Part shown: one piece after another, positions 1 to 54,810 of the stretch
Numbering within the stretch: position 1 is the stretch's first letter
How the letters are laid out: each line of letters opens with the position of its first letter
Assembly: GCA_043800705.1 (NCBI GenBank)
Contig: JAZDMS010000029.1
Span: 1-54,810, forward strand
Source: Candidatus Altiarchaeota archaeon
GTDB taxonomy: Archaea > Altiarchaeota > Altiarchaeia > IMC4 > SCGC-AAA252-I15
Direction: 5' to 3'
DNA length: 54,810 nucleotides
Notes under the pieces: generated by a model
Told to the model about the DNA's origin: nothing
Seen by the model: the letters and a program-made list of their open reading frames with translations, nothing else
Databases searched by the model: none
Translations under genes and position numbers: made by a program

Positions 1-2
1 GC

Positions 3-173
3 TTCCCAAAATACGCCCCAGAACTCAACCCTGTCGAACCTTGCTGGAAACCAGCAAGGAGAAAAATCGGAAACAGACTACTACACACCCTACCCACAAT
101 GACCTATCACCTGCGAAAAGTCTTCAACAACCCAAAAACAATGCCAAAAATGTTCAAATATTTATCTGATTAG
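3..173 (+). mobile_element. 3' end of IS630/Tc1-family transposase (truncated by window edge)
   Basis: Frame 3 reads FPKYAPELNPVEPCWKPARRKIGNR...MFKYLSD*. PxYxPELNPxE is the DDE third-residue motif of IS630 transposases. Followed by GTATA, consistent with a TA target site. Confidence 0.75.
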
Positions 174-189
174 GTATAACATATGCCTT

Positions 190-481
190 TGAGGACTGAA
201 GTTTCCTGTTTTCAGTGTTCAGTTTTCCAGTTTTGACCGAGAACTGAGAACTGAAGTTTTCAGTTTCCAGTTTTCTGTTTTGACTGATGACTGAAGTTTC
301 CAGTTTCCTGTTTCCTGTTTTGACTGAGGACTGAAGTTTCCAGTTTCCAGTTTTCTGTTTTGACTGTAAACCGAAAACTGAGAACCGAAAACCGAGAACC
401 GAAAACCGAGAACCGAAAACCGAGAACCGAGAACTGAATACTGAAAACCGTGAACCGAAAACCGAAAACTGAAAACCGTAG
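190..481. repeat. Heptamer repeat array 1 (GAAAACY / RGTTTTC) with alternating orientation
   Basis: Degenerate tandem 7-mers. A higher-order 40-bp unit repeats at 281-320 and 321-360. Orientation switches at CTGAAG and GTTTTGAC. Confidence 0.95.
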
Positions 482-532
482 ACTTAAAGTAGGGCATCGG
501 TTTAAATTCTTCTGGGGTTATTATTTAGCAAG

Positions 533-2299
533 ATGCAGGACATTATCCTCTGGGACATCGGTCTGATGATTGTCGCCGCCACCCTTCTCGCGCATGTGGC
601 GCGGTTGGCGAGGCAGCCGCTCATACCGGCGTATGTGCTGGCGGGGATTTTCATCGGCCCCATGGGCTTCAAGCTCATCACGGACTCCTCCGTCATCAAG
701 ACGCTCTCCGAGCTTGGCATATCGTTCCTTCTGTTCATCGTCGGCCTTGAGCTGGACGTCAGGAGGATAAGGGATATAGGGGTCGCCGCGACCACCATCG
801 CCGTAGTGTCGGCGGTCACGGTGTTCGCCGTCACTGCTGGGGCGAGCGCCTATATGGGATTCACGGTTGTGGAGGCCGTATACATGGGGATCGCGCTGGC
901 CTTCTCGAGCACGATGATCGTCATCAAGATTCTCTCGGACAAGAACGAGCTGGAGACCCTCCACGGCAGGATCATCCTCGGGGTCCTGCTGATGCAGGAC
1001 GTGATGGCCATCATGGCGATGTCGGTGCTGACGAGCCTCGACCACATCTCCCTGGAGTCCGTGGCCAATTCGATGGTCCTCGGCATCGGATTGTTCGCCA
1101 TCGCACTGATAGGCAGCAGGTATGTGATTCCGACGGTCTTCAAGGCGATCTCGAAGTCCCATGAGCTCATCTTCCTCACGGCCCTCTCCATCTTCTTCCT
1201 CTTCGCGAGGCTGAGCGAGATGTCGGGGTTCTCCGTCGCCATCGGCGCGTTCATCGCCGGCATGGCCATCGCGACGTTCCCATACAACCTCGAGGTCGTC
1301 GGCAAGGTCAGGAGCCTGAGGGACTTCTTCGCGATAATCTTCTTCGTCTCCCTCGGGATGAAGCTGGCGCTCCTGGACGTCTCCGGGATAGTGGCGCCGG
1401 TCCTCGTCTTCCTGGCTATTGTCCTCTTCCTGAAGCCGCTGGTGATGATGTTCATGACCTCCCTCAGGGGCTACGGCAGGAGGGTCTCGTTCCTCACGGG
1501 TTTGAGCCTGTTCCAGATAAGCGAGTTCTCCCTCATCATCGCGAACCAGGGCCTGTCGTTGGGTCACATCTCGCCGCAGATATTCTCCGCCATAGCCCTC
1601 GTTGCGGTCGTCAGCATCACGCTGACGTCGTATGCGATAAAATACGACAATAGGATTTACAGGCTCGTGGCGCAGAGGCTGACCGTCTTCGAGAGGTTCT
1701 CCAGCCTCGACAAGGTGCCGCAGGGGATGGTGAAGGAGCCTGAGAGCACGCACACGGTGGTGTGCGGCAGCCACAGGATGGGCTATTCGATAATCAAGAC
1801 GCTGGAGAGGATAGGCAAGCCGTTCGTCGTCGTCGACTTCAACCCCGAACGGGTGAAGCAGCTGATAGGCGAGGGGATACCCTGCATATACGGCGACATA
1901 GGCGATATAGAGGTCCTCGACAGGCTGCACATGAAGAAGGCGGACATGGTCATATCCACCGTCGTCGACGACGAGGACAGCATGCTCCTGATAAGCGAGG
2001 CCAAATACCACAACAGGCGGATTCCCGTCATCGTGACCGCGGAGAGCGTCAAGGAGGCGCTGGAGCTGTACGACTACGGCGCCGACTACGTCATCGTCCC
2101 CAGGATGCTCTCCGGCATCGTCGTGTCGGACATAGTCGAGGGATACGTCAAGAACATCCACAGGATAGAGAGCCTCAAGGACAGGCACATCAGGGAGCTC
2201 CTCAAGGTCGAGCACGAGGAGACCCTCAGCAGGTACGAGTTCTCCTTTGTCACGTCGGTCGAGGAGAAGATGCATGAAAACCACCCCGGGAAGAAATAG
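533..2299 (+). CDS. CPA2-family cation:proton antiporter (KefB/KefC-like) with C-terminal TrkA-N/RCK domain
   Basis: About 12 TM helices, LLFIVGLELD, SSTMIVIKIL, LRDFFAIIFFVSLG; C-terminal VVCGSHRMG and YGDIGD. Confidence 0.9.
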   Translation: MQDIILWDIGLMIVAATLLAHVARLARQPLIPAYVLAGIFIGPMGFKLITDSSVIKTLSELGISFLLFIVGLELDVRRIRDIGVAATTIAVVSAVTVFAVTAGASAYMGFTVVEAVYMGIALAFSSTMIVIKILSDKNELETLHGRIILGVLLMQDVMAIMAMSVLTSLDHISLESVANSMVLGIGLFAIALIGSRYVIPTVFKAISKSHELIFLTALSIFFLFARLSEMSGFSVAIGAFIAGMAIATFPYNLEVVGKVRSLRDFFAIIFFVSLGMKLALLDVSGIVAPVLVFLAIVLFLKPLVMMFMTSLRGYGRRVSFLTGLSLFQISEFSLIIANQGLSLGHISPQIFSAIALVAVVSITLTSYAIKYDNRIYRLVAQRLTVFERFSSLDKVPQGMVKEPESTHTVVCGSHRMGYSIIKTLERIGKPFVVVDFNPERVKQLIGEGIPCIYGDIGDIEVLDRLHMKKADMVISTVVDDEDSMLLISEAKYHNRRIPVIVTAESVKEALELYDYGADYVIVPRMLSGIVVSDIVEGYVKNIHRIESLKDRHIRELLKVEHEETLSRYEFSFVTSVEEKMHENHPGKK

Positions 2300-2933
2300 G
2301 CTGATGAGGGTGTACGGGATGCTGCGCGAAGCCTATGGCCCCCGGCACTGGTGGCCGGCCGACACCCCCTTCGAGGTCTGCGTGGGGGCCATCCTCACCC
2401 AGTCCGCCAGCTGGACCAACGTCGAGAAGGCGATAGCGAACCTGAAGGAGGCGGGACTCCTGAGCCCGTCGGGGATACTGAAAACCGAGAACCGAAAACT
2501 GGCAAGGCTGATACGTCCGTCACTGTACTATAACGTAAAGGCGAGGAAGCTTAAGGAGTTCGCGAGGTTCCTCAGCGGGTTCGGCGGAAGGGTCGAAGGC
2601 ATGGCGGAGGCTCCGACCGAAGAATTGAGGGGGGAGCTCCTGGCGGTTTGGGGCATCGGCCCAGAGACTGCGGACAGCATCCTCCTTTACGCGCTCGGGA
2701 GGCCGACGTTCGTCGTGGACGCGTACACTAGGAGGATTTTCTCAAGGCTGGGGATGGTGGGTGAGGGCTCGTCATATGACGGGGTGAAGGCGTTCTTCGA
2801 GGGGAACCTCCCCCGGGACGCCGCACTCTACAACGAATACCACGCGCTGATAGTCGAGCACGGGAAGGTCGCGTGCAGGACGAGGGAAAGATGCGACGGA
2901 TGCTGCCTGGGGCGGATTTGCGCAGGCGGTTAG
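2274..2933 (+). CDS. Endonuclease III-related HhH-GPD DNA glycosylase with Fe-S cluster
   Basis: WWPADTPFEVCVGAILTQ, GIGPETADSILLYA, VVDAYTRR, C-terminal Cys cluster. ATG 2274 is preceded by GAGGAG. Confidence 0.9.
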   Translation: MKTTPGRNRLMRVYGMLREAYGPRHWWPADTPFEVCVGAILTQSASWTNVEKAIANLKEAGLLSPSGILKTENRKLARLIRPSLYYNVKARKLKEFARFLSGFGGRVEGMAEAPTEELRGELLAVWGIGPETADSILLYALGRPTFVVDAYTRRIFSRLGMVGEGSSYDGVKAFFEGNLPRDAALYNEYHALIVEHGKVACRTRERCDGCCLGRICAGG

Positions 2934-3874
2934 GTGGCTTCGACGCACCATTCGTTGAGCCTGTCGTCCAGCACCTTTTCGCAGAGGGCCCTCTTGTTCA
3001 GGGAGATCGCGACCGCATGGAAGCATCTGTCCCGTGGGTCTCTGTACAGCGCCTTTGAGCATAGGGTTTCGTCGGCGAGCCGTATGCCCAGCTGGGAGTA
3101 GCATTCGCTCTTCGTTAGGCCGTCCTGGACCTTGTCGCATATCCGGGTGCTGTTGGCGGATAAGGCGACCGCTAAGTAGCACGTGTCCTTTGCGGATTCG
3201 TTGTTGACTCTGTCGCAGAGCTGGGGGTCTCTGTTGGCGGCGGCAAGGCCGCTTAGGCAGCCGTATCTGCCTGCCGCCTCCTTCACCCTGGCGCAGAGGG
3301 CGGTGTCGTTCTTCTCCAGGGCGAGGTATTTGAAGCATGTGTCCGCCAGGTCGCCGCTGCCTATCCGGCCGCAGAGGGCGGGCTCCAGCTCCCGGATGCC
3401 GATGTACAGGAGGCAGTGCTCCCTGCTTCGGGTGTGTGATATGCGCTCGCAGCCTGCGGCGTCGGTCAGGCCATCCAGGACCCGAAGGACCTCCAGGTAG
3501 CAGGAGTCCCTGCCGAATGTGTCGTTCAGGCTGTCGCAGATGGAGGTGTCGTTTTTGGCGATGGCGACGGTAGCCAGGCAGAAGTCCCTGCGGTTGCCGG
3601 GTTCGTCGATTCTGAGGCAGCCGGAGGTGTCGGAATTGCCGACGCTCCAGTTCACGTAGCAGTCGTTCCTGACCTCCTGGTTGCGTATCATGCCGCAGAG
3701 TGCGGCCAGGACCTCGCCGGCGGGGATGGTGGTCGACGTGGTCGAGGACGTGGAAGTGGAGGTGGTCGACGTGGAGGACGACGGGGCCGCGGTCGACGTC
3801 GTGGTGGTGGTCGGCTCGTCTGCGAGGCAGCCGCAGACTAGGAGGGCCAGGAGGGCCAGGGGGATTATTCGCAT
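2930..3874 (-). CDS. Secreted/lipid-anchored Cys-rich repeat protein with Thr-rich linker
   Basis: Signal peptide ending VCGC, poly-Thr/Ser stretch, then ~25-aa repeats C-x2-I/V...RD-x-CY. Confidence 0.8.
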   Translation of the reverse strand: MRIIPLALLALLVCGCLADEPTTTTTSTAAPSSSTSTTSTSTSSTTSTTIPAGEVLAALCGMIRNQEVRNDCYVNWSVGNSDTSGCLRIDEPGNRRDFCLATVAIAKNDTSICDSLNDTFGRDSCYLEVLRVLDGLTDAAGCERISHTRSREHCLLYIGIRELEPALCGRIGSGDLADTCFKYLALEKNDTALCARVKEAAGRYGCLSGLAAANRDPQLCDRVNNESAKDTCYLAVALSANSTRICDKVQDGLTKSECYSQLGIRLADETLCSKALYRDPRDRCFHAVAISLNKRALCEKVLDDRLNEWCVEAT

Positions 3875-4043
3875 GGTATCGCATGGGAGGGCCAGGATAA
3901 AAATTCGCGGATGGGGGGTCACGTCGATTGCGTATAGGGCGGGGGCGGGATTCGCCGGGCGTCTGCCGATTTTTGCCGGGTTTCCCGGGAGGCGGACGCA
4001 TCCTGGGGGGAGGCTTATGTTTTTATTCCAGGCGGGAGAATGT

Positions 4044-5180
4044 ATGTCTCAGGGAGTGATTGGTCGCATGGGCGCTGAGGATGTTGTCGGGGGGAAGGAG
4101 GCGGGCGGCGCTCAGTCGAAGACGAGCCTTATCGGGGTCTTCATGCTTCTTGCATTGCTTTTCGCGCTGACGTATGTGAACATACTGTCGCAGGACAACC
4201 CGATGGTGATGGCCTTGACGAGTTTCGTCTTCTTCATCCTGTTCGGGACGTCCCTCTTCCGCGGCATCAGGATACACTTCCCCAAGATGCTCATGGACAC
4301 GGTCTTGGTGATAGTCCTCACGCTCGTGTTCATACAGGTCTCCTATCCGTTCTTCACCCCGAGGGTCGACGTGATATCCGCCGAGATGGTCAGCGGATAC
4401 AGCGACGACACCGGCTCCTACGTGTACGAGATCATCACCGCCACGGTCAGGAAGCCGATGGTGATGGTGTTCGGCGGCCTGTTCAGGGAGTACTGCACCG
4501 ACATCTCCTTTTACAAGAACGCGGAGCCCATAGTCAACACCCCCGACGCCGCGCTCGTCAAGGATGGGAATGTGAGCCGCATATGCTCCGGCGGAGGCTT
4601 CGACATGGTGACGAGGGTCATCCAGTTCGGGGCGTCGATAGAGTCGCCGAGCGAGTTCTCGATAAGCGACGTCAGCCCCCAGCTGATACCCCAGCAGAAC
4701 GTCTCCGAGGAGGCGTTCCTCTACGCGGTGCCGGCCTCCAACAGGATGGGCTATCCGTTCACCATGAAGGAGAAGCTCATACACGTCAGGGTGACCTCCG
4801 ACTCCTACGTCCCGGTCAGGGACAAAAAGACCGGGGAGTCTGCCAACATGCCCCTCTACGACGAGATAGTCTACAACTACGTCAGGAACAACTGCTCCGC
4901 ATACGACCTCAAGAGCCTTATATCCTCGAGTTTCAGGCTCTCGGACCAGCAGATAGGGGTGGAGGGCAACTTCAGGGGCTACATAGAGGCAGTCCACATA
5001 GACAACGACCTCAAGGTCATTACCTTGGACACGAGGGTCTATGGGACCATCGAGCCCGGGAAGACCGAGAACCTGTACCTCATCTACAGGCCGGTATGGT
5101 GCTTCAAGCCCCCGCTGAAGGACGTCAGGATAGTCCTGACGTCCATGGATGATGCGTCGGTGATAATACCGTCGGGCTAG
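4044..5180 (+). CDS. Hypothetical membrane protein (3 N-terminal TM helices plus soluble domain)
   Basis: Coding-like codon use and hydrophobic segments. Start uncertain (4044 or 4068). Confidence 0.7.
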   Translation: MSQGVIGRMGAEDVVGGKEAGGAQSKTSLIGVFMLLALLFALTYVNILSQDNPMVMALTSFVFFILFGTSLFRGIRIHFPKMLMDTVLVIVLTLVFIQVSYPFFTPRVDVISAEMVSGYSDDTGSYVYEIITATVRKPMVMVFGGLFREYCTDISFYKNAEPIVNTPDAALVKDGNVSRICSGGGFDMVTRVIQFGASIESPSEFSISDVSPQLIPQQNVSEEAFLYAVPASNRMGYPFTMKEKLIHVRVTSDSYVPVRDKKTGESANMPLYDEIVYNYVRNNCSAYDLKSLISSSFRLSDQQIGVEGNFRGYIEAVHIDNDLKVITLDTRVYGTIEPGKTENLYLIYRPVWCFKPPLKDVRIVLTSMDDASVIIPSG

Positions 5181-5351
5181 CGCATCGGACGGCCGCGGAC
5201 AGGAGGGGTATTCAGGCCGTTTTCGGCCGCCATCGATGTACCCGGTCGTGGTGGCCGAAGCAGTGGATGTCGGCCGCCTTGGCCGCATGGGTTTTCTCAG
5301 AGGCTTGTGTCTGTGCAGCGGGTTCTGCCTTATTTCAGCGAGTATTTATAC

Positions 5352-5389
5352 CTATGTATTTCATAGTATATAGTTATATTTTCCATAAC
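5352..5389. promoter_or_regulatory. AT-rich promoter with two short inverted repeats upstream of the AbiE-like pair
   Basis: CTATG-tattt-CATAG and GTTAT-attttcc-ATAAC just upstream of ATG 5403. AbiE operons are typically autoregulated via inverted repeats. Confidence 0.35.
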
Positions 5390-5402
5390 CTTATTATTTA
5401 AA

Positions 5403-6032
5403 ATGTCATATGCCTTGTTAGCCCATAAAATCGAGGTTTCCGGGGGGGGATACGTTACGCGAGAGGCGCTTAGGGGTTACTGCAGGGAGCTTGGGCTGGA
5501 TTATCTTCCGGCAGTGAAATACCTCACCCATCAGGGATATCTGATTCGCATACTGAGGGGGATATTCTATGCCAGGACGATAGAGGGGAGAAAAACGGGA
5601 AAACTGGGCATTAACCACCTTGAGGCCATAAGGGATGCGCTGAGACTCAAGGACGTTTCGAACTGGTATTTCGGCCTTGAGACAGCCACAAAGTTGAACA
5701 ACCTCACACACGAATATTACACGACGGCCACGGTGGTTTCGGACTCGATAGCCAGGCCTAGGCCGTTTGACATACTGGGGCACAAGGTGCGGTTCATCAA
5801 GGTTTCGCCTAAGCTATTCGGCTTTGGTGTGATTGGGGAGAACGTCCCATACTCAGACCCGGAAAAGACCCTCCTGGACACCGTATATCTGGGCAGGTAT
5901 AACGGGCTGAAGGAGCCGGATGTGAGGGATGCGACTGCGGACCTCCTGGGATACTGCTCAAAGGAAAAGCTGATTGTCTACGCCGGAAGATATCCGAAGA
6001 CGATAAGGAAGGTCGTGGAGGCGCTGATTTGA
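5403..6032 (+). CDS. AbiEi-like type IV TA antitoxin / transcriptional regulator
   Basis: N-terminal wHTH (LIRILRGIFY), YFGLETA, SDPEKTLLD. Overlaps the downstream AbiEii-like gene. Confidence 0.8.
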   Translation: MSYALLAHKIEVSGGGYVTREALRGYCRELGLDYLPAVKYLTHQGYLIRILRGIFYARTIEGRKTGKLGINHLEAIRDALRLKDVSNWYFGLETATKLNNLTHEYYTTATVVSDSIARPRPFDILGHKVRFIKVSPKLFGFGVIGENVPYSDPEKTLLDTVYLGRYNGLKEPDVRDATADLLGYCSKEKLIVYAGRYPKTIRKVVEALI

Positions 6033-6958
6033 GGATTACTGCGGGACTTTTGGATTACGCTGCCGGCAAGACGGGGATCAAGCAAGCAGAGCTGCTCGAG
6101 AAGGACATGCTACTGCACCTCTTGTTGAGGGAGCTTACAGCGGACGAACACTTCAGGACACATTACGTCTTCAAGGGCGGCACCTGCCTGATAAAGTGCT
6201 ATCTTGGCCACTATCGGTTCAGCGAAGACCTCGACTTCAGCTACGCCAGACAGGAGGACCTTGAGGGGAAGTCAGAAAAACGGATACGGAAGCAATTGTC
6301 AAATGAGATAAGCGCCCTCGCGAAGATGCTTGAGAAGGCGGCCGCCAAGGTCGGGTTGGAGTTCAAACCGGACAAGAAGGACAGGCATTACATGGAATTT
6401 GGGGGAGGCAACAAGTTCGCCACATTCAAGCTGTGGTACGAGTCCGTGGAACTCAGGACCTCGCAATTCATCAAGGTCCAGGTCAGCTATGTGGAGGTAT
6501 TCAAATACCCCTTCAAGTACCTTGCGGCAAAGAGCATGCTTTCCGGTTTGGACGAGAAGGAGCTCAGGTTCATGCGCCCTGAGGCGGCCCAACTGCTGGA
6601 ACCGTTGTTTGTGCAAGCCTATGATATCCGGGAAATCCTTGCCGAAAAGGTCCGAGCGATCCTCACCCGAAAAGGCGCCAAAGCAAGGGACTTCATAGAC
6701 GTTTACCTGATCCAAAAAGAGACCGGCGTCAGACCGGAAGACTTGGATGCCGAGATACTGGAAAAGACCCGCTTCAGCCTCAGATACGGGAAATACAGGG
6801 AAAACCTGAGACAAAGAACCGCCGCAACAGCCCCCTTCAAACTGGGGGAGGAACAGCGTCTGATCCTCAAGCCGCTTGGCGAAGGATTCAGCCAACGCAC
6901 GAAACGCCTGGCAGAATACGCGGACAAGCTGGCAAAAGAAATCACCCAAAACCCTTGA
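6029..6958 (+). CDS. AbiEii/AbiGii nucleotidyltransferase toxin (type IV TA)
   Basis: LEKD, FKGGTCL, RFSEDLDF, AEKVRA..R..ARDFIDVY motifs. Confidence 0.9.
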   Translation: MRITAGLLDYAAGKTGIKQAELLEKDMLLHLLLRELTADEHFRTHYVFKGGTCLIKCYLGHYRFSEDLDFSYARQEDLEGKSEKRIRKQLSNEISALAKMLEKAAAKVGLEFKPDKKDRHYMEFGGGNKFATFKLWYESVELRTSQFIKVQVSYVEVFKYPFKYLAAKSMLSGLDEKELRFMRPEAAQLLEPLFVQAYDIREILAEKVRAILTRKGAKARDFIDVYLIQKETGVRPEDLDAEILEKTRFSLRYGKYRENLRQRTAATAPFKLGEEQRLILKPLGEGFSQRTKRLAEYADKLAKEITQNP

Positions 6959-7110
6959 ATTATGGGAACTTGCCCGGCCTTAGGCCCTCGAGGCCTGGTT
7001 TGAGTCGGACGAGGGCATCATCCGCTAGCCGAGCCTTCTTCTTCAAAAGCCCGTATTCGGCCGGGAATAGGGACATGCGCACCCATCATCAGAGGATATC
7101 CCAAGGGCTG

Positions 7111-7524
7111 TCATATTATCAGTTTCAGAAGGAGCGCGAAGAGGAGGAGGCTCCTGAGGGGGAGGATGCGGCCTTTGCCTTTCACGACCCGGTAGGTGAG
7201 CATGACGTTGGCGGCGGGCAGCAGGAGGGCCAGGGGTGTGACGCGCATGTAGTAGGCTGCGAAGATGAATTCGCTGTATCGGTCGCAGCTGTAGTCGAAG
7301 AGGCCGCCTTCCCGGGACGTGAGTCCTCTGGCCCTGGCGACGGCGCCGTCGAGGAGGTCGAATGCGAGGGCCAAGGCGACTGCGAGGAGCGGGTCCCAGA
7401 ATACGAGGAGGGAGGATATGACCGACAGGCTGGATATGACGCGGGGGTCTACGGGTATGTCGACCGACAGCCTCATCCTATGCCTCTTGAGGGAATCCGC
7501 GGCCGCCGATATCCGCCGCCTCAT
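7111..7524 (-). CDS. CDP-alcohol phosphatidyltransferase family protein
   Basis: DLLDGAVAR...GGLFDYSCDRYSE signature. Confidence 0.85.
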   Translation of the reverse strand: MRRRISAAADSLKRHRMRLSVDIPVDPRVISSLSVISSLLVFWDPLLAVALALAFDLLDGAVARARGLTSREGGLFDYSCDRYSEFIFAAYYMRVTPLALLLPAANVMLTYRVVKGKGRILPLRSLLLFALLLKLII

Positions 7525-7952
7525 GTCAGCATCACCCCGAATGCGAGCGCCAATGTGACCAGGACGTCGGCGACCGTCATCCGCTTCAGCGACCTGGGGT
7601 AGATGTGCCCGAACTGCTGCGAGCCCTCATACGGATACAGGGGCCGTGTGGGCCTCGTGAGGAAGTCGAGGAGATAGTGGGCAAGGAGGGGGAAGTAGAG
7701 GAAGTAGAGGCTGGGGCGGAATAGGAGGACGACCGAGAAGGAGGCGGAAAGGGCCGATAGGCCGTAGAGCTCGTGGAACCTGCTTCGGGATTCGGGGCCG
7801 AAGCGGCCGGTGCTCAGGGCGCGGGACAGGTGGGGTATGTGGTCTAGGTCGGGGAGGATGCCCCAGAAGACGCACACTGCGAGGATTAGGGGCTCGTCGG
7901 TGAACTGCCGCCCTATCAGGTACGAAAGGAGGATGTGCGCGATGGAATTCAT
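7521..7952 (-). CDS. Membrane-bound metal-dependent hydrolase (YdjM-like)
   Basis: AH, LPDLDH, RFHE, HYLLD motifs with TM segments. Confidence 0.75.
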   Translation of the reverse strand: MNSIAHILLSYLIGRQFTDEPLILAVCVFWGILPDLDHIPHLSRALSTGRFGPESRSRFHELYGLSALSASFSVVLLFRPSLYFLYFPLLAHYLLDFLTRPTRPLYPYEGSQQFGHIYPRSLKRMTVADVLVTLALAFGVMLT

Positions 7953-7958
7953 GTTCTA

Positions 7959-8480
7959 TTAGCCGTTTTTAAATTTTTCTAATTCACGTATTAAATCTAA
8001 TTTAGTCTCTATTCCAAGTTCTTTCTTGGCTTTGTTTAAGTCAACTATAAAACTGCCGTTTTTCATTGGGAAGTATCCGGCTTTTTCCACCATTCGAACA
8101 TAATCTATTGCAGTATCCTCTTTGATGTCTAATCTTAGCGCATACCTAATAGCTGATTGGATTGAAATATCGGAAGTATTGGTTGCTATTGCTAATCTCA
8201 TTATTCCTTCACGAACAAAGCGCATGTTTTCTGGTCGGCCCATATCTTTTTCACTCCTTCTTTTTTTTCCAATATTAAAACTTCCTAATTTAAGAGCATA
8301 TCCCATAAGGGTAGATGCGGGGGGCACATTAACGTTAGCAAGTGTGTATTCTCCTGAATCTTGCGCTGCATTCGTGAGTGCAACCATTTCACCCCCGCAT
8401 GAACAGGGAATTTTTACCGTTAATGGATTTTCTATTACTACTTCAAAACCACATTTTTGGCATTCAAATTTTATCTTCAT
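7959..8480 (-). CDS. AT-rich hypothetical protein with N-terminal Zn ribbon
   Basis: CQKC...CSCG. Sharply lower GC than its neighbours, with its own T/A-rich upstream box. Confidence 0.7.
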   Translation of the reverse strand: MKIKFECQKCGFEVVIENPLTVKIPCSCGGEMVALTNAAQDSGEYTLANVNVPPASTLMGYALKLGSFNIGKKRRSEKDMGRPENMRFVREGIMRLAIATNTSDISIQSAIRYALRLDIKEDTAIDYVRMVEKAGYFPMKNGSFIVDLNKAKKELGIETKLDLIRELEKFKNG

Positions 8481-8512
8481 CGAGTATATATCAATTTGTC
8501 ATAAAAAAGCTT

Positions 8513-9217
8513 TTATAGCCTGAACCGGAGCATCATCATGTAGGGTATCATCCTCCAGTCCCTGAGCATCCTCACCGAGCTCTTCCGCGCCTCGACCCAC
8601 GTCACCGGGACCTCGACTATCCGGAGGCCCCTCCTCTGGGCGCGTACGAGGATTTCGGTGTCCCAGGAGAAGCCGCGCCGGAGGGTGCTGTCGTAGCCGG
8701 CCTCATCGACGAGGGATAGTATGACCTCCTTCCTGAAGGCCTTCAATCCGACCTGGTGGTCGCGGACCTTCGAGCCGAAGTACAGTCTCGTCAGATGCGC
8801 CGCTCCCCTGCTGAACGCGTCCCTGAAGAGGCTGCGCGCCACCTTCGCGCCCGGGACGTATTTGCTGCCTATGACGATGTCCGCATCCTTCAGGAGTTCC
8901 AGCATCTTCGGCAGGGTCTCCGGCGGGGCGGACAGGTCCGCGTCGATGAACGCGACGAATTCCCCCCTCGCCTGGCCGAACGACGCTGCGAGGTTCTCCC
9001 GCCGGGTGGGGCCGTTGTCGTATCTGAGGTAGCGGACCCGGGGGTCCTGCGCGGCGAACCGTTGCCCTACCGCGGGGGTGCCGTCGTCGGAGGAGTCGTC
9101 GACTATGATGAGCTCCGCCTCGCATCCGCTGAGGGCTTCGAGTATCCGTCTGACGCTTGCTTCGAGTATCAGGGCCTCGTTGTGTGCCGGGACGAATATG
9201 GACAGCATTTTTTTCAT
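8513..9217 (-). CDS. GT2 glycosyltransferase (dolichol-phosphate sugar synthase-like)
   Basis: VPAHNE, IVDDSSDDGT, FIDADLS, DHQVGLKAFR, WDTEIL. Confidence 0.9.
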   Translation of the reverse strand: MKKMLSIFVPAHNEALILEASVRRILEALSGCEAELIIVDDSSDDGTPAVGQRFAAQDPRVRYLRYDNGPTRRENLAASFGQARGEFVAFIDADLSAPPETLPKMLELLKDADIVIGSKYVPGAKVARSLFRDAFSRGAAHLTRLYFGSKVRDHQVGLKAFRKEVILSLVDEAGYDSTLRRGFSWDTEILVRAQRRGLRIVEVPVTWVEARKSSVRMLRDWRMIPYMMMLRFRL

Positions 9218-9269
9218 TCCGCCGATGCGGGGGGATTTCGCTCTTCTTCCATCCTGCACCGGCGCGCAT

Positions 9270-10415
9270 TCACCTGTAGCTTTCCTCGAGGACTTCCTTC
9301 ATGAGCTTCAGCTGTAGGCTGTCGTCGGTCTTCTTCATCGACTCGTCGCGGGACAGCTTCAGCCGCTCGTGCATCGCGGCCCTGATGCAGTCGACGGTCT
9401 CCGGGACGACGATGCTGTCCTGGGGTATGCCTTGGGTTATCCACAGCTCCTTCCCCCGGAACGTGTAGTATGTCCCCATCGAGACGGTGGCCATGAAGAC
9501 GTCGCCGCCGGGGAAGAGGTGGGGCTCGACCTTGTTTATCCGCCTCACACGCTCCCTCAGCTCGCTGGTGGAGTCGAACTCCTCAAGGAGGGAGACGCGG
9601 TTGTCGTCGGCGAATATCCCGTAGAACTCGGACTTCGTCGGTGCCTCGTCGGTGAACGTGACCCTGAGGTCGTGCATGTGCATCGAGCTGACCGGGACCT
9701 TGTAGGCCCGCGAGTGGACTTCGACGTCGAGGACCGTCTGCAGGTCGGGGGCGTGGTGCGACGGGATCTTGAGGCTGACTTCGGTGCCGTCTATCCTGAG
9801 CTTGCTGGACTGGCCCGGGTCCGTGGAGCGCCTGATGAGGGACGCGGTCACGTAGTCGACCTCGTAGCCGGCCTCCATCATGTGCCCGATGACCCTCGCG
9901 AGGCCTGTCGTGTTGCATGAGACGACCCGAAGGTACGGGCTCTTCTTCACAGCCTCGCAGCAGTTCGCATAGCTTGTGCGCGCCGAGAACGAGGCGCCGA
10001 TCTCGGCTTTTTCCCCGCCCTGGAATACGACCCTGAGCCTGTCTTTGTTCTTGCGGTTGTACGGCTCGTACAGTTCCTCCTTGTTGCGCATCCCGTACTT
10101 TTCGCCGGTGCAGTCGACGACGACGTCGGAGACCTTGAACAACTCCTCGACGGGGCCGCCTATGTGCTCCTTCCCGATCTTGTCCTCGAACTCCTTGATG
10201 GCTGCGGGGACGCCTTTTGCACCCTCCTTGGAGGTGGGGTATAGTTTGTGTCCCTTCTTTGCGACCCATTTCGCTACCCAGTCGGGGGAGGTCTTCGCGA
10301 CCCCGGATACGGCCATGTCGTCCTGCTTCTCTATCGCCCATATGACCTTGTGCCCGATGGTGCCGGGGCCGACTACGCCTACTCGGATCTTCGTCATGGT
10401 TTCACCCTCTTGCAT
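9270..10415 (-). CDS. gap: Archaeal type II glyceraldehyde-3-phosphate dehydrogenase
   Basis: [29 protein letters not shown]. Alternative start 10397. Confidence 0.9.
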
Positions 10416-11449
10416 ATCTGTTCCCCCATCTCGGCGCAGCCCACCTTCGTCATGCCTTCCGCCATGATGTCGCCGGTCCTGTAGCCTTCCTCGAGGACGG
10501 ACAGGACGGCGGCCTCGATTTTGGCGGCTTCCCTTTCCTTGCCGAATGTGTGCCTCAGCATCATGGCCGCGGAGAGTATCTGCGCTATCGGGTTCGCGAC
10601 CCCCCTGCCTGCGATGTCGGGGGCGCTTCCGTGGATGGGCTCATAGAGTCCGAAGCCCCCCGCACCGAGGCTTGCGGAGGGAAGCATGCCGATGCTGCCT
10701 GTGAGCATGCTCGCCTCGTCGCTGAGTATGTCGCCGAACATGTTGGGGGCGAGGATGACGTCGAACTGGCGCGGGTCCTTGACAAGCTGCATCGCGGCGT
10801 TGTCGACGTACATGTGGGTGAGCTCGACGTTGGGGTATTTTTTGTGCGTTTCGGTGACGACCCGCCTCCAGAAGACCATGCTGGACAGGACGTTGGCCTT
10901 GTCGACGGAGACGACCTTTTTGCCCCGCTTCAGGGCGGCCTCGAAGGCGACCTTCGCGATGCGCTGCACCTCGCGGCGGGTGTAGACCATGGTGTCGAGT
11001 CCCATGTCGTCAGTGATGGTCTTGGGCTGGCCGAAGTAGGCGTCGCCTGTGAGCTCGCGGACTATCAGGATGTCGAGGCCTCCGTGGATGATGTCGGGGC
11101 GGAGGGTGGATGCGGACGCGAGGGGGGGGAGTATCTTGGCTGGGCGGAGGTTGGCGTAGAGGTCGAACATCTTTCTGAGTGGAAGTAGTGCGCCCCTCTC
11201 AGGCTGCTGCTCCGGCGGGAGCTTCTCCCATTTGGGGCCGCCGACGGCGCCGAAGAGGATGCATGAGCTTTTTTTGCAGGCGTCGACTGTCTCCTTCGGC
11301 AGCGCCTTCCCGTGCCGGTCTATGGCGGCGCCGCCGACGTCGGCGGACGCGTACGTATACCCGAGATCGAGCCTGTCGAGGACCTTTATGGCCTCTTCCA
11401 TTATCTCTGGGCCGATGCCGTCTCCCGGTAGGACCGCGACCTGGTTCAT
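10394..11449 (-). CDS. leuB: 3-isopropylmalate dehydrogenase (bacterial-type)
   Basis: [55 protein letters not shown]. Confidence 0.93.
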
Positions 11450-11828
11450 GGGAAAAAGGTATTGGGGAAAACGAGGATAAAAGGATTTATCCCCTGCTTT
11501 CCCAGATGTTGCCATGTCGAAGCCGGCTGAGAGGCGGGAGCGCATGCGCGGGGAGCCTCCGAGGAACCTGCCCGATACCGCAGAACTGGGGGCGCTTTTC
11601 CCGGGGCTCCTGATGGAGGGGGGTATTTCCGGCTCCTTGATGCCGAGACCGAAAGGCTTGCGAAGGCGGGCTTTGTGAACCTGAACCCCGAAAACCACCA
11701 CCTCCTTCTGGCCTATGAGCTTGGCGAGGGCTTCAGGAGGGACGGCGACGGAAGCCTCCAGGCGACGCATTGCATATTCGACATGTTCAGGAAGCTCGTC
11801 AGTTGATGCCCGCAGGGATTGGGTGTTT

Positions 11829-13250
11829 TTATCGTTCAACCCGGGGTTTTACCTCGGTCTCTGCTTTTTTTAGGATTGTTTCTATGTCTTGAAGATCGTA
11901 GCATATCACGTCCTTGTCGTCTGTTTTTTTCGAGAACGACTTTGCGAAGACCATATAGCTCTCCTTCCGGTTATCCGGGTTCCACGGCACATGCTTCGAT
12001 TTCTCCCTCAATCGGTTGGCTAGGTCTGCTGCGTCGACGTCGTCCTGCCATTTGCATTCGGCGAAGGTTATCTGCCTTGAAGGTTCCTTCAGGCCTACGA
12101 TGTCTATCTCATATGTGTTTTTACCTTTTTCGCCGTTGAATCTGCCCCATTGCCTGCCGGCGACTTCGAAGCCGAAGCCTTCTTTGAGGGCTTCGAGGCA
12201 GAGTTTCTCGAATGCGGTGCCCATGTAGGTGTTGAAGTCCTGTTTGAAAAGGGAGTACGCCCTCCCACTCATCCCCTGTTCATGGTAGGATTCGTATCTT
12301 TTGACGAACCTGAACCAGAAGCGCAGATAGTTGTTTTTGATTGAGTATATCCCCCGCCTGGACTTTAGGGGGGTGATGACGGGATTAATTTTGCTTATGA
12401 GATGGTATTCGCGCCGTAGGATGTCGATATAGCGGTTTGCCATCGTTGAGTTGTCGTCGAAGACGGAGGCTATCTCCGACAGGGTCGTTTTACCGCATGC
12501 TATCGCCTCCATCACGGTGAAATATGTCTTATATTCGCCTCCGAATTCGCTCACAAGCATGGAGTTGCCTTCGTCAAGCATGGACCTGAAGTCTGAGAAC
12601 TGAAGCTCCATGAGTTCGTCGAATGACTTAGGCGACAACCGCCCTATGAGGCTGTAGTGTCTGGGCAGCCCCCCAAACACGGCCCAGAACTTTATCTTCT
12701 CTTCAGTGTCCTTTATGCCCTGGTCTTCGAGCATCTGGAACACGGCCTTAGGTTCGAGTTCGTCGAGGGTGATTTCCAAGTCCCTCCGTCCGTACAATGC
12801 CTTCGAGTAATCTGAGAATATCTTTTTTATCAGGGAATAACTTGAGCCTGCAAAGAACATGCATAGTCTCTTCTCAGCGGCCTTGTATTCGTCTATTAGC
12901 TTCTGGATATCCGAGTATGCGGATTTGTCGGTGTGGTAAAAGTTCTGGAATTCGTCGAAGAAGACATACTCATATCTTTCGAAGACGTATCTCATGAAGT
13001 CGCTGATGGAGGAGAATCGTGGTATGTTCAGCTCTTTGGACATTTCCTCCAGGAAAAGGCCTGGGGACTTGTCTTTTGGGACGAAGATGTATGCGTATTC
13101 CTTGCCTTTCAGGGACTCTATGGCCAGGCTGGTTTTGCCGATCTGCCTAATCCCCTTCAGGAGAATTACTTTGGTGCCGTTACCGGTCATGACCCGTTCT
13201 ATGAGGCGTAGTTCCCTTACACGATTGTAGAATTTCACACAAACACCCAC
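11829..13250 (-). CDS. Archaeal ATPase (DEXX-box/DUF234 type) with C-terminal PD-(D/E)xK-like domain
   Basis: Walker [32 protein letters not shown]...AECKW. Confidence 0.88.
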
Positions 13251-13254
13251 CTAA

Positions 13255-13286
13255 TATACACACTATGTATTATACACAACATGTAT
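13255..13286. promoter_or_regulatory. Tandem palindromic operator-like sites upstream of the ATPase gene
   Basis: TATACACACTATGTAT followed by TATACACAACATGTAT: two 16-bp repeats, each ATACA-N5-TGTAT, next to an AT-rich TATA-like box. Confidence 0.55.
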
Positions 13287-13312
13287 ATAAATATAAAACA
13301 TGGTTTCAGCGC

Positions 13313-13810
13313 CTATGAACCCTTTTTCAGCCTTTTTTTAGTGTATTCAACAAGGCCTCCTTCTTCGATGAGTTTTAGGAGGAATCCGGGTAGGGCCTTG
13401 AACGCGTATTCCTTCCCGGTCCGCAGGTTCTTCACGGTCCCAGCCTTGTAGTCGACTTCGACCTCGTCGCCGTCCCTGGCCTCGATCTTGCATTCGACGA
13501 GGGGTAGGCCGATGTTTATGCTGTTTCTGTAGAATATCCTGGCGAAGCTCCCTGCGATGACGCACTTTATGCCGCAGCCCATGAGGGCGCGGGGGGCGTG
13601 CTCCCTTGAGCTGCCGCATCCGAAGTTGCCGGCGGCGACGATGATGTCGCCTTCCCTGACCTGCCCGGCGAACTCCGGCCGCACCTTCTCGAACGCGTGC
13701 GCGCCGAGCTCCTTGGGGTCGCCTGTGACCAGGTATTCCGCGGGGATTACCTGGTCGGTGTCGACGTTGGAGCCGAACACCCAGACCCTCCCCTTAATCT
13801 TGCTTTCCAT
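13313..13810 (-). CDS. leuD: 3-isopropylmalate dehydratase small subunit
   Basis: NVDTDQVIPA, NFGCGSSREHA, SFARIFYRNSINIGLP. Confidence 0.93.
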   Translation of the reverse strand: MESKIKGRVWVFGSNVDTDQVIPAEYLVTGDPKELGAHAFEKVRPEFAGQVREGDIIVAAGNFGCGSSREHAPRALMGCGIKCVIAGSFARIFYRNSINIGLPLVECKIEARDGDEVEVDYKAGTVKNLRTGKEYAFKALPGFLLKLIEEGGLVEYTKKRLKKGS

Positions 13811-13921
13811 TGTGTTCCCCTATTTTGAAAAGTGAGACTTTTGCCTGAGCGAAATCCTCTTCATTTGCCTTGGACTGTTTGGACAGCCCCTTTAGAGACG
13901 CTAGTTTTTCTTTATTTGGAT

Positions 13922-14479
13922 TCATGTCATTTCACCAACTCTGAGGCATTCATCCGATTTCTTTACCGTCACGCCCATGTTCTCCATGTCCTTCAGGTTC
14001 ACACTCTGCGTCTCCTCCGTCGCGGACGCGGTCGCATCAGACAGCACCACGACGTCGTAGTCGAGGCATACGGCATCGACTGCCGTTGCCCTTATGCAGT
14101 TTGGCGTCTGGACGCCCGCGATGACGACGGAGTCCACCTTCAGCCTGCGCAGGAGCATGTCGAGGTCGGTCTGGAAGAATCCCGAGAACCTCCTCTTCTT
14201 CACAATGTATTCCCCGTCCAGGGGATAGAGTTCCTCGATCACTTCTTCCCCTTCGGTGCCTTCGACCAGGAACGGCCCGTCCTCGAACTTCTTGAGCCTG
14301 AACCTTTCGACGTCTGAGCCGTCGGCGCGGTGGGCCCTTACGATGTGGACGACGGGCTTCCCCGCCTTGCGGCAGGCATTCAGGACCTCCCCGATTTTAG
14401 GCACTACATCCTTCGCGAAGGGCAGCATCTCATGGACGACGTCGTTCTGCATGTCGATTATGATGAGGGCGTCTTTCAT
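13922..14479 (-). CDS. Isochorismatase-like cysteine hydrolase
   Basis: ALIIIDMQND, KRRFSGFFQTDL, GVQTPNCIRATA. Confidence 0.9.
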   Translation of the reverse strand: MKDALIIIDMQNDVVHEMLPFAKDVVPKIGEVLNACRKAGKPVVHIVRAHRADGSDVERFRLKKFEDGPFLVEGTEGEEVIEELYPLDGEYIVKKRRFSGFFQTDLDMLLRRLKVDSVVIAGVQTPNCIRATAVDAVCLDYDVVVLSDATASATEETQSVNLKDMENMGVTVKKSDECLRVGEMT

Positions 14480-14498
14480 CTTAGCCTGGTTCGGGGGT

Positions 14499-14903
14499 TC
14501 ATTTTTTCGCCTGTATCCCGTATCGCCTGAACATGTCGGCTCTGGCCCCGTCCAGTGCCGCGGGCTCCTGCAGGTATCGCCGGTAGGCGTTGCGCAGCTC
14601 AAGGCTTGCGGGCCCTTCCTCGAGGTTGCGCAGGGCCTCCAGGACCTGTACGTTCCAAACCCTGACATCACCCCCATCAGGGAGCCTCTGGTGCTCGAGC
14701 GCGAAGAGGACGGACAAGTCCTTTGCTCGCTGGCCTTTGAGCTCGTCATAGCTCTGGGAGACGGATTCCTGCATCCTCCTGGCGGCCTCCGCCCATGCCC
14801 CCTTGGCCATCAGTGTCTCGACGGTCTCTAGGAGTTCGACCTTTGGCTTATCCTGTGCGCCGGCCTGCGCCGGCCCCTGTGTGTTCCTTTTCCTTGCGTT
14901 CAT
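14499..14903 (-). CDS. Hypothetical protein
   Basis: Fills the gap between leuC and the hydrolase on the same strand; helical, plausible RBS. Confidence 0.55.
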   Translation of the reverse strand: MNARKRNTQGPAQAGAQDKPKVELLETVETLMAKGAWAEAARRMQESVSQSYDELKGQRAKDLSVLFALEHQRLPDGGDVRVWNVQVLEALRNLEEGPASLELRNAYRRYLQEPAALDGARADMFRRYGIQAKK

Positions 14904-14906
14904 GGT

Positions 14907-16163
14907 TCATCTCCTCTTCAATTGGTTCGGGTCCGTTATCTTCCCGGTTATCGCGGATGCCGCGACGACCGCGGGGTTCGCCAGATACACCCTGCTGCTC
15001 TTGTGGCCCATGCGGCCTATGAAGTTGCGGTTCGTCGTGGAGACGCAGACCTCCCCGTCGGCGAGGATGCCCATGTATCCCCCCAGGCATGCGCCGCACG
15101 TCGGACCCGATATGTAGGCTTTGGCCCTGCTGAATATGTCGTACAGGCCCTCCTTGATCATCTGGTCCATTATCGCATGCGAGGCGGGGACTATGATGAG
15201 CCTTACGCCGTCTTTGACCTCCCTGCCCTTGAGCATCTTCGCAGCGACGCGGAAGTCCTCTATGCGGCCGTTGGTGCAGGAGCCGATGTAAGCCTGGTCG
15301 ATCGCGACGCCGACCTCGGATGCCGGCTTCGCGTTCTCGGGAAGGAACGGCTCCGCGACGGTGCAGGGTATGTCCGTCGCATCGTATTCGAATCTCTCGG
15401 AGTATATGGCGTCCCTGTCGCTGAACACGGCCTTGTATCCGCCCCTTACGCGGCCTTTGAGGTAGTCGTCGACCTTCCGGTCCGGCGGGACGATGCCTGC
15501 CTTGGCTCCGGCCTCGATGGCCATGTTGGATATGGTTATCCTGTCCGCGAGCTGCAGCGACCTGATGGCGGAGCCGTACCATTCCATGCTCTTGTAAAGG
15601 GAGCCGTCGACTCCGAGCTCCCCTATCGCGTGTAGGATTATGTCCTTGCCCATGACGTATTTGCCGAGCCTGCCTTCGACCGTGAACTTCTGGGATTCGG
15701 GGACGCGGAACCAGAGCTTCCCGGACGCCATGGCGCAGGCGGCCTCGGTGCTGCCGATGCCGGTTGCGAACGCCCCGAGGGCGCCGTAGCTGCAGGTGTG
15801 GCTGTCTGCGCCGACTATGAGCCTGCCGGGGGCGACGTATCCCTGCTCTATCATGAGCTGGTGGCATACGCCGCTTCTGCCGACCTCGTAGTAGTTGGTG
15901 AGCCTGTGTTTCTTCGCGAACAGGCGCATCGCCTTCGCCTGCTCCGCTGACGCGACGTCCTTGTTGGGGACGTAGTGGTCGGGTATGAGGACGGATATCC
16001 CGTCTTTGGGCGGGGCTTCGAGCCTGTCGAAGACCCCGAACGCGGGAAGGCCTGTGACGTCGTTGACCATGACGTAGTCGACTTCGGCCTCGACGATCTG
16101 CCCTGGCTCGACCTCCTTGAGGCCAGACTTGGCTGCCAGTATCTTCTCGGAGATCGTAGCCAT
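14907..16163 (-). CDS. leuC: 3-isopropylmalate dehydratase large subunit (archaeal LeuC/HacA type)
   Basis: DHYVP, GADSHTC, IGSCTNGR, CGACLG, STTNRNFIGRMG. Confidence 0.92.
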   Translation of the reverse strand: MATISEKILAAKSGLKEVEPGQIVEAEVDYVMVNDVTGLPAFGVFDRLEAPPKDGISVLIPDHYVPNKDVASAEQAKAMRLFAKKHRLTNYYEVGRSGVCHQLMIEQGYVAPGRLIVGADSHTCSYGALGAFATGIGSTEAACAMASGKLWFRVPESQKFTVEGRLGKYVMGKDIILHAIGELGVDGSLYKSMEWYGSAIRSLQLADRITISNMAIEAGAKAGIVPPDRKVDDYLKGRVRGGYKAVFSDRDAIYSERFEYDATDIPCTVAEPFLPENAKPASEVGVAIDQAYIGSCTNGRIEDFRVAAKMLKGREVKDGVRLIIVPASHAIMDQMIKEGLYDIFSRAKAYISGPTCGACLGGYMGILADGEVCVSTTNRNFIGRMGHKSSRVYLANPAVVAASAITGKITDPNQLKRR

Positions 16164-16217
16164 AATGGAATACATACGTCATTGGTGTTTTAATATATTG
16201 CAATATCAGGTTCTGCC

Positions 16218-16343
16218 ATGTGCGGCAGCTTCGGGGGAGGCTTGGCCTCCGGGAGGCGTTCGCTCAGGCGGGACGGGTCCCTTACGGAATCCGAGGCGGA
16301 GGAGATAATCAAGTCACGGATGGGGAAGGCTGCCGCAGCTTAA
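16218..16343 (+). CDS. Possible 41-aa small protein
   Basis: MCGSFGGGLASGRRSLRRDGSLTESEAEEIIKSRMGKAAAA*, downstream of an AT-rich box divergent from leuC. Confidence 0.3.
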   Translation: MCGSFGGGLASGRRSLRRDGSLTESEAEEIIKSRMGKAAAA

Positions 16344-16358
16344 GCGCCGAATGGGTGA

Positions 16359-17213
16359 TCACAGTTCCCCGATGACCCGTATGCCTATGCTGACGTCGAG
16401 TCCGAGCTTTCTCTCCAGGCCGTCGCTTACCCTTTTCACGAGGGTTATCACGTCGTCGGCCTTGGCTCCCCCCACGTTGACGACGTAGTTGGGCTGCTTC
16501 GCCCACAGCGCAGCGCCGCCAATCCTGAGCCCCGCGAGGCCGCATCTTTCGATGAGCAGCGCGGTGGAGTCCCCCCCGACGTTCTCGAACATGCGGCATG
16601 CCTTTTTTCCGACGGGCAGCGAGTTGGCGCGCTGGGCCGTTTGGGAGTCCAGGGCCTGCCGTATGCCAGCAGACGGTTGGAGGCCGGTGAGGTCGAATTT
16701 GACGCTGAGTATCGTCCCTCCCCAGTACCCCCGCTTGTAGGAGAAGCCGACATCCTTTTGGGGTATCTCGACCACGATGCCTTCCGAGTCGACAGCCATT
16801 ATGGAGTGGATGAACTGCCCGATGGAGGTGCCCTTGTAGCTTGCGTTGGTGTATGCAGCCCCACCGATCGTGCCGGGTATCCCGTAGAGCTTCTCCATCC
16901 CGCCAAGCCAGCGCTCCGCCAGCATGTCGATGAAACGGGCCAGCTGGACCCCGGCCTCGGCTTCGGCGATCTGCTTCCTGAAGTCGACGAACCCCATCTC
17001 AGAGGTCACTATGACGCATCCGCGGAATCCCTTGTCGCTGAAGAGGACCGCGGACCCGGAGCCGACGACGACGTAGTCCAGGCCGCTTGCATTGCAGAAG
17101 CCTATCGCCTCCACCAGCTCCCCCACGTCTTTGGGCATCATCAGGGCGTCTGCGTCGCCGCCTATGCCCAGGCTCGAGTGGTTGCTGAGCGGTTTGTTGG
17201 TTCTTATCCTCAT
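16359..17213 (-). CDS. MurB-like FAD-binding protein (UDP-N-acetylenolpyruvoylglucosamine reductase fold), degenerate motifs
   Basis: GIGGDA, GSGSAVLFSDKG, GIPGTIGGAAYTNA, LIERCGLAGLRIGGA, NYVVNVGGAKADDV match MurB architecture. Confidence 0.8.
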   Translation of the reverse strand: MRIRTNKPLSNHSSLGIGGDADALMMPKDVGELVEAIGFCNASGLDYVVVGSGSAVLFSDKGFRGCVIVTSEMGFVDFRKQIAEAEAGVQLARFIDMLAERWLGGMEKLYGIPGTIGGAAYTNASYKGTSIGQFIHSIMAVDSEGIVVEIPQKDVGFSYKRGYWGGTILSVKFDLTGLQPSAGIRQALDSQTAQRANSLPVGKKACRMFENVGGDSTALLIERCGLAGLRIGGAALWAKQPNYVVNVGGAKADDVITLVKRVSDGLERKLGLDVSIGIRVIGEL

Positions 17214-17236
17214 GTTCTTCGACCCCGGAGCCCTGC

Positions 17237-18721
17237 CTATGCCGCGGTCTGCCGCATGATGATGGCGTTTATTCCGTTTATCATGGCGTCGACGGAGGCC
17301 AATACTATGTCGGTGCCGGCGCCTTCGGCTGTGTAGAGCTTCCCCTTGCTTTTCAGGGTGACGAGTATCCGCACTACGGCGTCGGCTCCGCCGGAGACGG
17401 CGTCGACGTGGTATTCCTTCAGCTCGAAGGGGACGTCCTTCGTCGCCGCCCTTATGGCGCGTATCGCCGCATCCACGGGCCCGTCCCCTTCGCCGGTTTC
17501 TGTGACCTTCCGCCCGTTTATCTCGAGCTTCACCGTCGCGGAGGGGACGATCTTGTTCCCTGCGGTTGCGACGAGCTCAAGGAGCCTTATCGGCTTCTCG
17601 CGCTTGAGCCCCATCGCGCTATGGGCGAGGGTGTCCAGGTCTACGGAGGTCACGTGCTTGCCCTTGTCCCCCATCTCCTTGACCTTGTCGAACACCTCCC
17701 GCATCTGCCCGTCGGACATCTTGAATCCCGCGTCTTCTAGCATCTTCCTGACGCTCTTGAAGCCGACGTGCTTGCCGAGGACGAACCTCCTTTTGGCGCC
17801 GACTATCTCCGGCTTGATCGGCTCGTACGTGCTCGGCTTCTTCAGTATCCCGTCGACGTGTATGCCCGCCTCGTGGGTGAAGGCGTTCTCCCCGACTATG
17901 GGCTTGTTCGGCGGCACGTTTATGCCGGTGAGCCTCTCCACCAGGTGGCTTATCCGGTTGAGCCCCTCTATCCGTATCCTGAACTTGTGCCCCGTGGTCA
18001 GCCTCAGCGCCACAGCCACCTCCTCGAGTGCCGTGTTTCCCGCCCGCTCGCCGAGGCCGTTGACGGTGACGTTGACGCACCTTGCGCCGTGCTTCACCGC
18101 AGTCAGCGTGTTGGCGGTCCCCATGCCGAAGTCGTCGTGGCAGTGGACTCCCACCGGCAACTTCGCCCGGGCGGCGACCTTCTCGAAGAGGACCGCGGTC
18201 CGCTCGGGGGTGAGGATGCCGACGGTGTCTGCGACGGTGAACCTGTCGGCCTTCGCGGCATATGCCGCATCCATGACCTTAAGGAGGTAGTCAGGGTCGC
18301 TCCTGGAGCCGTCCTCGCAGCAGAGGTCTACCCTGAGCCCGTGGTCTTTGCAGTATTCGGTCATATCCGTGACCTCCCGCAGGACCTTCTCCCGCGTGCT
18401 CTTCAGCTTCCACTTTATGTGCAGGTCCGACGTGGGCGCGACGAGGAATATGCAGTCCACGTCGCATGAGAGGGCGAGGTCTATGTCCGCCTTCATGATC
18501 CTCGCGAAGCTGGCGACCTCCGCATCCAGTCCGGCGTTCGCCACGGCCTTGATGCTCGCGCGCTCCCCCTCGCTGGTGCATGCGCTGCCGGCCTCTATGA
18601 TGTCCACGCCGAGCCTGTCCAGGGCGCCTGCTATCTTGAGCTTGTCTTCCGTGGAAAGGGAAACTCCGGGCGTCTGTTCGCCGTCCCTGAGTGTCGTGTC
18701 CAAAAACAGTATTTGAGCCAT
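17237..18721 (-). CDS. (R)-citramalate synthase / 2-isopropylmalate synthase (CimA/LeuA family)
   Basis: DTTLRDGEQTPG, HCHDDFG, GLGERAGN, HEAGIHVDG, C-terminal GDGPVDA regulatory domain. Confidence 0.92.
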   Translation of the reverse strand: MAQILFLDTTLRDGEQTPGVSLSTEDKLKIAGALDRLGVDIIEAGSACTSEGERASIKAVANAGLDAEVASFARIMKADIDLALSCDVDCIFLVAPTSDLHIKWKLKSTREKVLREVTDMTEYCKDHGLRVDLCCEDGSRSDPDYLLKVMDAAYAAKADRFTVADTVGILTPERTAVLFEKVAARAKLPVGVHCHDDFGMGTANTLTAVKHGARCVNVTVNGLGERAGNTALEEVAVALRLTTGHKFRIRIEGLNRISHLVERLTGINVPPNKPIVGENAFTHEAGIHVDGILKKPSTYEPIKPEIVGAKRRFVLGKHVGFKSVRKMLEDAGFKMSDGQMREVFDKVKEMGDKGKHVTSVDLDTLAHSAMGLKREKPIRLLELVATAGNKIVPSATVKLEINGRKVTETGEGDGPVDAAIRAIRAATKDVPFELKEYHVDAVSGGADAVVRILVTLKSKGKLYTAEGAGTDIVLASVDAMINGINAIIMRQTAA

Positions 18722-18744
18722 TTTATGTGGTGTATATGTGATGG

Positions 18745-18866
18745 ATTGCATCAAAAAAAAGGCAGCAACCGGGCCGGGTCCCATAATCCGCCCTAGAGAT
18801 GGTGTGTGGAGCCTAGGCTCCGATTATGAGGCCGATCATGGCCGAATGATAGGACGGGGCTTTCAT
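18745..18866 (-). promoter_or_regulatory. Candidate leader-peptide attenuator (uORF 18813-18866, alternative stems, U8 tract)
   Basis: uORF MKAPSYHSAMIGLIIGA*. GGAGCCTAGGCTCC palindrome over the stop, GC-rich stem, then T8 (A8 at 18753-18760 on +). TTTTTAA box ~27 nt upstream of the uORF ATG. Confidence 0.6.
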
Positions 18867-18979
18867 TTTCGGAAAAATATAGGCGTTTCCCGTTAAAAAG
18901 GCTGCCCGGTTCCTGAGGACCGGGGGAAAGTATCGGTGTCGTGCGCCAGCTTTTACCTCCGGAAACGCAATATGTCTTG

Positions 18980-19861
18980 ATGGATCCGGCTGCCGGCGTC
19001 TACGCCACGGTCATCAACGGGATGTCCACATACTTTGCCAAAGCAGATGCAAGGCAGGCGGTGGAGTCCTTGAGGATGAATCTCCCGATCCTGGACGGGG
19101 CAGGCGTGAAATACGAGCTGAATGGGGGGCTATTGACGGTCACATCGGCTGAAACGCAAAGCAGGGCCGCATTCTACGAATTCATCCTGGCTCATGGTAG
19201 AACATTCGAGGGCAGGTACGGGGTGACCGAGCTCTGGAAGCCGCTGAAGCTGGTGATAGTCAAGGCGATCTTCCCCCTCAGGGACTTGGTCAGGGAATAC
19301 GGGATGGAGATCCCGATCGCCAGGTACGGCCTCGAGTACACCAGCCGCGCTACGCTCTTCGGCTTCGACCTAGAAGGCAGGATGGCAAAGAACGAGTGGA
19401 CGAAGGCGGAAGTCCTTGTGACCAATCACCGGATGCTCCTGCCCCCAGCCGAAGACATCCGCCTGCACCGCCTCGCCACCATCGGACGGGAGATCTACAT
19501 GGGCGACGAGGAGAGCGTCAACAAATACGTGCGCGTAGTCGACTGCATGAGCGCCGACAGGCTGTCTTCCTACTCGCTCCTGTTCAGGGGGCCGAAGGAC
19601 ACCATCGTCGACTTCCTCAACACGCTGAGGATCGCAAGGACCGAATCCAGGAGGATCGGGCTGAACGAGACCAGGGTGCTGCTTGGGCTGTACTACCATA
19701 CGTCCTTGAGGGATCTGCCGGAGAAATGCAACCTGCAGAGCGGGCAGCTGTCGGAAGCCCTGCGCCGCCTGCACAGGCAGAAGTACATCGAGGAAATCGG
19801 TTCGCTCACAAGCGATGGAATCAAGATGGTGGACGAACTGATCAACGTAAGCATGATTTGA
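18980..19861 (+). CDS. CheF-like archaeal protein (PH-like domain plus C-terminal wHTH)
   Basis: EVLVTNHRMLL...IRL..LATIGR and ETRVLLGLY...LRRLHRQKYIE...LTSDG resemble archaeal CheF. Start uncertain (GTG 18941 possible). Confidence 0.5.
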   Translation: MDPAAGVYATVINGMSTYFAKADARQAVESLRMNLPILDGAGVKYELNGGLLTVTSAETQSRAAFYEFILAHGRTFEGRYGVTELWKPLKLVIVKAIFPLRDLVREYGMEIPIARYGLEYTSRATLFGFDLEGRMAKNEWTKAEVLVTNHRMLLPPAEDIRLHRLATIGREIYMGDEESVNKYVRVVDCMSADRLSSYSLLFRGPKDTIVDFLNTLRIARTESRRIGLNETRVLLGLYYHTSLRDLPEKCNLQSGQLSEALRRLHRQKYIEEIGSLTSDGIKMVDELINVSMI

Positions 19862-19868
19862 GCGCACC

Positions 19869-20459
19869 CTATTTGTACCTTGCCCGCTTCTCTATCGTCT
19901 CTATCCTCTTCATCATCTCATTTCCGGGATTGTACCCTTCAAGGAGGGCCTCCCAGATCGCGCCGGCATGGGCGGTGTGCGTCGCGAAGATGGACTTCTT
20001 GAAAACCACCAGGTCCATGGCCTGGTCTTCGAGGCGGCAGGTGTGGTAGCCGAGGCCGAAGTCGATGACGCAGATGCCGTCCTCGCCTGCTATGAGGTTG
20101 GATGTGGTGAGGTCGTTGTGGACGAGGCCGCCTTCGTGGAGCATCCTGAGGCTTTGGCCCCCCTGATGCGAAAGCTCCGATATCCTCTCCCCCCGTTCGA
20201 ACACGTCCCTGATTAGCTCGCCGGGGACGTATTCCATCTCTATCGTGAACCTTCTCTCGTCGACCTTCAAGAGCTTCGGAACCCTGATGCCGATGGAGGC
20301 GGCGGTCTGCATGTTTTTCGCCTCGCGCCTGGTCCTCTGCCGCCGGAGCCTGGAATCAAGCTGCGGGATCCTGTACTTCTTGGCGACCCTCTCCTTTGTG
20401 AGCGTGCCTCTGCTCACGGAGATGTCCGCTTCGGCGCCTTTGCGCATGTGTTCCGCCAC
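19869..20459 (-). CDS. bud32: KEOPS complex kinase Bud32
   Basis: KGAEA, YRIPQLDSRLRRQRTRREA, HNDLTTSN, IDFGLG, EDQAMDL, C-terminal RARY. Confidence 0.9.
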   Translation of the reverse strand: MAEHMRKGAEADISVSRGTLTKERVAKKYRIPQLDSRLRRQRTRREAKNMQTAASIGIRVPKLLKVDERRFTIEMEYVPGELIRDVFERGERISELSHQGGQSLRMLHEGGLVHNDLTTSNLIAGEDGICVIDFGLGYHTCRLEDQAMDLVVFKKSIFATHTAHAGAIWEALLEGYNPGNEMMKRIETIEKRARYK

Positions 20460-20490
20460 ATTTAATAAGCGGCTGTTGTTATTAATATGC

Positions 20491-20826
20491 GTGGACGGTT
20501 TCGACGAGCTCTTATGGAGGCTTTCCAGGCAGCTGGCAAACATTATGGGGGCACAGATAACCTTCTCCAACGGCCTTGAGCCCTATATCGAATTCGACGA
20601 AGGCGTCGACGGCGTCGTCCTGACGGCGGAGATTCCCGGAATCAGGCCGGAATGCATAAGGGTCAGCGTCTGCGAGGACGAGATCAAGCTGGACATCGTC
20701 CAGAACGGGGTGATGGCCTATTCGGAGGTCTTCGAGACGGACTTGATCAAGGCCGGGGAGGCCAGGATACGGTGCAGAAACGACGTCTTAGAGGTGCGCG
20801 TCCCCTACGCCGATGCTGGTTTTTAA
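20491..20826 (+). CDS. Hsp20/alpha-crystallin domain protein
   Basis: LTAEIPGIRPECIRV...NDVLEVRVP. GTG start after an AT-rich divergent promoter. Confidence 0.7.
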   Translation: MDGFDELLWRLSRQLANIMGAQITFSNGLEPYIEFDEGVDGVVLTAEIPGIRPECIRVSVCEDEIKLDIVQNGVMAYSEVFETDLIKAGEARIRCRNDVLEVRVPYADAGF

Positions 20827-20964
20827 CGGGGAACGCCTATAGCTATCTCAGTAAAATATCGCATCCGCCTGGTGCGGTAAGGCATCTTAGATTCGGGCGA
20901 TCGCATCCAGGGGGGCGTTTGACCTACTCCGAATGCTGGTTGGCCGTTTGACGGTGATTTGAAC

Positions 20965-21210
20965 ATGGACGTAAAGAGCGTTTTAGGCAAGATCGACGAG
21001 GTCTTGGCGGACTATTCCATGCCCAAACGCGTCAAGGCCGTCCTCACACAGATCAAAGCCGACCTGGGCAGGGAACACAAGGAGACCGACGTCGTCATAA
21101 CGAGCGCCATCTACGCACTCGACGAGATAACCACCGACGTCAACATATCAATGCACGCGAAGACCGTCATATGGGACATAATAAGCGAGCTTGAGGCGCT
21201 GAAAAAATGA
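20965..21210 (+). CDS. UPF0147 family archaeal protein
   Basis: DYSMPKRVK...AIYALDEITTDVNISMHAKTVIWDIISELE. Confidence 0.85.
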   Translation: MDVKSVLGKIDEVLADYSMPKRVKAVLTQIKADLGREHKETDVVITSAIYALDEITTDVNISMHAKTVIWDIISELEALKK

Positions 21211-22184
21211 GCGAATCCGGCCTCGTCCTGCGCAACACGGCCGAAGCCGTGACCGAGGAGGAGCTCGCCGACGTATTGAAGCTGAAGAGCCCCGCCGTAT
21301 ACTGCGGCTACGAGACCTCCGGCCAGGTCCACATCGGCCACATGGTCACCGCCACCAAGCTCCTGGACCTCAAGAAGGCCGGATTCAAGGTCAAGGTGCT
21401 TTTTGCGGACGTACACACCCGCCTGAACAGGAAAGGCGACCCGGAATGGATAGAGAGGATGGTCCGGTACTGGACCGAATGCTTCAGGGGCCTCGGCCTC
21501 AAGGACGCGGAATATGTGAAAGGCTCCGACTTCCAGTTCGAGAAGGCCTACGTATCCGACGTGCTTCAGCTGGCCTTGGAGGTCACGATGAGCCGGGCCC
21601 TTCGAAGCATGCAGGAGGTGGCCAGGGACGTCGAGAACGCGAGGGTGTCGCAGGTCATCTATCCGCTGATGCAGATCGCCGACATCAAGCACCTCGGAGC
21701 CGACGTCGCCTACGGCGGCATGGAGCAGAGGAAGATCCACATGCTCGCCAGGGAGATACTCCCCGTCATAGGATACAGGAAGCCCGTATGCCTGCATACG
21801 CCGCTTCTTTGCGCCCTACAGGGGCCGGACTCGAAGATGAGCTCCAGCAGACCGGAGTCCCTGATTTCGGTGGATGAGGATGCGGCTTCCGTCAAGAAGA
21901 AGATCGGTGCGGCATACTGCCCCCAGGAGCCGGGAGTGAACCCCGTCCTCGACACATGTAAGCTCCTCCTCTTCCCAAGGTTCGATTCCCTGAAGGTCAA
22001 CAGGCCAGCCAAATACGGCGGAGACGCGGAATATGCCAACTACGAACAGTTGGAGGCCGACTACCTCGCGAAGAAGCTCCACCCAGCGGATTTGAAGAAC
22101 ATGACCGCCACACACCTCTCCGAGGTCTTGGAACCTGTCAGAAAACACCTGAAAGAGACGGGGACAGAATATCCGAAACAGTAG
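21207..22184 (+). CDS. tyrS: Tyrosyl-tRNA synthetase (archaeal type)
   Basis: YCGYETSG, HIGH, YPLMQIAD, GGMEQRKIHMLARE, KMSSS, LHPADLK. Confidence 0.95.
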   Translation: MSESGLVLRNTAEAVTEEELADVLKLKSPAVYCGYETSGQVHIGHMVTATKLLDLKKAGFKVKVLFADVHTRLNRKGDPEWIERMVRYWTECFRGLGLKDAEYVKGSDFQFEKAYVSDVLQLALEVTMSRALRSMQEVARDVENARVSQVIYPLMQIADIKHLGADVAYGGMEQRKIHMLAREILPVIGYRKPVCLHTPLLCALQGPDSKMSSSRPESLISVDEDAASVKKKIGAAYCPQEPGVNPVLDTCKLLLFPRFDSLKVNRPAKYGGDAEYANYEQLEADYLAKKLHPADLKNMTATHLSEVLEPVRKHLKETGTEYPKQ

Positions 22185-22594
22185 TTTTCGGTTCTCAGTT
22201 CACGGTTTTCGGTTCACGGTTTTCGGTTCACGGTTTTCGGTTCACGGTTTTCGGTTCACGGTTTTCGGTTCACGGTTTACGGTTTTCGGTTCACGGTTTT
22301 CAGTAAAAACAGGAAACTGGAAACTTCGGTTTTCAGTTTTCGGTTCACGGTTCTCAGTTTTCGGTTCTCAGTTTTCGGTTTACAGTCAAAACCGAAAACT
22401 GGAAACTGGAAACTTCGGTTTACAGTTCTCGGTTCTCGGTATTCAGTTCACAGTTTACAGTTCTCGGTTAAAACTGGAAACCGAAAACTGAAAACTGGAA
22501 ACTTCGGTTTACAGTTCTCGGTTAAAACTGGAAACTTCGGTTCTCGGTTTACGGTCAAAACCGAAAACAGAAAACTGGAAACTTCAGTTCTCAG
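22185..22594. repeat. Heptamer repeat array 2 (upstream of four-helix-bundle gene)
   Basis: (GGTTCAC/GGTTTTC)n alternating with (GAAAACT/GGAAACT)n. Begins at the tyrS stop codon; about 10 orientation switches at fixed junctions. Confidence 0.95.
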
Positions 22595-22661
22595 CAGTGT
22601 TTCGTGATAGTACTACCTTTCAAGTGTCTGATTCTAAAGGGGGGGTTCTTTATCAGGGAAC

Positions 22662-23024
22662 ATGGCCCAGAATTTCAAAAACCTGAATGTCTATAGGGAG
22701 GCATACGCCCTCAGCATCGAAGTCTACCGCGAGATCAAGGACTTGGACAGGCACTGGCGCCTCAAGGACCAGCTTTTCGGCTCGACTACGGCCGTCTGCA
22801 CGAATCTTGCGGAGATGGCGGCCTTCGAGAACAGGAACCAGCAGCGGCAGAAGGTAATGGTCTGCATAGGCGAATGCAATGAGACTGAATTCTGGCTCGA
22901 ATTCTGCAAGGACGCATGTCTCATCGAAGAGGACAAATTCGGGGGGTTTATGAAAAAATTAGAAAGGATACGTATGATGTTGTTCAGCCTCAAGGGTTCC
23001 ATCGAAAAAAACGCCGTTAGATAG
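22662..23024 (+). CDS. Four helix bundle protein (bAvd-like / '23S rRNA IVS protein' family)
   Basis: 120 aa; FKNLNVYREA...LKDQL..S...V.TNLAE...G.CNETEFWLE pattern of the family. Confidence 0.85.
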   Translation: MAQNFKNLNVYREAYALSIEVYREIKDLDRHWRLKDQLFGSTTAVCTNLAEMAAFENRNQQRQKVMVCIGECNETEFWLEFCKDACLIEEDKFGGFMKKLERIRMMLFSLKGSIEKNAVR

Positions 23025-23123
23025 ACTGAAAACTGGAAACTTCGGTTCTCGGTTTTCGGTTAAAACTGAAAACTGAAAACTGAACACTGAAAACTGAAAA
23101 CTGGAAACTGAAAACCGAAAACC
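23025..23123. repeat. Heptamer repeat array 3 (downstream of four-helix-bundle gene)
   Basis: Fills the whole gap between two convergent stop codons; same junctions GAAACTTCGGTT and GGTTAAAACT. Confidence 0.95.
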
Positions 23124-23124
23124 G

Positions 23125-23964
23125 CTATATCTGCGGCACTATCTTCGCCTGGTCTCCTAGGCTGGCTCCGAGTTTGTCCATCTGTTCTTTGGCTTTCCTT
23201 ACGGTTTCGAGGCAGTCGGTGGTGAGGTTCTTGTTCCTGAGGTCGGAGCATACTTGGGAGTCGACTTTTTTCTGGGCGACTTGGAGGAAGCATTCGTCCG
23301 CTGTCCTGTCTTCGCCGATGCTCTTGCACAGCCAGACGTCCGGTTTGACTGTGGCGACTTTGCCGTAGCAGTAGTCTTTGCTCTTGTTCTCCAGGAGGCG
23401 GTCGCAGTATTTTTCGTCCTTGTTTATGAGGGCGAGGCAGCGGTATTTCGTGGATTCCGAGGTTATCCGCCCGCAGGTTTCGTTGGATCTGGTGTTGAAG
23501 CCGACCTGGAAGAGGCATGTGTCCTTCTGGTCCGGGTTGCCGACGTCCGCGCACAGGGATTCGTTGCGTTGCAGGATGGCGACTTCCATGACGCATGAGC
23601 TCTTCTCTACGGGGTCCGTCACGAGGGCGCAGCCTGCTAGGTCGCCTTTTTCTGCGGCGACCCTCCTGATGCATTGCTGTCTCCAGAGGTTCATCTGGAC
23701 TTTCTGGCAGCCGTCGTAGTCCAGCTGGTTTTGGGCGTTGTTGAAGTAGCATTCGTCCCGTTTGTCTCCCGCCTCCAGCCTGGAGCAGTCGATTGCCGGG
23801 ATTGTGGTAGGCGGGGCCTCCGAGCAGGCGGCGCAGGGGCCTCCGCAGTCGACGCCCTCCTCGAGGCCGTTTTTGAGGCCGTCCTGGCAGTTGGGCTCCT
23901 CTATGCAGCCTGAAAAGGCCGCGGCAGCCATTAGGGCGGCTATTATGTAAGGCGTAAAACGCAT
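23125..23964 (-). CDS. Cys-rich repeat lipoprotein
   Basis: Signal peptide with FSGC lipobox-like end, CQDGLKNGLEEGVDCGGPC motif, ~25-aa two-Cys repeats. Confidence 0.8.
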   Translation of the reverse strand: MRFTPYIIAALMAAAAFSGCIEEPNCQDGLKNGLEEGVDCGGPCAACSEAPPTTIPAIDCSRLEAGDKRDECYFNNAQNQLDYDGCQKVQMNLWRQQCIRRVAAEKGDLAGCALVTDPVEKSSCVMEVAILQRNESLCADVGNPDQKDTCLFQVGFNTRSNETCGRITSESTKYRCLALINKDEKYCDRLLENKSKDYCYGKVATVKPDVWLCKSIGEDRTADECFLQVAQKKVDSQVCSDLRNKNLTTDCLETVRKAKEQMDKLGASLGDQAKIVPQI

Positions 23965-24019
23965 AGTCAAATATAAAGTAGGTTCCGTATAAAAACAGGA
24001 AAAATGCCGAACAATGTCC

Positions 24020-25108
24020 CTAATGAGTCGTTTTCGTTATGGTTTTTGCGGTTATTGGGTCGATGTAGATGTAGGTCCCTTGGCCTTCGGACAGGTATGG
24101 TGCCCGGCCCCTTACCGGGTCGCCGCTCAGGAATGCTACGGCCCAGATGCCGTATTTGTGCTCTTTGTCCGCTGAGGCCTTTAGCGCCTCCCCGACGGAG
24201 ATGTCGCCGTTCATGTGCTCCGGCACCTCCGGGGACAATAGGTTGGTCAGCCGTTTTTTCGCAAAGTCCGTCGCCATTATGTCGTCCAGTATGATGTCCC
24301 GGTGGCTGCCGTAGAAGGGGTCCATCTGGATCGTGACGGGGGTGAATGAGCTGACATAGTAGGTCCTCACCTGCCCGTGGGGCAGGGGACCGTATTCTTT
24401 GAGTGCGTGTTCCACTGCCTGGGGCTCGGTCAGGTAGTCGGCGCCGAAGATGCCGCCTAATGTTTGCAGGAAAAGGACGAGCATGAATGCGGCCGCTGCC
24501 ATGTCGGCGGCCATGAGCCCGTTTTCCCGGACCTGCTCCCTGAATTTCGGCCTACGCCAGAGGAGTATCCTGTTCGCGGCGTAGGCTGCGATGCCAAGGC
24601 CGAATATGAGGCCGGTCGCCAGGCGCAGGACGTTGTTGCTCTCCCGCATCAGGAGGACCGTCTGCGTGATCCCGTCCAATGCTATCGGCGCCGTCGCCAA
24701 GGCGACCATCTTGATGGAGGAGAGGAATTTGGGCCGGTTTTTGAGAAGGACGGTCGCGAATCCGGCTGCGGCTCCGACGTATATTCCGGCGTCCCTGGCG
24801 CACACCGGCATCGGTATCCCCCCGAATACGAGGCTGCGGTCCGGCAGCTGGTGGCACATCATGAGGATGCCTGCGGCCACGTGCATGAATGCGCCGACGT
24901 TCGTCAGGCTCTGGTTGCCTGATGCGAGCATGGCCGGGGATGCCAGAAGGAGCAGGAGGAGGAGGCATATGAACAGGTAGGCTGTCATGTAGATGTTGGA
25001 TTGGAGGACCTCGAAGGCCCTGTCGAGTTTGGCGCCCCATTCGTTGAGCCGGTTGTCCCTGCCTTCCAGGAAGCCGATGGCCGCAAGAAACGGGTCCTCG
25101 TCTGTCAT
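24020..25108 (-). CDS. DUF2085-domain membrane protein with C-terminal extracellular extension
   Basis: CHQLPDRS...PVCARDAGIY, PIALDGITQ, ESNNVLRLATG. Confidence 0.8.
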   Translation of the reverse strand: MTDEDPFLAAIGFLEGRDNRLNEWGAKLDRAFEVLQSNIYMTAYLFICLLLLLLLASPAMLASGNQSLTNVGAFMHVAAGILMMCHQLPDRSLVFGGIPMPVCARDAGIYVGAAAGFATVLLKNRPKFLSSIKMVALATAPIALDGITQTVLLMRESNNVLRLATGLIFGLGIAAYAANRILLWRRPKFREQVRENGLMAADMAAAAFMLVLFLQTLGGIFGADYLTEPQAVEHALKEYGPLPHGQVRTYYVSSFTPVTIQMDPFYGSHRDIILDDIMATDFAKKRLTNLLSPEVPEHMNGDISVGEALKASADKEHKYGIWAVAFLSGDPVRGRAPYLSEGQGTYIYIDPITAKTITKTTH

Positions 25109-26478
25109 AGCCGCTCTTTCAGGAGTGCGCCGACTACCTTGCTGTCGGCGCGGCCCTTCATCTTCGCCATCACTTTGCCCATGAGGAAGTTTGCGGCCTT
25201 CTCCTGGCCTGCCTTGTAGTCCGCCATCGCCTGCGGGTTCTCGGACAGGACGGAGTCGACTACGGAGGCGAGCTCGTCGACGGCGGAGACCCTGCCTAGG
25301 CCCTCGCCGGAGACGATCCTCTGGGGGCTCTCCCCGGAGTCGATGACCCGCTCGAGGATCTTTTTCCCAACGTTCTCGGTGATTTCGCCGCTTTTTATGA
25401 GCTGCAGGAGTTCCGTGACGTTCTCCTCAGTCAGCTTCGACTCCGAGTAGTCGATGTTCCTGTAGTTGAGCTGGCCGAGGATCTCCCGGCATATCCACGT
25501 CTGGGCGACCTCCCTGTCGACCTTGGACGCTATCGCCTCGTAGAGGTCTGCGATGTCCTTGTCGCGGACCATGGTCGACGCATAGTCCTGCCTTATCCCG
25601 TATTCCTGGATGAGCCTCTTGCGCCGAAGCTGCGGCGTCTGCGGGAGCCTTATCGCACCGACGTAGCCTTCGGAGAACTCCTGAGGGGGGATGTCGGGGT
25701 CCGGGATGAAGCGGTAGTCTGCGGCGGTCTCCTTGATCCTTTGCGAGACGGTGACCATCGTCTTCTCGTTGAATCCGCGAGTCTCCTGGATGACCCGGAC
25801 CCCCCGCTTCATCTGGTTCTTCTGCCGCACTATCTCGTACTGTATCGCCTTGAACGCGCCCGCGACGGAGTTGACGTTCTTTATCTCGACCTTCGCGCCG
25901 CCCTCTATGCTGATGTTGACGTCGGCCCTCATTACGCCGCCGACGTCGACGAGGGTGCGCTGCGTGTATTTGAGTATGTTGACGAGGGCCCTCATGAAGC
26001 TCCTGGCGTCTTCGGGGCCTTTCATGTCCGGGGCGGAGACGATCTCGATGAGGGGGACGCCGGAGCGGTTGTAGTCGACGTTCCCGCTCTTCAGGTCGTA
26101 GCGGCCTGGGTCCTCCTCGAGGTGTACCTCCCATATTCCGACGCCGCTTAAGCTTCCCTTCAGCCCGAAGGGTTCGCTCGTCCTCTGGTAGCCTGAGGGG
26201 AGGTCGGGGTAGTCGTAGTGCTTCCTCTTGACGAAGACGTTTTCCTTGACCACCTCGCATTCAAGCAGCCTGGCTATCATGAGTACCGTCTTCACCGCCT
26301 CCTCGTTTATCGGATACGGCTTCGAACCCGGCATCCCGGTGCAGACGGGGCACGTGTTCCTGTTGGGCTCCTTGGCCGCCCAGTAGTTGGTTGGGCAGTC
26401 GCAGAAGAGCTTCCGCCCCGTCGCGAGGGGGACGTGGATTTCGAGGCCGATCTTGGCCTTGACGTCGTCGTTCGACAT
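25105..26478 (-). CDS. gatB: Asp/Glu-tRNA amidotransferase subunit B
   Basis: IGLEIH, CPVCTGMPG, YPDLPSGYQ, HLEEDPG, DYNRSGVPLIEIVS, YRFIPDPD. Confidence 0.95.
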   Translation of the reverse strand: MSNDDVKAKIGLEIHVPLATGRKLFCDCPTNYWAAKEPNRNTCPVCTGMPGSKPYPINEEAVKTVLMIARLLECEVVKENVFVKRKHYDYPDLPSGYQRTSEPFGLKGSLSGVGIWEVHLEEDPGRYDLKSGNVDYNRSGVPLIEIVSAPDMKGPEDARSFMRALVNILKYTQRTLVDVGGVMRADVNISIEGGAKVEIKNVNSVAGAFKAIQYEIVRQKNQMKRGVRVIQETRGFNEKTMVTVSQRIKETAADYRFIPDPDIPPQEFSEGYVGAIRLPQTPQLRRKRLIQEYGIRQDYASTMVRDKDIADLYEAIASKVDREVAQTWICREILGQLNYRNIDYSESKLTEENVTELLQLIKSGEITENVGKKILERVIDSGESPQRIVSGEGLGRVSAVDELASVVDSVLSENPQAMADYKAGQEKAANFLMGKVMAKMKGRADSKVVGALLKERL

Positions 26479-26531
26479 GCCTTACCATATAGAGTATTTT
26501 GGATAAAAACCCCGCCTGTGTGCAGTATACC

Positions 26532-26566
26532 ATGAAGTTCATCCTCCAGCTCTCCGGCGAGCATCC
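26532..26566 (+). pseudogene. 35-nt remnant of trm11 5' end (copy 1)
   Basis: ATGAAGTTCATCCTCCAGCTCTCCGGCGAGCATCC is identical to the starts at 27289 and 28252. Confidence 0.9.
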
Positions 26567-26816
26567 CCCATGTGACCGGCCGGACAGGATGGAAGGTGCC
26601 TCCGGGGTTTATAATCGATAAGGAAAATATTTGAACTTTTCTATAGGGGTTTTCCTTATCGATGCTAGCAGATCGCTTGTTTAAGCCATTTTTGGCTAGT
26701 GTCAAGTTCAAATATTTAAGCGATCCGCTATTACTTTACTTGTCCGGGCGATGTTTTCACGACTATCCGAAGCCAATTTGGGATTAGCTTTTATTAGGCG
26801 AATTCATAGCATTATT

Positions 26817-27041
26817 ATGACATTTACCGCTGTCTTGCACAAGGAAGAGGATGTCTTCGTAGCCTATTGTCCCGAGGTCGGTACGACCAGCCAGGGGAAG
26901 ACCCTTGAAAAGGCGGTATCCAACCTTCGTGAGGCGACGGAACTCTATCTTGAGGAGTTTCCCTTAGGCAAGGTCTCTAAGCCGATTGTGACCGTATTCG
27001 AAGTTAAAAATGCCAAGTTTGCGAAAGGTCTCGGGTCATGA
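26817..27041 (+). CDS. hicB: HicB-family antitoxin (short form)
   Basis: FVAYCPEVGTTSQGKTLEKAVSNLREATELYLEE. Confidence 0.88.
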   Translation: MTFTAVLHKEEDVFVAYCPEVGTTSQGKTLEKAVSNLREATELYLEEFPLGKVSKPIVTVFEVKNAKFAKGLGS

Positions 27042-27240
27042 GACGGTAAAGATACTCTGCAACCGATTCGGCTTCTCCATAAGCGGACGTTCAGGCAGCC
27101 ATGTCAGATTGTCGAAGGCGACTGCAGACGGAAAAGTGGGCACTGTAGTGCCACAACACAAGGAATTGAAGATAGGGACGATGAAGAATATCCTGAAACT
27201 GGCCCGGGTAAGCGAGGAAGAGTTTTCGCTATACCTTTAG
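27010..27240 (+). CDS. hicA: HicA-family toxin
   Basis: GF....RSGSHV.L...VVPQHKELKIGTMKNILKLA. Confidence 0.9.
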   Translation: MPSLRKVSGHETVKILCNRFGFSISGRSGSHVRLSKATADGKVGTVVPQHKELKIGTMKNILKLARVSEEEFSLYL

Positions 27241-27288
27241 CCGACACATTTATAGCCGATAAATACGCTTTTACAGCAGTATAATACC

Positions 27289-27517
27289 ATGAAGTTCATC
27301 CTCCAGCTCTCCGGCGAGCATCCGACCCTCCCGTTGGCGGAGCTGAAGGCCGTCCTCGACGGGCAGATGCTGGAATACTATGTCAGGACGGAGGGGAGGC
27401 TGGCGTATGTCGAGCTCGTCGACGAGGGGGCGGAGTTCGTATCCCGCCTCGCCTACACCCTGTCCGCTGCGGAAGAGATATGCGATGCGAAGAGCGTCGA
27501 CGGGTTGGCTGAACGTC
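27289..27517 (+). pseudogene. Truncated trm11 5' fragment (copy 2, ~76 codons)
   Basis: First 90 nt identical to the full gene at 28252, then a diverged homolog. Homology ends at the stop codon of the convergent gene. Confidence 0.9.
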
Positions 27518-27823
27518 TTACGCCGCCACTGCGAGGGGTATCTGGGTCTGCTTTTCTATATCCCCCATTTTTAGGGCCAGATATATCCAGGTGAGACCGC
27601 CCCGGTTGACGGATGCTAGGGAGGCGTAGTCTATGTTCTCTAGGCTCTTCTTAGGAAGCTTGAATAGCTTGTCGGGGTTGAGTATCTCTACCCCGGTCAC
27701 ATTATTCCTGCTGTCCAAGTCCACTATTATCTCTCCGCCGAGTTCCACGCTGGCATGGGTTCTGCGGCCGGTGAAGATGGCCAGCGAATCAGTGTCTTTG
27801 TCGTAGATGTATTGGGCTTTCAT
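27518..27823 (-). CDS. DUF2283-family putative antitoxin
   Basis: YDKDTDSLAI...IIVDLDSRNNVTGVEILN. Confidence 0.8.
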   Translation of the reverse strand: MKAQYIYDKDTDSLAIFTGRRTHASVELGGEIIVDLDSRNNVTGVEILNPDKLFKLPKKSLENIDYASLASVNRGGLTWIYLALKMGDIEKQTQIPLAVAA

Positions 27824-28173
27824 CGCATCAGCCTGGATTTTAACGGTTTGACTAGTTTGTCCGCTTTGCTCGTCATATAATGTGCGGTCACGATATATAA
27901 CCGTTTTTTCAGGGTTTTATGGGTCGCTACGACCTTCAATCGCCTTCTTGGAGTTATTTGGAAGTATAGGCGATAGGTTTCATCATGTGCCCTGCGGCTC
28001 TCTTGTGCTTCGACCCGCACGAGACGGTCAGGCGAGTATAGGTTGTCGTATACCTCAGCCGTCTGCACCCGATGGGCATCCTGAATTTTCTTGACAATGT
28101 CGCCAGACGCTTTTATCTGAGTTCGTTTTAGTCCGCGCAGTAGGGCCTTGACATGTTCTATTGAGGTGTTCAT
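27820..28173 (-). CDS. Putative RelE/BrnT-fold toxin (DUF4258-like), partner of DUF2283
   Basis: Small basic protein ending LKVVA...LYIVTAH; overlaps the DUF2283 gene by 4 nt. Confidence 0.6.
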   Translation of the reverse strand: MNTSIEHVKALLRGLKRTQIKASGDIVKKIQDAHRVQTAEVYDNLYSPDRLVRVEAQESRRAHDETYRLYFQITPRRRLKVVATHKTLKKRLYIVTAHYMTSKADKLVKPLKSRLMR

Positions 28174-28251
28174 GTTCTGCCTAAAACGCGAAGTCTTTCG
28201 TAGTCTTATTCGGACACAGCCGATAAATAGGGATTAGCTGTAGTATTTACC

Positions 28252-29196
28252 ATGAAGTTCATCCTCCAGCTCTCCGGCGAGCATCCGACCCTCCCGTTGG
28301 CGGAGCTGAAGGCCGTCCTCGACGGGCAGATGCTGGAATACGACGTGAGGACCGAGGGGAGGCTGGCGTTCGTGAAGACCGTCGACGAGGGGGCGGAGTT
28401 CGTATCCAGGCTCGCCTACACTCTATCCGCGGCTGAGGAGGTGAGCGTGGCCAGGGGCGTCGACGGCCTTGCTGCGGACATCTATGACAGCATCTGCGAG
28501 GCGCCGACGTTCAGGGTTACCGGCTCCCAGAAGGTGCAGAAGAGGCTCGGAGACCTCCTGACGAAGTTCGGCATGGTTGTGGACCTGAAGAATCCCGCAG
28601 CGGAAGTCCTCGTCTACGAGACCGGGGGAGGATACGTCGCAGGGCTCAGGATCAAGGCCGAGAGGGGCTACCAGCTGAGGAGGGCGCAGTATCGGCCGTA
28701 TTTTCACCCGACGAGCATGCACCCGAAGCTCGCCAGGGCTCTTGTCAACCTGTCGAGGGTCTCCTCCGATGACACGGTGCTGGACCCGTTCTGCGGGACG
28801 GGGGGGGTCCTCATCGAGGCCGGCCTCATGGGCATCGGCCTCTGCGGCTGGGACATCGATCCGAAGATGGTGGAAGGCTGCAGGCAGAATCTGGGGGAGT
28901 TCGGCCTCGCGGGGGAGGTATCCGTCAATGATGCGCTCAAGGGGAGGGGTTCGGCGGACGCGATTGCGACCGACCCGCCGTACGGGAGGTCGTCCTACTC
29001 CAGCGAGGATCCAGGGCGATTGTACGGAAAATTCCTGTCAAACGCGAGGGCGATATTGGACGGGGGGTGCTTCATGGCTCTTATGGCCCCGTCAGACAGG
29101 GAGATATCTTCCGGGGGGTTCAAGGCCGTTGAAACATTCGACGTCTACATCCACAAGAGCCTCACCCGCAGGATATGGGTGCTGGAGGCTATTTGA
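28252..29196 (+). CDS. trm11: tRNA (guanine10-N2) methyltransferase, Trm11/TrmG10
   Basis: LSGEHPTLPLAE, RPYFHPTSMHPKLARALVNL, LDPFCGTGG, TDPPYGRS, HKSLTRRI. Confidence 0.88.
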   Translation: MKFILQLSGEHPTLPLAELKAVLDGQMLEYDVRTEGRLAFVKTVDEGAEFVSRLAYTLSAAEEVSVARGVDGLAADIYDSICEAPTFRVTGSQKVQKRLGDLLTKFGMVVDLKNPAAEVLVYETGGGYVAGLRIKAERGYQLRRAQYRPYFHPTSMHPKLARALVNLSRVSSDDTVLDPFCGTGGVLIEAGLMGIGLCGWDIDPKMVEGCRQNLGEFGLAGEVSVNDALKGRGSADAIATDPPYGRSSYSSEDPGRLYGKFLSNARAILDGGCFMALMAPSDREISSGGFKAVETFDVYIHKSLTRRIWVLEAI

Positions 29197-30565
29197 TCAG
29201 CTTGAACTCTCCCGCAGGGGGCATCTTGCGCGGAGGCTTCGGAGGGGTTTTTTCCGCCGCGTCCTTGGCGGCTTCGTCCCTGAACTTCGGGGTGACGAGC
29301 ATCTCGTACTTTGAGACCTTCCCCTCCTTGTCCAGGTATTTAGCCCTGAAATACGGCATGAATAGGACCCCTTCCGGCCTCACCTTCCCCTTCATGACGC
29401 TCTTGAGTATCTTCGAGACGTCGTTGGACGAGTAGTTGAGGGCGTCGATCGACGCGTCGGTCCTGAGGCCGCGGGTCGTCTCCAGGTATTTCCAGATGTC
29501 GTAGATCCCTCCGAAGACGTGGGGCATGTTGACGACCGCCATCACCTTCTTCTTCGGCTTCACCTCCTCCGTCTTCTTTTCCGTACCTTCCCCCCAGCTG
29601 CTGAGCCCGTAGAGTATCTCGTCGACTATCATGTTTATGGTCTCGACCAGCCCTTCGAGGAACATCTGCACGTATTCGGTGAAATCCCCCTTCTTCATCC
29701 GGTTGCCCTCGTATGTGTCTATCACCTTCCTGTTCTTCAGTATGGACAGGTCCATCCCCTGGAGGTCTTCGATCGGCAGGTCGCCGTAGTCCAGGAGGTT
29801 GAGGAGGTACTGCTTCGACTCCTCCGGCAGGCCGAATATCTTCTTTATTATGTCCGAACGCAGGAGTAGCCGTTCCGTCGCGTTCTTCTTCCGCTTCTGT
29901 ATCATGTAGTACAGGTCGAGGTTGTTGAGGTTCACGAACAGGTAGTCCTTCTTCTCGACGCTGCGGATGGTCTGGTCCTCGGTCCACACATCCTTCTGGC
30001 TGATGACCTTGAGGACCGTGAGGGGGCAGTATCGGACCTCCAGGTTCGCGACCTTCTCGGAGCCCTTCTTCGCCAGGGTCTCGAAATATTCCCTGGCCTG
30101 GGGGTCTGTCTTCGAGCTCGCGAAGGACTGTTCGATCCCCTGGAAATGCTGCTCCCCCATTCCGAACCTGTCCAGGGACTCCATGAGGCTGCGGTCCGTG
30201 ATGAGGCCCCGCTTCTCTATCGAGTCCATCAGCTGGTACTTGTTGATGAGGCTGATGGGCTTGTCTTTGGCGATTTCGACCGCGTCGTCGGAGAAGCCGG
30301 AGGTCGTTATGTAGGCCGCCCTGACGGCCCCGGTCTCGCCCATCGTCCCGTTGAGGTCTTCTATGTCGTTGGCGTTGACCTGGCGCGAGTAGACGGATGC
30401 CCTGATGAGGGAGGTGACCTTCCCGCCCATGGGGCTCGCTGTCCGGGCCTTGAAGTCTATGCTGCCGTCTTCCAGGACCTTGACGGACTCTATCTCGAAG
30501 CCCATCTTCTCTATGAACTTGCCTATCACCGCCTGGAACTCCAGGCTGCCCTGGTAGTCAGTCAT
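29189..30565 (-). CDS. Protein with N-terminal Mrr-like restriction endonuclease domain (degenerate)
   Basis: FIEKMGF...SIDFKA...YITTSGFSDDAVEIA..PISLIN. Confidence 0.7.
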   Translation of the reverse strand: MTDYQGSLEFQAVIGKFIEKMGFEIESVKVLEDGSIDFKARTASPMGGKVTSLIRASVYSRQVNANDIEDLNGTMGETGAVRAAYITTSGFSDDAVEIAKDKPISLINKYQLMDSIEKRGLITDRSLMESLDRFGMGEQHFQGIEQSFASSKTDPQAREYFETLAKKGSEKVANLEVRYCPLTVLKVISQKDVWTEDQTIRSVEKKDYLFVNLNNLDLYYMIQKRKKNATERLLLRSDIIKKIFGLPEESKQYLLNLLDYGDLPIEDLQGMDLSILKNRKVIDTYEGNRMKKGDFTEYVQMFLEGLVETINMIVDEILYGLSSWGEGTEKKTEEVKPKKKVMAVVNMPHVFGGIYDIWKYLETTRGLRTDASIDALNYSSNDVSKILKSVMKGKVRPEGVLFMPYFRAKYLDKEGKVSKYEMLVTPKFRDEAAKDAAEKTPPKPPRKMPPAGEFKLIK

Positions 30566-30669
30566 TTTTGATGCGCAGGGGGGCTGCGGAAGGTCTGATC
30601 TGCCCCGCCATCCGCCCGCACCTCCGCTCGTTCTTTTCCGGCATTTTTTGGTTCGTGCCCGCAGGCATT

Positions 30670-31785
30670 CTAGTTCTTCGGTTTGACTGAGTCGTATGCG
30701 AGGGTCCGCATGGTCCCGTCGGCGCTGGCGTATCTGCAGGTGTAGTATGGCATGTATGTGACGCCCTTGAATTCCCCTTCCGCCTGGAGGAGCCCCGACA
30801 GGAGATGGAGGACCGCAGTGGGAGCGTATGCGACCGCATCGACCGGGTTGCGGCTTTCGACGGATGGCTCTTCGGCGAGGAACCGGCCCAGGTCGTAGCG
30901 TTCGTCCCTGAATGGCTTGAGGTTCACATTGGACAGGATCGATCCGCCGTCCCTGCTCATGCCGATCAGCCCCCGGTTCTGGAGCGTGAGGACGTTATTG
31001 TAGTTTTCCTGGAGGAATCCGTGGTATTTCGGATCGAGGCGTGAAAGGTTCAGCTCCTGCCATTCCACGGCGTCGGAGAGTATCCGCAGGGAGTTCTGGT
31101 TAAGGTCCATGATCCGGTGCAGGAGCTCGTAGAATCGGAGGTTGACCTCGTTGCCCCTTATGCCGCGGTATATGTAGTAGAGGTTGCATGAGCTCAGGTT
31201 GACGAAGAACCTGTTCGATGCGCCCCCGGCGCGCCCGAGCGCGAAGCACCCGACCGGGGCGAACCTCCCCTCGATGGAGTCGATCCTCTCATCCCTGCCG
31301 ATGAGGCCCATTATCGGCCTGTGCCGCTCTTTTTCAAAGAAGGCTTTTGCGGCGGCATCGTCCATCGATGAGGCAAAGACCCGTTCGAAGATGTTGCGGC
31401 TGTCGGTTTTTTGGCCTTGCGCCCAGATCGCGGACGCCTCGGCGGACTGCCCCGGGGCTATCAGGGTCATGTCGTGTGCGAGGCCATACTCCGAAGCCTC
31501 CAGAGTATATCCCGAAGTCGAAAGGAAAATGCCGCGACTGAAACCCCCCGCAGCCATCTCCCTGCCCAGGCCCATGAGCGGGTGGACTCCGACCTTCCGC
31601 GTGTGCTTGAGCGCGATCAAGAGGACTCCCTCGCCCGTGCCGCCTCTGGCGGCCACCCTGATGCTGTGCGGGCCTTCCATCGTGACAGTCGACGCGGTGA
31701 GGCCGATCTTCGGAAGGTAGCCGAGCACATATCCGCGAAAGTCGCCGTAGGGCTCGCCCGGGCGCTCATCAGAGGGCTTTTTCAT
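30670..31785 (-). CDS. Paralogous Mrr-like domain protein (degenerate)
   Basis: RKVGV...GIFLSTSGYTLEA. Shares FVNL..LYY and GV..MPY...Y blocks with the downstream gene. Confidence 0.65.
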   Translation of the reverse strand: MKKPSDERPGEPYGDFRGYVLGYLPKIGLTASTVTMEGPHSIRVAARGGTGEGVLLIALKHTRKVGVHPLMGLGREMAAGGFSRGIFLSTSGYTLEASEYGLAHDMTLIAPGQSAEASAIWAQGQKTDSRNIFERVFASSMDDAAAKAFFEKERHRPIMGLIGRDERIDSIEGRFAPVGCFALGRAGGASNRFFVNLSSCNLYYIYRGIRGNEVNLRFYELLHRIMDLNQNSLRILSDAVEWQELNLSRLDPKYHGFLQENYNNVLTLQNRGLIGMSRDGGSILSNVNLKPFRDERYDLGRFLAEEPSVESRNPVDAVAYAPTAVLHLLSGLLQAEGEFKGVTYMPYYTCRYASADGTMRTLAYDSVKPKN

Positions 31786-31853
31786 GTGTTTGAGGTGGAA
31801 TTTTGGGTTGAGTAAGTATATATTTTGCTTAGCCGTATATATGAGGGATTAGG

Positions 31854-33551
31854 ATGAAAGGAGCTGAAGCGATCATAAAATCCCTCCAGGCGGAGGGGGT
31901 AAAGCACCTGTTCGGGATACTCGGCGGCCAGATATTGGACGTCTACGACGAGTTCGCGAGGACCGACCCGAAGGACCTCAGGCACATACTCGTCAGGCAC
32001 GAGCAGGTCGCAGCCCACGCGGCAGAGGGGTACGCCAGGGCATCGGGCAAAGTCGGAGTCTGCATCGCAACCTCGGGCCCGGGGGCCACCAACCTCGTGA
32101 CCGGGATCGCCGACGCCTACATGGACTCGGTCCCCATTGTCGCGTTGACGGGGCAGGTGCCGACGTCCCTCATCGGCAACGACGCGTTCCAGGAGGCGGA
32201 CATCGTCGGGATAACGATGCCGATCACGAAGCACAACTTCCAGCTCACGAGGTGTGAGGACATACCGAGGACCTTCAAGGCGGCGTTCAAGATAGCCTCG
32301 ACTAGGCGGCCGGGGCCGGTCCTCATAGACCTGCCAAGGGACGTCCAGCAGGGGAGGATAGAGAAGTTCAGCTACCCAAAGGACGTCGACCTGCCGGGCT
32401 ACAAGACCGACGTCGGCGGAGGGCATCCGGTCCAGCTGAAGAAGGCGGCGCAGATGCTGCTGGCAGCCGAGCGCCCGGTCATAATTTCCGGCGGCGGAGT
32501 GATAACCTCCAACGCCAGCGTGGAGCTTCGCAGGGTCGCGGACTCCCTCATGATACCGGTGGCGACGACGCTGATGGGCAAAGGCGGCTACCCGGAGGGG
32601 ACGCCGCTGTCCCTTGGGATGGTGGGGATGCACGGACGCAAGACCGCGAACCTGTTGGTCACCGAATCCGACCTCCTTTTCGCCGTAGGATGCAGGTTCT
32701 CCGACAGGATAACAGGAGATATCAAGACGTTCGCCCCGCATGCGAAGATCGTCCACATAGACATCGACTCCGCCGAGATAGGGAAGAACGTCAGAGTCGA
32801 CCTGCCCATCGTCGGCGACGCCAAACTCGTCCTCAGGAACCTTCTTAAGATACTCGACGCCAAGAAGGCCAAGGGCGGGACGGCATGGCACGCCAAACTG
32901 GAGAAGTACAAGAAGGAGTTCGGCCCCTGCTGGGACCACGAATGCACCCCCATAAAGCAGCAGCGCGTCATGAAGGAACTCGACTCCCTCATAGACGACA
33001 GGACGATAGTCACCACGGAAGTAGGCCAGTGCCAGATGTGGGCGGCGCACTTCCTCAACATCAAGAACCCGAGGCAGTTCATCAGCTCAGGAGGCCTGGG
33101 GACGATGGGGTTCGGCTTCCCGGCGGCCATCGGCGCCAAGGTCGCGATGCCGGGGCACAAGGTCATCGACGTCGGCAGCGAAGGCAGCTTCTTGATGACA
33201 TGCCAGGACCTGGCCACATGCAAGGAGGAGGAGATACCAGTCACCGTCCTGCTTCTGAAGAACGGCTGGCTCGGCATGGTCAAACAGTGGCAGGAGCTCT
33301 TCTTTGACAAACGCCACAGCCACACCCGCCTAGGCGACACACCAGACTTCGTCAAGCTCGCAGACGCGTTCGGAGCCAAAGGCATCAGGATCGAGAGGCC
33401 CGGAGAGATAAGGGAGGGCCTGAAGACCGCGCTGGAAAGCGGAGAGACACATGTCCTTGACGTCCTCGTCGACCCCCGGGAACACGTCCTGCCGATGGTC
33501 CCCCCAAGGGGCCAGCTGGACAGAATGATAGAGAAGCACCACATAAAATAG
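31854..33551 (+). CDS. ilvB: Acetolactate synthase large subunit
   Basis: RHEQVAAHAAEGYAR, TSGPGATN, FQEAD, SSGGLGTMGFGFPAAIG, GMVKQWQ. Confidence 0.95.
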   Translation: MKGAEAIIKSLQAEGVKHLFGILGGQILDVYDEFARTDPKDLRHILVRHEQVAAHAAEGYARASGKVGVCIATSGPGATNLVTGIADAYMDSVPIVALTGQVPTSLIGNDAFQEADIVGITMPITKHNFQLTRCEDIPRTFKAAFKIASTRRPGPVLIDLPRDVQQGRIEKFSYPKDVDLPGYKTDVGGGHPVQLKKAAQMLLAAERPVIISGGGVITSNASVELRRVADSLMIPVATTLMGKGGYPEGTPLSLGMVGMHGRKTANLLVTESDLLFAVGCRFSDRITGDIKTFAPHAKIVHIDIDSAEIGKNVRVDLPIVGDAKLVLRNLLKILDAKKAKGGTAWHAKLEKYKKEFGPCWDHECTPIKQQRVMKELDSLIDDRTIVTTEVGQCQMWAAHFLNIKNPRQFISSGGLGTMGFGFPAAIGAKVAMPGHKVIDVGSEGSFLMTCQDLATCKEEEIPVTVLLLKNGWLGMVKQWQELFFDKRHSHTRLGDTPDFVKLADAFGAKGIRIERPGEIREGLKTALESGETHVLDVLVDPREHVLPMVPPRGQLDRMIEKHHIK

Positions 33552-33602
33552 CCGAAGCGGCGATTCTGGCGCATATATTAATGTCCTGCCCAATTCATCT
33601 TT

Positions 33603-36140
33603 ATGCCCAATGGCGGGAATGAAATCATCAACCTCAGACAGATTCCTCTAACCCAGGCAGGGCAGCTTGTGGAAGCGGTCGGCCGCATACAGCTTCGAGA
33701 CACTTTTGACGGCGTGTTCGGAAAGATGCCCGCTAGCGGTGAGCCTGAACGCGACCTGAATCGCAGGATCCGCGGCATTGTGGCGTACAGGTTCATAAAA
33801 GATAAGATCAACGTCCGGAGCGTGATGGAAAACTGGGATCATATAGTTGATCCCGGAAACCCGGAACACTCCGACGACCCGACTGAGGCATTCAGGCGGC
33901 ATGAAATGGCAGCCTATAGGACGAACCTGGAAAGCATGATAGACGCAAAGCTCACGACGAGGGAACGGTTCTTCCACATCCTCAAGTACAGGCTCAACGG
34001 CGCCGTAGGAGTCGAGGAGGAGGAGACCGTACGCAGGCTTAGGGTTGACGAGACGCATGATGTCCTCAAGCTGTTCGACAGAACCATCAGGGAGATAAAC
34101 GGCGAGGCCGCTCCGGAAAACGTCCTCGTCCTGGAGAATAGGCTAATCAACGAGGCCGGCAGGGAAAGACTGGTCGAATCCCTCCCGCAGCCGCACACGG
34201 TCGAATTCGGCAGATGCTGGTGGTACGAGTCGGACGTGCCCGTCCCCGACAAGAGCACGCGAATCGACTCGAAAAAACAAGAAGACGAGATAAAAGCCCT
34301 GGAAGCCTTGAGGGCTCGCATAAAAAAGGAGAATGATTTCATACGGGAGCACAAAGACCAGCTGATTTCGAGATACATCGATGGTTTGAGGAGGAAGCGC
34401 CCTCTGACACCCGCCGATGAGGAGATTTTAAGGGCCGCCAGGGGGAACGAGCTTGATGTCAAGAGGGACATGCTGACGAAGATAATCGAGCCAGGAGACA
34501 GGGGAATCATCGATGTCGCGATAGGCCTCGTGACTTCGAACAGGGTATTCGCGATGTGGGCTCTGGAATGTGCTAAAGACAACATAATCGAGGCGATCGA
34601 TAGGCAGATGAAAGAGGACTTTCTCATGGAGGCATTACTAGCCCCCCAGAAGGCCGACTACGCCGAGGCCGGCGCGCACGCTATGATACTGCTGTCCGGC
34701 AAAAAGCCGGAGAAACTCGCAAAGGAGGCTGTGGAGCACATGCTTGATGAGACTGCCGTTTTTTCGCCGTCGGCACTGTCGATAGACACCGCCACATTGT
34801 TCGCGGAGGCGGAACATATAGTAGGAACCGCAGTCGGGGACAAGGCGGGCCTCGGGCGCCACAAAGGCACCATATACAAGGAGCGCTCGCGCATGCTCCT
34901 TTATATAAAAGGTTTGGGCAATCTGCCCGTCGAATCTGGAGACCACGTAATATTGGACACCTTCACGCCGGAAAGCCCCCTTGCCATCCTGAACCCCACG
35001 GAAGAGACGAAGGAGCGCTATCTGGCCCTGAGGGAATCCGCAAGAAGGCTCGAGACCATCAAGAGGGAAGAAGTACCGCTGGACGCGGAAACGCCCCTGA
35101 AGGGCGGATCCACCCGTTCGGTGGTCGTTCAATTGGCGGGGAACATATCGCGCCAGGAAGAGGCTAGCGCCGTGATCGAGCTCGGTGCGAAAGGGTGCGG
35201 CCTCGTGAGAAGCGAGGAGTGTGTTCTCGCACTCAAGGCGATGCCCTCCGAGGACAGGCTTGAAAGGTCACTGTATGATAGATACAGGAGCATAGGAAGG
35301 AGGATGGAGGCTGATGCGATTCCGGGGAAAGAAGGCTTCCCAATCATTTTACGGGCATTGGACTTGGGGGGGGACAAGGTATCCGCCGCGACGGATGAGC
35401 TCTTTGAGGGCAGGAATCCGCTCCTATTCCGCGGCATGGACGTCCTGCTAGCCAACCCTAAAACCTTCAAGGCGAACATCAGGGCGTTCCTCAGGGCGAA
35501 GATGGATGCGCCATCGCTCGAATTCATGGTGCCGATGGCGACCAGCGTGGAGCAGTTGGACAGGATACAGCCGATCTGGGCGGAGGCGACTGCGGAGCTC
35601 GCGGCAAGAAAGACGAGGTTCGCCTTGACGTCCAAGATGGGAGCGATGATAGAGACCGTCAGCGCCTGCATGATGGTCAGGGAGTTCGTCGAGCACGGGG
35701 CATGGTTCCTGAGTGTGGGCACGAACGACCTCACATGCTCAAGGCTCAACCTGCTCCCAGAGCAGTTCAAGGCTGGATACCACGACCACGACCCCGCAGT
35801 CCTGAGTCTACTCAAGAGGGTAATTGACACCTGTCCCGAAGATTTCAGGTCTGTCGATCCCAGGACCGAGAAGATCATGCCCCTCGAGGTCTGCGGAGAC
35901 ATGGCAGGCACGGTAACGGGGGCGATACTGCTTGTCGGGATGGGCTACCGCAAACTCAGCATGGTGGCGAACGAGATCCCGCTTGTGAAGAGGATAATCA
36001 GGGACACCCCTATCGAGGTCATGGAGGGCATAGCTGCCGAAGCGCTGGAAAAAGACACGCCAGATGAGGTCCTAACCCTCGTTAGAAAAAAGATGCTAGA
36101 GGCCGGCATAGACGTCACGAGCGAAAAATACACCCTATAG
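33603..36140 (+). CDS. PTS enzyme I-like PEP-utilizing protein with long N-terminal extension
   Basis: GCGLVRSEE, ILRALDLGGDK, NPLLFRG, MVPMA, GAMIET, SVGTNDLT, VCGDMAG; putative phospho-His in GLGRHKGT. Confidence 0.8.
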   Translation: MPNGGNEIINLRQIPLTQAGQLVEAVGRIQLRDTFDGVFGKMPASGEPERDLNRRIRGIVAYRFIKDKINVRSVMENWDHIVDPGNPEHSDDPTEAFRRHEMAAYRTNLESMIDAKLTTRERFFHILKYRLNGAVGVEEEETVRRLRVDETHDVLKLFDRTIREINGEAAPENVLVLENRLINEAGRERLVESLPQPHTVEFGRCWWYESDVPVPDKSTRIDSKKQEDEIKALEALRARIKKENDFIREHKDQLISRYIDGLRRKRPLTPADEEILRAARGNELDVKRDMLTKIIEPGDRGIIDVAIGLVTSNRVFAMWALECAKDNIIEAIDRQMKEDFLMEALLAPQKADYAEAGAHAMILLSGKKPEKLAKEAVEHMLDETAVFSPSALSIDTATLFAEAEHIVGTAVGDKAGLGRHKGTIYKERSRMLLYIKGLGNLPVESGDHVILDTFTPESPLAILNPTEETKERYLALRESARRLETIKREEVPLDAETPLKGGSTRSVVVQLAGNISRQEEASAVIELGAKGCGLVRSEECVLALKAMPSEDRLERSLYDRYRSIGRRMEADAIPGKEGFPIILRALDLGGDKVSAATDELFEGRNPLLFRGMDVLLANPKTFKANIRAFLRAKMDAPSLEFMVPMATSVEQLDRIQPIWAEATAELAARKTRFALTSKMGAMIETVSACMMVREFVEHGAWFLSVGTNDLTCSRLNLLPEQFKAGYHDHDPAVLSLLKRVIDTCPEDFRSVDPRTEKIMPLEVCGDMAGTVTGAILLVGMGYRKLSMVANEIPLVKRIIRDTPIEVMEGIAAEALEKDTPDEVLTLVRKKMLEAGIDVTSEKYTL

Positions 36141-36917
36141 TCAGCCCCTGACCACGACACCGCTCTTCCTGAGGTATTCCTTCACCTCAGGTATTGGGTG
36201 TTCGCCGTAGTGGAATATGCTCGCAGCCAGGGCCGCGTCGGCTTTGCCTTTCGTGAATGCCTCCAGTATGTGTTTCGGCTCACCGACGCCCCCTGATGCG
36301 ATGACCGGGATGGTGAGGGCCTCGGATATGAGCCTTGTGAGCTCTAGGTCGTAGCCGGTCTTGACGCCGTCGCGGTCCATGCTGGTGAGCATTATCTCCC
36401 CGGCCCCTAGCACCTCCGCCTTCTTCGCCCATTCGAGGGTGTCTACGCCGGTCATCTGGCGGCCCCCGTATATGCTGCATTCGTGGCCGCTTCGCGTGTT
36501 CTTCGACCGTTTGCTGTCGATGGCGACGACGATGCATTGGTTGCCGAACTTCCCGGCCGCCTCCTTCACGAACGGGGGGTTCTTTATCGCGGCCGTGTTG
36601 ATGCTGACCTTGTCGGCGCCGGCCTTCAGCATCCTCTGGATGTCGTCGTTGGTCCTTATCCCGCCCCCGACGGTGAGGGGTATGAACACCTCCTCGGATG
36701 TCTTCTCTATGACGTGTACCATGGTGCCCCGGCGCTCATGGGAGGCTGTGATGTCCAGGAATATTATCTCGTCCGCGCCCTCCCCGGAGTACTTGGCCGC
36801 GAGTTCGGCGGGCTGCCCCGCATAGCGTATCTGTTCGAACTTCACGCCCTTCACGACCCTGCCTTCCGGGACCGCCAGGTCGCAGTCGAGGCAGGGGATA
36901 ATCCGCTTCGCGAGCAT
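36141..36917 (-). CDS. hisF: Imidazole glycerol phosphate synthase cyclase subunit
   Basis: [42 protein letters not shown]. Confidence 0.96.
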
Positions 36918-36952
36918 TGTGAGTATGATAAGAGAATATGTTAAGAAAAACG

Positions 36953-37372
36953 TCAAATCTTCCAGATCTTTAGGAATTCATGCGGCGTGATTATCCTGAT
37001 CCCTTCGAATCCCCCGAGAGCCAGGAGGTGTTTGTCGCTTGATATGAGGTAATCCGCCTTGCCCGCTTTGGCGCATTCCAGTATTTTATCGTCCCCCGCA
37101 TCCGCTTTGACGACTTTTAGCCTCAATTTCGGCTCTACGATAATCGACTTTGACACCACCTTATGAGAGACATCCGATAAGGTCAGATCCTTAGCCGCTA
37201 TTTTCTCGATTATTTCTTGGCTAGCTAGAACCAGGTTGTATTCTGCTATTATGTCCTTTGAGAGAATGCATTGGATTTGATTTTTGTCAATAAGACCCAT
37301 TATCCTGAAGGAGTCGCCTGTCCAGAAAGTCCCGGATATCAGGACGTTTGTGTCTAGGGTGACTTTGATCAT
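36953..37372 (-). CDS. PIN-domain toxin (VapC-like)
   Basis: [28 protein letters not shown]. Confidence 0.9.
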
Positions 37373-37626
37373 CTTATGGATTTCCGGATCTTATGCACCA
37401 GGCCCACGACTTCGTCTTCCGTTATCTTTTTCTTCGAATCCCTCAAAGGCTTCGTTAAATCGGCAAAGGATGCGGCAGTGACCTTTTTCATCATCACCGC
37501 ATCGTCCTTCATGATAAAAAGGACTTTTGAACCCTCCGTAAGCCCAAGACCCCGGCGGATGTCTGACGGAATGGCTATCTGTCCCCGAGAACTCACACGG
37601 CCCATCTCGATTATGTTCGCATCCAT
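37369..37626 (-). CDS. AbrB/MazE/SpoVT-family antitoxin
   Basis: VSSRGQIAIPSDIRRGLGLTEG. Confidence 0.9.
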   Translation of the reverse strand: MDANIIEMGRVSSRGQIAIPSDIRRGLGLTEGSKVLFIMKDDAVMMKKVTAASFADLTKPLRDSKKKITEDEVVGLVHKIRKSIR

Positions 37627-37640
37627 AGAAAACCCTCCCT

Positions 37641-37667
37641 TACAAGATAAATAAGACATATCTTGTA
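37641..37667. promoter_or_regulatory. Perfect 9-bp inverted repeat, probable TA autoregulatory operator
   Basis: TACAAGATA-N9-TATCTTGTA between the TATA-like box and the AbrB start. Confidence 0.6.
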
Positions 37668-37769
37668 TATAAGTGTTTTTGAGCGTATCATCCCCAGGGG
37701 TATCAGACAGCTAGTGCTTGTTGAGCGGGTTTGGGATGATATTTATTGTCGACGAACAATGACTTGAAC

Positions 37770-38201
37770 ATGGAGCATCTCTGGCTTGTTTTCGCCCTGT
37801 TGTCCGCGGTGACGGCGGCGTTCGTCGCGGTCTTCGGGAAGATGGGGCTGCAGGGGGTGGATTCGACCACGGCCACGGCTGTCAGGGGCGTGATAATGGC
37901 GGTCTTCCTGGCCTTGGTCGTCATATGGCAGGGGAAGCTGAGCGAGGTGTCCTCTATCACCTCGAATAGCAGCGCAATGAAGTACATCGTATTGAGCGGC
38001 ATCGCAGGGGCGCTGTCGTGGCTGTTCTACTTCCTGGCCCTCAAATACGGGAAGGTCTCGCAGGTGGCCCCCATCGACAGGCTGAGCGTCGTCTTCGCCA
38101 TGATATTCGCAGCGATCATCATAGGTGAGAAGGTCAGCGTAAAGGCGGGCCTGGGCGCGGCGCTGATAGTGGCGGGAGCGATAGTCATAGCGCTCGGCTG
38201 A
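37770..38201 (+). CDS. EamA/DMT family small transporter
   Basis: GKMGLQGVDSTTATAVR, SWLFYFLALKYGKVSQVAPIDRLS. Confidence 0.9.
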   Translation: MEHLWLVFALLSAVTAAFVAVFGKMGLQGVDSTTATAVRGVIMAVFLALVVIWQGKLSEVSSITSNSSAMKYIVLSGIAGALSWLFYFLALKYGKVSQVAPIDRLSVVFAMIFAAIIIGEKVSVKAGLGAALIVAGAIVIALG

Positions 38202-38284
38202 ACAGGTTCAAAACAGTTGGTGCTGGCTGGAGAGACTTTGTTCGTCGGCTGTCGCGCCTTTTTCGCGATGTTCGGTGGGAGGGA

Positions 38285-39199
38285 TCAGGTCAGCCTTACG
38301 GTCTGCCGGCTTGGAGCCGCCAAGGCCATAATTTCTAGGGGGGTTTTTACCTGGCTCATATCGTATCCAAGCCCTTCATAAAGCGGCTTTAATTCGCTCC
38401 TTTCCAGCCAGTGCTGATACACCCGCCTCTGCCAGACGCTCCATCTGCGGTACTGCTCCTCAGGGTTCTGGGCCTTGTGGGGGTTGTGGTTGTTTATAGG
38501 GTCTTTGGTGAAGACATTCTCCAGGTATTGTCCCTCTTGCGAGACATCCAACCCTGTTAGATCACCGACCATCCTGGCGAACATCTGCCGGTCCCGGGTC
38601 ACGTCCTCCATCCGGTAATTCTTTGCCCAGGGCATCCTGGCGTCGTATGCGAGTTCCATCATTTCACCGCACAGGAAGCAGAAGGCCCGCTCGGAGGGCT
38701 CAAGCACCTGCGGGACTACGAGACGGGAGTACGTTTCCCTGTTCGAAGCCATGTGGCCGTCCTCCATCGCCTGGATGCTCGCCTTGGCCTTGCACTGCTT
38801 CGTCCACATGTTGACCCCGGACGCTATCCATTGGATGGGGTGCCGGACTATGTTCACGGTCCTCAAGGGGGCATCGGCCTGGTGCCGCATCCTGTAGGAG
38901 TCCAATTCCCTGACGACGTAGCCTCCGACGTTTCCGCCGAATAGTTTGCCCGCCGCCGCGGACTGTGCCTTCAGGCCCCTGAGGAACCCTTCGACGCCTG
39001 CTTCGCCCTCCATCGGCTCCTGGTTCGGGTAGAGGGTCCTGAGGTCCGCGATCGTAAGGGGCATGTCCGATGCCTTGCCCCCGAGCCAGTGGCTGCAGTA
39101 TATCTGAGGGTGGGAGTTCAGCGCCCAGGCCATCCACTTCGTCGCGGTATACCCCTGGGATGTGACGAGGAACAGGTTCTCAGCCGGGCCTTCGGTCAT
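38285..39199 (-). CDS. Sulfotransferase-like P-loop protein
   Basis: TSQGYTATKWMAWALNSHPQIYC (5'-PSB-like) and IVRHP (3'-PB-like). Confidence 0.6.
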   Translation of the reverse strand: MTEGPAENLFLVTSQGYTATKWMAWALNSHPQIYCSHWLGGKASDMPLTIADLRTLYPNQEPMEGEAGVEGFLRGLKAQSAAAGKLFGGNVGGYVVRELDSYRMRHQADAPLRTVNIVRHPIQWIASGVNMWTKQCKAKASIQAMEDGHMASNRETYSRLVVPQVLEPSERAFCFLCGEMMELAYDARMPWAKNYRMEDVTRDRQMFARMVGDLTGLDVSQEGQYLENVFTKDPINNHNPHKAQNPEEQYRRWSVWQRRVYQHWLERSELKPLYEGLGYDMSQVKTPLEIMALAAPSRQTVRLT

Positions 39200-39269
39200 G
39201 TTAGATATCTGGATGATTCGGTTAAAAATAGGGTTTAGGAGGTGAGCCGCCCACCTCCTTTGGCCGGAT

Positions 39270-40253
39270 TCAGCAGGTCTTGAACATCTGCCTGAGTTTC
39301 GCGCCGACGGCCTCGATGGGAAGCTTCGCATCATCCGCCCTCATCCTGTTCAGCTTCTTCATGCCGCCGTCGCACTCCTTTATCCACTCCTTCGCGAACC
39401 TGTCCTTCTGGATGTCCTTCAGTATCCTCTTCATCTCGCGCCTGGTGTCCTTGGTGATTATCCTCGGCCCCCTTGTGCGGCCGCCGTATTCGGCTGTGTC
39501 GGAGACGCTCTTCCACATGTATTCCAGTCCGCCGGACTGTATGAGGTCGGTTATCAGCTTCAGCTCGTGGAGGACCTCGAAGTACGCTATCTCGGGCTGG
39601 TAGCCTGCGGCGACGAGCGTGTCGAAGCTTGCCTTTATCAGTTCGGTGCATCCTCCGCAGAGGTCCACCTGTTCGCCGAACAGGTCGGTCTCGGTCTCCT
39701 CCGTGAACGTGGTCTCTATGACGCCGGCCTTCGTCGCCCCTATCGCCTTGGCCAGGGCCAGGACGACCTGCTTCGCCTTTCCGCTGGCGTCCTTTTCGAC
39801 CGCGATTATCGCCGGGGTGCCGAAGCCGTCCTCGTATGTCTTTCTGACGAGTTTTCCGGGGCCTTTCGGCGCGACCATGATGACGTCGACGCCCTTCGGG
39901 GCGACGATGCGCCTGTATCTGATGTTGAATCCGTGGCTGAACATCAGCGTCTTTCCGGGGCCCATGGAGGGCTTGATGTCCCGCTCGTAGACCGCCTTCT
40001 GGTACTGGTCCGGGACGAGTATGTGGATGATGTCGGCCTTCTTCGCCGCCTCTGCGATGGGGTAGACCTCGAATCCGTCTGTCCTCGCGCTCCTGGCCGA
40101 CTGGTCCTCGATGGAGCCGACTATGACCTTCACGCCCGAGTCGCGCATGTTCTGGGCCTGCGGGCTGCCCTGATTGCCGTAGCCGATGATGGCGACGGTC
40201 ATTCCCTGTAAAACGCTCAAATCCGCATCGTCTTCGTAGTATATCTTTGCCAT
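39270..40253 (-). CDS. ilvC: Ketol-acid reductoisomerase
   Basis: IGYGNQG, FSHGFNI, VAPKGPG, ETETDLFGEQ, AYFEVLHE, SDTAEYG. Confidence 0.96.
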   Translation of the reverse strand: MAKIYYEDDADLSVLQGMTVAIIGYGNQGSPQAQNMRDSGVKVIVGSIEDQSARSARTDGFEVYPIAEAAKKADIIHILVPDQYQKAVYERDIKPSMGPGKTLMFSHGFNIRYRRIVAPKGVDVIMVAPKGPGKLVRKTYEDGFGTPAIIAVEKDASGKAKQVVLALAKAIGATKAGVIETTFTEETETDLFGEQVDLCGGCTELIKASFDTLVAAGYQPEIAYFEVLHELKLITDLIQSGGLEYMWKSVSDTAEYGGRTRGPRIITKDTRREMKRILKDIQKDRFAKEWIKECDGGMKKLNRMRADDAKLPIEAVGAKLRQMFKTC

Positions 40254-40302
40254 ATGATCACCTAGAGACTGGTTTAAACTAAATAGAAGGCGCATTTATA
40301 AG

Positions 40303-40475
40303 CGGTTTTCGGCCCGCGGTTTACGGTTTTCGGTTCTCGGTTTTCAGTATTCAGCTCTCGGTTCACGGTTTTCGGTTCTCAGTTCACGGTTCACGGTTTT
40401 CGGTTCTCAGTTCACGGTTTTCGGTCAAAACCGAAAACTGAAAACCGAAAACTGAAAACCGAAAACTGAAAACAG
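40303..40475. repeat. Heptamer repeat array 4 (no adjacent four-helix-bundle gene)
   Basis: (GGTTTTC/GGTTCAC/GGTTCTC)n, a single switch at GGTCAAAACC (~40423), then (GAAAACY)n abutting the stop codon at 40476. Confidence 0.95.
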
Positions 40476-40988
40476 TCAACTGAGTTCGTTCAATCCCGCG
40501 CACCTGTTCCTGAGGCTTGGGTCGGCTATCTTGTCGCATTGGCGTACCGTCATGTAGCAGTCGTCCTGGTTTTCCTCTGGGAGGTCTTTGCAGAAGGATG
40601 CGCCCTCGCCCGGGGCCGGCAATCCGCCGGAGGGTAGGCCTATGCAGTATGTGAGGCCGTGGTAGATGTTTCGTGCGTATTCTCCGGCGTGCTGTTGTAT
40701 CTGGGCGCATCTTTGGAGTTCGCTCTGGGGCAGGTGGATCTGGCCTGTTGCCGCCTTCTTGCACCGCTGATAGACGGATTCGTTCTGCCTCGCCTCCTGG
40801 CAGAGTTGTGTCCCGTTGACTGCGAGAGTCGTGGAGGTGGATGAGGGGGTGGTGGTTGCCGTCGACGTCGTCGTAGTGGAGGGTTCTGCCGGCGTTGCCG
40901 TTGTTGTGGTCGTGGTCTGGACTGTCTCCGTTTCGGTGAGGCATCCGCCCAACAAGGCGAGCATAACAATCGTTAACGCGTTTTGCAT
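40476..40988 (-). CDS. Small Cys-rich lipoprotein with Thr-rich linker
   Basis: LLGGC lipobox-like end, poly-Thr, C-terminal CKDL..QDDCY..CDKI..RNRC. Confidence 0.75.
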   Translation of the reverse strand: MQNALTIVMLALLGGCLTETETVQTTTTTTATPAEPSTTTTSTATTTPSSTSTTLAVNGTQLCQEARQNESVYQRCKKAATGQIHLPQSELQRCAQIQQHAGEYARNIYHGLTYCIGLPSGGLPAPGEGASFCKDLPEENQDDCYMTVRQCDKIADPSLRNRCAGLNELS

Positions 40989-41048
40989 GCGTTTTATTAT
41001 GTGTTCGGCTATATTTGTAGTTGTACGACGGTTTTATGGGGGATTTCG

Positions 41049-41501
41049 ATGGATTTCGTCAGGGATGTGATGGTTTCGAGGCTGTTGACGATACATGGGT
41101 CTGCGACCGTCAGCGAGGCTGCGAAGCTGATGGCGCACCACGACATCGGCTCCCTTGTGGTAGTCCCGGATGGGATGCCGCACGGCCGCAGGCTGCATGT
41201 TTCGGAGACGGGGCTATTGACTGAGCGGGACATTATGGTGAGGGTCGTGGCCAGGGACAAGCCGACGAACATGAGCGTCTTGGATGCCTGTACTAGGTCG
41301 CCGCATTTCATCGACGCGGGAAGCTACATCGCGGACGCCTTTGACTATATCGAGAGGCACGGGATGAGGTGGCTTCTGGTCTCAAGCGGGGACGAGGTGG
41401 TGGGCATCGTGACCCTGAAGGACCTGAACAAGGCCGTGAGGTGCTCGTGCGCCAGGCGCCTCATGGGAGTCCATGAGAGGGAGCATTTTAGGCATGGTTG
41501 A
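41049..41501 (+). CDS. CBS domain pair protein
   Basis: VRDVM, TVSEAAKLM..HDIGSLVV, GLLTERDI, VGIVTLKDL. Confidence 0.88.
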   Translation: MDFVRDVMVSRLLTIHGSATVSEAAKLMAHHDIGSLVVVPDGMPHGRRLHVSETGLLTERDIMVRVVARDKPTNMSVLDACTRSPHFIDAGSYIADAFDYIERHGMRWLLVSSGDEVVGIVTLKDLNKAVRCSCARRLMGVHEREHFRHG

Positions 41502-42141
41502 GCGCAGCGGCCTCCTGTTCGAGGCGGTTTTTCACCTTTTTCATCGTCACTAGGTCGTAGCGTTCCATCTCGTCCAGTTTTATGGCGATCTCGTTCTGCG
41601 ATTCCTGTAGCCAGGGGATGACTATGTAGTCGAGGGCGTTGACCCTCCGTTTGGTCTTCTCCACCTCCTTCAAGAGGCGCTTCACGGACACCTCCTTTTC
41701 GGCCAGTTCGAGTATCAGCTCCAGGGTCTTCTCGAAGTTTGCCGCGGTTTCGTCGATCTTCGCTGAGGAGTATGCCATCCCGTATCCCCGTTCCCTGATC
41801 CTCCTGCCATGGCGGGCCCGGTTAACGGCGGGGACCTTGACGCCCATGACGTTTCTTGCAGTGACCTCCACTTCCTGGGCCTTCGAGGTGGACATTGCGA
41901 TGTTTTCCAGTTCGAGGACGTGGTGGTAGGACTGCGCCGCCTGAAGGGACGCATAGGATCTGCGCACCTGTTCGTTGAGCCTGTCCCTGATGCCGAGGGT
42001 CGGGTGGAGGATCGCCATCAGCTCGAGGATGAGTACGTCCCTCTTCTGTTTCAGGAGCTGGTAGCCCTTCTTGGCGAGGGCTATCCTGTCCTTGAGTCCC
42101 ATCAGTTCCATCCGTGTCGGGTTGAGCTGTTCGCCGGTCAT
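41488..42141 (-). CDS. atpD: A/V-type ATP synthase subunit D
   Basis: [23 protein letters not shown]. Confidence 0.93.
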
Positions 42142-43511
42142 GTCCTCTTTTTCAGGTATTTTTGGAGGTGTTCCTTCGGAATCCGCTTCAGGCTCGTTTC
42201 CGGGAATTCGGCCATCAGCTTCCAGCCGATGTCGAGCGTCTCTTCGATGCTCCGCGCCTCGTATCTTCCCTGCTTGATGAATTCGTTTTCGAACCTGGCC
42301 GCGAATTCCAGGTATCTTCTGTCATCCGGGGTGAGCGCCTCGGCGCCGACGACTTCGCTGAGGCTTCTCATCTCCCTGCCCTCGGCGTATAGGGCGTAGA
42401 GCTGGTCTGAGACGCCTTTGTGGTCCTCCCGGGTCTTGTCCTTGCCTATGCCTTTGTTCATGAGCCTCGAAAGGCATGGCAGGACGTCTATGGGGGGGTA
42501 TATGTTCTTCAGGTGCATGGGGTTTGAGAGCACGATCTGGCCTTCGGTTATGTATCCTGTCAGGTCCGGTATCGGGTGGGTTATGTCCCCTGCGGGCATC
42601 GTGAGGATGGGTATCTGGGTGATGGTCCCCTTGGAGCCTTTCACGCATCCTGCGCGCTCGAATATCCCGGCCAGGTCGGTGTACATGTAGCCGGGGTATC
42701 CTCTCCGTCCCGGGATCTCGTTCCTTGCGCTGCCTATCTCCCTCAGGCTTTCGCAGTATTTTGTGATGTCGGTGAGTATGACGAGGACGTGGTATCCGAG
42801 GTCGTATGCGAGGTATTCCGCCGTCGTCAGCGCCATCCTCGGGGTGACGAGGCGTTCGATGGAGGGGTCCTCCGCGAAGTTGAGGAACATCACGGACTTC
42901 TCCAGGGAGCCTGTCCGCTCCAGGTCGGTGATGAAGAGGTTGGCTTCCTCGTGGGTTATTCCCATGGCTCCGAAGACGACGGCGAAGTCGTCCCTGTCGT
43001 CGGCCACCTTAGCCTGTCTTGCTATCTGTATCGCGATCTCGTTGTGGGGAAGCCCCGCAGCGGAGAAGATAGGCAGCTTCTGGCCGCGGACGAGGGTGTT
43101 CATGCCGTCCAGTGCCGAGATGCCGGTCTGGATGAAGTCGTCGGCTTCCTGGCGGTTGTAGGGGTTTATGCTGCTGCCTTGTATCTCCCTGCGGTCGGAG
43201 GAGAATATGGGCGGGCCGTCCCTGGGGTCGCCCATCCCGTCGAACACGCGCCCGAGCATCTCGTCCGAGACTTTGAGGGTTATCATCTGGCCCGTGAACC
43301 TGGCTGCGGTGGTGTTTATGTCCAGTCCGCTCGTCTGCTCGAAGACCTGGACGACTGCGACGCCGCGTTTCGTGTCCAGTACCTGGCCCTTCCTCTTGGA
43401 GCCGTCGGGGTATGTGATGTATACCAGTTCGTTGTATCCGACGCCTTCTACGTCCTTGACGAAGATGAGGGGGCCGGATATCTCCGACACCGTCCGGTAT
43501 TCCTTAATCAT
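42138..43511 (-). CDS. atpB: A/V-type ATP synthase subunit B
   Basis: [38 protein letters not shown]. Confidence 0.96.
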
Positions 43512-45255
43512 CGGGGCCTCCCGCCAGCTGCCCGAATGCCTGGTGCATGTCGTTTATCTGGCCCTTTATCTCCTGCGCCCTGTTCTCGGGGATCCGCTTC
43601 ATGGACGCCATGTCAGCCACGGCCTTCAGCCCCATTATCCGCTCCAGGGGTATGCCCTTGCCGAGGGCCTTCTTTGCCAGTTCGTGGAATTCGAGTATCG
43701 CCTTCAGCATCAGGTGCTGTTTGAGGTACGAGGTGTGGGCTTCGGCGGGCTCGAAGCTGTTCTGCTGCAGGAAGTCCTCTCTCAGCATCGACGCCACCTT
43801 CAGCACCTCCTGTTCGCTTTCCGGGAGCGTGTCCTGGGCGACCAGCTTGACTATGTCCAGGAGTTCCGACTCCTTCTGCAGGAGGGCGATGGCGCGCGTC
43901 CTCATCGCCGTATAGTCGGCGGCGACGTTCTCGTCGAACCAGTGTTCGAGGGATTCGTTGTAGAGGCTGTAGCTCTTCAGCCAGTTGATGGCGGGGAAGT
44001 GGCGCCTGTGGGCGAGGCCGGCGTCGAGGGCCAGGAACACCTTCGTCACCCTCAGCGTCGACTGGGACACCGGCTCCGATATGTCGCCTCCGGGGGGCGA
44101 GACGGCGCCGATTATGGTGACGGAGCCGTACCGGTCCTGCGGCGACTGGCACCTGACCCGTCCCGCGCGGCTGTAGAATTCGGCGAGCCTTCTGCCGAGG
44201 TATGCCGGATATCCCTCCTCTGCCGGCATCTCCTCCATCCTGGAGGAGACCTCGCGCATCGCCTCGGCCCACCTGGATGTCGAATCGACCATCAGGGCGA
44301 CGTCGTATCCCATGTCGCGGTAGTATTCGGCCATTGTGGCTCCCGTGTATATGGAGGCCTCCCTTGCGGCGACGGGCATGTTGGAGGTGTTGGCTATCAG
44401 TATCGTCCGCTCCATGAGGGGCTTGTCCGTCTTCGGGTCGACGAGTTTCGGGAATTCGGTAAGCACCTCCGCCATCTCGTTTCCGCGCTCTCCGCAGCCG
44501 ACGAATATGACTATGTCGGTGTCCGAGAACTTCGCGAGGCTGTGCTGCGTCACGGTCTTGCCGGATCCGAACGGGCCGGGTATGGCGACCGTCCCCCCCT
44601 TCGCTATCGGGAAGAAGGTGTCGATGACCCTCTGGCCGGTGTGCAGGGGCAGCTCCGGGTTAAGCCGCTTGGCGGCGGGCCTGGGGTCCCTGACGCTCGA
44701 GCTCTGGCGCATGAGTATCTCCGTCTCCGCCTGGCCCCCCGCCAGGGTGGCGACGGGCTCGTCTATGGTGAATGAGCCGGCCCGTATGTCCTTCACCGTC
44801 CCCGCCGACCGTGCCATGATCCTGTGCTCTATCATCCCGGTCTCCTGCACGGTGCCTACGATGGTGCCGTAGGACACCTTGTCTCCAGGCTTGAGCACCG
44901 GCTTGAACTCCCATCTTCTGCGGGAATCGAGGGCGCGGGCGCTGATTCCGCGGCCGATGAACCTGCCCGTCTTTTCCGCAAGCTCGCGAAGCGGCCTCTG
45001 GAGGCCGTCGTATATTGAGCCGATGAGTCCGGGGCCGAGTTCGACCGAGAGGGGGTTGCCCGTGGTCTGCACCATGTCTCCTGGTTTGATCCCGCTCGTG
45101 TCCTCGTATACCTGGAGGGTCGCGACGTCGGCCTTCAGCCTGATGACCTCCGCCATCAGGTTCAGTTCGCCGATGCGGACGAGGTCGTATATCTTCGCGT
45201 CCGTCATTCCCTTTGCGACGACCACCGGCCCGTATGCCCTCTCCACTGTCCCCAT
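43504..45255 (-). CDS. atpA: A/V-type ATP synthase subunit A (no intein)
   Basis: [41 protein letters not shown]. Confidence 0.96.
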
Positions 45256-45257
45256 TT

Positions 45258-45629
45258 TCAGCTGTTGTGTTTGACCTCTATCCCAAGCGACCGCTTGAGC
45301 ATCCGGCGGAGCGTGTCTCCCCCCTCGCCGCGCCCGTTCTTGTCCGGGATTCCGACGACGATGGGTATAAGTCCCGCCGCAAGCCGCCTGGACAGGGATG
45401 GGCTGACTTTTTCCAGCCTCCCCTGCGCGGCGATTATGACGCTGATACTGTCTTTAGACATCAGCCTGCCCAGCTCCTCGTCGAACCGTCTCTGGTCGCC
45501 CTGGCCGATGACGGAGTGTTCCTTGACTCCGGCCAGCCTGAAGCCGAGCGTCATCGGATAGTCTCCGATCACGGCGACTTCGCGGCGGCTGGCCTGCGAA
45601 GGCTCGGCCTCATAGGCCATCCCTGCCAC
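45258..45629 (-). CDS. atpF: A/V-type ATP synthase subunit F
   Basis: VAVIGD...LGFRLAGV; operon position. Confidence 0.88.
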   Translation of the reverse strand: MAGMAYEAEPSQASRREVAVIGDYPMTLGFRLAGVKEHSVIGQGDQRRFDEELGRLMSKDSISVIIAAQGRLEKVSPSLSRRLAAGLIPIVVGIPDKNGRGEGGDTLRRMLKRSLGIEVKHNS

Positions 45630-46665
45630 CTCCGTAGACGGATTCCCGTACAGTCTCTTCGCCTGCGCCGTATTCTTTTGCGTGGATTATCCGCTGTATC
45701 TTCCGAATTTCGTATTCCTTGACGTATAGGAAGCCGACCAATGCGGCCAGGGACAGTACCGAGATCCGGAAGGCCCGCTTTGCCAGCCGTGCCACGCCCC
45801 CTTGAAGGGCGTCCTCGATGGGGGTTATGGCCCTGTCGCGGCGGTATGCCTCGATGGGGGCCGACAGGTCCATGTCGCTGACCCTTGCCAATTGGGTCGG
45901 CCAGTCCTTCGAGGACATGATGGATTCGAGGTCCTGGATGGTGAGCCTTCCGGCTGGGATGAGCAGACCCCGCACCTTATCGGGGTCCATCGAGCCGTCC
46001 TCCCTTGATCTGACGACGGTCATGATGTTTTTCGCGTCTATGTCGGCTTTCAGCACCTCCTTCACGAGCCTGTCATCCGTCTTCCGGACGGCGTCGTCCA
46101 GGTGCAGGATGTATGATCTGTCCAGCGCCTCCAATAGGGGGGTGATGTCCATGCTGCGTTCGTATTCGGGGAGAGCCTGCAGGGCAGCCCGCCCATACTT
46201 CAGATCCCCCATGTATTTGACGGCCTGGACCACCCCCTGGCTGTTCAGCAGGGGCTCCAGTTCGGCTGCCGTGAGGCTTCCCCCCCTCATTAGGAGCCTG
46301 CCGATCTCCGCCTTGTCCTTTCCGATATGCTTGCCAAGGAGGATGGTCTTCAGGTCCTGTATGTCCCATCTTGCGAGGACCGCCTCGATCACCGCCTTCG
46401 ATCGGACTGGCGTCATATTCAGGACCTTCCTGCAGACCTTCGAGAAATGCGACGATATCGCATGGTCCGCCAGTTCGGCGCCGCTGTGGAGGACCGACAA
46501 CTCGGAGAACTCGGCGGAGTAGGTGGAATCGGCAAGGATCGACAGCGCCGATTCGACGGAATCGGCCCTGATCAGCATCTCCACTGCATCCTCTTCGAGA
46601 AGCTTCGCCGCCAGCGACCGTATCCTGGCGTTGCTGTACCCGTAGGTAAGTGCCCCGCCGATCAT
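45610..46665 (-). CDS. atpC: A/V-type ATP synthase subunit C
   Basis: YGYSNARIR, RWDIQDLKTIL, IDAKNI, KEYEIRKI. Confidence 0.88.
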   Translation of the reverse strand: MIGGALTYGYSNARIRSLAAKLLEEDAVEMLIRADSVESALSILADSTYSAEFSELSVLHSGAELADHAISSHFSKVCRKVLNMTPVRSKAVIEAVLARWDIQDLKTILLGKHIGKDKAEIGRLLMRGGSLTAAELEPLLNSQGVVQAVKYMGDLKYGRAALQALPEYERSMDITPLLEALDRSYILHLDDAVRKTDDRLVKEVLKADIDAKNIMTVVRSREDGSMDPDKVRGLLIPAGRLTIQDLESIMSSKDWPTQLARVSDMDLSAPIEAYRRDRAITPIEDALQGGVARLAKRAFRISVLSLAALVGFLYVKEYEIRKIQRIIHAKEYGAGEETVRESVYGGGRDGL

Positions 46666-47225
46666 CTTCCACCTGCGAAAATGTGGGAGTATATGCGCCA
46701 GGATAGCATGTCCCTGGATTCGTCGTAGAGCGTTTCCATCCTGCCGTCGAGCCTTATGCGGCCGGAGGCGTCCTCGACCATCAGGCCCCCTTCGCAGGGG
46801 ATGAATCCGTGAGGCTTGCGGGGGGATATGATGCCCGCATCCTCCTTCCTGCAGAAGAGCCTGCATCCTTCGCCGAGGTCCTGGGCGGCCAGGTCGGCCA
46901 TGTAATTCATCATCGACCTGTATCCCTCCGTTTCCCGGAATTTCAGGGCCTGGGCCCAGACGGCCTCGAGGTGCCTGTCCACGAGGCCGGCCTTTGCGGC
47001 GTCCATTATCCGCGACGCCTCGTTCCTGGCCCTCGACAGCTCTTCCCGGTTCTCCTTCAGCGCCTCCACGTGCGCCTCCCTCTTTGCCTGCTCCACGATG
47101 ACCCTGGCGTCGGTCTCGGCGTTCGAGACTATGCCCTCCGCTTCGGCCTTGGACCTCTCCATATTCTCCAAGGCCTCCGCTTCCGCCCGCCTCATGACCT
47201 CCTGCACTAGTTTTTCCAGCCCCAT
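46662..47225 (-). CDS. atpE: A/V-type ATP synthase subunit E
   Basis: MGLEKLV, coiled coil, EGGLMVE..GRIRLD. Confidence 0.85.
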   Translation of the reverse strand: MGLEKLVQEVMRRAEAEALENMERSKAEAEGIVSNAETDARVIVEQAKREAHVEALKENREELSRARNEASRIMDAAKAGLVDRHLEAVWAQALKFRETEGYRSMMNYMADLAAQDLGEGCRLFCRKEDAGIISPRKPHGFIPCEGGLMVEDASGRIRLDGRMETLYDESRDMLSWRIYSHIFAGGR

Positions 47226-47235
47226 CCCAGTCAAC

Positions 47236-47475
47236 CTACATGAGTCCCGAATTCAGCATCAGCATTATGGCTATGACGAAGCCGAATATGACTATCGTCT
47301 CCGGGATCACCATGAAGAAGAGTATCTTGCCCTGCTCCTCCGGCTTCTCCGCCAATACGCCCATGCCTGCGCTGCCTATCGCAGCCTGCGCGAGTCCCGT
47401 GCCTATGCATCCGCCCGCTATCGCTATCCCCGCTCCGACCGCTATCAGTCCCATGCTACCCGGATCTACCGCCAA
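47236..47475 (-). CDS. atpK: A/V-type ATP synthase subunit K/c (single hairpin)
   Basis: GLAQAAIGSAGMG..AEKPE...IPETIVIFG; TTG start after AGGAGGTG. Confidence 0.9.
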   Translation of the reverse strand: MAVDPGSMGLIAVGAGIAIAGGCIGTGLAQAAIGSAGMGVLAEKPEEQGKILFFMVIPETIVIFGFVIAIMLMLNSGLM

Positions 47476-47477
47476 TT

Positions 47478-49355
47478 TCAAGCACCTCCTTTTGTGATGT
47501 CCATGTTGAATGGTTTGAACCTTCTGCCCCCTCCTGTGAAGAACTTCGAGAAGAACTCCACGTAGTTCAGCCTCGCCGACTGTACCATTGATTCGAACAT
47601 GCCAAGGCCCAGGTTGAGGAGATGGCCGGCCGCAAGCAGCGGCAGCTTGAAGGCGATGACGGCGATGCCGTCGGCTGCCGTCGGCCAAAGGAGCGTGTTG
47701 AGGACTCCTGCGATTGCCAGGGATGACACGCCGATCGCGACGATCCTCGTGTAGGACATGATGTTGCTGGCGAGGCTCGGCAGCTCCACGAGCCCCTGGA
47801 ACCCCTCCGAGCGGAATATCAGCGCCAGGCCGATGAGGCCGGCCGCAAGAAGCGGCGAATATGACGGGTCGAGGATGCGCAGGATATAGATCGATGCGAA
47901 GACGGCGAGGCTCAGCTCCATCCCGATCCAGCCGAGCTTCCCGAACGCATGGCGCCGCTCCCCCTGCGCCCACTTGTCTGCGAATCCCAGCATCAGGCCG
48001 AACGCGATGTGGATTATCCCCATCACTATGGAGGCCGCCAGGAGGAGGCCGATGTTGCCGAGCCTTTCGAGCGGCGGGTGGTAGAGGCTGAACCCAATCA
48101 GCGACTCGTGGGACAGTCCGAAGTATTCGTCGTATACGACGCCGAAGCCCATTGCTGCGAAGGAGGCATAGGCCCAGGTTAGGCCGAGTGACCGAAGGAG
48201 GCCGCTGGTCTTCTTCGCGAGCGCGATGCCTATGGGCAGGGACAGGAGGCCGTAGCCGACGTCTCCCAGCATCATGCCGTAGAATAGCGGGTATATTATG
48301 GCGAATGCGAGGGTGGGGTCGATCTCCCTCGGATGGGGGACCGACATGAACTCGACCATGTCCGAGAACGGCTTCAATGGTTCGGGCACGCTTGAGATGG
48401 CCGGCGGCTCCTCGTCGGTCGTGAGCTCCTCGACGACGACCCTCCCCCCGAGGCTCGCATCCAGGGTCCCAAGAAGGCTCTGATGCCGGTCCGCCCTTAT
48501 CCAGCCCTCTATCGACACGGTCTTCGAGCTGTAGCCGAACCTGGACTGGACCTCGAGCCTCTGCCGCTCGAAGACCAGCATCCGCCTCAGCCCCGCAATC
48601 CTGGCCCCGTTTTCTGCTGACATGGCATTCCTTTTCTCCTCGAGAGCGGATTCCTCCGCCTTCGCCTTCCTGAGCTCAGACAGTATGGACCCGATGCCGC
48701 CTTCGATGCCGAGGCCGACGTCCGCTTCCGTGAGCTTCGAGAATTCGCCGGCTTTGAGCCCCGCCTCCACATCCGGGAGATAGCGCCTGTCGACGGCCAG
48801 CAGGCAGTAGCTCTCCAGCCTGTTTGCCTTGGCGCAGCGGATCTCGAACGCGTTCGTGACGTGATATAGCGACTGCGTGAATTCCCTGAGGCTGTGGGTC
48901 GGCATCTTTCCGAAGAAGAACGCTAGCGACTTCACCGACAGGAGGCTTGGATCGAAAGAGAGTCTCCCAAGCTTCCGGGAGAAATCCACCCAGCCCGCCA
49001 GGTCCCGACGGCGCTTCCTGAGCTCGTCAAGCTGCCTGAGCAGCCCCCCGGCCCGTTGGGCGAGGTCCTCCTGGAGGGAACATTTGGCGAGAAGCTCCTT
49101 CCTGGAGTCGAATGACAGCACGTCCTCCCCGCCCCCCCAGCGCATGAACTCCAAGAGGCCGTCGAACTTCATTATCAGCGACGAGACCTCTGCCAGGGCC
49201 TCCGGGCTCCTGCCTGATGCGAGCCTCGTGTCGGTGTTCCTTGCGAGCTCGAGTAGCCCGATCCTGTGCAGGAGCCTCACCGTCTCCTCAGCGTCCTCGG
49301 CGAGGCATATCACCTTCACCTTCGTCATCCGTACGGGCTTAAACACCGAAGCCAC
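47478..49355 (-). CDS. atpI: A/V-type ATP synthase subunit I
   Basis: FKPVRM, EIDPT, YGMMLGDVGYG, SYTRIVA, RLNYVEFFSKF. Confidence 0.93.
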   Translation of the reverse strand: MASVFKPVRMTKVKVICLAEDAEETVRLLHRIGLLELARNTDTRLASGRSPEALAEVSSLIMKFDGLLEFMRWGGGEDVLSFDSRKELLAKCSLQEDLAQRAGGLLRQLDELRKRRRDLAGWVDFSRKLGRLSFDPSLLSVKSLAFFFGKMPTHSLREFTQSLYHVTNAFEIRCAKANRLESYCLLAVDRRYLPDVEAGLKAGEFSKLTEADVGLGIEGGIGSILSELRKAKAEESALEEKRNAMSAENGARIAGLRRMLVFERQRLEVQSRFGYSSKTVSIEGWIRADRHQSLLGTLDASLGGRVVVEELTTDEEPPAISSVPEPLKPFSDMVEFMSVPHPREIDPTLAFAIIYPLFYGMMLGDVGYGLLSLPIGIALAKKTSGLLRSLGLTWAYASFAAMGFGVVYDEYFGLSHESLIGFSLYHPPLERLGNIGLLLAASIVMGIIHIAFGLMLGFADKWAQGERRHAFGKLGWIGMELSLAVFASIYILRILDPSYSPLLAAGLIGLALIFRSEGFQGLVELPSLASNIMSYTRIVAIGVSSLAIAGVLNTLLWPTAADGIAVIAFKLPLLAAGHLLNLGLGMFESMVQSARLNYVEFFSKFFTGGGRRFKPFNMDITKGGA

Positions 49356-49665
49356 CCAGGAAGATTTTCAGGCATTTGGACACCGCCTCGTCGTCGAGGC
49401 GCCGAAGCCGGAGTTTGCCGGCGTCGGCCTCCGCTGACAAGACGGCGGCTTTCGCCGCCCCGACGGCCTCCGACCTGAAGGACTCGTAGGCCTCGTCCCT
49501 CGCGGCGGAAGCCTCGGACAAAGCCTCATCTATGATTACGGTGGCCCGCTCGTTGGCTTTTTTTACGATGATCGCCGCCTCCCGCCGCGAGGATTCGACC
49601 CTGGCTTGGGCTTCTTCCTCGGCTTTTTTCAGAAGGGCTATAGGATCCTCGCGGACTGGTTCCAT
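49339..49665 (-). CDS. atpH: A/V-type ATP synthase subunit H/G
   Basis: Charged coiled coil (LKKAEEEA), first gene of the operon. Confidence 0.8.
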   Translation of the reverse strand: MEPVREDPIALLKKAEEEAQARVESSRREAAIIVKKANERATVIIDEALSEASAARDEAYESFRSEAVGAAKAAVLSAEADAGKLRLRRLDDEAVSKCLKIFLGGFGV

Positions 49666-49726
49666 GTGAATCCTCTGAATATTCGCACAGGCATTTATTA
49701 ATCATAGCGGAGGCTGCGGCTTGCGT

Positions 49727-50656
49727 TCAGTACCCGCCCCTCGGCGGTTGTCTTTGCCTGAACCGGGAGGCGCCGGCCCCCTTCGGCAGCCGGTAGGCGC
49801 CGCTTTCATAAAGGACGCTCCACAGAAGCCGGTAGCTTTCGCGGATATCGGCCTTATTGAATTCTGCGGTGTCGGGGTAGGGGCACTTCGCCCATGTCTT
49901 CCCCCCGTCAGCGGATATTTCGATGTCGGTGCTTTCCCCAGGCCCTATCCTGAGGGAGGCGCCCTCCTTGATCCCGTATCTGTCAAGCCCCTTCACGGTG
50001 ACTGACCCGTCCTTCCTGGCTTCGAAGCCGATGTCGACGTTGTGGGATTTGTACGTCTGCCTGACCGAATCCATCCCAGTCTGCAGGAGCGCGAGCTTTG
50101 CCGATATGGCGGCCTCATGCTCCGCCCGGGTCATGTCATTCCCCGAGACGTGCCCTATCACGACAGTGGAGCCGAGCCTTTTGAGCTCGCGCGGGGGGCG
50201 GTAGGTGTAGGAAAGCTGCCTTCCCTCGCCGCCGCCCTTGACATGTGCGACTATCTTCTGCGGAATGAGAATCTCCCTTTCGAGGCCGATTTCTATCTTT
50301 ACGCCCTGGATCGAGGCCAGCCTGTCTTCGTCTAGCAGATGCCGCTTGCCGTCGCCTGTTATGACGGTGTCCCCCGCCTTCAGCGGGATCCGCGTGCCTA
50401 CCATGGGCAGCCTGTCGGGGTAGCCCGCGGTCATGAGTTCGTCACCCTGCATGAGCACGACCTTCAGGCGCGCGTCCGGATCCTCTGAACGGATCGATTT
50501 CACGGCGCCGGGGGATACGTACAGCGATTCCCTGGCTTCGGCGGCCTCCGCGGCCTTGGGGCCCATGAGGCCGATTCCGCCCAGGGCGGCCCCTGCGGCT
50601 GCCATGTGGCGCAGGAAGGTTCGCCTATGCATCGTCGGATCTGCTTCCTTTGACAT
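49727..50656 (-). CDS. Hypothetical protein with twin-arginine signal
   Basis: HRRTFLR followed by a hydrophobic stretch and AEA. Confidence 0.65.
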   Translation of the reverse strand: MSKEADPTMHRRTFLRHMAAAGAALGGIGLMGPKAAEAAEARESLYVSPGAVKSIRSEDPDARLKVVLMQGDELMTAGYPDRLPMVGTRIPLKAGDTVITGDGKRHLLDEDRLASIQGVKIEIGLEREILIPQKIVAHVKGGGEGRQLSYTYRPPRELKRLGSTVVIGHVSGNDMTRAEHEAAISAKLALLQTGMDSVRQTYKSHNVDIGFEARKDGSVTVKGLDRYGIKEGASLRIGPGESTDIEISADGGKTWAKCPYPDTAEFNKADIRESYRLLWSVLYESGAYRLPKGAGASRFRQRQPPRGGY

Positions 50657-50702
50657 ATGGTTAATTACGAGAAGCACGGCTTTATAACCCGGAGAAACGG
50701 CG

Positions 50703-52289
50703 CTATTCTTCGGTCTTCAGTATCTCCTCTATTATCTTCGCGTATGCCGGCCTCGCGATGCCGACGCCGATGAACACCCCCATCATCGTCGTGAACGCGA
50801 ATCCTTTGAGCATGCCTGCGCCGATGCTAAGAAGCGGTATCATTGCGGCTATTACGGTGGCGGCCGCGGTGAAGATGATGGTGAAGGCCCTCCTCATGCG
50901 CTCCGCGACGCTGACGAGCTTCCTCTGCTGCGTCCTCTTCAGGTTCTCGTCGGTGATGACGATCTGGTGGTTGACGCCGGTCCCCACCGAGGCGATGATC
51001 CCCGCCAGGGCGGGCAGGTCCAGCTCCCATTTGATGATGGACGCCATCCCCAGGATGAGGATTATCTCGCTGACGCCGGTGAACATGACCGGCAGGACGA
51101 TCCACCAGTGCCGGTACCTTATGGCTATCACCAGCGCGACCCCGATTATGGCGACGAGGCCGGTGTAGAAGCTGTAAAGGAGGAACCGTTTCCCCAGAGT
51201 CGGGGGCGTGGTCGAAGTCGACTCCAGCGTGATCTTCGAAGGCAGGTTGCCGGACGTCAGCAGCACCTGGTTGCCTTGGACCTCCGCCTGGGCCGCCTCA
51301 AGGGTCCCGGTCGTCCCCGAGATGCTCGCCTGGTAGACGCACTCGCCGCGAGGGTCGAAGTCGAGCCTCGGAGAGCTCTGCAGCCCGACGAGCTTGACCA
51401 CCCACTGCGGATATGACAGGTTGCCCATCGGCTCCCTTGCGGTCTTGTAGCCGGACTCCTCGAGGAGGTTGCGGAATTCGTCCGGGATCCTGCCCTCGTC
51501 GCCCGCCAGTATGACCCTGTCGAAGCCCCGCATCCGAAGGACGTTCAGCGCCGCAAGGGTCTCGTTCCGGCTGGCCATCCCCATCGCTGGGGTCACGGAC
51601 CTGTTCGTTATTATGTCGAGCGCGGTCCCGCCGTAGAAGAAGCGGTCCGACTCCTGGCTCTCCGTCAGGTTGCCGAGTATCTCGAAGTCCCCTTCGGAGA
51701 AGAGGATCGACGTGTTCTGCGGCCTGTCGATGAAGATGTCCACGGGCCTGCCCCTCTTGCCGTCGGCGACCCTGCCGAAGCGGCACGCCCCGTCCATGTT
51801 GTGGCTGACCATGACGCTCCACTGGAACCCCTCGGGAGCCCTGTACAATTCCGCGCCCTGCGGGCCCAGCTTGACGGTTATCTCGTTGCCTTGGATGGCG
51901 AGCTCCCCGTCTATCCGCTCCTCGAACCTCGCCTGCTGCCGTATTATGTTCTCTATGTTCTTGGTCTGCTCCGGAGTCGCATCCGCCATCTGGATGATTA
52001 TGTACTGGTCCCCCCACGGCCTCACCGGGATGTCCTTGAGCCCCATGCCGTTGAGCCTGTTCTCGAGGATGGTCTTCTCGACCGCCATCACGTCCGACGT
52101 GACCGGGGTCTCGAGCTTCAGCTGCATCTGCGTCCCGCCCGCGAAGTCGAGGCCGTAGTTGAGGCCCTGGCCGAAGCCGACGCCCTTCCCCTTGTTGATG
52201 GGGATGATGTTCGTGATGAGAAGGAGGGAGACGACGATGCAGACGACGAGGAACATGACCCTTACGCTCTTTAGCGGGTTGAATTTCAC
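50703..52289 (-). CDS. secD: Protein translocase subunit SecD (archaeal)
   Basis: YGLDFAGGT, ENRLNGMG, LTSGNLP, PTLG, GTGVNHQIVITDE. Confidence 0.9.
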   Translation of the reverse strand: MKFNPLKSVRVMFLVVCIVVSLLLITNIIPINKGKGVGFGQGLNYGLDFAGGTQMQLKLETPVTSDVMAVEKTILENRLNGMGLKDIPVRPWGDQYIIIQMADATPEQTKNIENIIRQQARFEERIDGELAIQGNEITVKLGPQGAELYRAPEGFQWSVMVSHNMDGACRFGRVADGKRGRPVDIFIDRPQNTSILFSEGDFEILGNLTESQESDRFFYGGTALDIITNRSVTPAMGMASRNETLAALNVLRMRGFDRVILAGDEGRIPDEFRNLLEESGYKTAREPMGNLSYPQWVVKLVGLQSSPRLDFDPRGECVYQASISGTTGTLEAAQAEVQGNQVLLTSGNLPSKITLESTSTTPPTLGKRFLLYSFYTGLVAIIGVALVIAIRYRHWWIVLPVMFTGVSEIILILGMASIIKWELDLPALAGIIASVGTGVNHQIVITDENLKRTQQRKLVSVAERMRRAFTIIFTAAATVIAAMIPLLSIGAGMLKGFAFTTMMGVFIGVGIARPAYAKIIEEILKTEE

Positions 52290-53413
52290 CTTCTGCCCCC
52301 GGCGTACGCCTTCCTCGGGCCCTTGGATTCCAGGTACCATTTGAGCAGGCCGACGTTCGTCAGCCATGTGGAGGGTATGTCCGCCAGGAGGCCGATGATG
52401 AGGACTGCGGAGATGCTGGTCCACGTCGGGACCTGGGTCAGGGTCGTTGACACCAGATACACCACGGTCAACGCCGTCACTGTCGTGCCGGTCATCGTCA
52501 GCCCCGTCTTGATGGAGTCGTCGACCATCGTGTAAAGGTCGCCTGAGCGTTCCTTGAGCACGCGCGTGGTCAGGAGGATGTCGGTGTCGACGGAGTATCC
52601 GATGAGCATGAGGAGAGCTGCCAGCGACGCGGGCTCCAGGGGTATCCCGAAGAGGCTCATGCCTGCGATGGCGATGGAGATGTCGAATACGGCCGCCTGT
52701 ATGACGGCTACACAGGGGACGACCTCCCTGAAGGAGAAGAACACGACGACCGACATGAGCAGGAAGGCCACGAACACCGCCTCGAACGCCTGCGTCTTGA
52801 ACGTCTGGCCGAAGGTCGGCCCGACGGAGCGGATGTTGAAGTTCTTCTTCGTCAGATCGACCTCGACCTTCTGGCCGAGGTACCCGGACAAAGCGCTGTC
52901 GAGGTCTTCCTTGTTGAGGTCGAGGCCCGTCAACGTCAGGACCCCGGATGTGTAGTTGGCGTCGATGCCCTGCTTGAGACGCTTCTGCAGGTTGTCCTGC
53001 AGCTCGACCGGAGGCTTCGACGATAATGCGACGGTCGCGGTGTCATACTCAGTGAGCTTCCCCGCGTATCTGGCGACTATGGCCTCTACCGGCATCCGGT
53101 CGGATATGGACGAGGTCGTCTGGATGACGAGGTTGTTTTTTCCGGTGTCTATGTCGAATCCGACGTTCGCCTGGGCGTCTGACAGGCCTGCCCCCGCAAG
53201 GTCGGCCTCCAAGGCCGTGAGCTGGGCGGAGTCGATATTGTTTTCGGTGAGCACGTTCATGAGGACGCCGCCTTTGAAGTCTATGCCGTATTCGATCCCG
53301 TTCACGAGGATGAACACCCAGGCTAGGATCCCGAAAACCCACGGCATAATGGTCAATATACGATAGTCGACCTTCTTGGTCAACTGTTCATAGATACCGG
53401 CGGACATGGTCAT
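52286..53413 (-). CDS. secF: Protein translocase subunit SecF (archaeal)
   Basis: GIDFKGG, VGPTFG, LMLIGYSVDTDILLTTRVLK. Confidence 0.92.
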   Translation of the reverse strand: MTMSAGIYEQLTKKVDYRILTIMPWVFGILAWVFILVNGIEYGIDFKGGVLMNVLTENNIDSAQLTALEADLAGAGLSDAQANVGFDIDTGKNNLVIQTTSSISDRMPVEAIVARYAGKLTEYDTATVALSSKPPVELQDNLQKRLKQGIDANYTSGVLTLTGLDLNKEDLDSALSGYLGQKVEVDLTKKNFNIRSVGPTFGQTFKTQAFEAVFVAFLLMSVVVFFSFREVVPCVAVIQAAVFDISIAIAGMSLFGIPLEPASLAALLMLIGYSVDTDILLTTRVLKERSGDLYTMVDDSIKTGLTMTGTTVTALTVVYLVSTTLTQVPTWTSISAVLIIGLLADIPSTWLTNVGLLKWYLESKGPRKAYAGGRR

Positions 53414-53480
53414 AATATAGGGGGAACCCCTTAAAAACCCCGGATTCCGCGCTCTTATAGGACTCCGCATATTCTCTTAC

Positions 53481-53894
53481 ATGTTCAAAAAGATCATCGT
53501 CGGGGGGACTTTTGACGGATTGCACGAGGGGCATCGGAACCTTCTGAGGACCGCGTTCGAGAACGCGGAGTCGGTCGCCATCGGCCTCACAGGCGACGAT
53601 TTCGCCAAGAGGTTCAGGACGAAGGAGGTCCAGCCGTACGCGAAGAGGAAGGGGTCCCTGGACGATTTCGTCAGGCAGTTTCGCAAGGGGTATGCCGTCT
53701 TCGAGATCAGCGACTCGTACGGGATAGCGACGCTGGACCCCGACGCGGACTGCATCGTCGTCAGCGAGGAGACGCTCCTGAGGGCCGAGGAGATCAACAC
53801 GATAAGGTTCAAGAAGAAGCTGGCGAAGCTGACCATCATAGTCATCCCGCTCGTCCTCGGCAGGGACGGCAGGCCGCTTTCCTCCGGGGGCTGA
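53481..53894 (+). CDS. coaD: Phosphopantetheine adenylyltransferase (archaeal/eukaryotic type)
   Basis: VGGTFDGLHEGH, IGLTGD, IVVSEET, DGRPLSS. Confidence 0.88.
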   Translation: MFKKIIVGGTFDGLHEGHRNLLRTAFENAESVAIGLTGDDFAKRFRTKEVQPYAKRKGSLDDFVRQFRKGYAVFEISDSYGIATLDPDADCIVVSEETLLRAEEINTIRFKKKLAKLTIIVIPLVLGRDGRPLSSGG

Positions 53895-53897
53895 ACC

Positions 53898-54386
53898 ATG
53901 ATTGACAAGTCGGTCTACGTCGCCGAAGGAGCCAGGATAGTAGGGAGCGTGACCATAGGCGAGGACTCCAGCGTCTGGCACAATGCGGTCATAAGGGGGG
54001 ACAGAAGCAGGATAATAATCGGCAAATGCTCCAACGTCCAGGACCTCTGCGTCATACACAGCCCGGAGAGGTTCCCCGTCAGGATAGGGGACCACGTCAC
54101 CATAGGACACGGAGCCAAGGTCCACGGCGCCGAGGTCGCCGACAACACGCTGATCGGCATGGGTGCCATCCTCATGAACGGCTGCAAGATAGGCGGCGGC
54201 TCCGTCGTGGCGGCGGCGTCGGTCGTCACAGAGAACACGATTATTCCGCCAGGCTCCCTCGTCATCGGCACGCCCGCCAAGGTCGTGAGGAAGCTGAGCC
54301 CGGAGGAGATCGACAGCATCAGGCAGAATGCCCTCGAATACAAGGCCCTTGCGGCCAAGTCGAGGTCCCATAAGGCATCACGATGA
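53898..54386 (+). CDS. Gamma-class carbonic anhydrase family (hexapeptide repeat) protein
   Basis: AVIRGD, SNVQD.CVIH, VTIGHGAKVHG. Confidence 0.92.
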   Translation: MIDKSVYVAEGARIVGSVTIGEDSSVWHNAVIRGDRSRIIIGKCSNVQDLCVIHSPERFPVRIGDHVTIGHGAKVHGAEVADNTLIGMGAILMNGCKIGGGSVVAAASVVTENTIIPPGSLVIGTPAKVVRKLSPEEIDSIRQNALEYKALAAKSRSHKASR

Positions 54387-54619
54387 TGAGCGTCGTCGGC
54401 GGAATACGGCAGTCCGCGCAACAGATGAAGGAGTGGTTCCTTAAGGAATTTGTGAGGCAGCAGGAGAAGGAGCTCGGCGGGAAGATCGACCAGATGCTGA
54501 AGAGCCCAAGGATCATGGTGAAGTTCTTCCAGGGGGCGAGCATAGGCGGGAGGACAGGCAGATCCGGCCTCGGAAGAAGCATCGGAAAAGGCCTCAGGAT
54601 GCTTCGGAAGCTGTTGTAG
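54383..54619 (+). CDS. Small hypothetical protein
   Basis: ATGA overlap with the upstream gene; coding-like composition. Confidence 0.5.
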   Translation: MMSVVGGIRQSAQQMKEWFLKEFVRQQEKELGGKIDQMLKSPRIMVKFFQGASIGGRTGRSGLGRSIGKGLRMLRKLL

Positions 54620-54810
54620 GAGTATTATGCATTCATGCTGGGAATCGGCAATGTTAAGGCAATGATAAATAATGTCCGCCATCGGCAAACAACTTCCAGT
54701 TCAAGTCACTGACGTTAGGGTTTTATGTGAATAATTCCAAAAGGATGATTTAAGACCGCAAAGATGGATGATTCAAAGAGTGTGAGGGATGGAAATAACC
54801 GATAAAAGTA

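Follow-up and report, generated by a model that had tools for sequence, protein, structure and literature searches.

A predicted isoleucine-rich leader peptide upstream of a citramalate synthase-like operon in Altiarchaeota and its probable role in transcription attenuation

The window analyzed here is a 54,810-nucleotide stretch of contig JAZDMS010000029.1 from a Candidatus Altiarchaeota archaeon; the archaeal marker KEOPS Bud32 is among the proteins it encodes. The locus of interest lies on the minus strand and includes a gene for a 494-aa member of the isopropylmalate/citramalate synthase family (17237..18721; NF002085, 602.7 bits; TIGR02090, 499 bits). Behind it on the same strand are a MurB-like gene (16359-17213), a gene for a LeuC/HacA-family large subunit (14907-16175), and a gene for a LeuD-family small subunit (13313-13810). 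Judging from strand and spacing, these three genes (13313..17213) are probably cotranscribed with the synthase. The divergent upstream neighbor (18941-19861) matched no NCBIfam family. Across the whole window there were no Rfam 15 matches at gathering score and no tRNA genes. The 3' end of the 16S rRNA of this genome reads GGAUCACCUCC.

The region between the synthase and its upstream neighbor carries a compact series of features, all on the minus strand. A TATA-like box, TTTTTAA (18893..18899), ends 26 nt before the ATG that begins an upstream open reading frame (uORF) of 17 codons plus a TAG stop (MKAPSYHSAMIGLIIGA; 18813..18866, with the ATG at 18866-18864 and the TAG at 18815-18813); a preliminary description of this DNA had placed box and uORF here, about 27 nt apart. 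That description also placed Ile codons at the end of the uORF, and three are indeed found within the last seven sense codons, just before the stem: ATC at 18836-18834, ATA at 18827-18825, and ATC at 18824-18822. We treat these as the candidate regulatory codons (18822..18836). The stop codon sits in a hairpin formed by the palindrome GGAGCC/GGCTCC (18808..18821), with stem GGAGC/GCUCC and loop C-UAG; the 5' arm is made of the last two sense codons and the 3' arm of the bases after the stop. A G-poor linker, ACACACCAUCUCUA, with 14 nt free of G after the hairpin, leads to the first G cluster (18785..18807), which contains GGAUU (18789-18785). Further on is a run of eight T residues (18753..18760), a candidate archaeal oligo-U termination signal, whose 3' end is 32 nt before the main ATG, in agreement with the earlier estimate of about 30 nt. 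Around this tract, the arms GGUUGC (18770-18765) and GCAAUCC (18749-18743) can pair (18743..18770). A second small ORF after the GGA, present in the window and in leader L002, is not conserved and was rejected; the same holds for the in-frame ATG at 18784, which would give a 515-aa ORF.

When the window was folded and compared with shuffled sequences, the stop-codon hairpin (-9.0 kcal/mol) had z = -3.89 and was equaled by 0 of 200 dinucleotide shuffles, so the palindrome over the stop codon noted earlier exceeds chance. The whole leader fold had z = -1.06, and pairing of the arms flanking the T tract was weak in the window (-5.6 kcal/mol, z = -1.03).

We compared the upstream regions of orthologs (n = 30) and saw the same arrangement. 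A covariance model was then built from the last eight codons and the hairpin and used for genome searches. In the genome of the window (G000), only the window locus matched the model well, the second match having E = 8.4. The order-level search found one copy per genome in 14 of 49 genomes, all from a single Altiarchaeota family (f1), in which 14 of 21 genomes (13/20 plus G000) have the leader; the other families have it in 0 of 28. At phylum level, 13 of 61 genomes matched at E<=0.01. Every match lies directly 5' of the same isopropylmalate synthase (IPMS)/CimA-family ortholog. A further 20 metagenome loci yielded the leader in seven, six of them new sequences and one identical to L010. The set of distinct Ile leaders comes to 20, L131 having been dropped as identical to L010.

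It is also important to account for the f1 genomes that did not match. The ortholog of four g8 genomes and one g9 genome either carries a promoter of its own or is laid out differently. In G008 the synthase gene is cut by the contig end; G008 was also dropped from a later comparison in which it offered only 100 nt of upstream sequence. No synthase ortholog was found in G010. The comparison was also extended to 68 orthologs at greater distance (<=56% identity; from Methanothrix, Bathyarchaeia, Hadarchaeota, and other groups). Only three of them have any uORF whose last eight residues include three Ile, and none of these resembles the Ile leader. The preliminary description had named loss of the uORF and its Ile codons in relatives as grounds for abandoning the idea and had proposed alignment of ortholog upstream regions as a check. 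With that alignment in hand, Ile-rich uORFs and covarying stems prove to be conserved in 20 distinct leaders. The leader statistics given here and below overstate independence because the sequences are related, and the tests of structural switches described further on also rest on thermodynamic prediction.

The Ile leader peptides are 12 to 26 codons long. Ile makes up 90 of their 435 residues (20.7%), compared with 5.9% in the long ORFs of the genome, and is concentrated toward the end, where it accounts for 82 of 160 residues (51%) at positions -10 to -3. Leu is at background (9.4% versus 9.2%), and Val is also unenriched. The earlier label of an Ile/Leu leader therefore survives in its Ile half only, and the leader is specific to Ile rather than to Ile and Leu. 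Position -3 is Ile in 20/20 leaders, position -4 is Ile in 18/20, and position -2 is Gly in 19/20. All three Ile codons are used across the leaders (ATT 40, ATA 27, ATC 23), and since these synonymous codons vary, it is the amino acid that is conserved and not the bases. Codon -3 is the exception; it is ATT in 19 of 20 leaders, and RNA structure may account for part of this fixation at the base level.

The stop hairpin is present in 20/20 leaders as a 4- to 8-bp stem with the stop codon within a loop of 3 to 6 nt. Stop codons differ among leaders (TAG 10, TGA 7, TAA 3), and the stems covary, with GGAGC/GCUCC, GGGACU/AGUCCC, GAAGGC/GCCUUC, and GGGGGC/GCCUCC as examples. The mean z of the stop hairpins is -4.3, and each observed energy was reached by at most 3 of 500 shuffles. 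The linker after the hairpin is almost devoid of G (A 35%, C 35%, G 2%, T 28%), and the first GG after the hairpin falls at +25 to +29 from the stop in 17/20 leaders.

By eye, an A/T-rich, TATA-type 8-mer ends 25 to 31 nt 5' of the uORF ATG in all 14 genome-derived leaders. In relatives without the uORF, such a box is seen by eye 20 to 40 nt 5' of the main ATG instead. A TATA-like box about 26 nt before an ATG predicts that the uORF is leaderless or has a very short leader of its own.

The genome of the window encodes a second, paralogous synthase (44% identical) on contig C33, and both paralogs pass NF002085. The two differ in which models they favor: the LeuA models score the C33 paralog higher (634/514/486 bits, versus 603/480/454 for the window protein), whereas TIGR02090 and the citramalate models score the window protein higher (499/259/263, versus 483/244/239). 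No IlvA-type threonine dehydratase was found above cut-off in the genome; the best match, at 72.5 bits, was cysK. Matches to solved structures in the PDB did not discriminate between CimA and LeuA. The model scores, the lack of an IlvA match above cut-off, and the placement of Ile and Leu leaders (see below) tentatively favor a CimA-like role for the window gene and a LeuA role for the C33 paralog.

A crude genome-wide scan for biased uORFs flagged two further leaders, one rich in Leu and one rich in Cys. The Leu leader (G000, C33:2355-2459) is a 34-codon uORF ending in ...NPILRLYLFLRLRA and lies 5' of the paralogous synthase. Of the 21 genomes examined, 17 have a Leu-run uORF in front of the leuA-like paralog. 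The peptides end in a run of five to eight Leu followed by R-L-R-A/E; Leu occupies positions -5 to -9 in 15 to 17 of the 17, with all six Leu codons in use, and the N-terminal part contains a conserved motif too. A bipartite hairpin of 13 bp takes up the stop codon in its paired part; eight of its pairs show compensatory double changes, including the partner of the stop codon itself. A model of the Leu leader matched 18 of 61 phylum genomes (f1, 15/21 with G000; f3, 2/2; f4, 1/1) and gave no matches in f5, f8, or f9.

The Cys leader (G000, C5:35207-35139) is a 22-codon uORF that ends in ...CGCCFCQCRL and lies 5' of cysK, the latter identified by TIGR01139 (444 bits versus a cut-off of 351). 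Under a strict rule (at least three Cys in the last 12 residues), such a uORF is present at 12 of 18 orthologous loci; under a looser rule (Cys among the last five residues), at 16 of 18. L239, where the wrong uORF had been chosen, was left out of later Cys counts. The C terminus of the Cys peptides is C-Q-C-R-L/V, and the stop codon is in the loop of a covarying hairpin. The Cys leaders share the layout of the Ile leaders, with a G-poor linker and GGAC or GGAU at about +25 to +30; this geometry of a G-less linker and a GGA motif is common to both types. TATA-type boxes are placed similarly in the Leu and Cys leaders. Bypassing of the kind known from T4 gene 60, by way of GGA...stop...GGA, was considered and set aside in view of Arg codons at position -2 in Cys leaders and of the sense codon between the GGA and the stop.

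Other genes and broader scans gave no further members. In G000, ilvB (window 31854-33536), hisG, and two chorismate-binding genes have no such leader. Generic genome-wide scans for a biased uORF with a stop hairpin were too noisy, and none of the 18 annotated downstream proteins from one such scan was an amino-acid biosynthesis enzyme.

Taken together, the element belongs to a set of at least three putative leaders in this clade, namely, Ile before the cimA-like gene, Leu before the leuA-like gene, and Cys before cysK. The three peptides are unrelated to one another, and each is rich in the product of the gene behind it. Such a match between amino acid and pathway is, in our view, the strongest argument for predicted regulatory leaders that are read by the ribosome, and because it holds at three genes, we consider a ribosome-sensed leader peptide very likely. 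At the window locus, the comparative data strongly support a translated, Ile-rich leader peptide before an Ile-pathway gene in an archaeon.

What the ribosome senses could in principle be the free amino acid rather than the speed of decoding. TnaC and the fungal arginine attenuator peptide respond to a free amino acid by arresting the ribosome at the stop codon, and a C-terminal motif (I-I-G-A-stop, or C-Q-C-R-L-stop before cysK) might stall the ribosome at the stop in the same way. In the Ile and Cys peptides, conservation is highest over the final four or five residues; the Leu peptides have their conserved N-terminal motif; and the stop codon is embedded in structure, all of which would suit an arrest peptide. 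However, the Gly-Ala, Arg-Leu, and Arg-Ala/Glu codons form the 5' arm of the hairpin, so that RNA pairing explains the conservation of the C-terminal residues. Moreover, the identity of residue -1 (A, G, L, or T) changes along with the stem, and the cognate residue occurs three to seven times per peptide, also 5' of the motif, a pattern typical of a sensor that reads a run of codons. We regard arrest as improbable here.

The next feature of the leader, the U tract, is enriched in the Ile and Cys leaders. At least five consecutive T residues occur in 17/20 Ile leaders, compared with a shuffle mean of 3.0 (0 of 2,000 shuffles reach the observed count), and at least six in 15/20. In 15 of these 17 leaders, the tract has its 3' end at -29 to -42 relative to the main ATG. 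In Cys leaders, at least five T residues occur in 12/15 compared with a shuffle mean of 1.6 (again 0/2,000), with the tract ending, in 9 of 12, at -28 to -42 relative to the ATG. Folding predictions leave most of the tract unpaired in the nascent RNA. Leu leaders behave differently, with a run of at least five T residues in only 1/17 versus a shuffle mean of 3.8, a deficit that is itself not significant. Three Ile leaders, L003 and L127 (both from the same genus) and L016, keep the uORF and hairpin and have no tract of five or more T residues. Given these three and the Leu leaders without a T tract, termination at a U tract is not the whole story for the leader group. The possibility that the tract is an internal TATA box was rejected, by eye, on geometry and sequence type.

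One might also read the uORF as an independent small gene that encodes a hydrophobic peptide from its own promoter and ends in the T tract as its terminator, with the synthase starting from a separate promoter. The peptides do have a polar head and a hydrophobic tail, and the T tract does lie 3' of the uORF. We find this very improbable. It would leave three unrelated peptides each enriched in the product of the downstream gene; conservation in the Ile and Cys peptides is confined to a few C-terminal residues, and their lengths range from 12 to 26; and the element is found nowhere else in the genome. The stretch from the T tract to the main ATG also contains no TATA-like box of the kind seen locally, and simple arithmetic on the sequences places a transcription start about 26 nt past the tract within or after the Shine-Dalgarno (SD) sequence of SD-bearing loci, which would thereby lose it.

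If the tract serves the synthase transcript itself, its most likely role is that of a signal for premature termination, which we take as the regulated step. Being enriched, predicted single-stranded, and well placed in the Ile and Cys leaders, it looks like an archaeal terminator within a 5' leader. Hairpin-independent termination is known for archaea, and a U tract without a general preceding hairpin fits this. The termination factor FttA (aCPSF1) is described in PMC11616081 as binding U-rich RNA; in an FttA terminator, such RNA lies 30 to 36 nt back from the RNA 3' end (-30 to -36), and the distance from the tract to the main ATG fits that published footprint. With the tract ending 29 to 42 nt before the ATG, engagement of FttA would find the polymerase at the start codon, where a ribosome could not yet have loaded. 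Our commitment to attenuation at the U tract rests on this footprint together with the enrichment, single-strandedness, and placement of the tract.

We compared several candidate pairings with shuffled sequences in the 17 Ile leaders that have a tract. The sequences flanking the T tract pair better than shuffled ones (mean z, -1.47; t test, p = 0.008; p<=0.05 in 8/17), which puts the tract in a loop; this flank pairing is absent in Cys leaders (mean z, -0.20). Nor do the 17 generally have a hairpin immediately 5' of the tract (mean z, -0.40; p = 0.26). The preliminary description had envisaged such a hairpin in the window, a GGCGG...CTGCC stem before the T8 tract, and had it excluded by pairing of a downstream segment with the Leu-Ile-Ile codons. 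The stem exists, but at z = -1.08, with 30 of 200 shuffles equal to it, and it is not conserved. The downstream segment, GAUUAUGGGAC, pairs instead with the 5' half of the uORF in the minimum free energy fold of the window. Across relatives, pairing of the Ile codons with the pre-tract segment (GAUUAUGGG) reaches z < -1.64 in only 3/17 leaders and averages +0.16, so the second part of the proposal also fails on conservation. Similarly flat values were obtained for the 3' arm and linker versus the pre-tract segment (mean z, +0.10), the 5' arm versus the linker (-0.06), and the 3' arm and linker versus the post-tract region (-0.25). Among the pairings tested, thermodynamic prediction thus yields no conserved, mutually exclusive antiterminator and terminator.

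We also masked a ribosome footprint over the Ile codons or the stop and refolded the leaders. The predicted pairing of the U tract was unchanged, with Ile-leader means of 0.15, 0.15, and 0.13 and Cys-leader values of 0.08 to 0.09. Access to the SD/AUG region (-14 to +4 unpaired) was 0.51 in free Ile leaders, 0.50 with the ribosome stalled, and 0.49 with the ribosome at the stop; in Leu leaders it was 0.42 free versus 0.39 to 0.44. Neither a switch that sequesters the U tract nor one that sequesters the ribosome binding site gave a systematic signal, and both were rejected.

These values bear directly on translational control, the main rival to attenuation, in which the leader would still sense Ile and the output would be translation of the main ORF, through an opening of the ermC/cat type or through termination and reinitiation; the U tract would then have another role. 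L003, L127, and L016, which keep the uORF and hairpin and have no T tract, are what one would expect from it. For L003 and L127, the +26 G cluster coincides with the SD of the main gene, 35 to 37 nt past the uORF stop. The Leu leaders have T>=5 in only 1/17, most main genes across the leader types carry an SD, and for actinobacterial leuA leaders, PMC1262725 proposes pairing of Leu codons with the SD. Against it, footprint masking does not systematically change predicted SD/AUG access in Ile or Leu leaders, and the enrichment and fixed placement of the T tract in Ile and Cys leaders are left unexplained. We consider translational control unlikely as the general explanation, although the Leu leaders and the short Ile leaders may in fact operate in this way.

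With moderate confidence, then, we favor an Ile-sensing leader before a citramalate synthase operon in which attenuation of transcription at the U tract is the most likely mechanism. From the conserved TATA-like box, we infer a transcription start only a few bases 5' of the uORF ATG; translation of the uORF, termination at the U tract, and the direction of the response are likewise inferred. In the proposed sequence of events, a ribosome would translate the uORF while RNA polymerase advances. Its speed over the Ile codons, directly 5' of the stop hairpin, would report the supply of charged tRNA-Ile, with the hairpin as the ribosome-sensitive element, and would set the share of polymerases that get beyond the U tract, some 50 nt downstream, and into the gene. 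When Ile is plentiful, the ribosome would terminate and leave, and the uncoupled polymerase would cross G-poor, naked RNA and stop at the oligo-U tract. When Ile is scarce, the ribosome would stay on the leader, and more polymerases would read through.

Suppression of termination by a stalled ribosome may need no RNA switch at all. In a tentative elaboration of the attenuation model, which we put forward as a minority possibility, the ribosome on the uORF would directly control termination by FttA and Spt4/5 at the naked U tract. A ribosome held on hungry codons before the stop hairpin would stay coupled to the polymerase or otherwise keep FttA off. With the ribosome gone, the polymerase would cross the G-free RNA and be removed with the U tract about 30 to 36 nt behind it. 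The G-less linker followed by GGA at +25 to +29 might mark the site of the polymerase, or a pause, at the moment the ribosome ends the uORF. Mutual exclusion of FttA and an Spt5-coupled ribosome is itself raised as an attractive hypothesis in PMC11616081.

How far, then, does this leader resemble known systems? Ribosome-mediated leader attenuators are exemplified by ilvL/ilvGMEDA and leuL/leuABCD of Escherichia coli. The ilvBNC leader of Corynebacterium is described as another bacterial branched-chain attenuator (PMC11857589 and PMC10272879). Like the bacterial ilv and leu leaders, the archaeal ones have a short putative leader ORF in which codons for the pathway product form a run, a hairpin right after the regulatory codons and over the stop (comparable to the 1:2 hairpin), and a U run 5' of the first gene, and each amino acid has a leader of its own. 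They differ from bacterial attenuators in their archaeal host, their TATA-type promoter, and their probably leaderless uORF; in having no conserved antiterminator/terminator pair; and in a U tract that no hairpin generally precedes. The bacterial-attenuator layout suggested at the outset is therefore matched in the putative leader ORF, cognate codons, stop hairpin, and U run and not in the terminator hairpin or the alternative pairings. Among the marks of a classical attenuator, a cluster of cognate codons is present (Ile at 51% in the tail, and likewise in the Leu and Cys leaders), an intrinsic terminator was not found (mean z, -0.40, p = 0.26; window stem, z = -1.08), and mutually exclusive pairings did not emerge from four tests (mean z, -0.25 to +0.16). 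Nor do the predictions give a stall-opened ribosome binding site of the ermC/cat kind (0.51 versus 0.50 in Ile leaders). We therefore describe a leader that would work like an attenuator and is not a member of the classical family, because the terminator hairpin and the alternative pairings fail.

Candidate leaders of incomplete type are also found in actinobacteria, where, according to PMC1262725, Cys-run leaders precede Mycobacterium cys operons and a LEU element precedes leuA. Those share with the archaeal leaders a Cys-run or Leu-run ORF near the stop, a position 5' of cys genes or leuA, and the lack of an obvious terminator hairpin. The same text suggests factor-dependent termination for the Cys leaders, for which it reports no conserved hairpin, and a structure involving the leader for leuA. 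In the archaeal leaders, in contrast, the stop-spanning hairpin, G-poor linker, GGA motif, and U tract are all conserved. By this comparison, the archaeal layout appears closer to the incomplete actinobacterial cases than to the bacterial ilv and leu leaders.

A factor-dependent leader-peptide attenuator is known from E. coli in tnaC with Rho. The archaeal leaders have in common with it a leader ORF, unstructured G-poor RNA, and a downstream termination zone, and in both the position of the ribosome would gate the factor. They differ in the proposed signal, which would be tRNA charging and not a free amino acid, and in the proposed factor, which would be FttA/aCPSF1 with Spt4/5, binding U-rich RNA as described in PMC11616081. 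Attenuation of the Rho/tnaC type is cited as an analogy for the actinobacterial leaders too in PMC1262725.

Thus, while the individual parts have bacterial counterparts, the leaders combine them with archaeal traits, namely, a TATA promoter, a probably leaderless uORF, and an oligo-U tract without a terminator hairpin. Leader-peptide attenuation is a textbook mechanism of bacteria. The preliminary description had called it poorly documented in archaea, and indeed, in the literature searched (subscription journals lying outside its coverage), we found no description of an archaeal leader-peptide attenuator; uORFs are said in general terms to regulate in archaea also (PMC10219788).

If confirmed, these leaders would mean that in archaea, too, tRNA charging is sensed by way of the ribosome during translation. 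They would also offer a natural handle on the crosstalk between translation and FttA/Spt5 termination in archaea, and the type of leader would serve as a regulatory signal that separates CimA from LeuA paralogs, which are difficult to distinguish, in archaeal genomes. Should the uORF ribosome control termination without an RNA switch, transcription-translation coupling in archaea would have its first natural use in regulation, and the leaders would constitute a third design of leader attenuation, beside the hairpin-switch and Rho-dependent types.

The motif [CA][AC]GGA[CU] stands downstream of a nearly G-free linker in both the Ile leader, which precedes the CimA-like synthase gene, and the Cys leader, which precedes cysK; the copy in the window lies at 18785-18793. 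Its spacing is near-constant, at +25 to +30 from the stop codon of the uORF, in these two unrelated leader families, and for neither of them did we find a pairing partner, start codon, or known signal that would explain it. Close by, an ATG at 18784 on the minus strand is in frame with the synthase gene and would add 21 residues to its product (a 515-aa ORF), with the T8 tract then read in frame as Phe codons. We rejected this upstream start, as the extension is not conserved and the corresponding ATG of locus L002 is out of frame.

In this archaeal genome, the synthase gene is separated from leuC by a MurB-like gene (UDP-N-acetylmuramate dehydrogenase family; 16359-17213, minus strand), whose best NCBIfam score, at 194.5 bits, falls short of the cut-off of 259. 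On the other side, a divergent ORF of 306 aa (18941-19861, plus strand), for which an NCBIfam search gave no match, adjoins the leader promoter. Because this ORF starts ~45 to 75 nt from the same A/T-rich boxes, the leader and the ORF may have a promoter region in common. Elsewhere in the window, an identical small hairpin (TGGAG, loop GATGAA, CTTCA) occurs on the minus strand at ~26541, 27298, and 28261, together with a reading-frame tail ...DARRRAGG common to all three places; hairpin and tail suggest a repeated intergenic unit, located upstream of or between the local genes.

The leader peptides before leuA-like paralogs, represented in the same genome by a uORF outside the window (contig C33:2355-2459; locus L230:156-260), have a conserved N-terminal part, approximately [ED][ED]-x-x-S-[GW]-N-P, immediately before the Leu run. 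The Asn-Pro codons are near-invariant, mostly AAC CCT. This stretch would have a role of its own, either as nascent peptide or as RNA.

Nearly all cysK loci carry a palindrome of the type TTAACAATCGTTAA downstream of the TATA-like box and ahead of the ATG of the Cys leader, both in the window's own genome (contig C5, ~35210-35225; locus L232) and at the cysK loci L233 to L250, with two copies at L247. It is also found at cysK loci that have no Cys-rich uORF. The palindrome looks like a transcription factor operator that would act in addition to the Cys leader.

What the first reader, a model, noticed from the sequence alone, without database searches (positions are those of the whole stretch)
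22185..23123. Avd-like four-helix-bundle gene embedded in orientation-switching heptamer arrays: candidate protein plus repeat element system
Seen: a 120-aa four-helix-bundle gene is flanked by ~410 bp and ~100 bp of degenerate GAAAACY 7-mers that repeatedly invert. The same repeat family with the same junctions occurs without the gene at 190-481 and 40303-40475. Known: this fold is that of the DGR accessory protein Avd, a basic nucleic-acid-binding oligomer; stand-alone members have no assigned function. Inference: the gene-bearing locus may be the 'master' and the other arrays non-autonomous copies or binding sites, analogous to RAYT/REP. No RT or transposase is adjacent. The protein departs from the family consensus as I recall it (QLFGS for Q-x-RRS, AEM for AEG, GECNE for GS-x-x-E).
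Basis: partly seen in the sequence, partly recalled or inferred. Interest (0 to 1): 0.85.

Follow-up and report, generated by a model that had tools for sequence, protein, structure and literature searches.

The report
Heptamer-armed four-helix-bundle gene cassette
A small four-helix-bundle gene sits inside a 940-base insertion whose two ends are mirror-image runs of 7-base repeats, gene-less copies of those runs are scattered through the same archaeal genome, and the same gene-between-heptamers layout recurs in bacteria, which ties two long-unexplained things (this protein family and prokaryotic heptamer repeats) together.

Summary
Window 22662-23024 encodes a 120-aa PF05635/TIGR02436 four-helix-bundle protein. 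It is bracketed by 410 bp and 96 bp of orientation-switching GxxAACY heptamers, and related gene-less arrays lie at 190-481 and 40304-40475. The whole 940-bp block fills a tyrS/convergent-gene spacer that is only about 10-90 bp long in three same-genus genomes, so it is an insertion. The left and right arms are complementary and are predicted to pair around the gene.

The genome holds one such gene and about 30 array loci. Some loci share non-repeat centres, so they are copies of each other. In 61 genomes of the phylum, arrays and gene co-occur: 6 have both, 3 arrays only, 3 gene only, 49 neither.

The layout is general. All 12 of 12 bacterial loci examined, including a true 23S rRNA intervening sequence, have the gene between inverted 7-mer (two: 8-mer) arrays of unrelated sequence. 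Only 10 of 58 archaeal loci do.

No reverse transcriptase, Y1 transposase or RNase III was found in this genome.

Best reading: an intervening-sequence-type selfish cassette with arm-only derivatives. That the protein acts on the arms is inferred, not shown.

The parts
22185..22301 (.). Left (T-rich) arm. It holds 17 consecutive units of the RGTYYNN type, mostly the 14-mer CGGTTTTCGGTTCA, and starts directly at the tyrS stop codon.
   Evidence: predicted to pair with the right arm
22302..22592 (+). Internal block of five short hairpin modules built from the same heptamers. Each turns at GGAAAC-TTCG/TTCA-GTT; on the gene's strand these read as cUUCGg-type loops.
   Evidence: junctions at 22319, 22408, 22497, 22530, 22577; this module occurs nowhere else in the genome except 190-481
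22593..22661 (+). Unique 69-nt leader between the repeats and the start codon. A promoter of its own is possible but not established.
   Evidence: single copy in the genome
22662..23024 (+). 120-aa four-helix-bundle protein (PF05635/TIGR02436), of the variant 'AEM-type' subfamily.
23025..23060 (+). 3' hairpin module of the same kind, with its junction at 23035.
23061..23124 (.). Right (A-rich) arm, about 9 GAAAACY-type units. It ends at the stop codon (23125-23127) of the convergent 281-aa gene.
   Evidence: pairs with the left arm in the MFE and centroid folds
190..481 (-). Gene-less copy of the cassette's 5' half (arm plus three hairpin modules), in the opposite orientation.
40304..40475 (.). 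Gene-less arm pair: T-rich arm, then A-rich arm. It is inserted between a stop codon and the ilvC promoter. The site is empty in the congener (G003) where the same upstream gene was recovered.

Best explanation
Window 22185-23124 is one inserted genetic element. It is a hairpin-armed cassette of the kind known from 23S rRNA intervening sequences, here sitting in a protein-gene spacer of an archaeon. Its anatomy is: T-rich heptamer arm, five small hairpin modules, a 69-nt leader, the four-helix-bundle gene, one hairpin module, and a complementary A-rich heptamer arm.

The gene-less arrays (about 30 loci in this genome, two of them in the window) are arm-only derivatives of the same element family. 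They have been copied to new intergenic sites, always directly behind a stop codon and always with the T-rich arm first.

The four-helix-bundle protein is the element's only product. I infer that it acts on the period-7 arms, either as folded-back single-stranded DNA or as RNA, and so helps the arms persist or spread with host replication and repair enzymes and without a transposase.

Shown: the insertion, arm complementarity, copied arm-only loci, gene/array co-occurrence, and the same layout across bacteria and archaea.
Inferred: that the protein binds the arms and is needed for their spread or maintenance.
For: 1. Insertion. In same-genus genomes G001, G002 and G004, and in G017, tyrS is followed within about 10-90 bp by the same convergent Cys-rich gene. 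In the window 940 bp lie between them.

2. Arms pair. The MFE and centroid folds of 22170-23140 join about 22203-22260 to about 23060-23123 around the gene; dG -341.9, z -8.0, 0 of 20 shuffles as good.

3. Copies, not independent slippage.
- 190-481 is colinear with the cassette.
- The array at C28:2300 resembles the cassette's right end, including the rare GAACACT unit.
- Loci C12:76842 and C20:11306 share a non-repeat centre.
- C16:5462 and C25:40947, 53366 and 69826 share another centre.

4. There is one gene but 17 strict array intervals, or 38 generalised ones.

5. Congeners lack arrays. None was seen at any of the 5 orthologous sites, in each congener where that site was recovered. No pattern hits occur in G001-G004.

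6. Phylum-wide, 61 genomes: arrays and gene together in 6, arrays only in 3, gene only in 3, neither in 49. One-sided Fisher p = 1.1e-4, overstated because kin are not independent.

7. A second, independent pairing. G021 has a canonical-type gene flanked by GGGRTTA heptamers and the same heptamers dispersed on 17 contigs. None of the four other genomes tested has them.

8. Generality in bacteria.
- 12 of 12 plasmid-borne bacterial loci have inverted tandem arrays on both sides of the gene (by eye). These were 12 of 27 hits, picked across the ranking before the flanks were seen; two are near-identical.
- By lag score, period 7 is the top lag in at least one flank in 10 and period 8 in 2, with unrelated unit sequences. 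The weakest, L078, reaches only 13 and 16 of 21.
- One locus (L085) is a true 23S rRNA intervening sequence.

9. Specificity. In two plasmids scanned whole (49.7 kb and 50 kb), 4 of the 5 period-7 arrays directly flank the stand-alone gene. The DGR avd gene on one of them has none.

10. Period 7 is what is conserved across domains and subfamilies. The RNA-processing machinery is not, so the protein is the one shared component I identified (inference).
Against: - Three assemblies (G053, G055, G056; 80-87% complete) have arrays (7, 12 and 1 pattern hits) but no detectable gene with either the Pfam model or the subfamily profile.
- In the three f9 genomes that do have the gene, it is not between arrays.
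- Only 10 of 58 archaeal loci show a clear period-7 run within 200 nt of the gene.
- The protein is near neutral (pI 7.59, net +1). It has lost the Arg pair of the canonical motif and has no recognisable catalytic domain.
- No target-site duplication could be read.
- All genomes are metagenome assemblies, in which repeats are often collapsed or missing.
- G017 shares array positions with the window's genome at 3 of 5 sites. A simple random-insertion model does not explain that.
Confidence: 0.55

Rival explanations
1. RNA-level cassette only. The arms exist to form a long stem in read-through transcripts, so that the inserted ORF is insulated or cut out of the host RNA, as in rRNA intervening sequences. 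Solo arrays are 3'-UTR hairpins or terminators. The protein's job has nothing to do with the repeats.
For: - The arms are predicted to pair around the gene.
- 9 of 10 annotated bacterial loci are co-oriented with both neighbours, for example between cas10 and cmr3 and between cas6 and cas4.
- One locus is inside 23S rRNA.
- In Coxiella the intervening sequence is excised by RNase III (PMC4990558, abstract and passages).
- Solo arrays start 0-5 nt after stop codons and carry T4 runs.
Against: - No RNase III (PF14622) was found in this genome, which is 87.5% complete.
- Seventeen T-run units right after tyrS would probably stop archaeal transcription before the gene. This rests on general knowledge of oligo-T termination and was not tested.
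- It does not explain why arm-only arrays track the gene across genomes, or why the period is 7 in both domains.
Confidence: 0.2
2. Coincidence of two independent things. The heptamer arrays are an ordinary slippage-prone simple-sequence or terminator-hairpin family, like cyanobacterial STRR or Xanthomonas GGGAATC repeats. The four-helix-bundle gene merely tends to land in or be kept in such regions.
For: - Arrays occur without a detectable gene in G053, G055 and G056.
- 48 of 58 archaeal gene loci lack clear arrays.
- Heptamer repeat families have been described without any link to this protein. PMC4692102 and PMC4679880 (passages) give 0 hits for S23 or four-helix.
Against: - With about 30 array loci in a 2-Mb genome, both flanks of one given gene carrying arrays would be very unlikely by chance (my estimate).
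- In G026 the only array hit of the whole genome lies just upstream of the gene.
- 12 of 12 bacterial loci are flanked, and 4 of 5 arrays in two whole-plasmid scans sit at the gene.
- The up and down arms are complementary in each case although the units differ between lineages.
Confidence: 0.15
3. In-situ growth. The arrays are not transposed. They are grown at pre-existing short seeds behind stop codons by protein-stimulated slippage or templated addition, so related genomes grow arrays at the same places.
For: - G017 has arrays at 3 of the 5 orthologous G000 sites although it is more distant than the array-free congeners.
- The native tyrS end (CCGAAA...) resembles a unit.
- A 3-unit run lies inside a coding region at 2480-2500.
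Against: - Shared non-repeat centres and a colinear 290-bp copy show copying between loci.
- 0 of 8 mappable further G017 array sites are occupied in G000.
Confidence: 0.1

Closest known systems
23S rRNA intervening sequences carrying an S23p/PF05635 ORF (Leptospira, Coxiella and others)
   Same: - Same protein family.
- The ORF is enclosed by inverted-repeat arms that form a long stem.
- Distribution is sporadic, and the elements have been proposed to be selfish or mobile with the ORF possibly helping mobility (Ralph and McClelland 1993, as cited in PMC4990558; passages read).
- Tandem heptamers (GACAGAT, 2-3 copies, varying between strains) lie upstream of the Coxiella ORF (same paper).
- An Azospirillum 23S intervening sequence examined here has heptamer arms on both sides.
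   Different: - This element is not in rRNA; it lies between tyrS and a protein gene.
- The host is an archaeon with no RNase III found.
- The arms are about 120 and 60 bp of heptamers, plus extra hairpin modules.
- Arm-only copies are dispersed through the genome.
- The protein belongs to a divergent subfamily.
Prokaryotic heptamer repeat families (cyanobacterial STRR; Xanthomonas GGGAATC and Nostoc GGGGAYT repeats; Beggiatoa TAACTGA)
   Same: - Intergenic, dispersed tandem 7-mers, often as convergent inverted pairs. PMC4692102 reports 70 inverted pairs in X. campestris (passages).
- Origin and function are unknown.
- Distribution is lineage-restricted.
   Different: The passages I read from those papers make no link to a protein (0 hits for S23 or four-helix). 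Here the arrays bracket, and co-occur with, a PF05635 gene.
REP/BIME elements with RAYT transposases
   Same: One protein gene flanked by the same short palindromic repeats that are dispersed, gene-less, through the genome.
   Different: No Y1/HUH transposase was found (PF01797 absent). The units are tandem heptamers rather than single palindromes. The protein is a 120-aa helical bundle with no known catalytic motif.
Avd of diversity-generating retroelements
   Same: Same fold (TMq 0.76, TMt 0.85 to 4dwl) and the same Pfam family.
   Different: - No reverse transcriptase in the genome.
- Near-neutral charge.
- Different motifs.
- The one DGR avd gene examined has no heptamer flanks.

Membership tests
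PF05635 / TIGR02436 four-helix-bundle protein | Score above the curated cut-off of the family models | tested here: met
   PF05635 64.3 bits (cut-off 33.8); TIGR02436 64 bits (cut-off 24)
PF05635 / TIGR02436 four-helix-bundle protein | Up-down four-helix bundle like 2gsc and 2rld | tested here: met
   Model pLDDT 89.8 with 4 helices; TMq 0.82-0.88 and TMt 0.89-0.91 to 2gsc. This is a predicted, not a solved, structure.
PF05635 / TIGR02436 four-helix-bundle protein | Canonical sequence motifs (QxRR, NIAEG, GSxxE) | tested here: not met
   KDQLFGS, NLAEM and GECNE stand in their place. Only L8, Y22, Q37, N48, A50, E51 and E74 are invariant across both types. This is a subfamily variant: N[ILVM]AEM occurs in 20 of the top 150 representatives.
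PF05635 / TIGR02436 four-helix-bundle protein | Homopentameric ring (as described for the crystal structures) | not tested
   No complex prediction was run.
DGR accessory protein Avd | Adjacent reverse transcriptase with template and variable repeats | tested here: not met
   No PF00078 match in the 87.5%-complete genome. The neighbours are tyrS, a Cys-rich protein, DUF2085 and GatB.
23S rRNA intervening sequence element | Inserted in a 23S rRNA helix | tested here: not met
   No rRNA match in the window. The element lies between tyrS and a protein gene.
23S rRNA intervening sequence element | ORF of the S23p family enclosed by complementary arms | tested here: met
23S rRNA intervening sequence element | Excision of the stem by RNase III | tested here: inconclusive
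   No PF14622 match in the genome, but the assembly is incomplete and no RNA data were available.
REP/RAYT system | Y1 (HUH) transposase as the repeat-flanked gene | tested here: not met
   PF01797 absent. The flanked gene is PF05635.
MITE-like non-autonomous elements | Terminal inverted repeats and multiple dispersed copies | tested here: met
MITE-like non-autonomous elements | Target-site duplication and a cognate transposase | tested here: inconclusive
   No duplication could be read at the empty-versus-filled sites. The only nearby transposase (IS630-like) has unrelated ends.
Heptamer simple-sequence repeat families (STRR-like) | Tandem 7-nt units, intergenic and dispersed | tested here: met

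The most novel reading that the evidence does not exclude
Stand-alone PF05635 four-helix-bundle proteins are the missing agents behind prokaryotic heptamer repeat families such as STRR in cyanobacteria, GGGAATC in Xanthomonas and GxxAACY here. On this reading, gene plus period-7 arms form a transposase-less class of mobile element. Its protein measures out, stabilises or propagates 7-nt-register hairpin arms, and rRNA intervening sequences are just one landing site.
Probability: 0.3. Interest if true: 0.9.

Novelty: new variant of a known kind. Interest (0 to 1): 0.75.

Why it matters
Three puzzles have stood apart for decades:
- what the very widespread stand-alone 'S23p / four helix bundle' proteins do;
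- how rRNA intervening sequences arise and move;
- why 7-nt tandem repeats are over-represented in some prokaryotic genomes.

This locus, with the comparisons made here, puts them in one frame. The gene is typically bracketed by inverted heptamer arrays, the arrays spread without it, and both come and go together. That gives a directly testable hypothesis: protein-dependent maintenance or spread of period-7 hairpin arms. It also gives simple assays, namely binding, array stability after gene deletion, and insertion traps.

For annotation, a 'four helix bundle protein' between heptamer runs should be read as an inserted cassette, not as part of the surrounding operon (for example in cas operons).

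Tried and rejected
DGR. No reverse transcriptase was found in the genome, so a DGR reading is rejected.

RAYT/REP chemistry. No Y1 transposase was found, so this is rejected.

Defence-system membership. PADLOC gave no hit.

IS630 as mobiliser of the arrays. The IS630-like element next to 190-481 (DDE_3 1.6e-23 plus HTH_33) has ends unrelated to the heptamers and about 12 nt of other sequence between it and the array. Rejected.

A second gene copy behind that IS. The leader plus gene is single-copy in the assembly.

Strand choice from RNA folding. The + strand gives -152.7 (z -7.4) and the - strand -126.1 (z -6.1), which is not decisive.

First, stricter period detector. It gave only 7 of 61 loci (threshold 70% over 35 nt). 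It was replaced by the 21-nt test with shifted controls. That count used 57 loci plus the window. Dropped beforehand:
- the window's own locus: L005;
- duplicates: L003, L011, L046, L047, L061, L067;
- near-duplicates: L045, L064;
- truncated at a flank: L020, L068;
- a weak hit: L006.

Rfam gave no family for the conserved Micrarchaeota context.

The fructose-bisphosphate-aldolase-like flank of C28 found no homologue in five relatives, so that site could not be compared.

The look-up of sequencing runs: none was listed.

Supplementary files of the papers were not opened; gene lists in the supplements of PMC4692102 and PMC4679880 could show whether four-helix-bundle genes sit next to their repeats.

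Not-in-print statement. It rests on searches and on passages of PMC4990558, PMC4679880, PMC4692102, PMC8700078 and PMC10910872 only. The wording of the TIGR02436 and Pfam family descriptions is recalled, not checked.

Full report
WHAT IS THERE. The window carries a 120-aa ORF at 22662-23024 (+). It matches PF05635 (E 1.4e-17) and TIGR02436 (E 1.3e-17) above their cut-offs. It is modelled with high confidence as a four-helix bundle (pLDDT 89.8). The closest solved folds are the stand-alone family members 2gsc and 2rld, with phage Avd next. The protein belongs to a small divergent subfamily. A profile of ten members finds 10 representatives at E <= 1e-30 and 121 at E <= 1e-10 among 1.84 billion, and the N[ILVM]AEM motif occurs in 20 of the top 150. 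The protein is near neutral (pI 7.59).

ANATOMY OF THE REPEATS. Upstream lie 410 bp, and downstream 96 bp, of degenerate heptamers of the type GxxAACY and its complement.
- The left arm (22185-22301) has 17 T-rich units and starts at the tyrS stop codon.
- Five small hairpin modules follow (22302-22592). Each turns at GGAAAC-TTCG/TTCA-GTT.
- A unique 69-nt leader and the gene come next.
- After the gene there is one more hairpin module and then an A-rich right arm (23061-23124). This arm ends at the stop codon of a convergent gene.
- The junction motif occurs 6 times against 0 in shuffles. In the whole genome it occurs only here and, on the other strand, in 190-481.
- Folding 22170-23140 as RNA pairs the left arm with the right arm around the whole gene (dG -341.9, z -8.0). 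The same complementarity holds for DNA.

IT IS AN INSERTION. In three same-genus genomes and in G017, tyrS is followed within about 10-90 bp by the same convergent Cys-rich gene. The 940-bp block therefore fills a spacer that is otherwise nearly empty. The solo array at 40304-40475 likewise sits between a stop codon and the ilvC promoter, and that site is empty in a congener. At three further array sites of the genome (C35 gene 3' end, rps3ae 3' end, pyk 3' end) the congeners again have no array. In all five sites the array starts 0-5 nt after a stop codon.

POLARITY. Ten of the 17 array intervals have the simple polarity T-rich arm then A-rich arm, and none has the reverse. The cassette has the same polarity with the gene in the 'loop'.

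THE GENE-LESS ARRAYS ARE COPIES. The genome (2.0 Mb, 43 contigs, 87.5% complete) has one PF05635 gene. It has 17 strict or 38 generalised array intervals, all in intergenic or gene-end positions next to unrelated housekeeping genes. Array 190-481 is colinear with the cassette's 5' half over about 290 bp and ends at the same last hairpin. C28:2300 resembles the cassette's right end. Two groups of loci share non-repeat centres. Independent slippage would not give this.

CO-OCCURRENCE. In the 61 genomes held for the phylum, a strict four-unit pattern hits only 4 genomes, and all 4 have a PF05635 gene. A broader pattern hits 9.
- Six of them have the gene: G000, G017, G026, G057, G059, G060.
- Three do not: G053, G055, G056, which are 80-87% complete. 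The subfamily profile is also negative there.
- Three genomes have a family member but not these arrays: G008 (gene just 3' of 23S rRNA), G021 (other heptamers) and G042 (weak hit).
- 49 genomes have neither.

Fisher's one-sided p is 1.1e-4. This is overstated, because kin are not independent and six of the array-bearing genomes belong to one family. G021 is an independent replicate: a canonical-type gene is flanked by GGGRTTA heptamers that switch to their complement, and the same heptamers are dispersed on 17 contigs of that genome and in none of four others.

THE LAYOUT IS GENERAL.
- A tblastn of the G021 protein against 72,556 plasmids found 27 records, mostly cyanobacterial.
- I fetched 12 of them, picked across the ranking; two are near-identical loci.
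- By eye, all 12 have the gene between short inverted tandem arrays. By lag score, period 7 is the top lag in at least one flank in 10 and period 8 in 2; L078 is the weakest at 13 and 16 of 21.
- The units are unrelated between lineages: GGGTGTA, GGGAACA, AGGGAAR, CAGRAGT, GGCAGRA, AAAAGCY, GGTGACA, GGACRGA and others.
- Nine of the 10 annotated loci are co-oriented with both neighbours, for example inside cas operons.
- One locus is a real 23S rRNA intervening sequence.
- In two plasmids scanned end to end, 4 of the 5 period-7 arrays directly flank the stand-alone gene. A DGR avd gene on one of them has none.

Among archaeal loci of the window's subfamily the picture is weaker. Ten of 58 loci have a clear period-7 run within 200 nt, other periods give 0-1 of 58, and shifted controls give 1 of 74. 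Several others show only 3-5 units by eye. Most of the rest sit in two other conserved contexts.

LITERATURE.
- Warrier et al. 2016 (PMC4990558, abstract and passages) describe the Coxiella intervening sequence as a selfish element with an S23p ORF and inverted repeats. They report 2-3 tandem GACAGAT heptamers upstream of the ORF, varying between strains. They cite the older idea that the ORF might serve mobility.
- Rehm et al. 2015 (PMC4692102, passages) and MacGregor 2015 (PMC4679880, passages) describe dispersed heptamer families. Those in Xanthomonas are often inverted pairs. Neither mentions this protein family.
- Altae-Tran et al. 2023 (PMC10910872, one legend) list the family among CRISPR-linked genes.
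- My seven searches found no paper that links the family to heptamer arrays in general. Supplements were closed.

MECHANISM. What is shown is one element family with a gene-bearing member and arm-only members. What is inferred is the protein's role. The unit sequence changes freely, but the period (7) and the arm complementarity are kept in bacteria and archaea. This genome has no RNase III, no reverse transcriptase and no Y1 transposase. The protein is therefore the one shared component I identified, and I take it to act on the arms (55%). The main rivals are a purely RNA-level insulating stem (20%), coincidence of two independent features (15%) and in-situ growth at seeds (10%).

UNEXPLAINED. 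G017 is more distant than the array-free congeners, yet it has arrays at 3 of the 5 orthologous sites tested. Conversely, 0 of 8 further mappable G017 array sites are occupied in the window's genome. This points to preferred sites or to old shared insertions that are erased where the gene is lost.

Noticed in passing
window 1-175, continuing in contig C37 of the same genome: An IS630-like insertion sequence abuts array 190-481. It has two ORFs, HTH_33/HTH_32 and DDE_3 (E 1.6e-23), and TA-flanked inverted ends. Contigs C1 and C37 overlap by 141 nt inside it.
   Followed up: partly
window 2480-2500: A run of three in-frame heptamer units (21 nt) lies inside the coding region of a gene downstream of the Na+/H+ exchanger gene. 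It may be chance or a seed.
   Followed up: no
G017 loci L072, L096, L105 versus window 22185, 40304 and G000:C35:174577: Arrays occupy the same orthologous positions in two genera at 3 of 5 sites tested, while same-genus relatives are empty. This suggests hot spots or ancient insertions.
   Followed up: partly
L002 (G008): A canonical-type four-helix-bundle gene lies about 250 nt downstream of the 3' end of an archaeal 23S rRNA gene, without heptamer arms.
   Followed up: no
L014, L018-L031, L035-L038, L040 (Micrarchaeota and allied records): The subfamily gene sits in a conserved non-coding context, with a conserved GC-rich stretch upstream and another downstream. A small overlapping upstream ORF (about 25-30 aa) and a GGAGGTGA ribosome site are present. 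No Rfam family matches.
   Followed up: partly
L008-L010, L048-L063, L086-L088: In a third context the gene is preceded by CACTGCTCACTGCTCAC and followed by an overlapping small ORF (MYKRLIKGNWYWY...). The pair is flanked on both sides by irregularly spaced direct copies of an 11-mer (GTTACGCTACA or GTTACACTACA). In L086 the neighbours look like restriction-modification or abortive-infection genes (by eye; not searched).
   Followed up: partly
L080, L081, L082 (cyanobacterial plasmids): Four-helix-bundle cassettes are inserted inside CRISPR-Cas operons (between cas10 and cmr3, and between cas6 and cas4), co-oriented with them. This probably explains the family's reported CRISPR association.
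   Followed up: no
L006 (G026): A weak PF05635-like ORF (34.8 bits) is flanked by inverted TGCAAAA-type heptamers. This is a third unit type within the same phylum.
   Followed up: no
window 23125-23970 and 40476-40988: Both genes that abut arrays in the window are Cys-rich, apparently secreted proteins with no firm Pfam family. The first is conserved next to tyrS in relatives.
   Followed up: no
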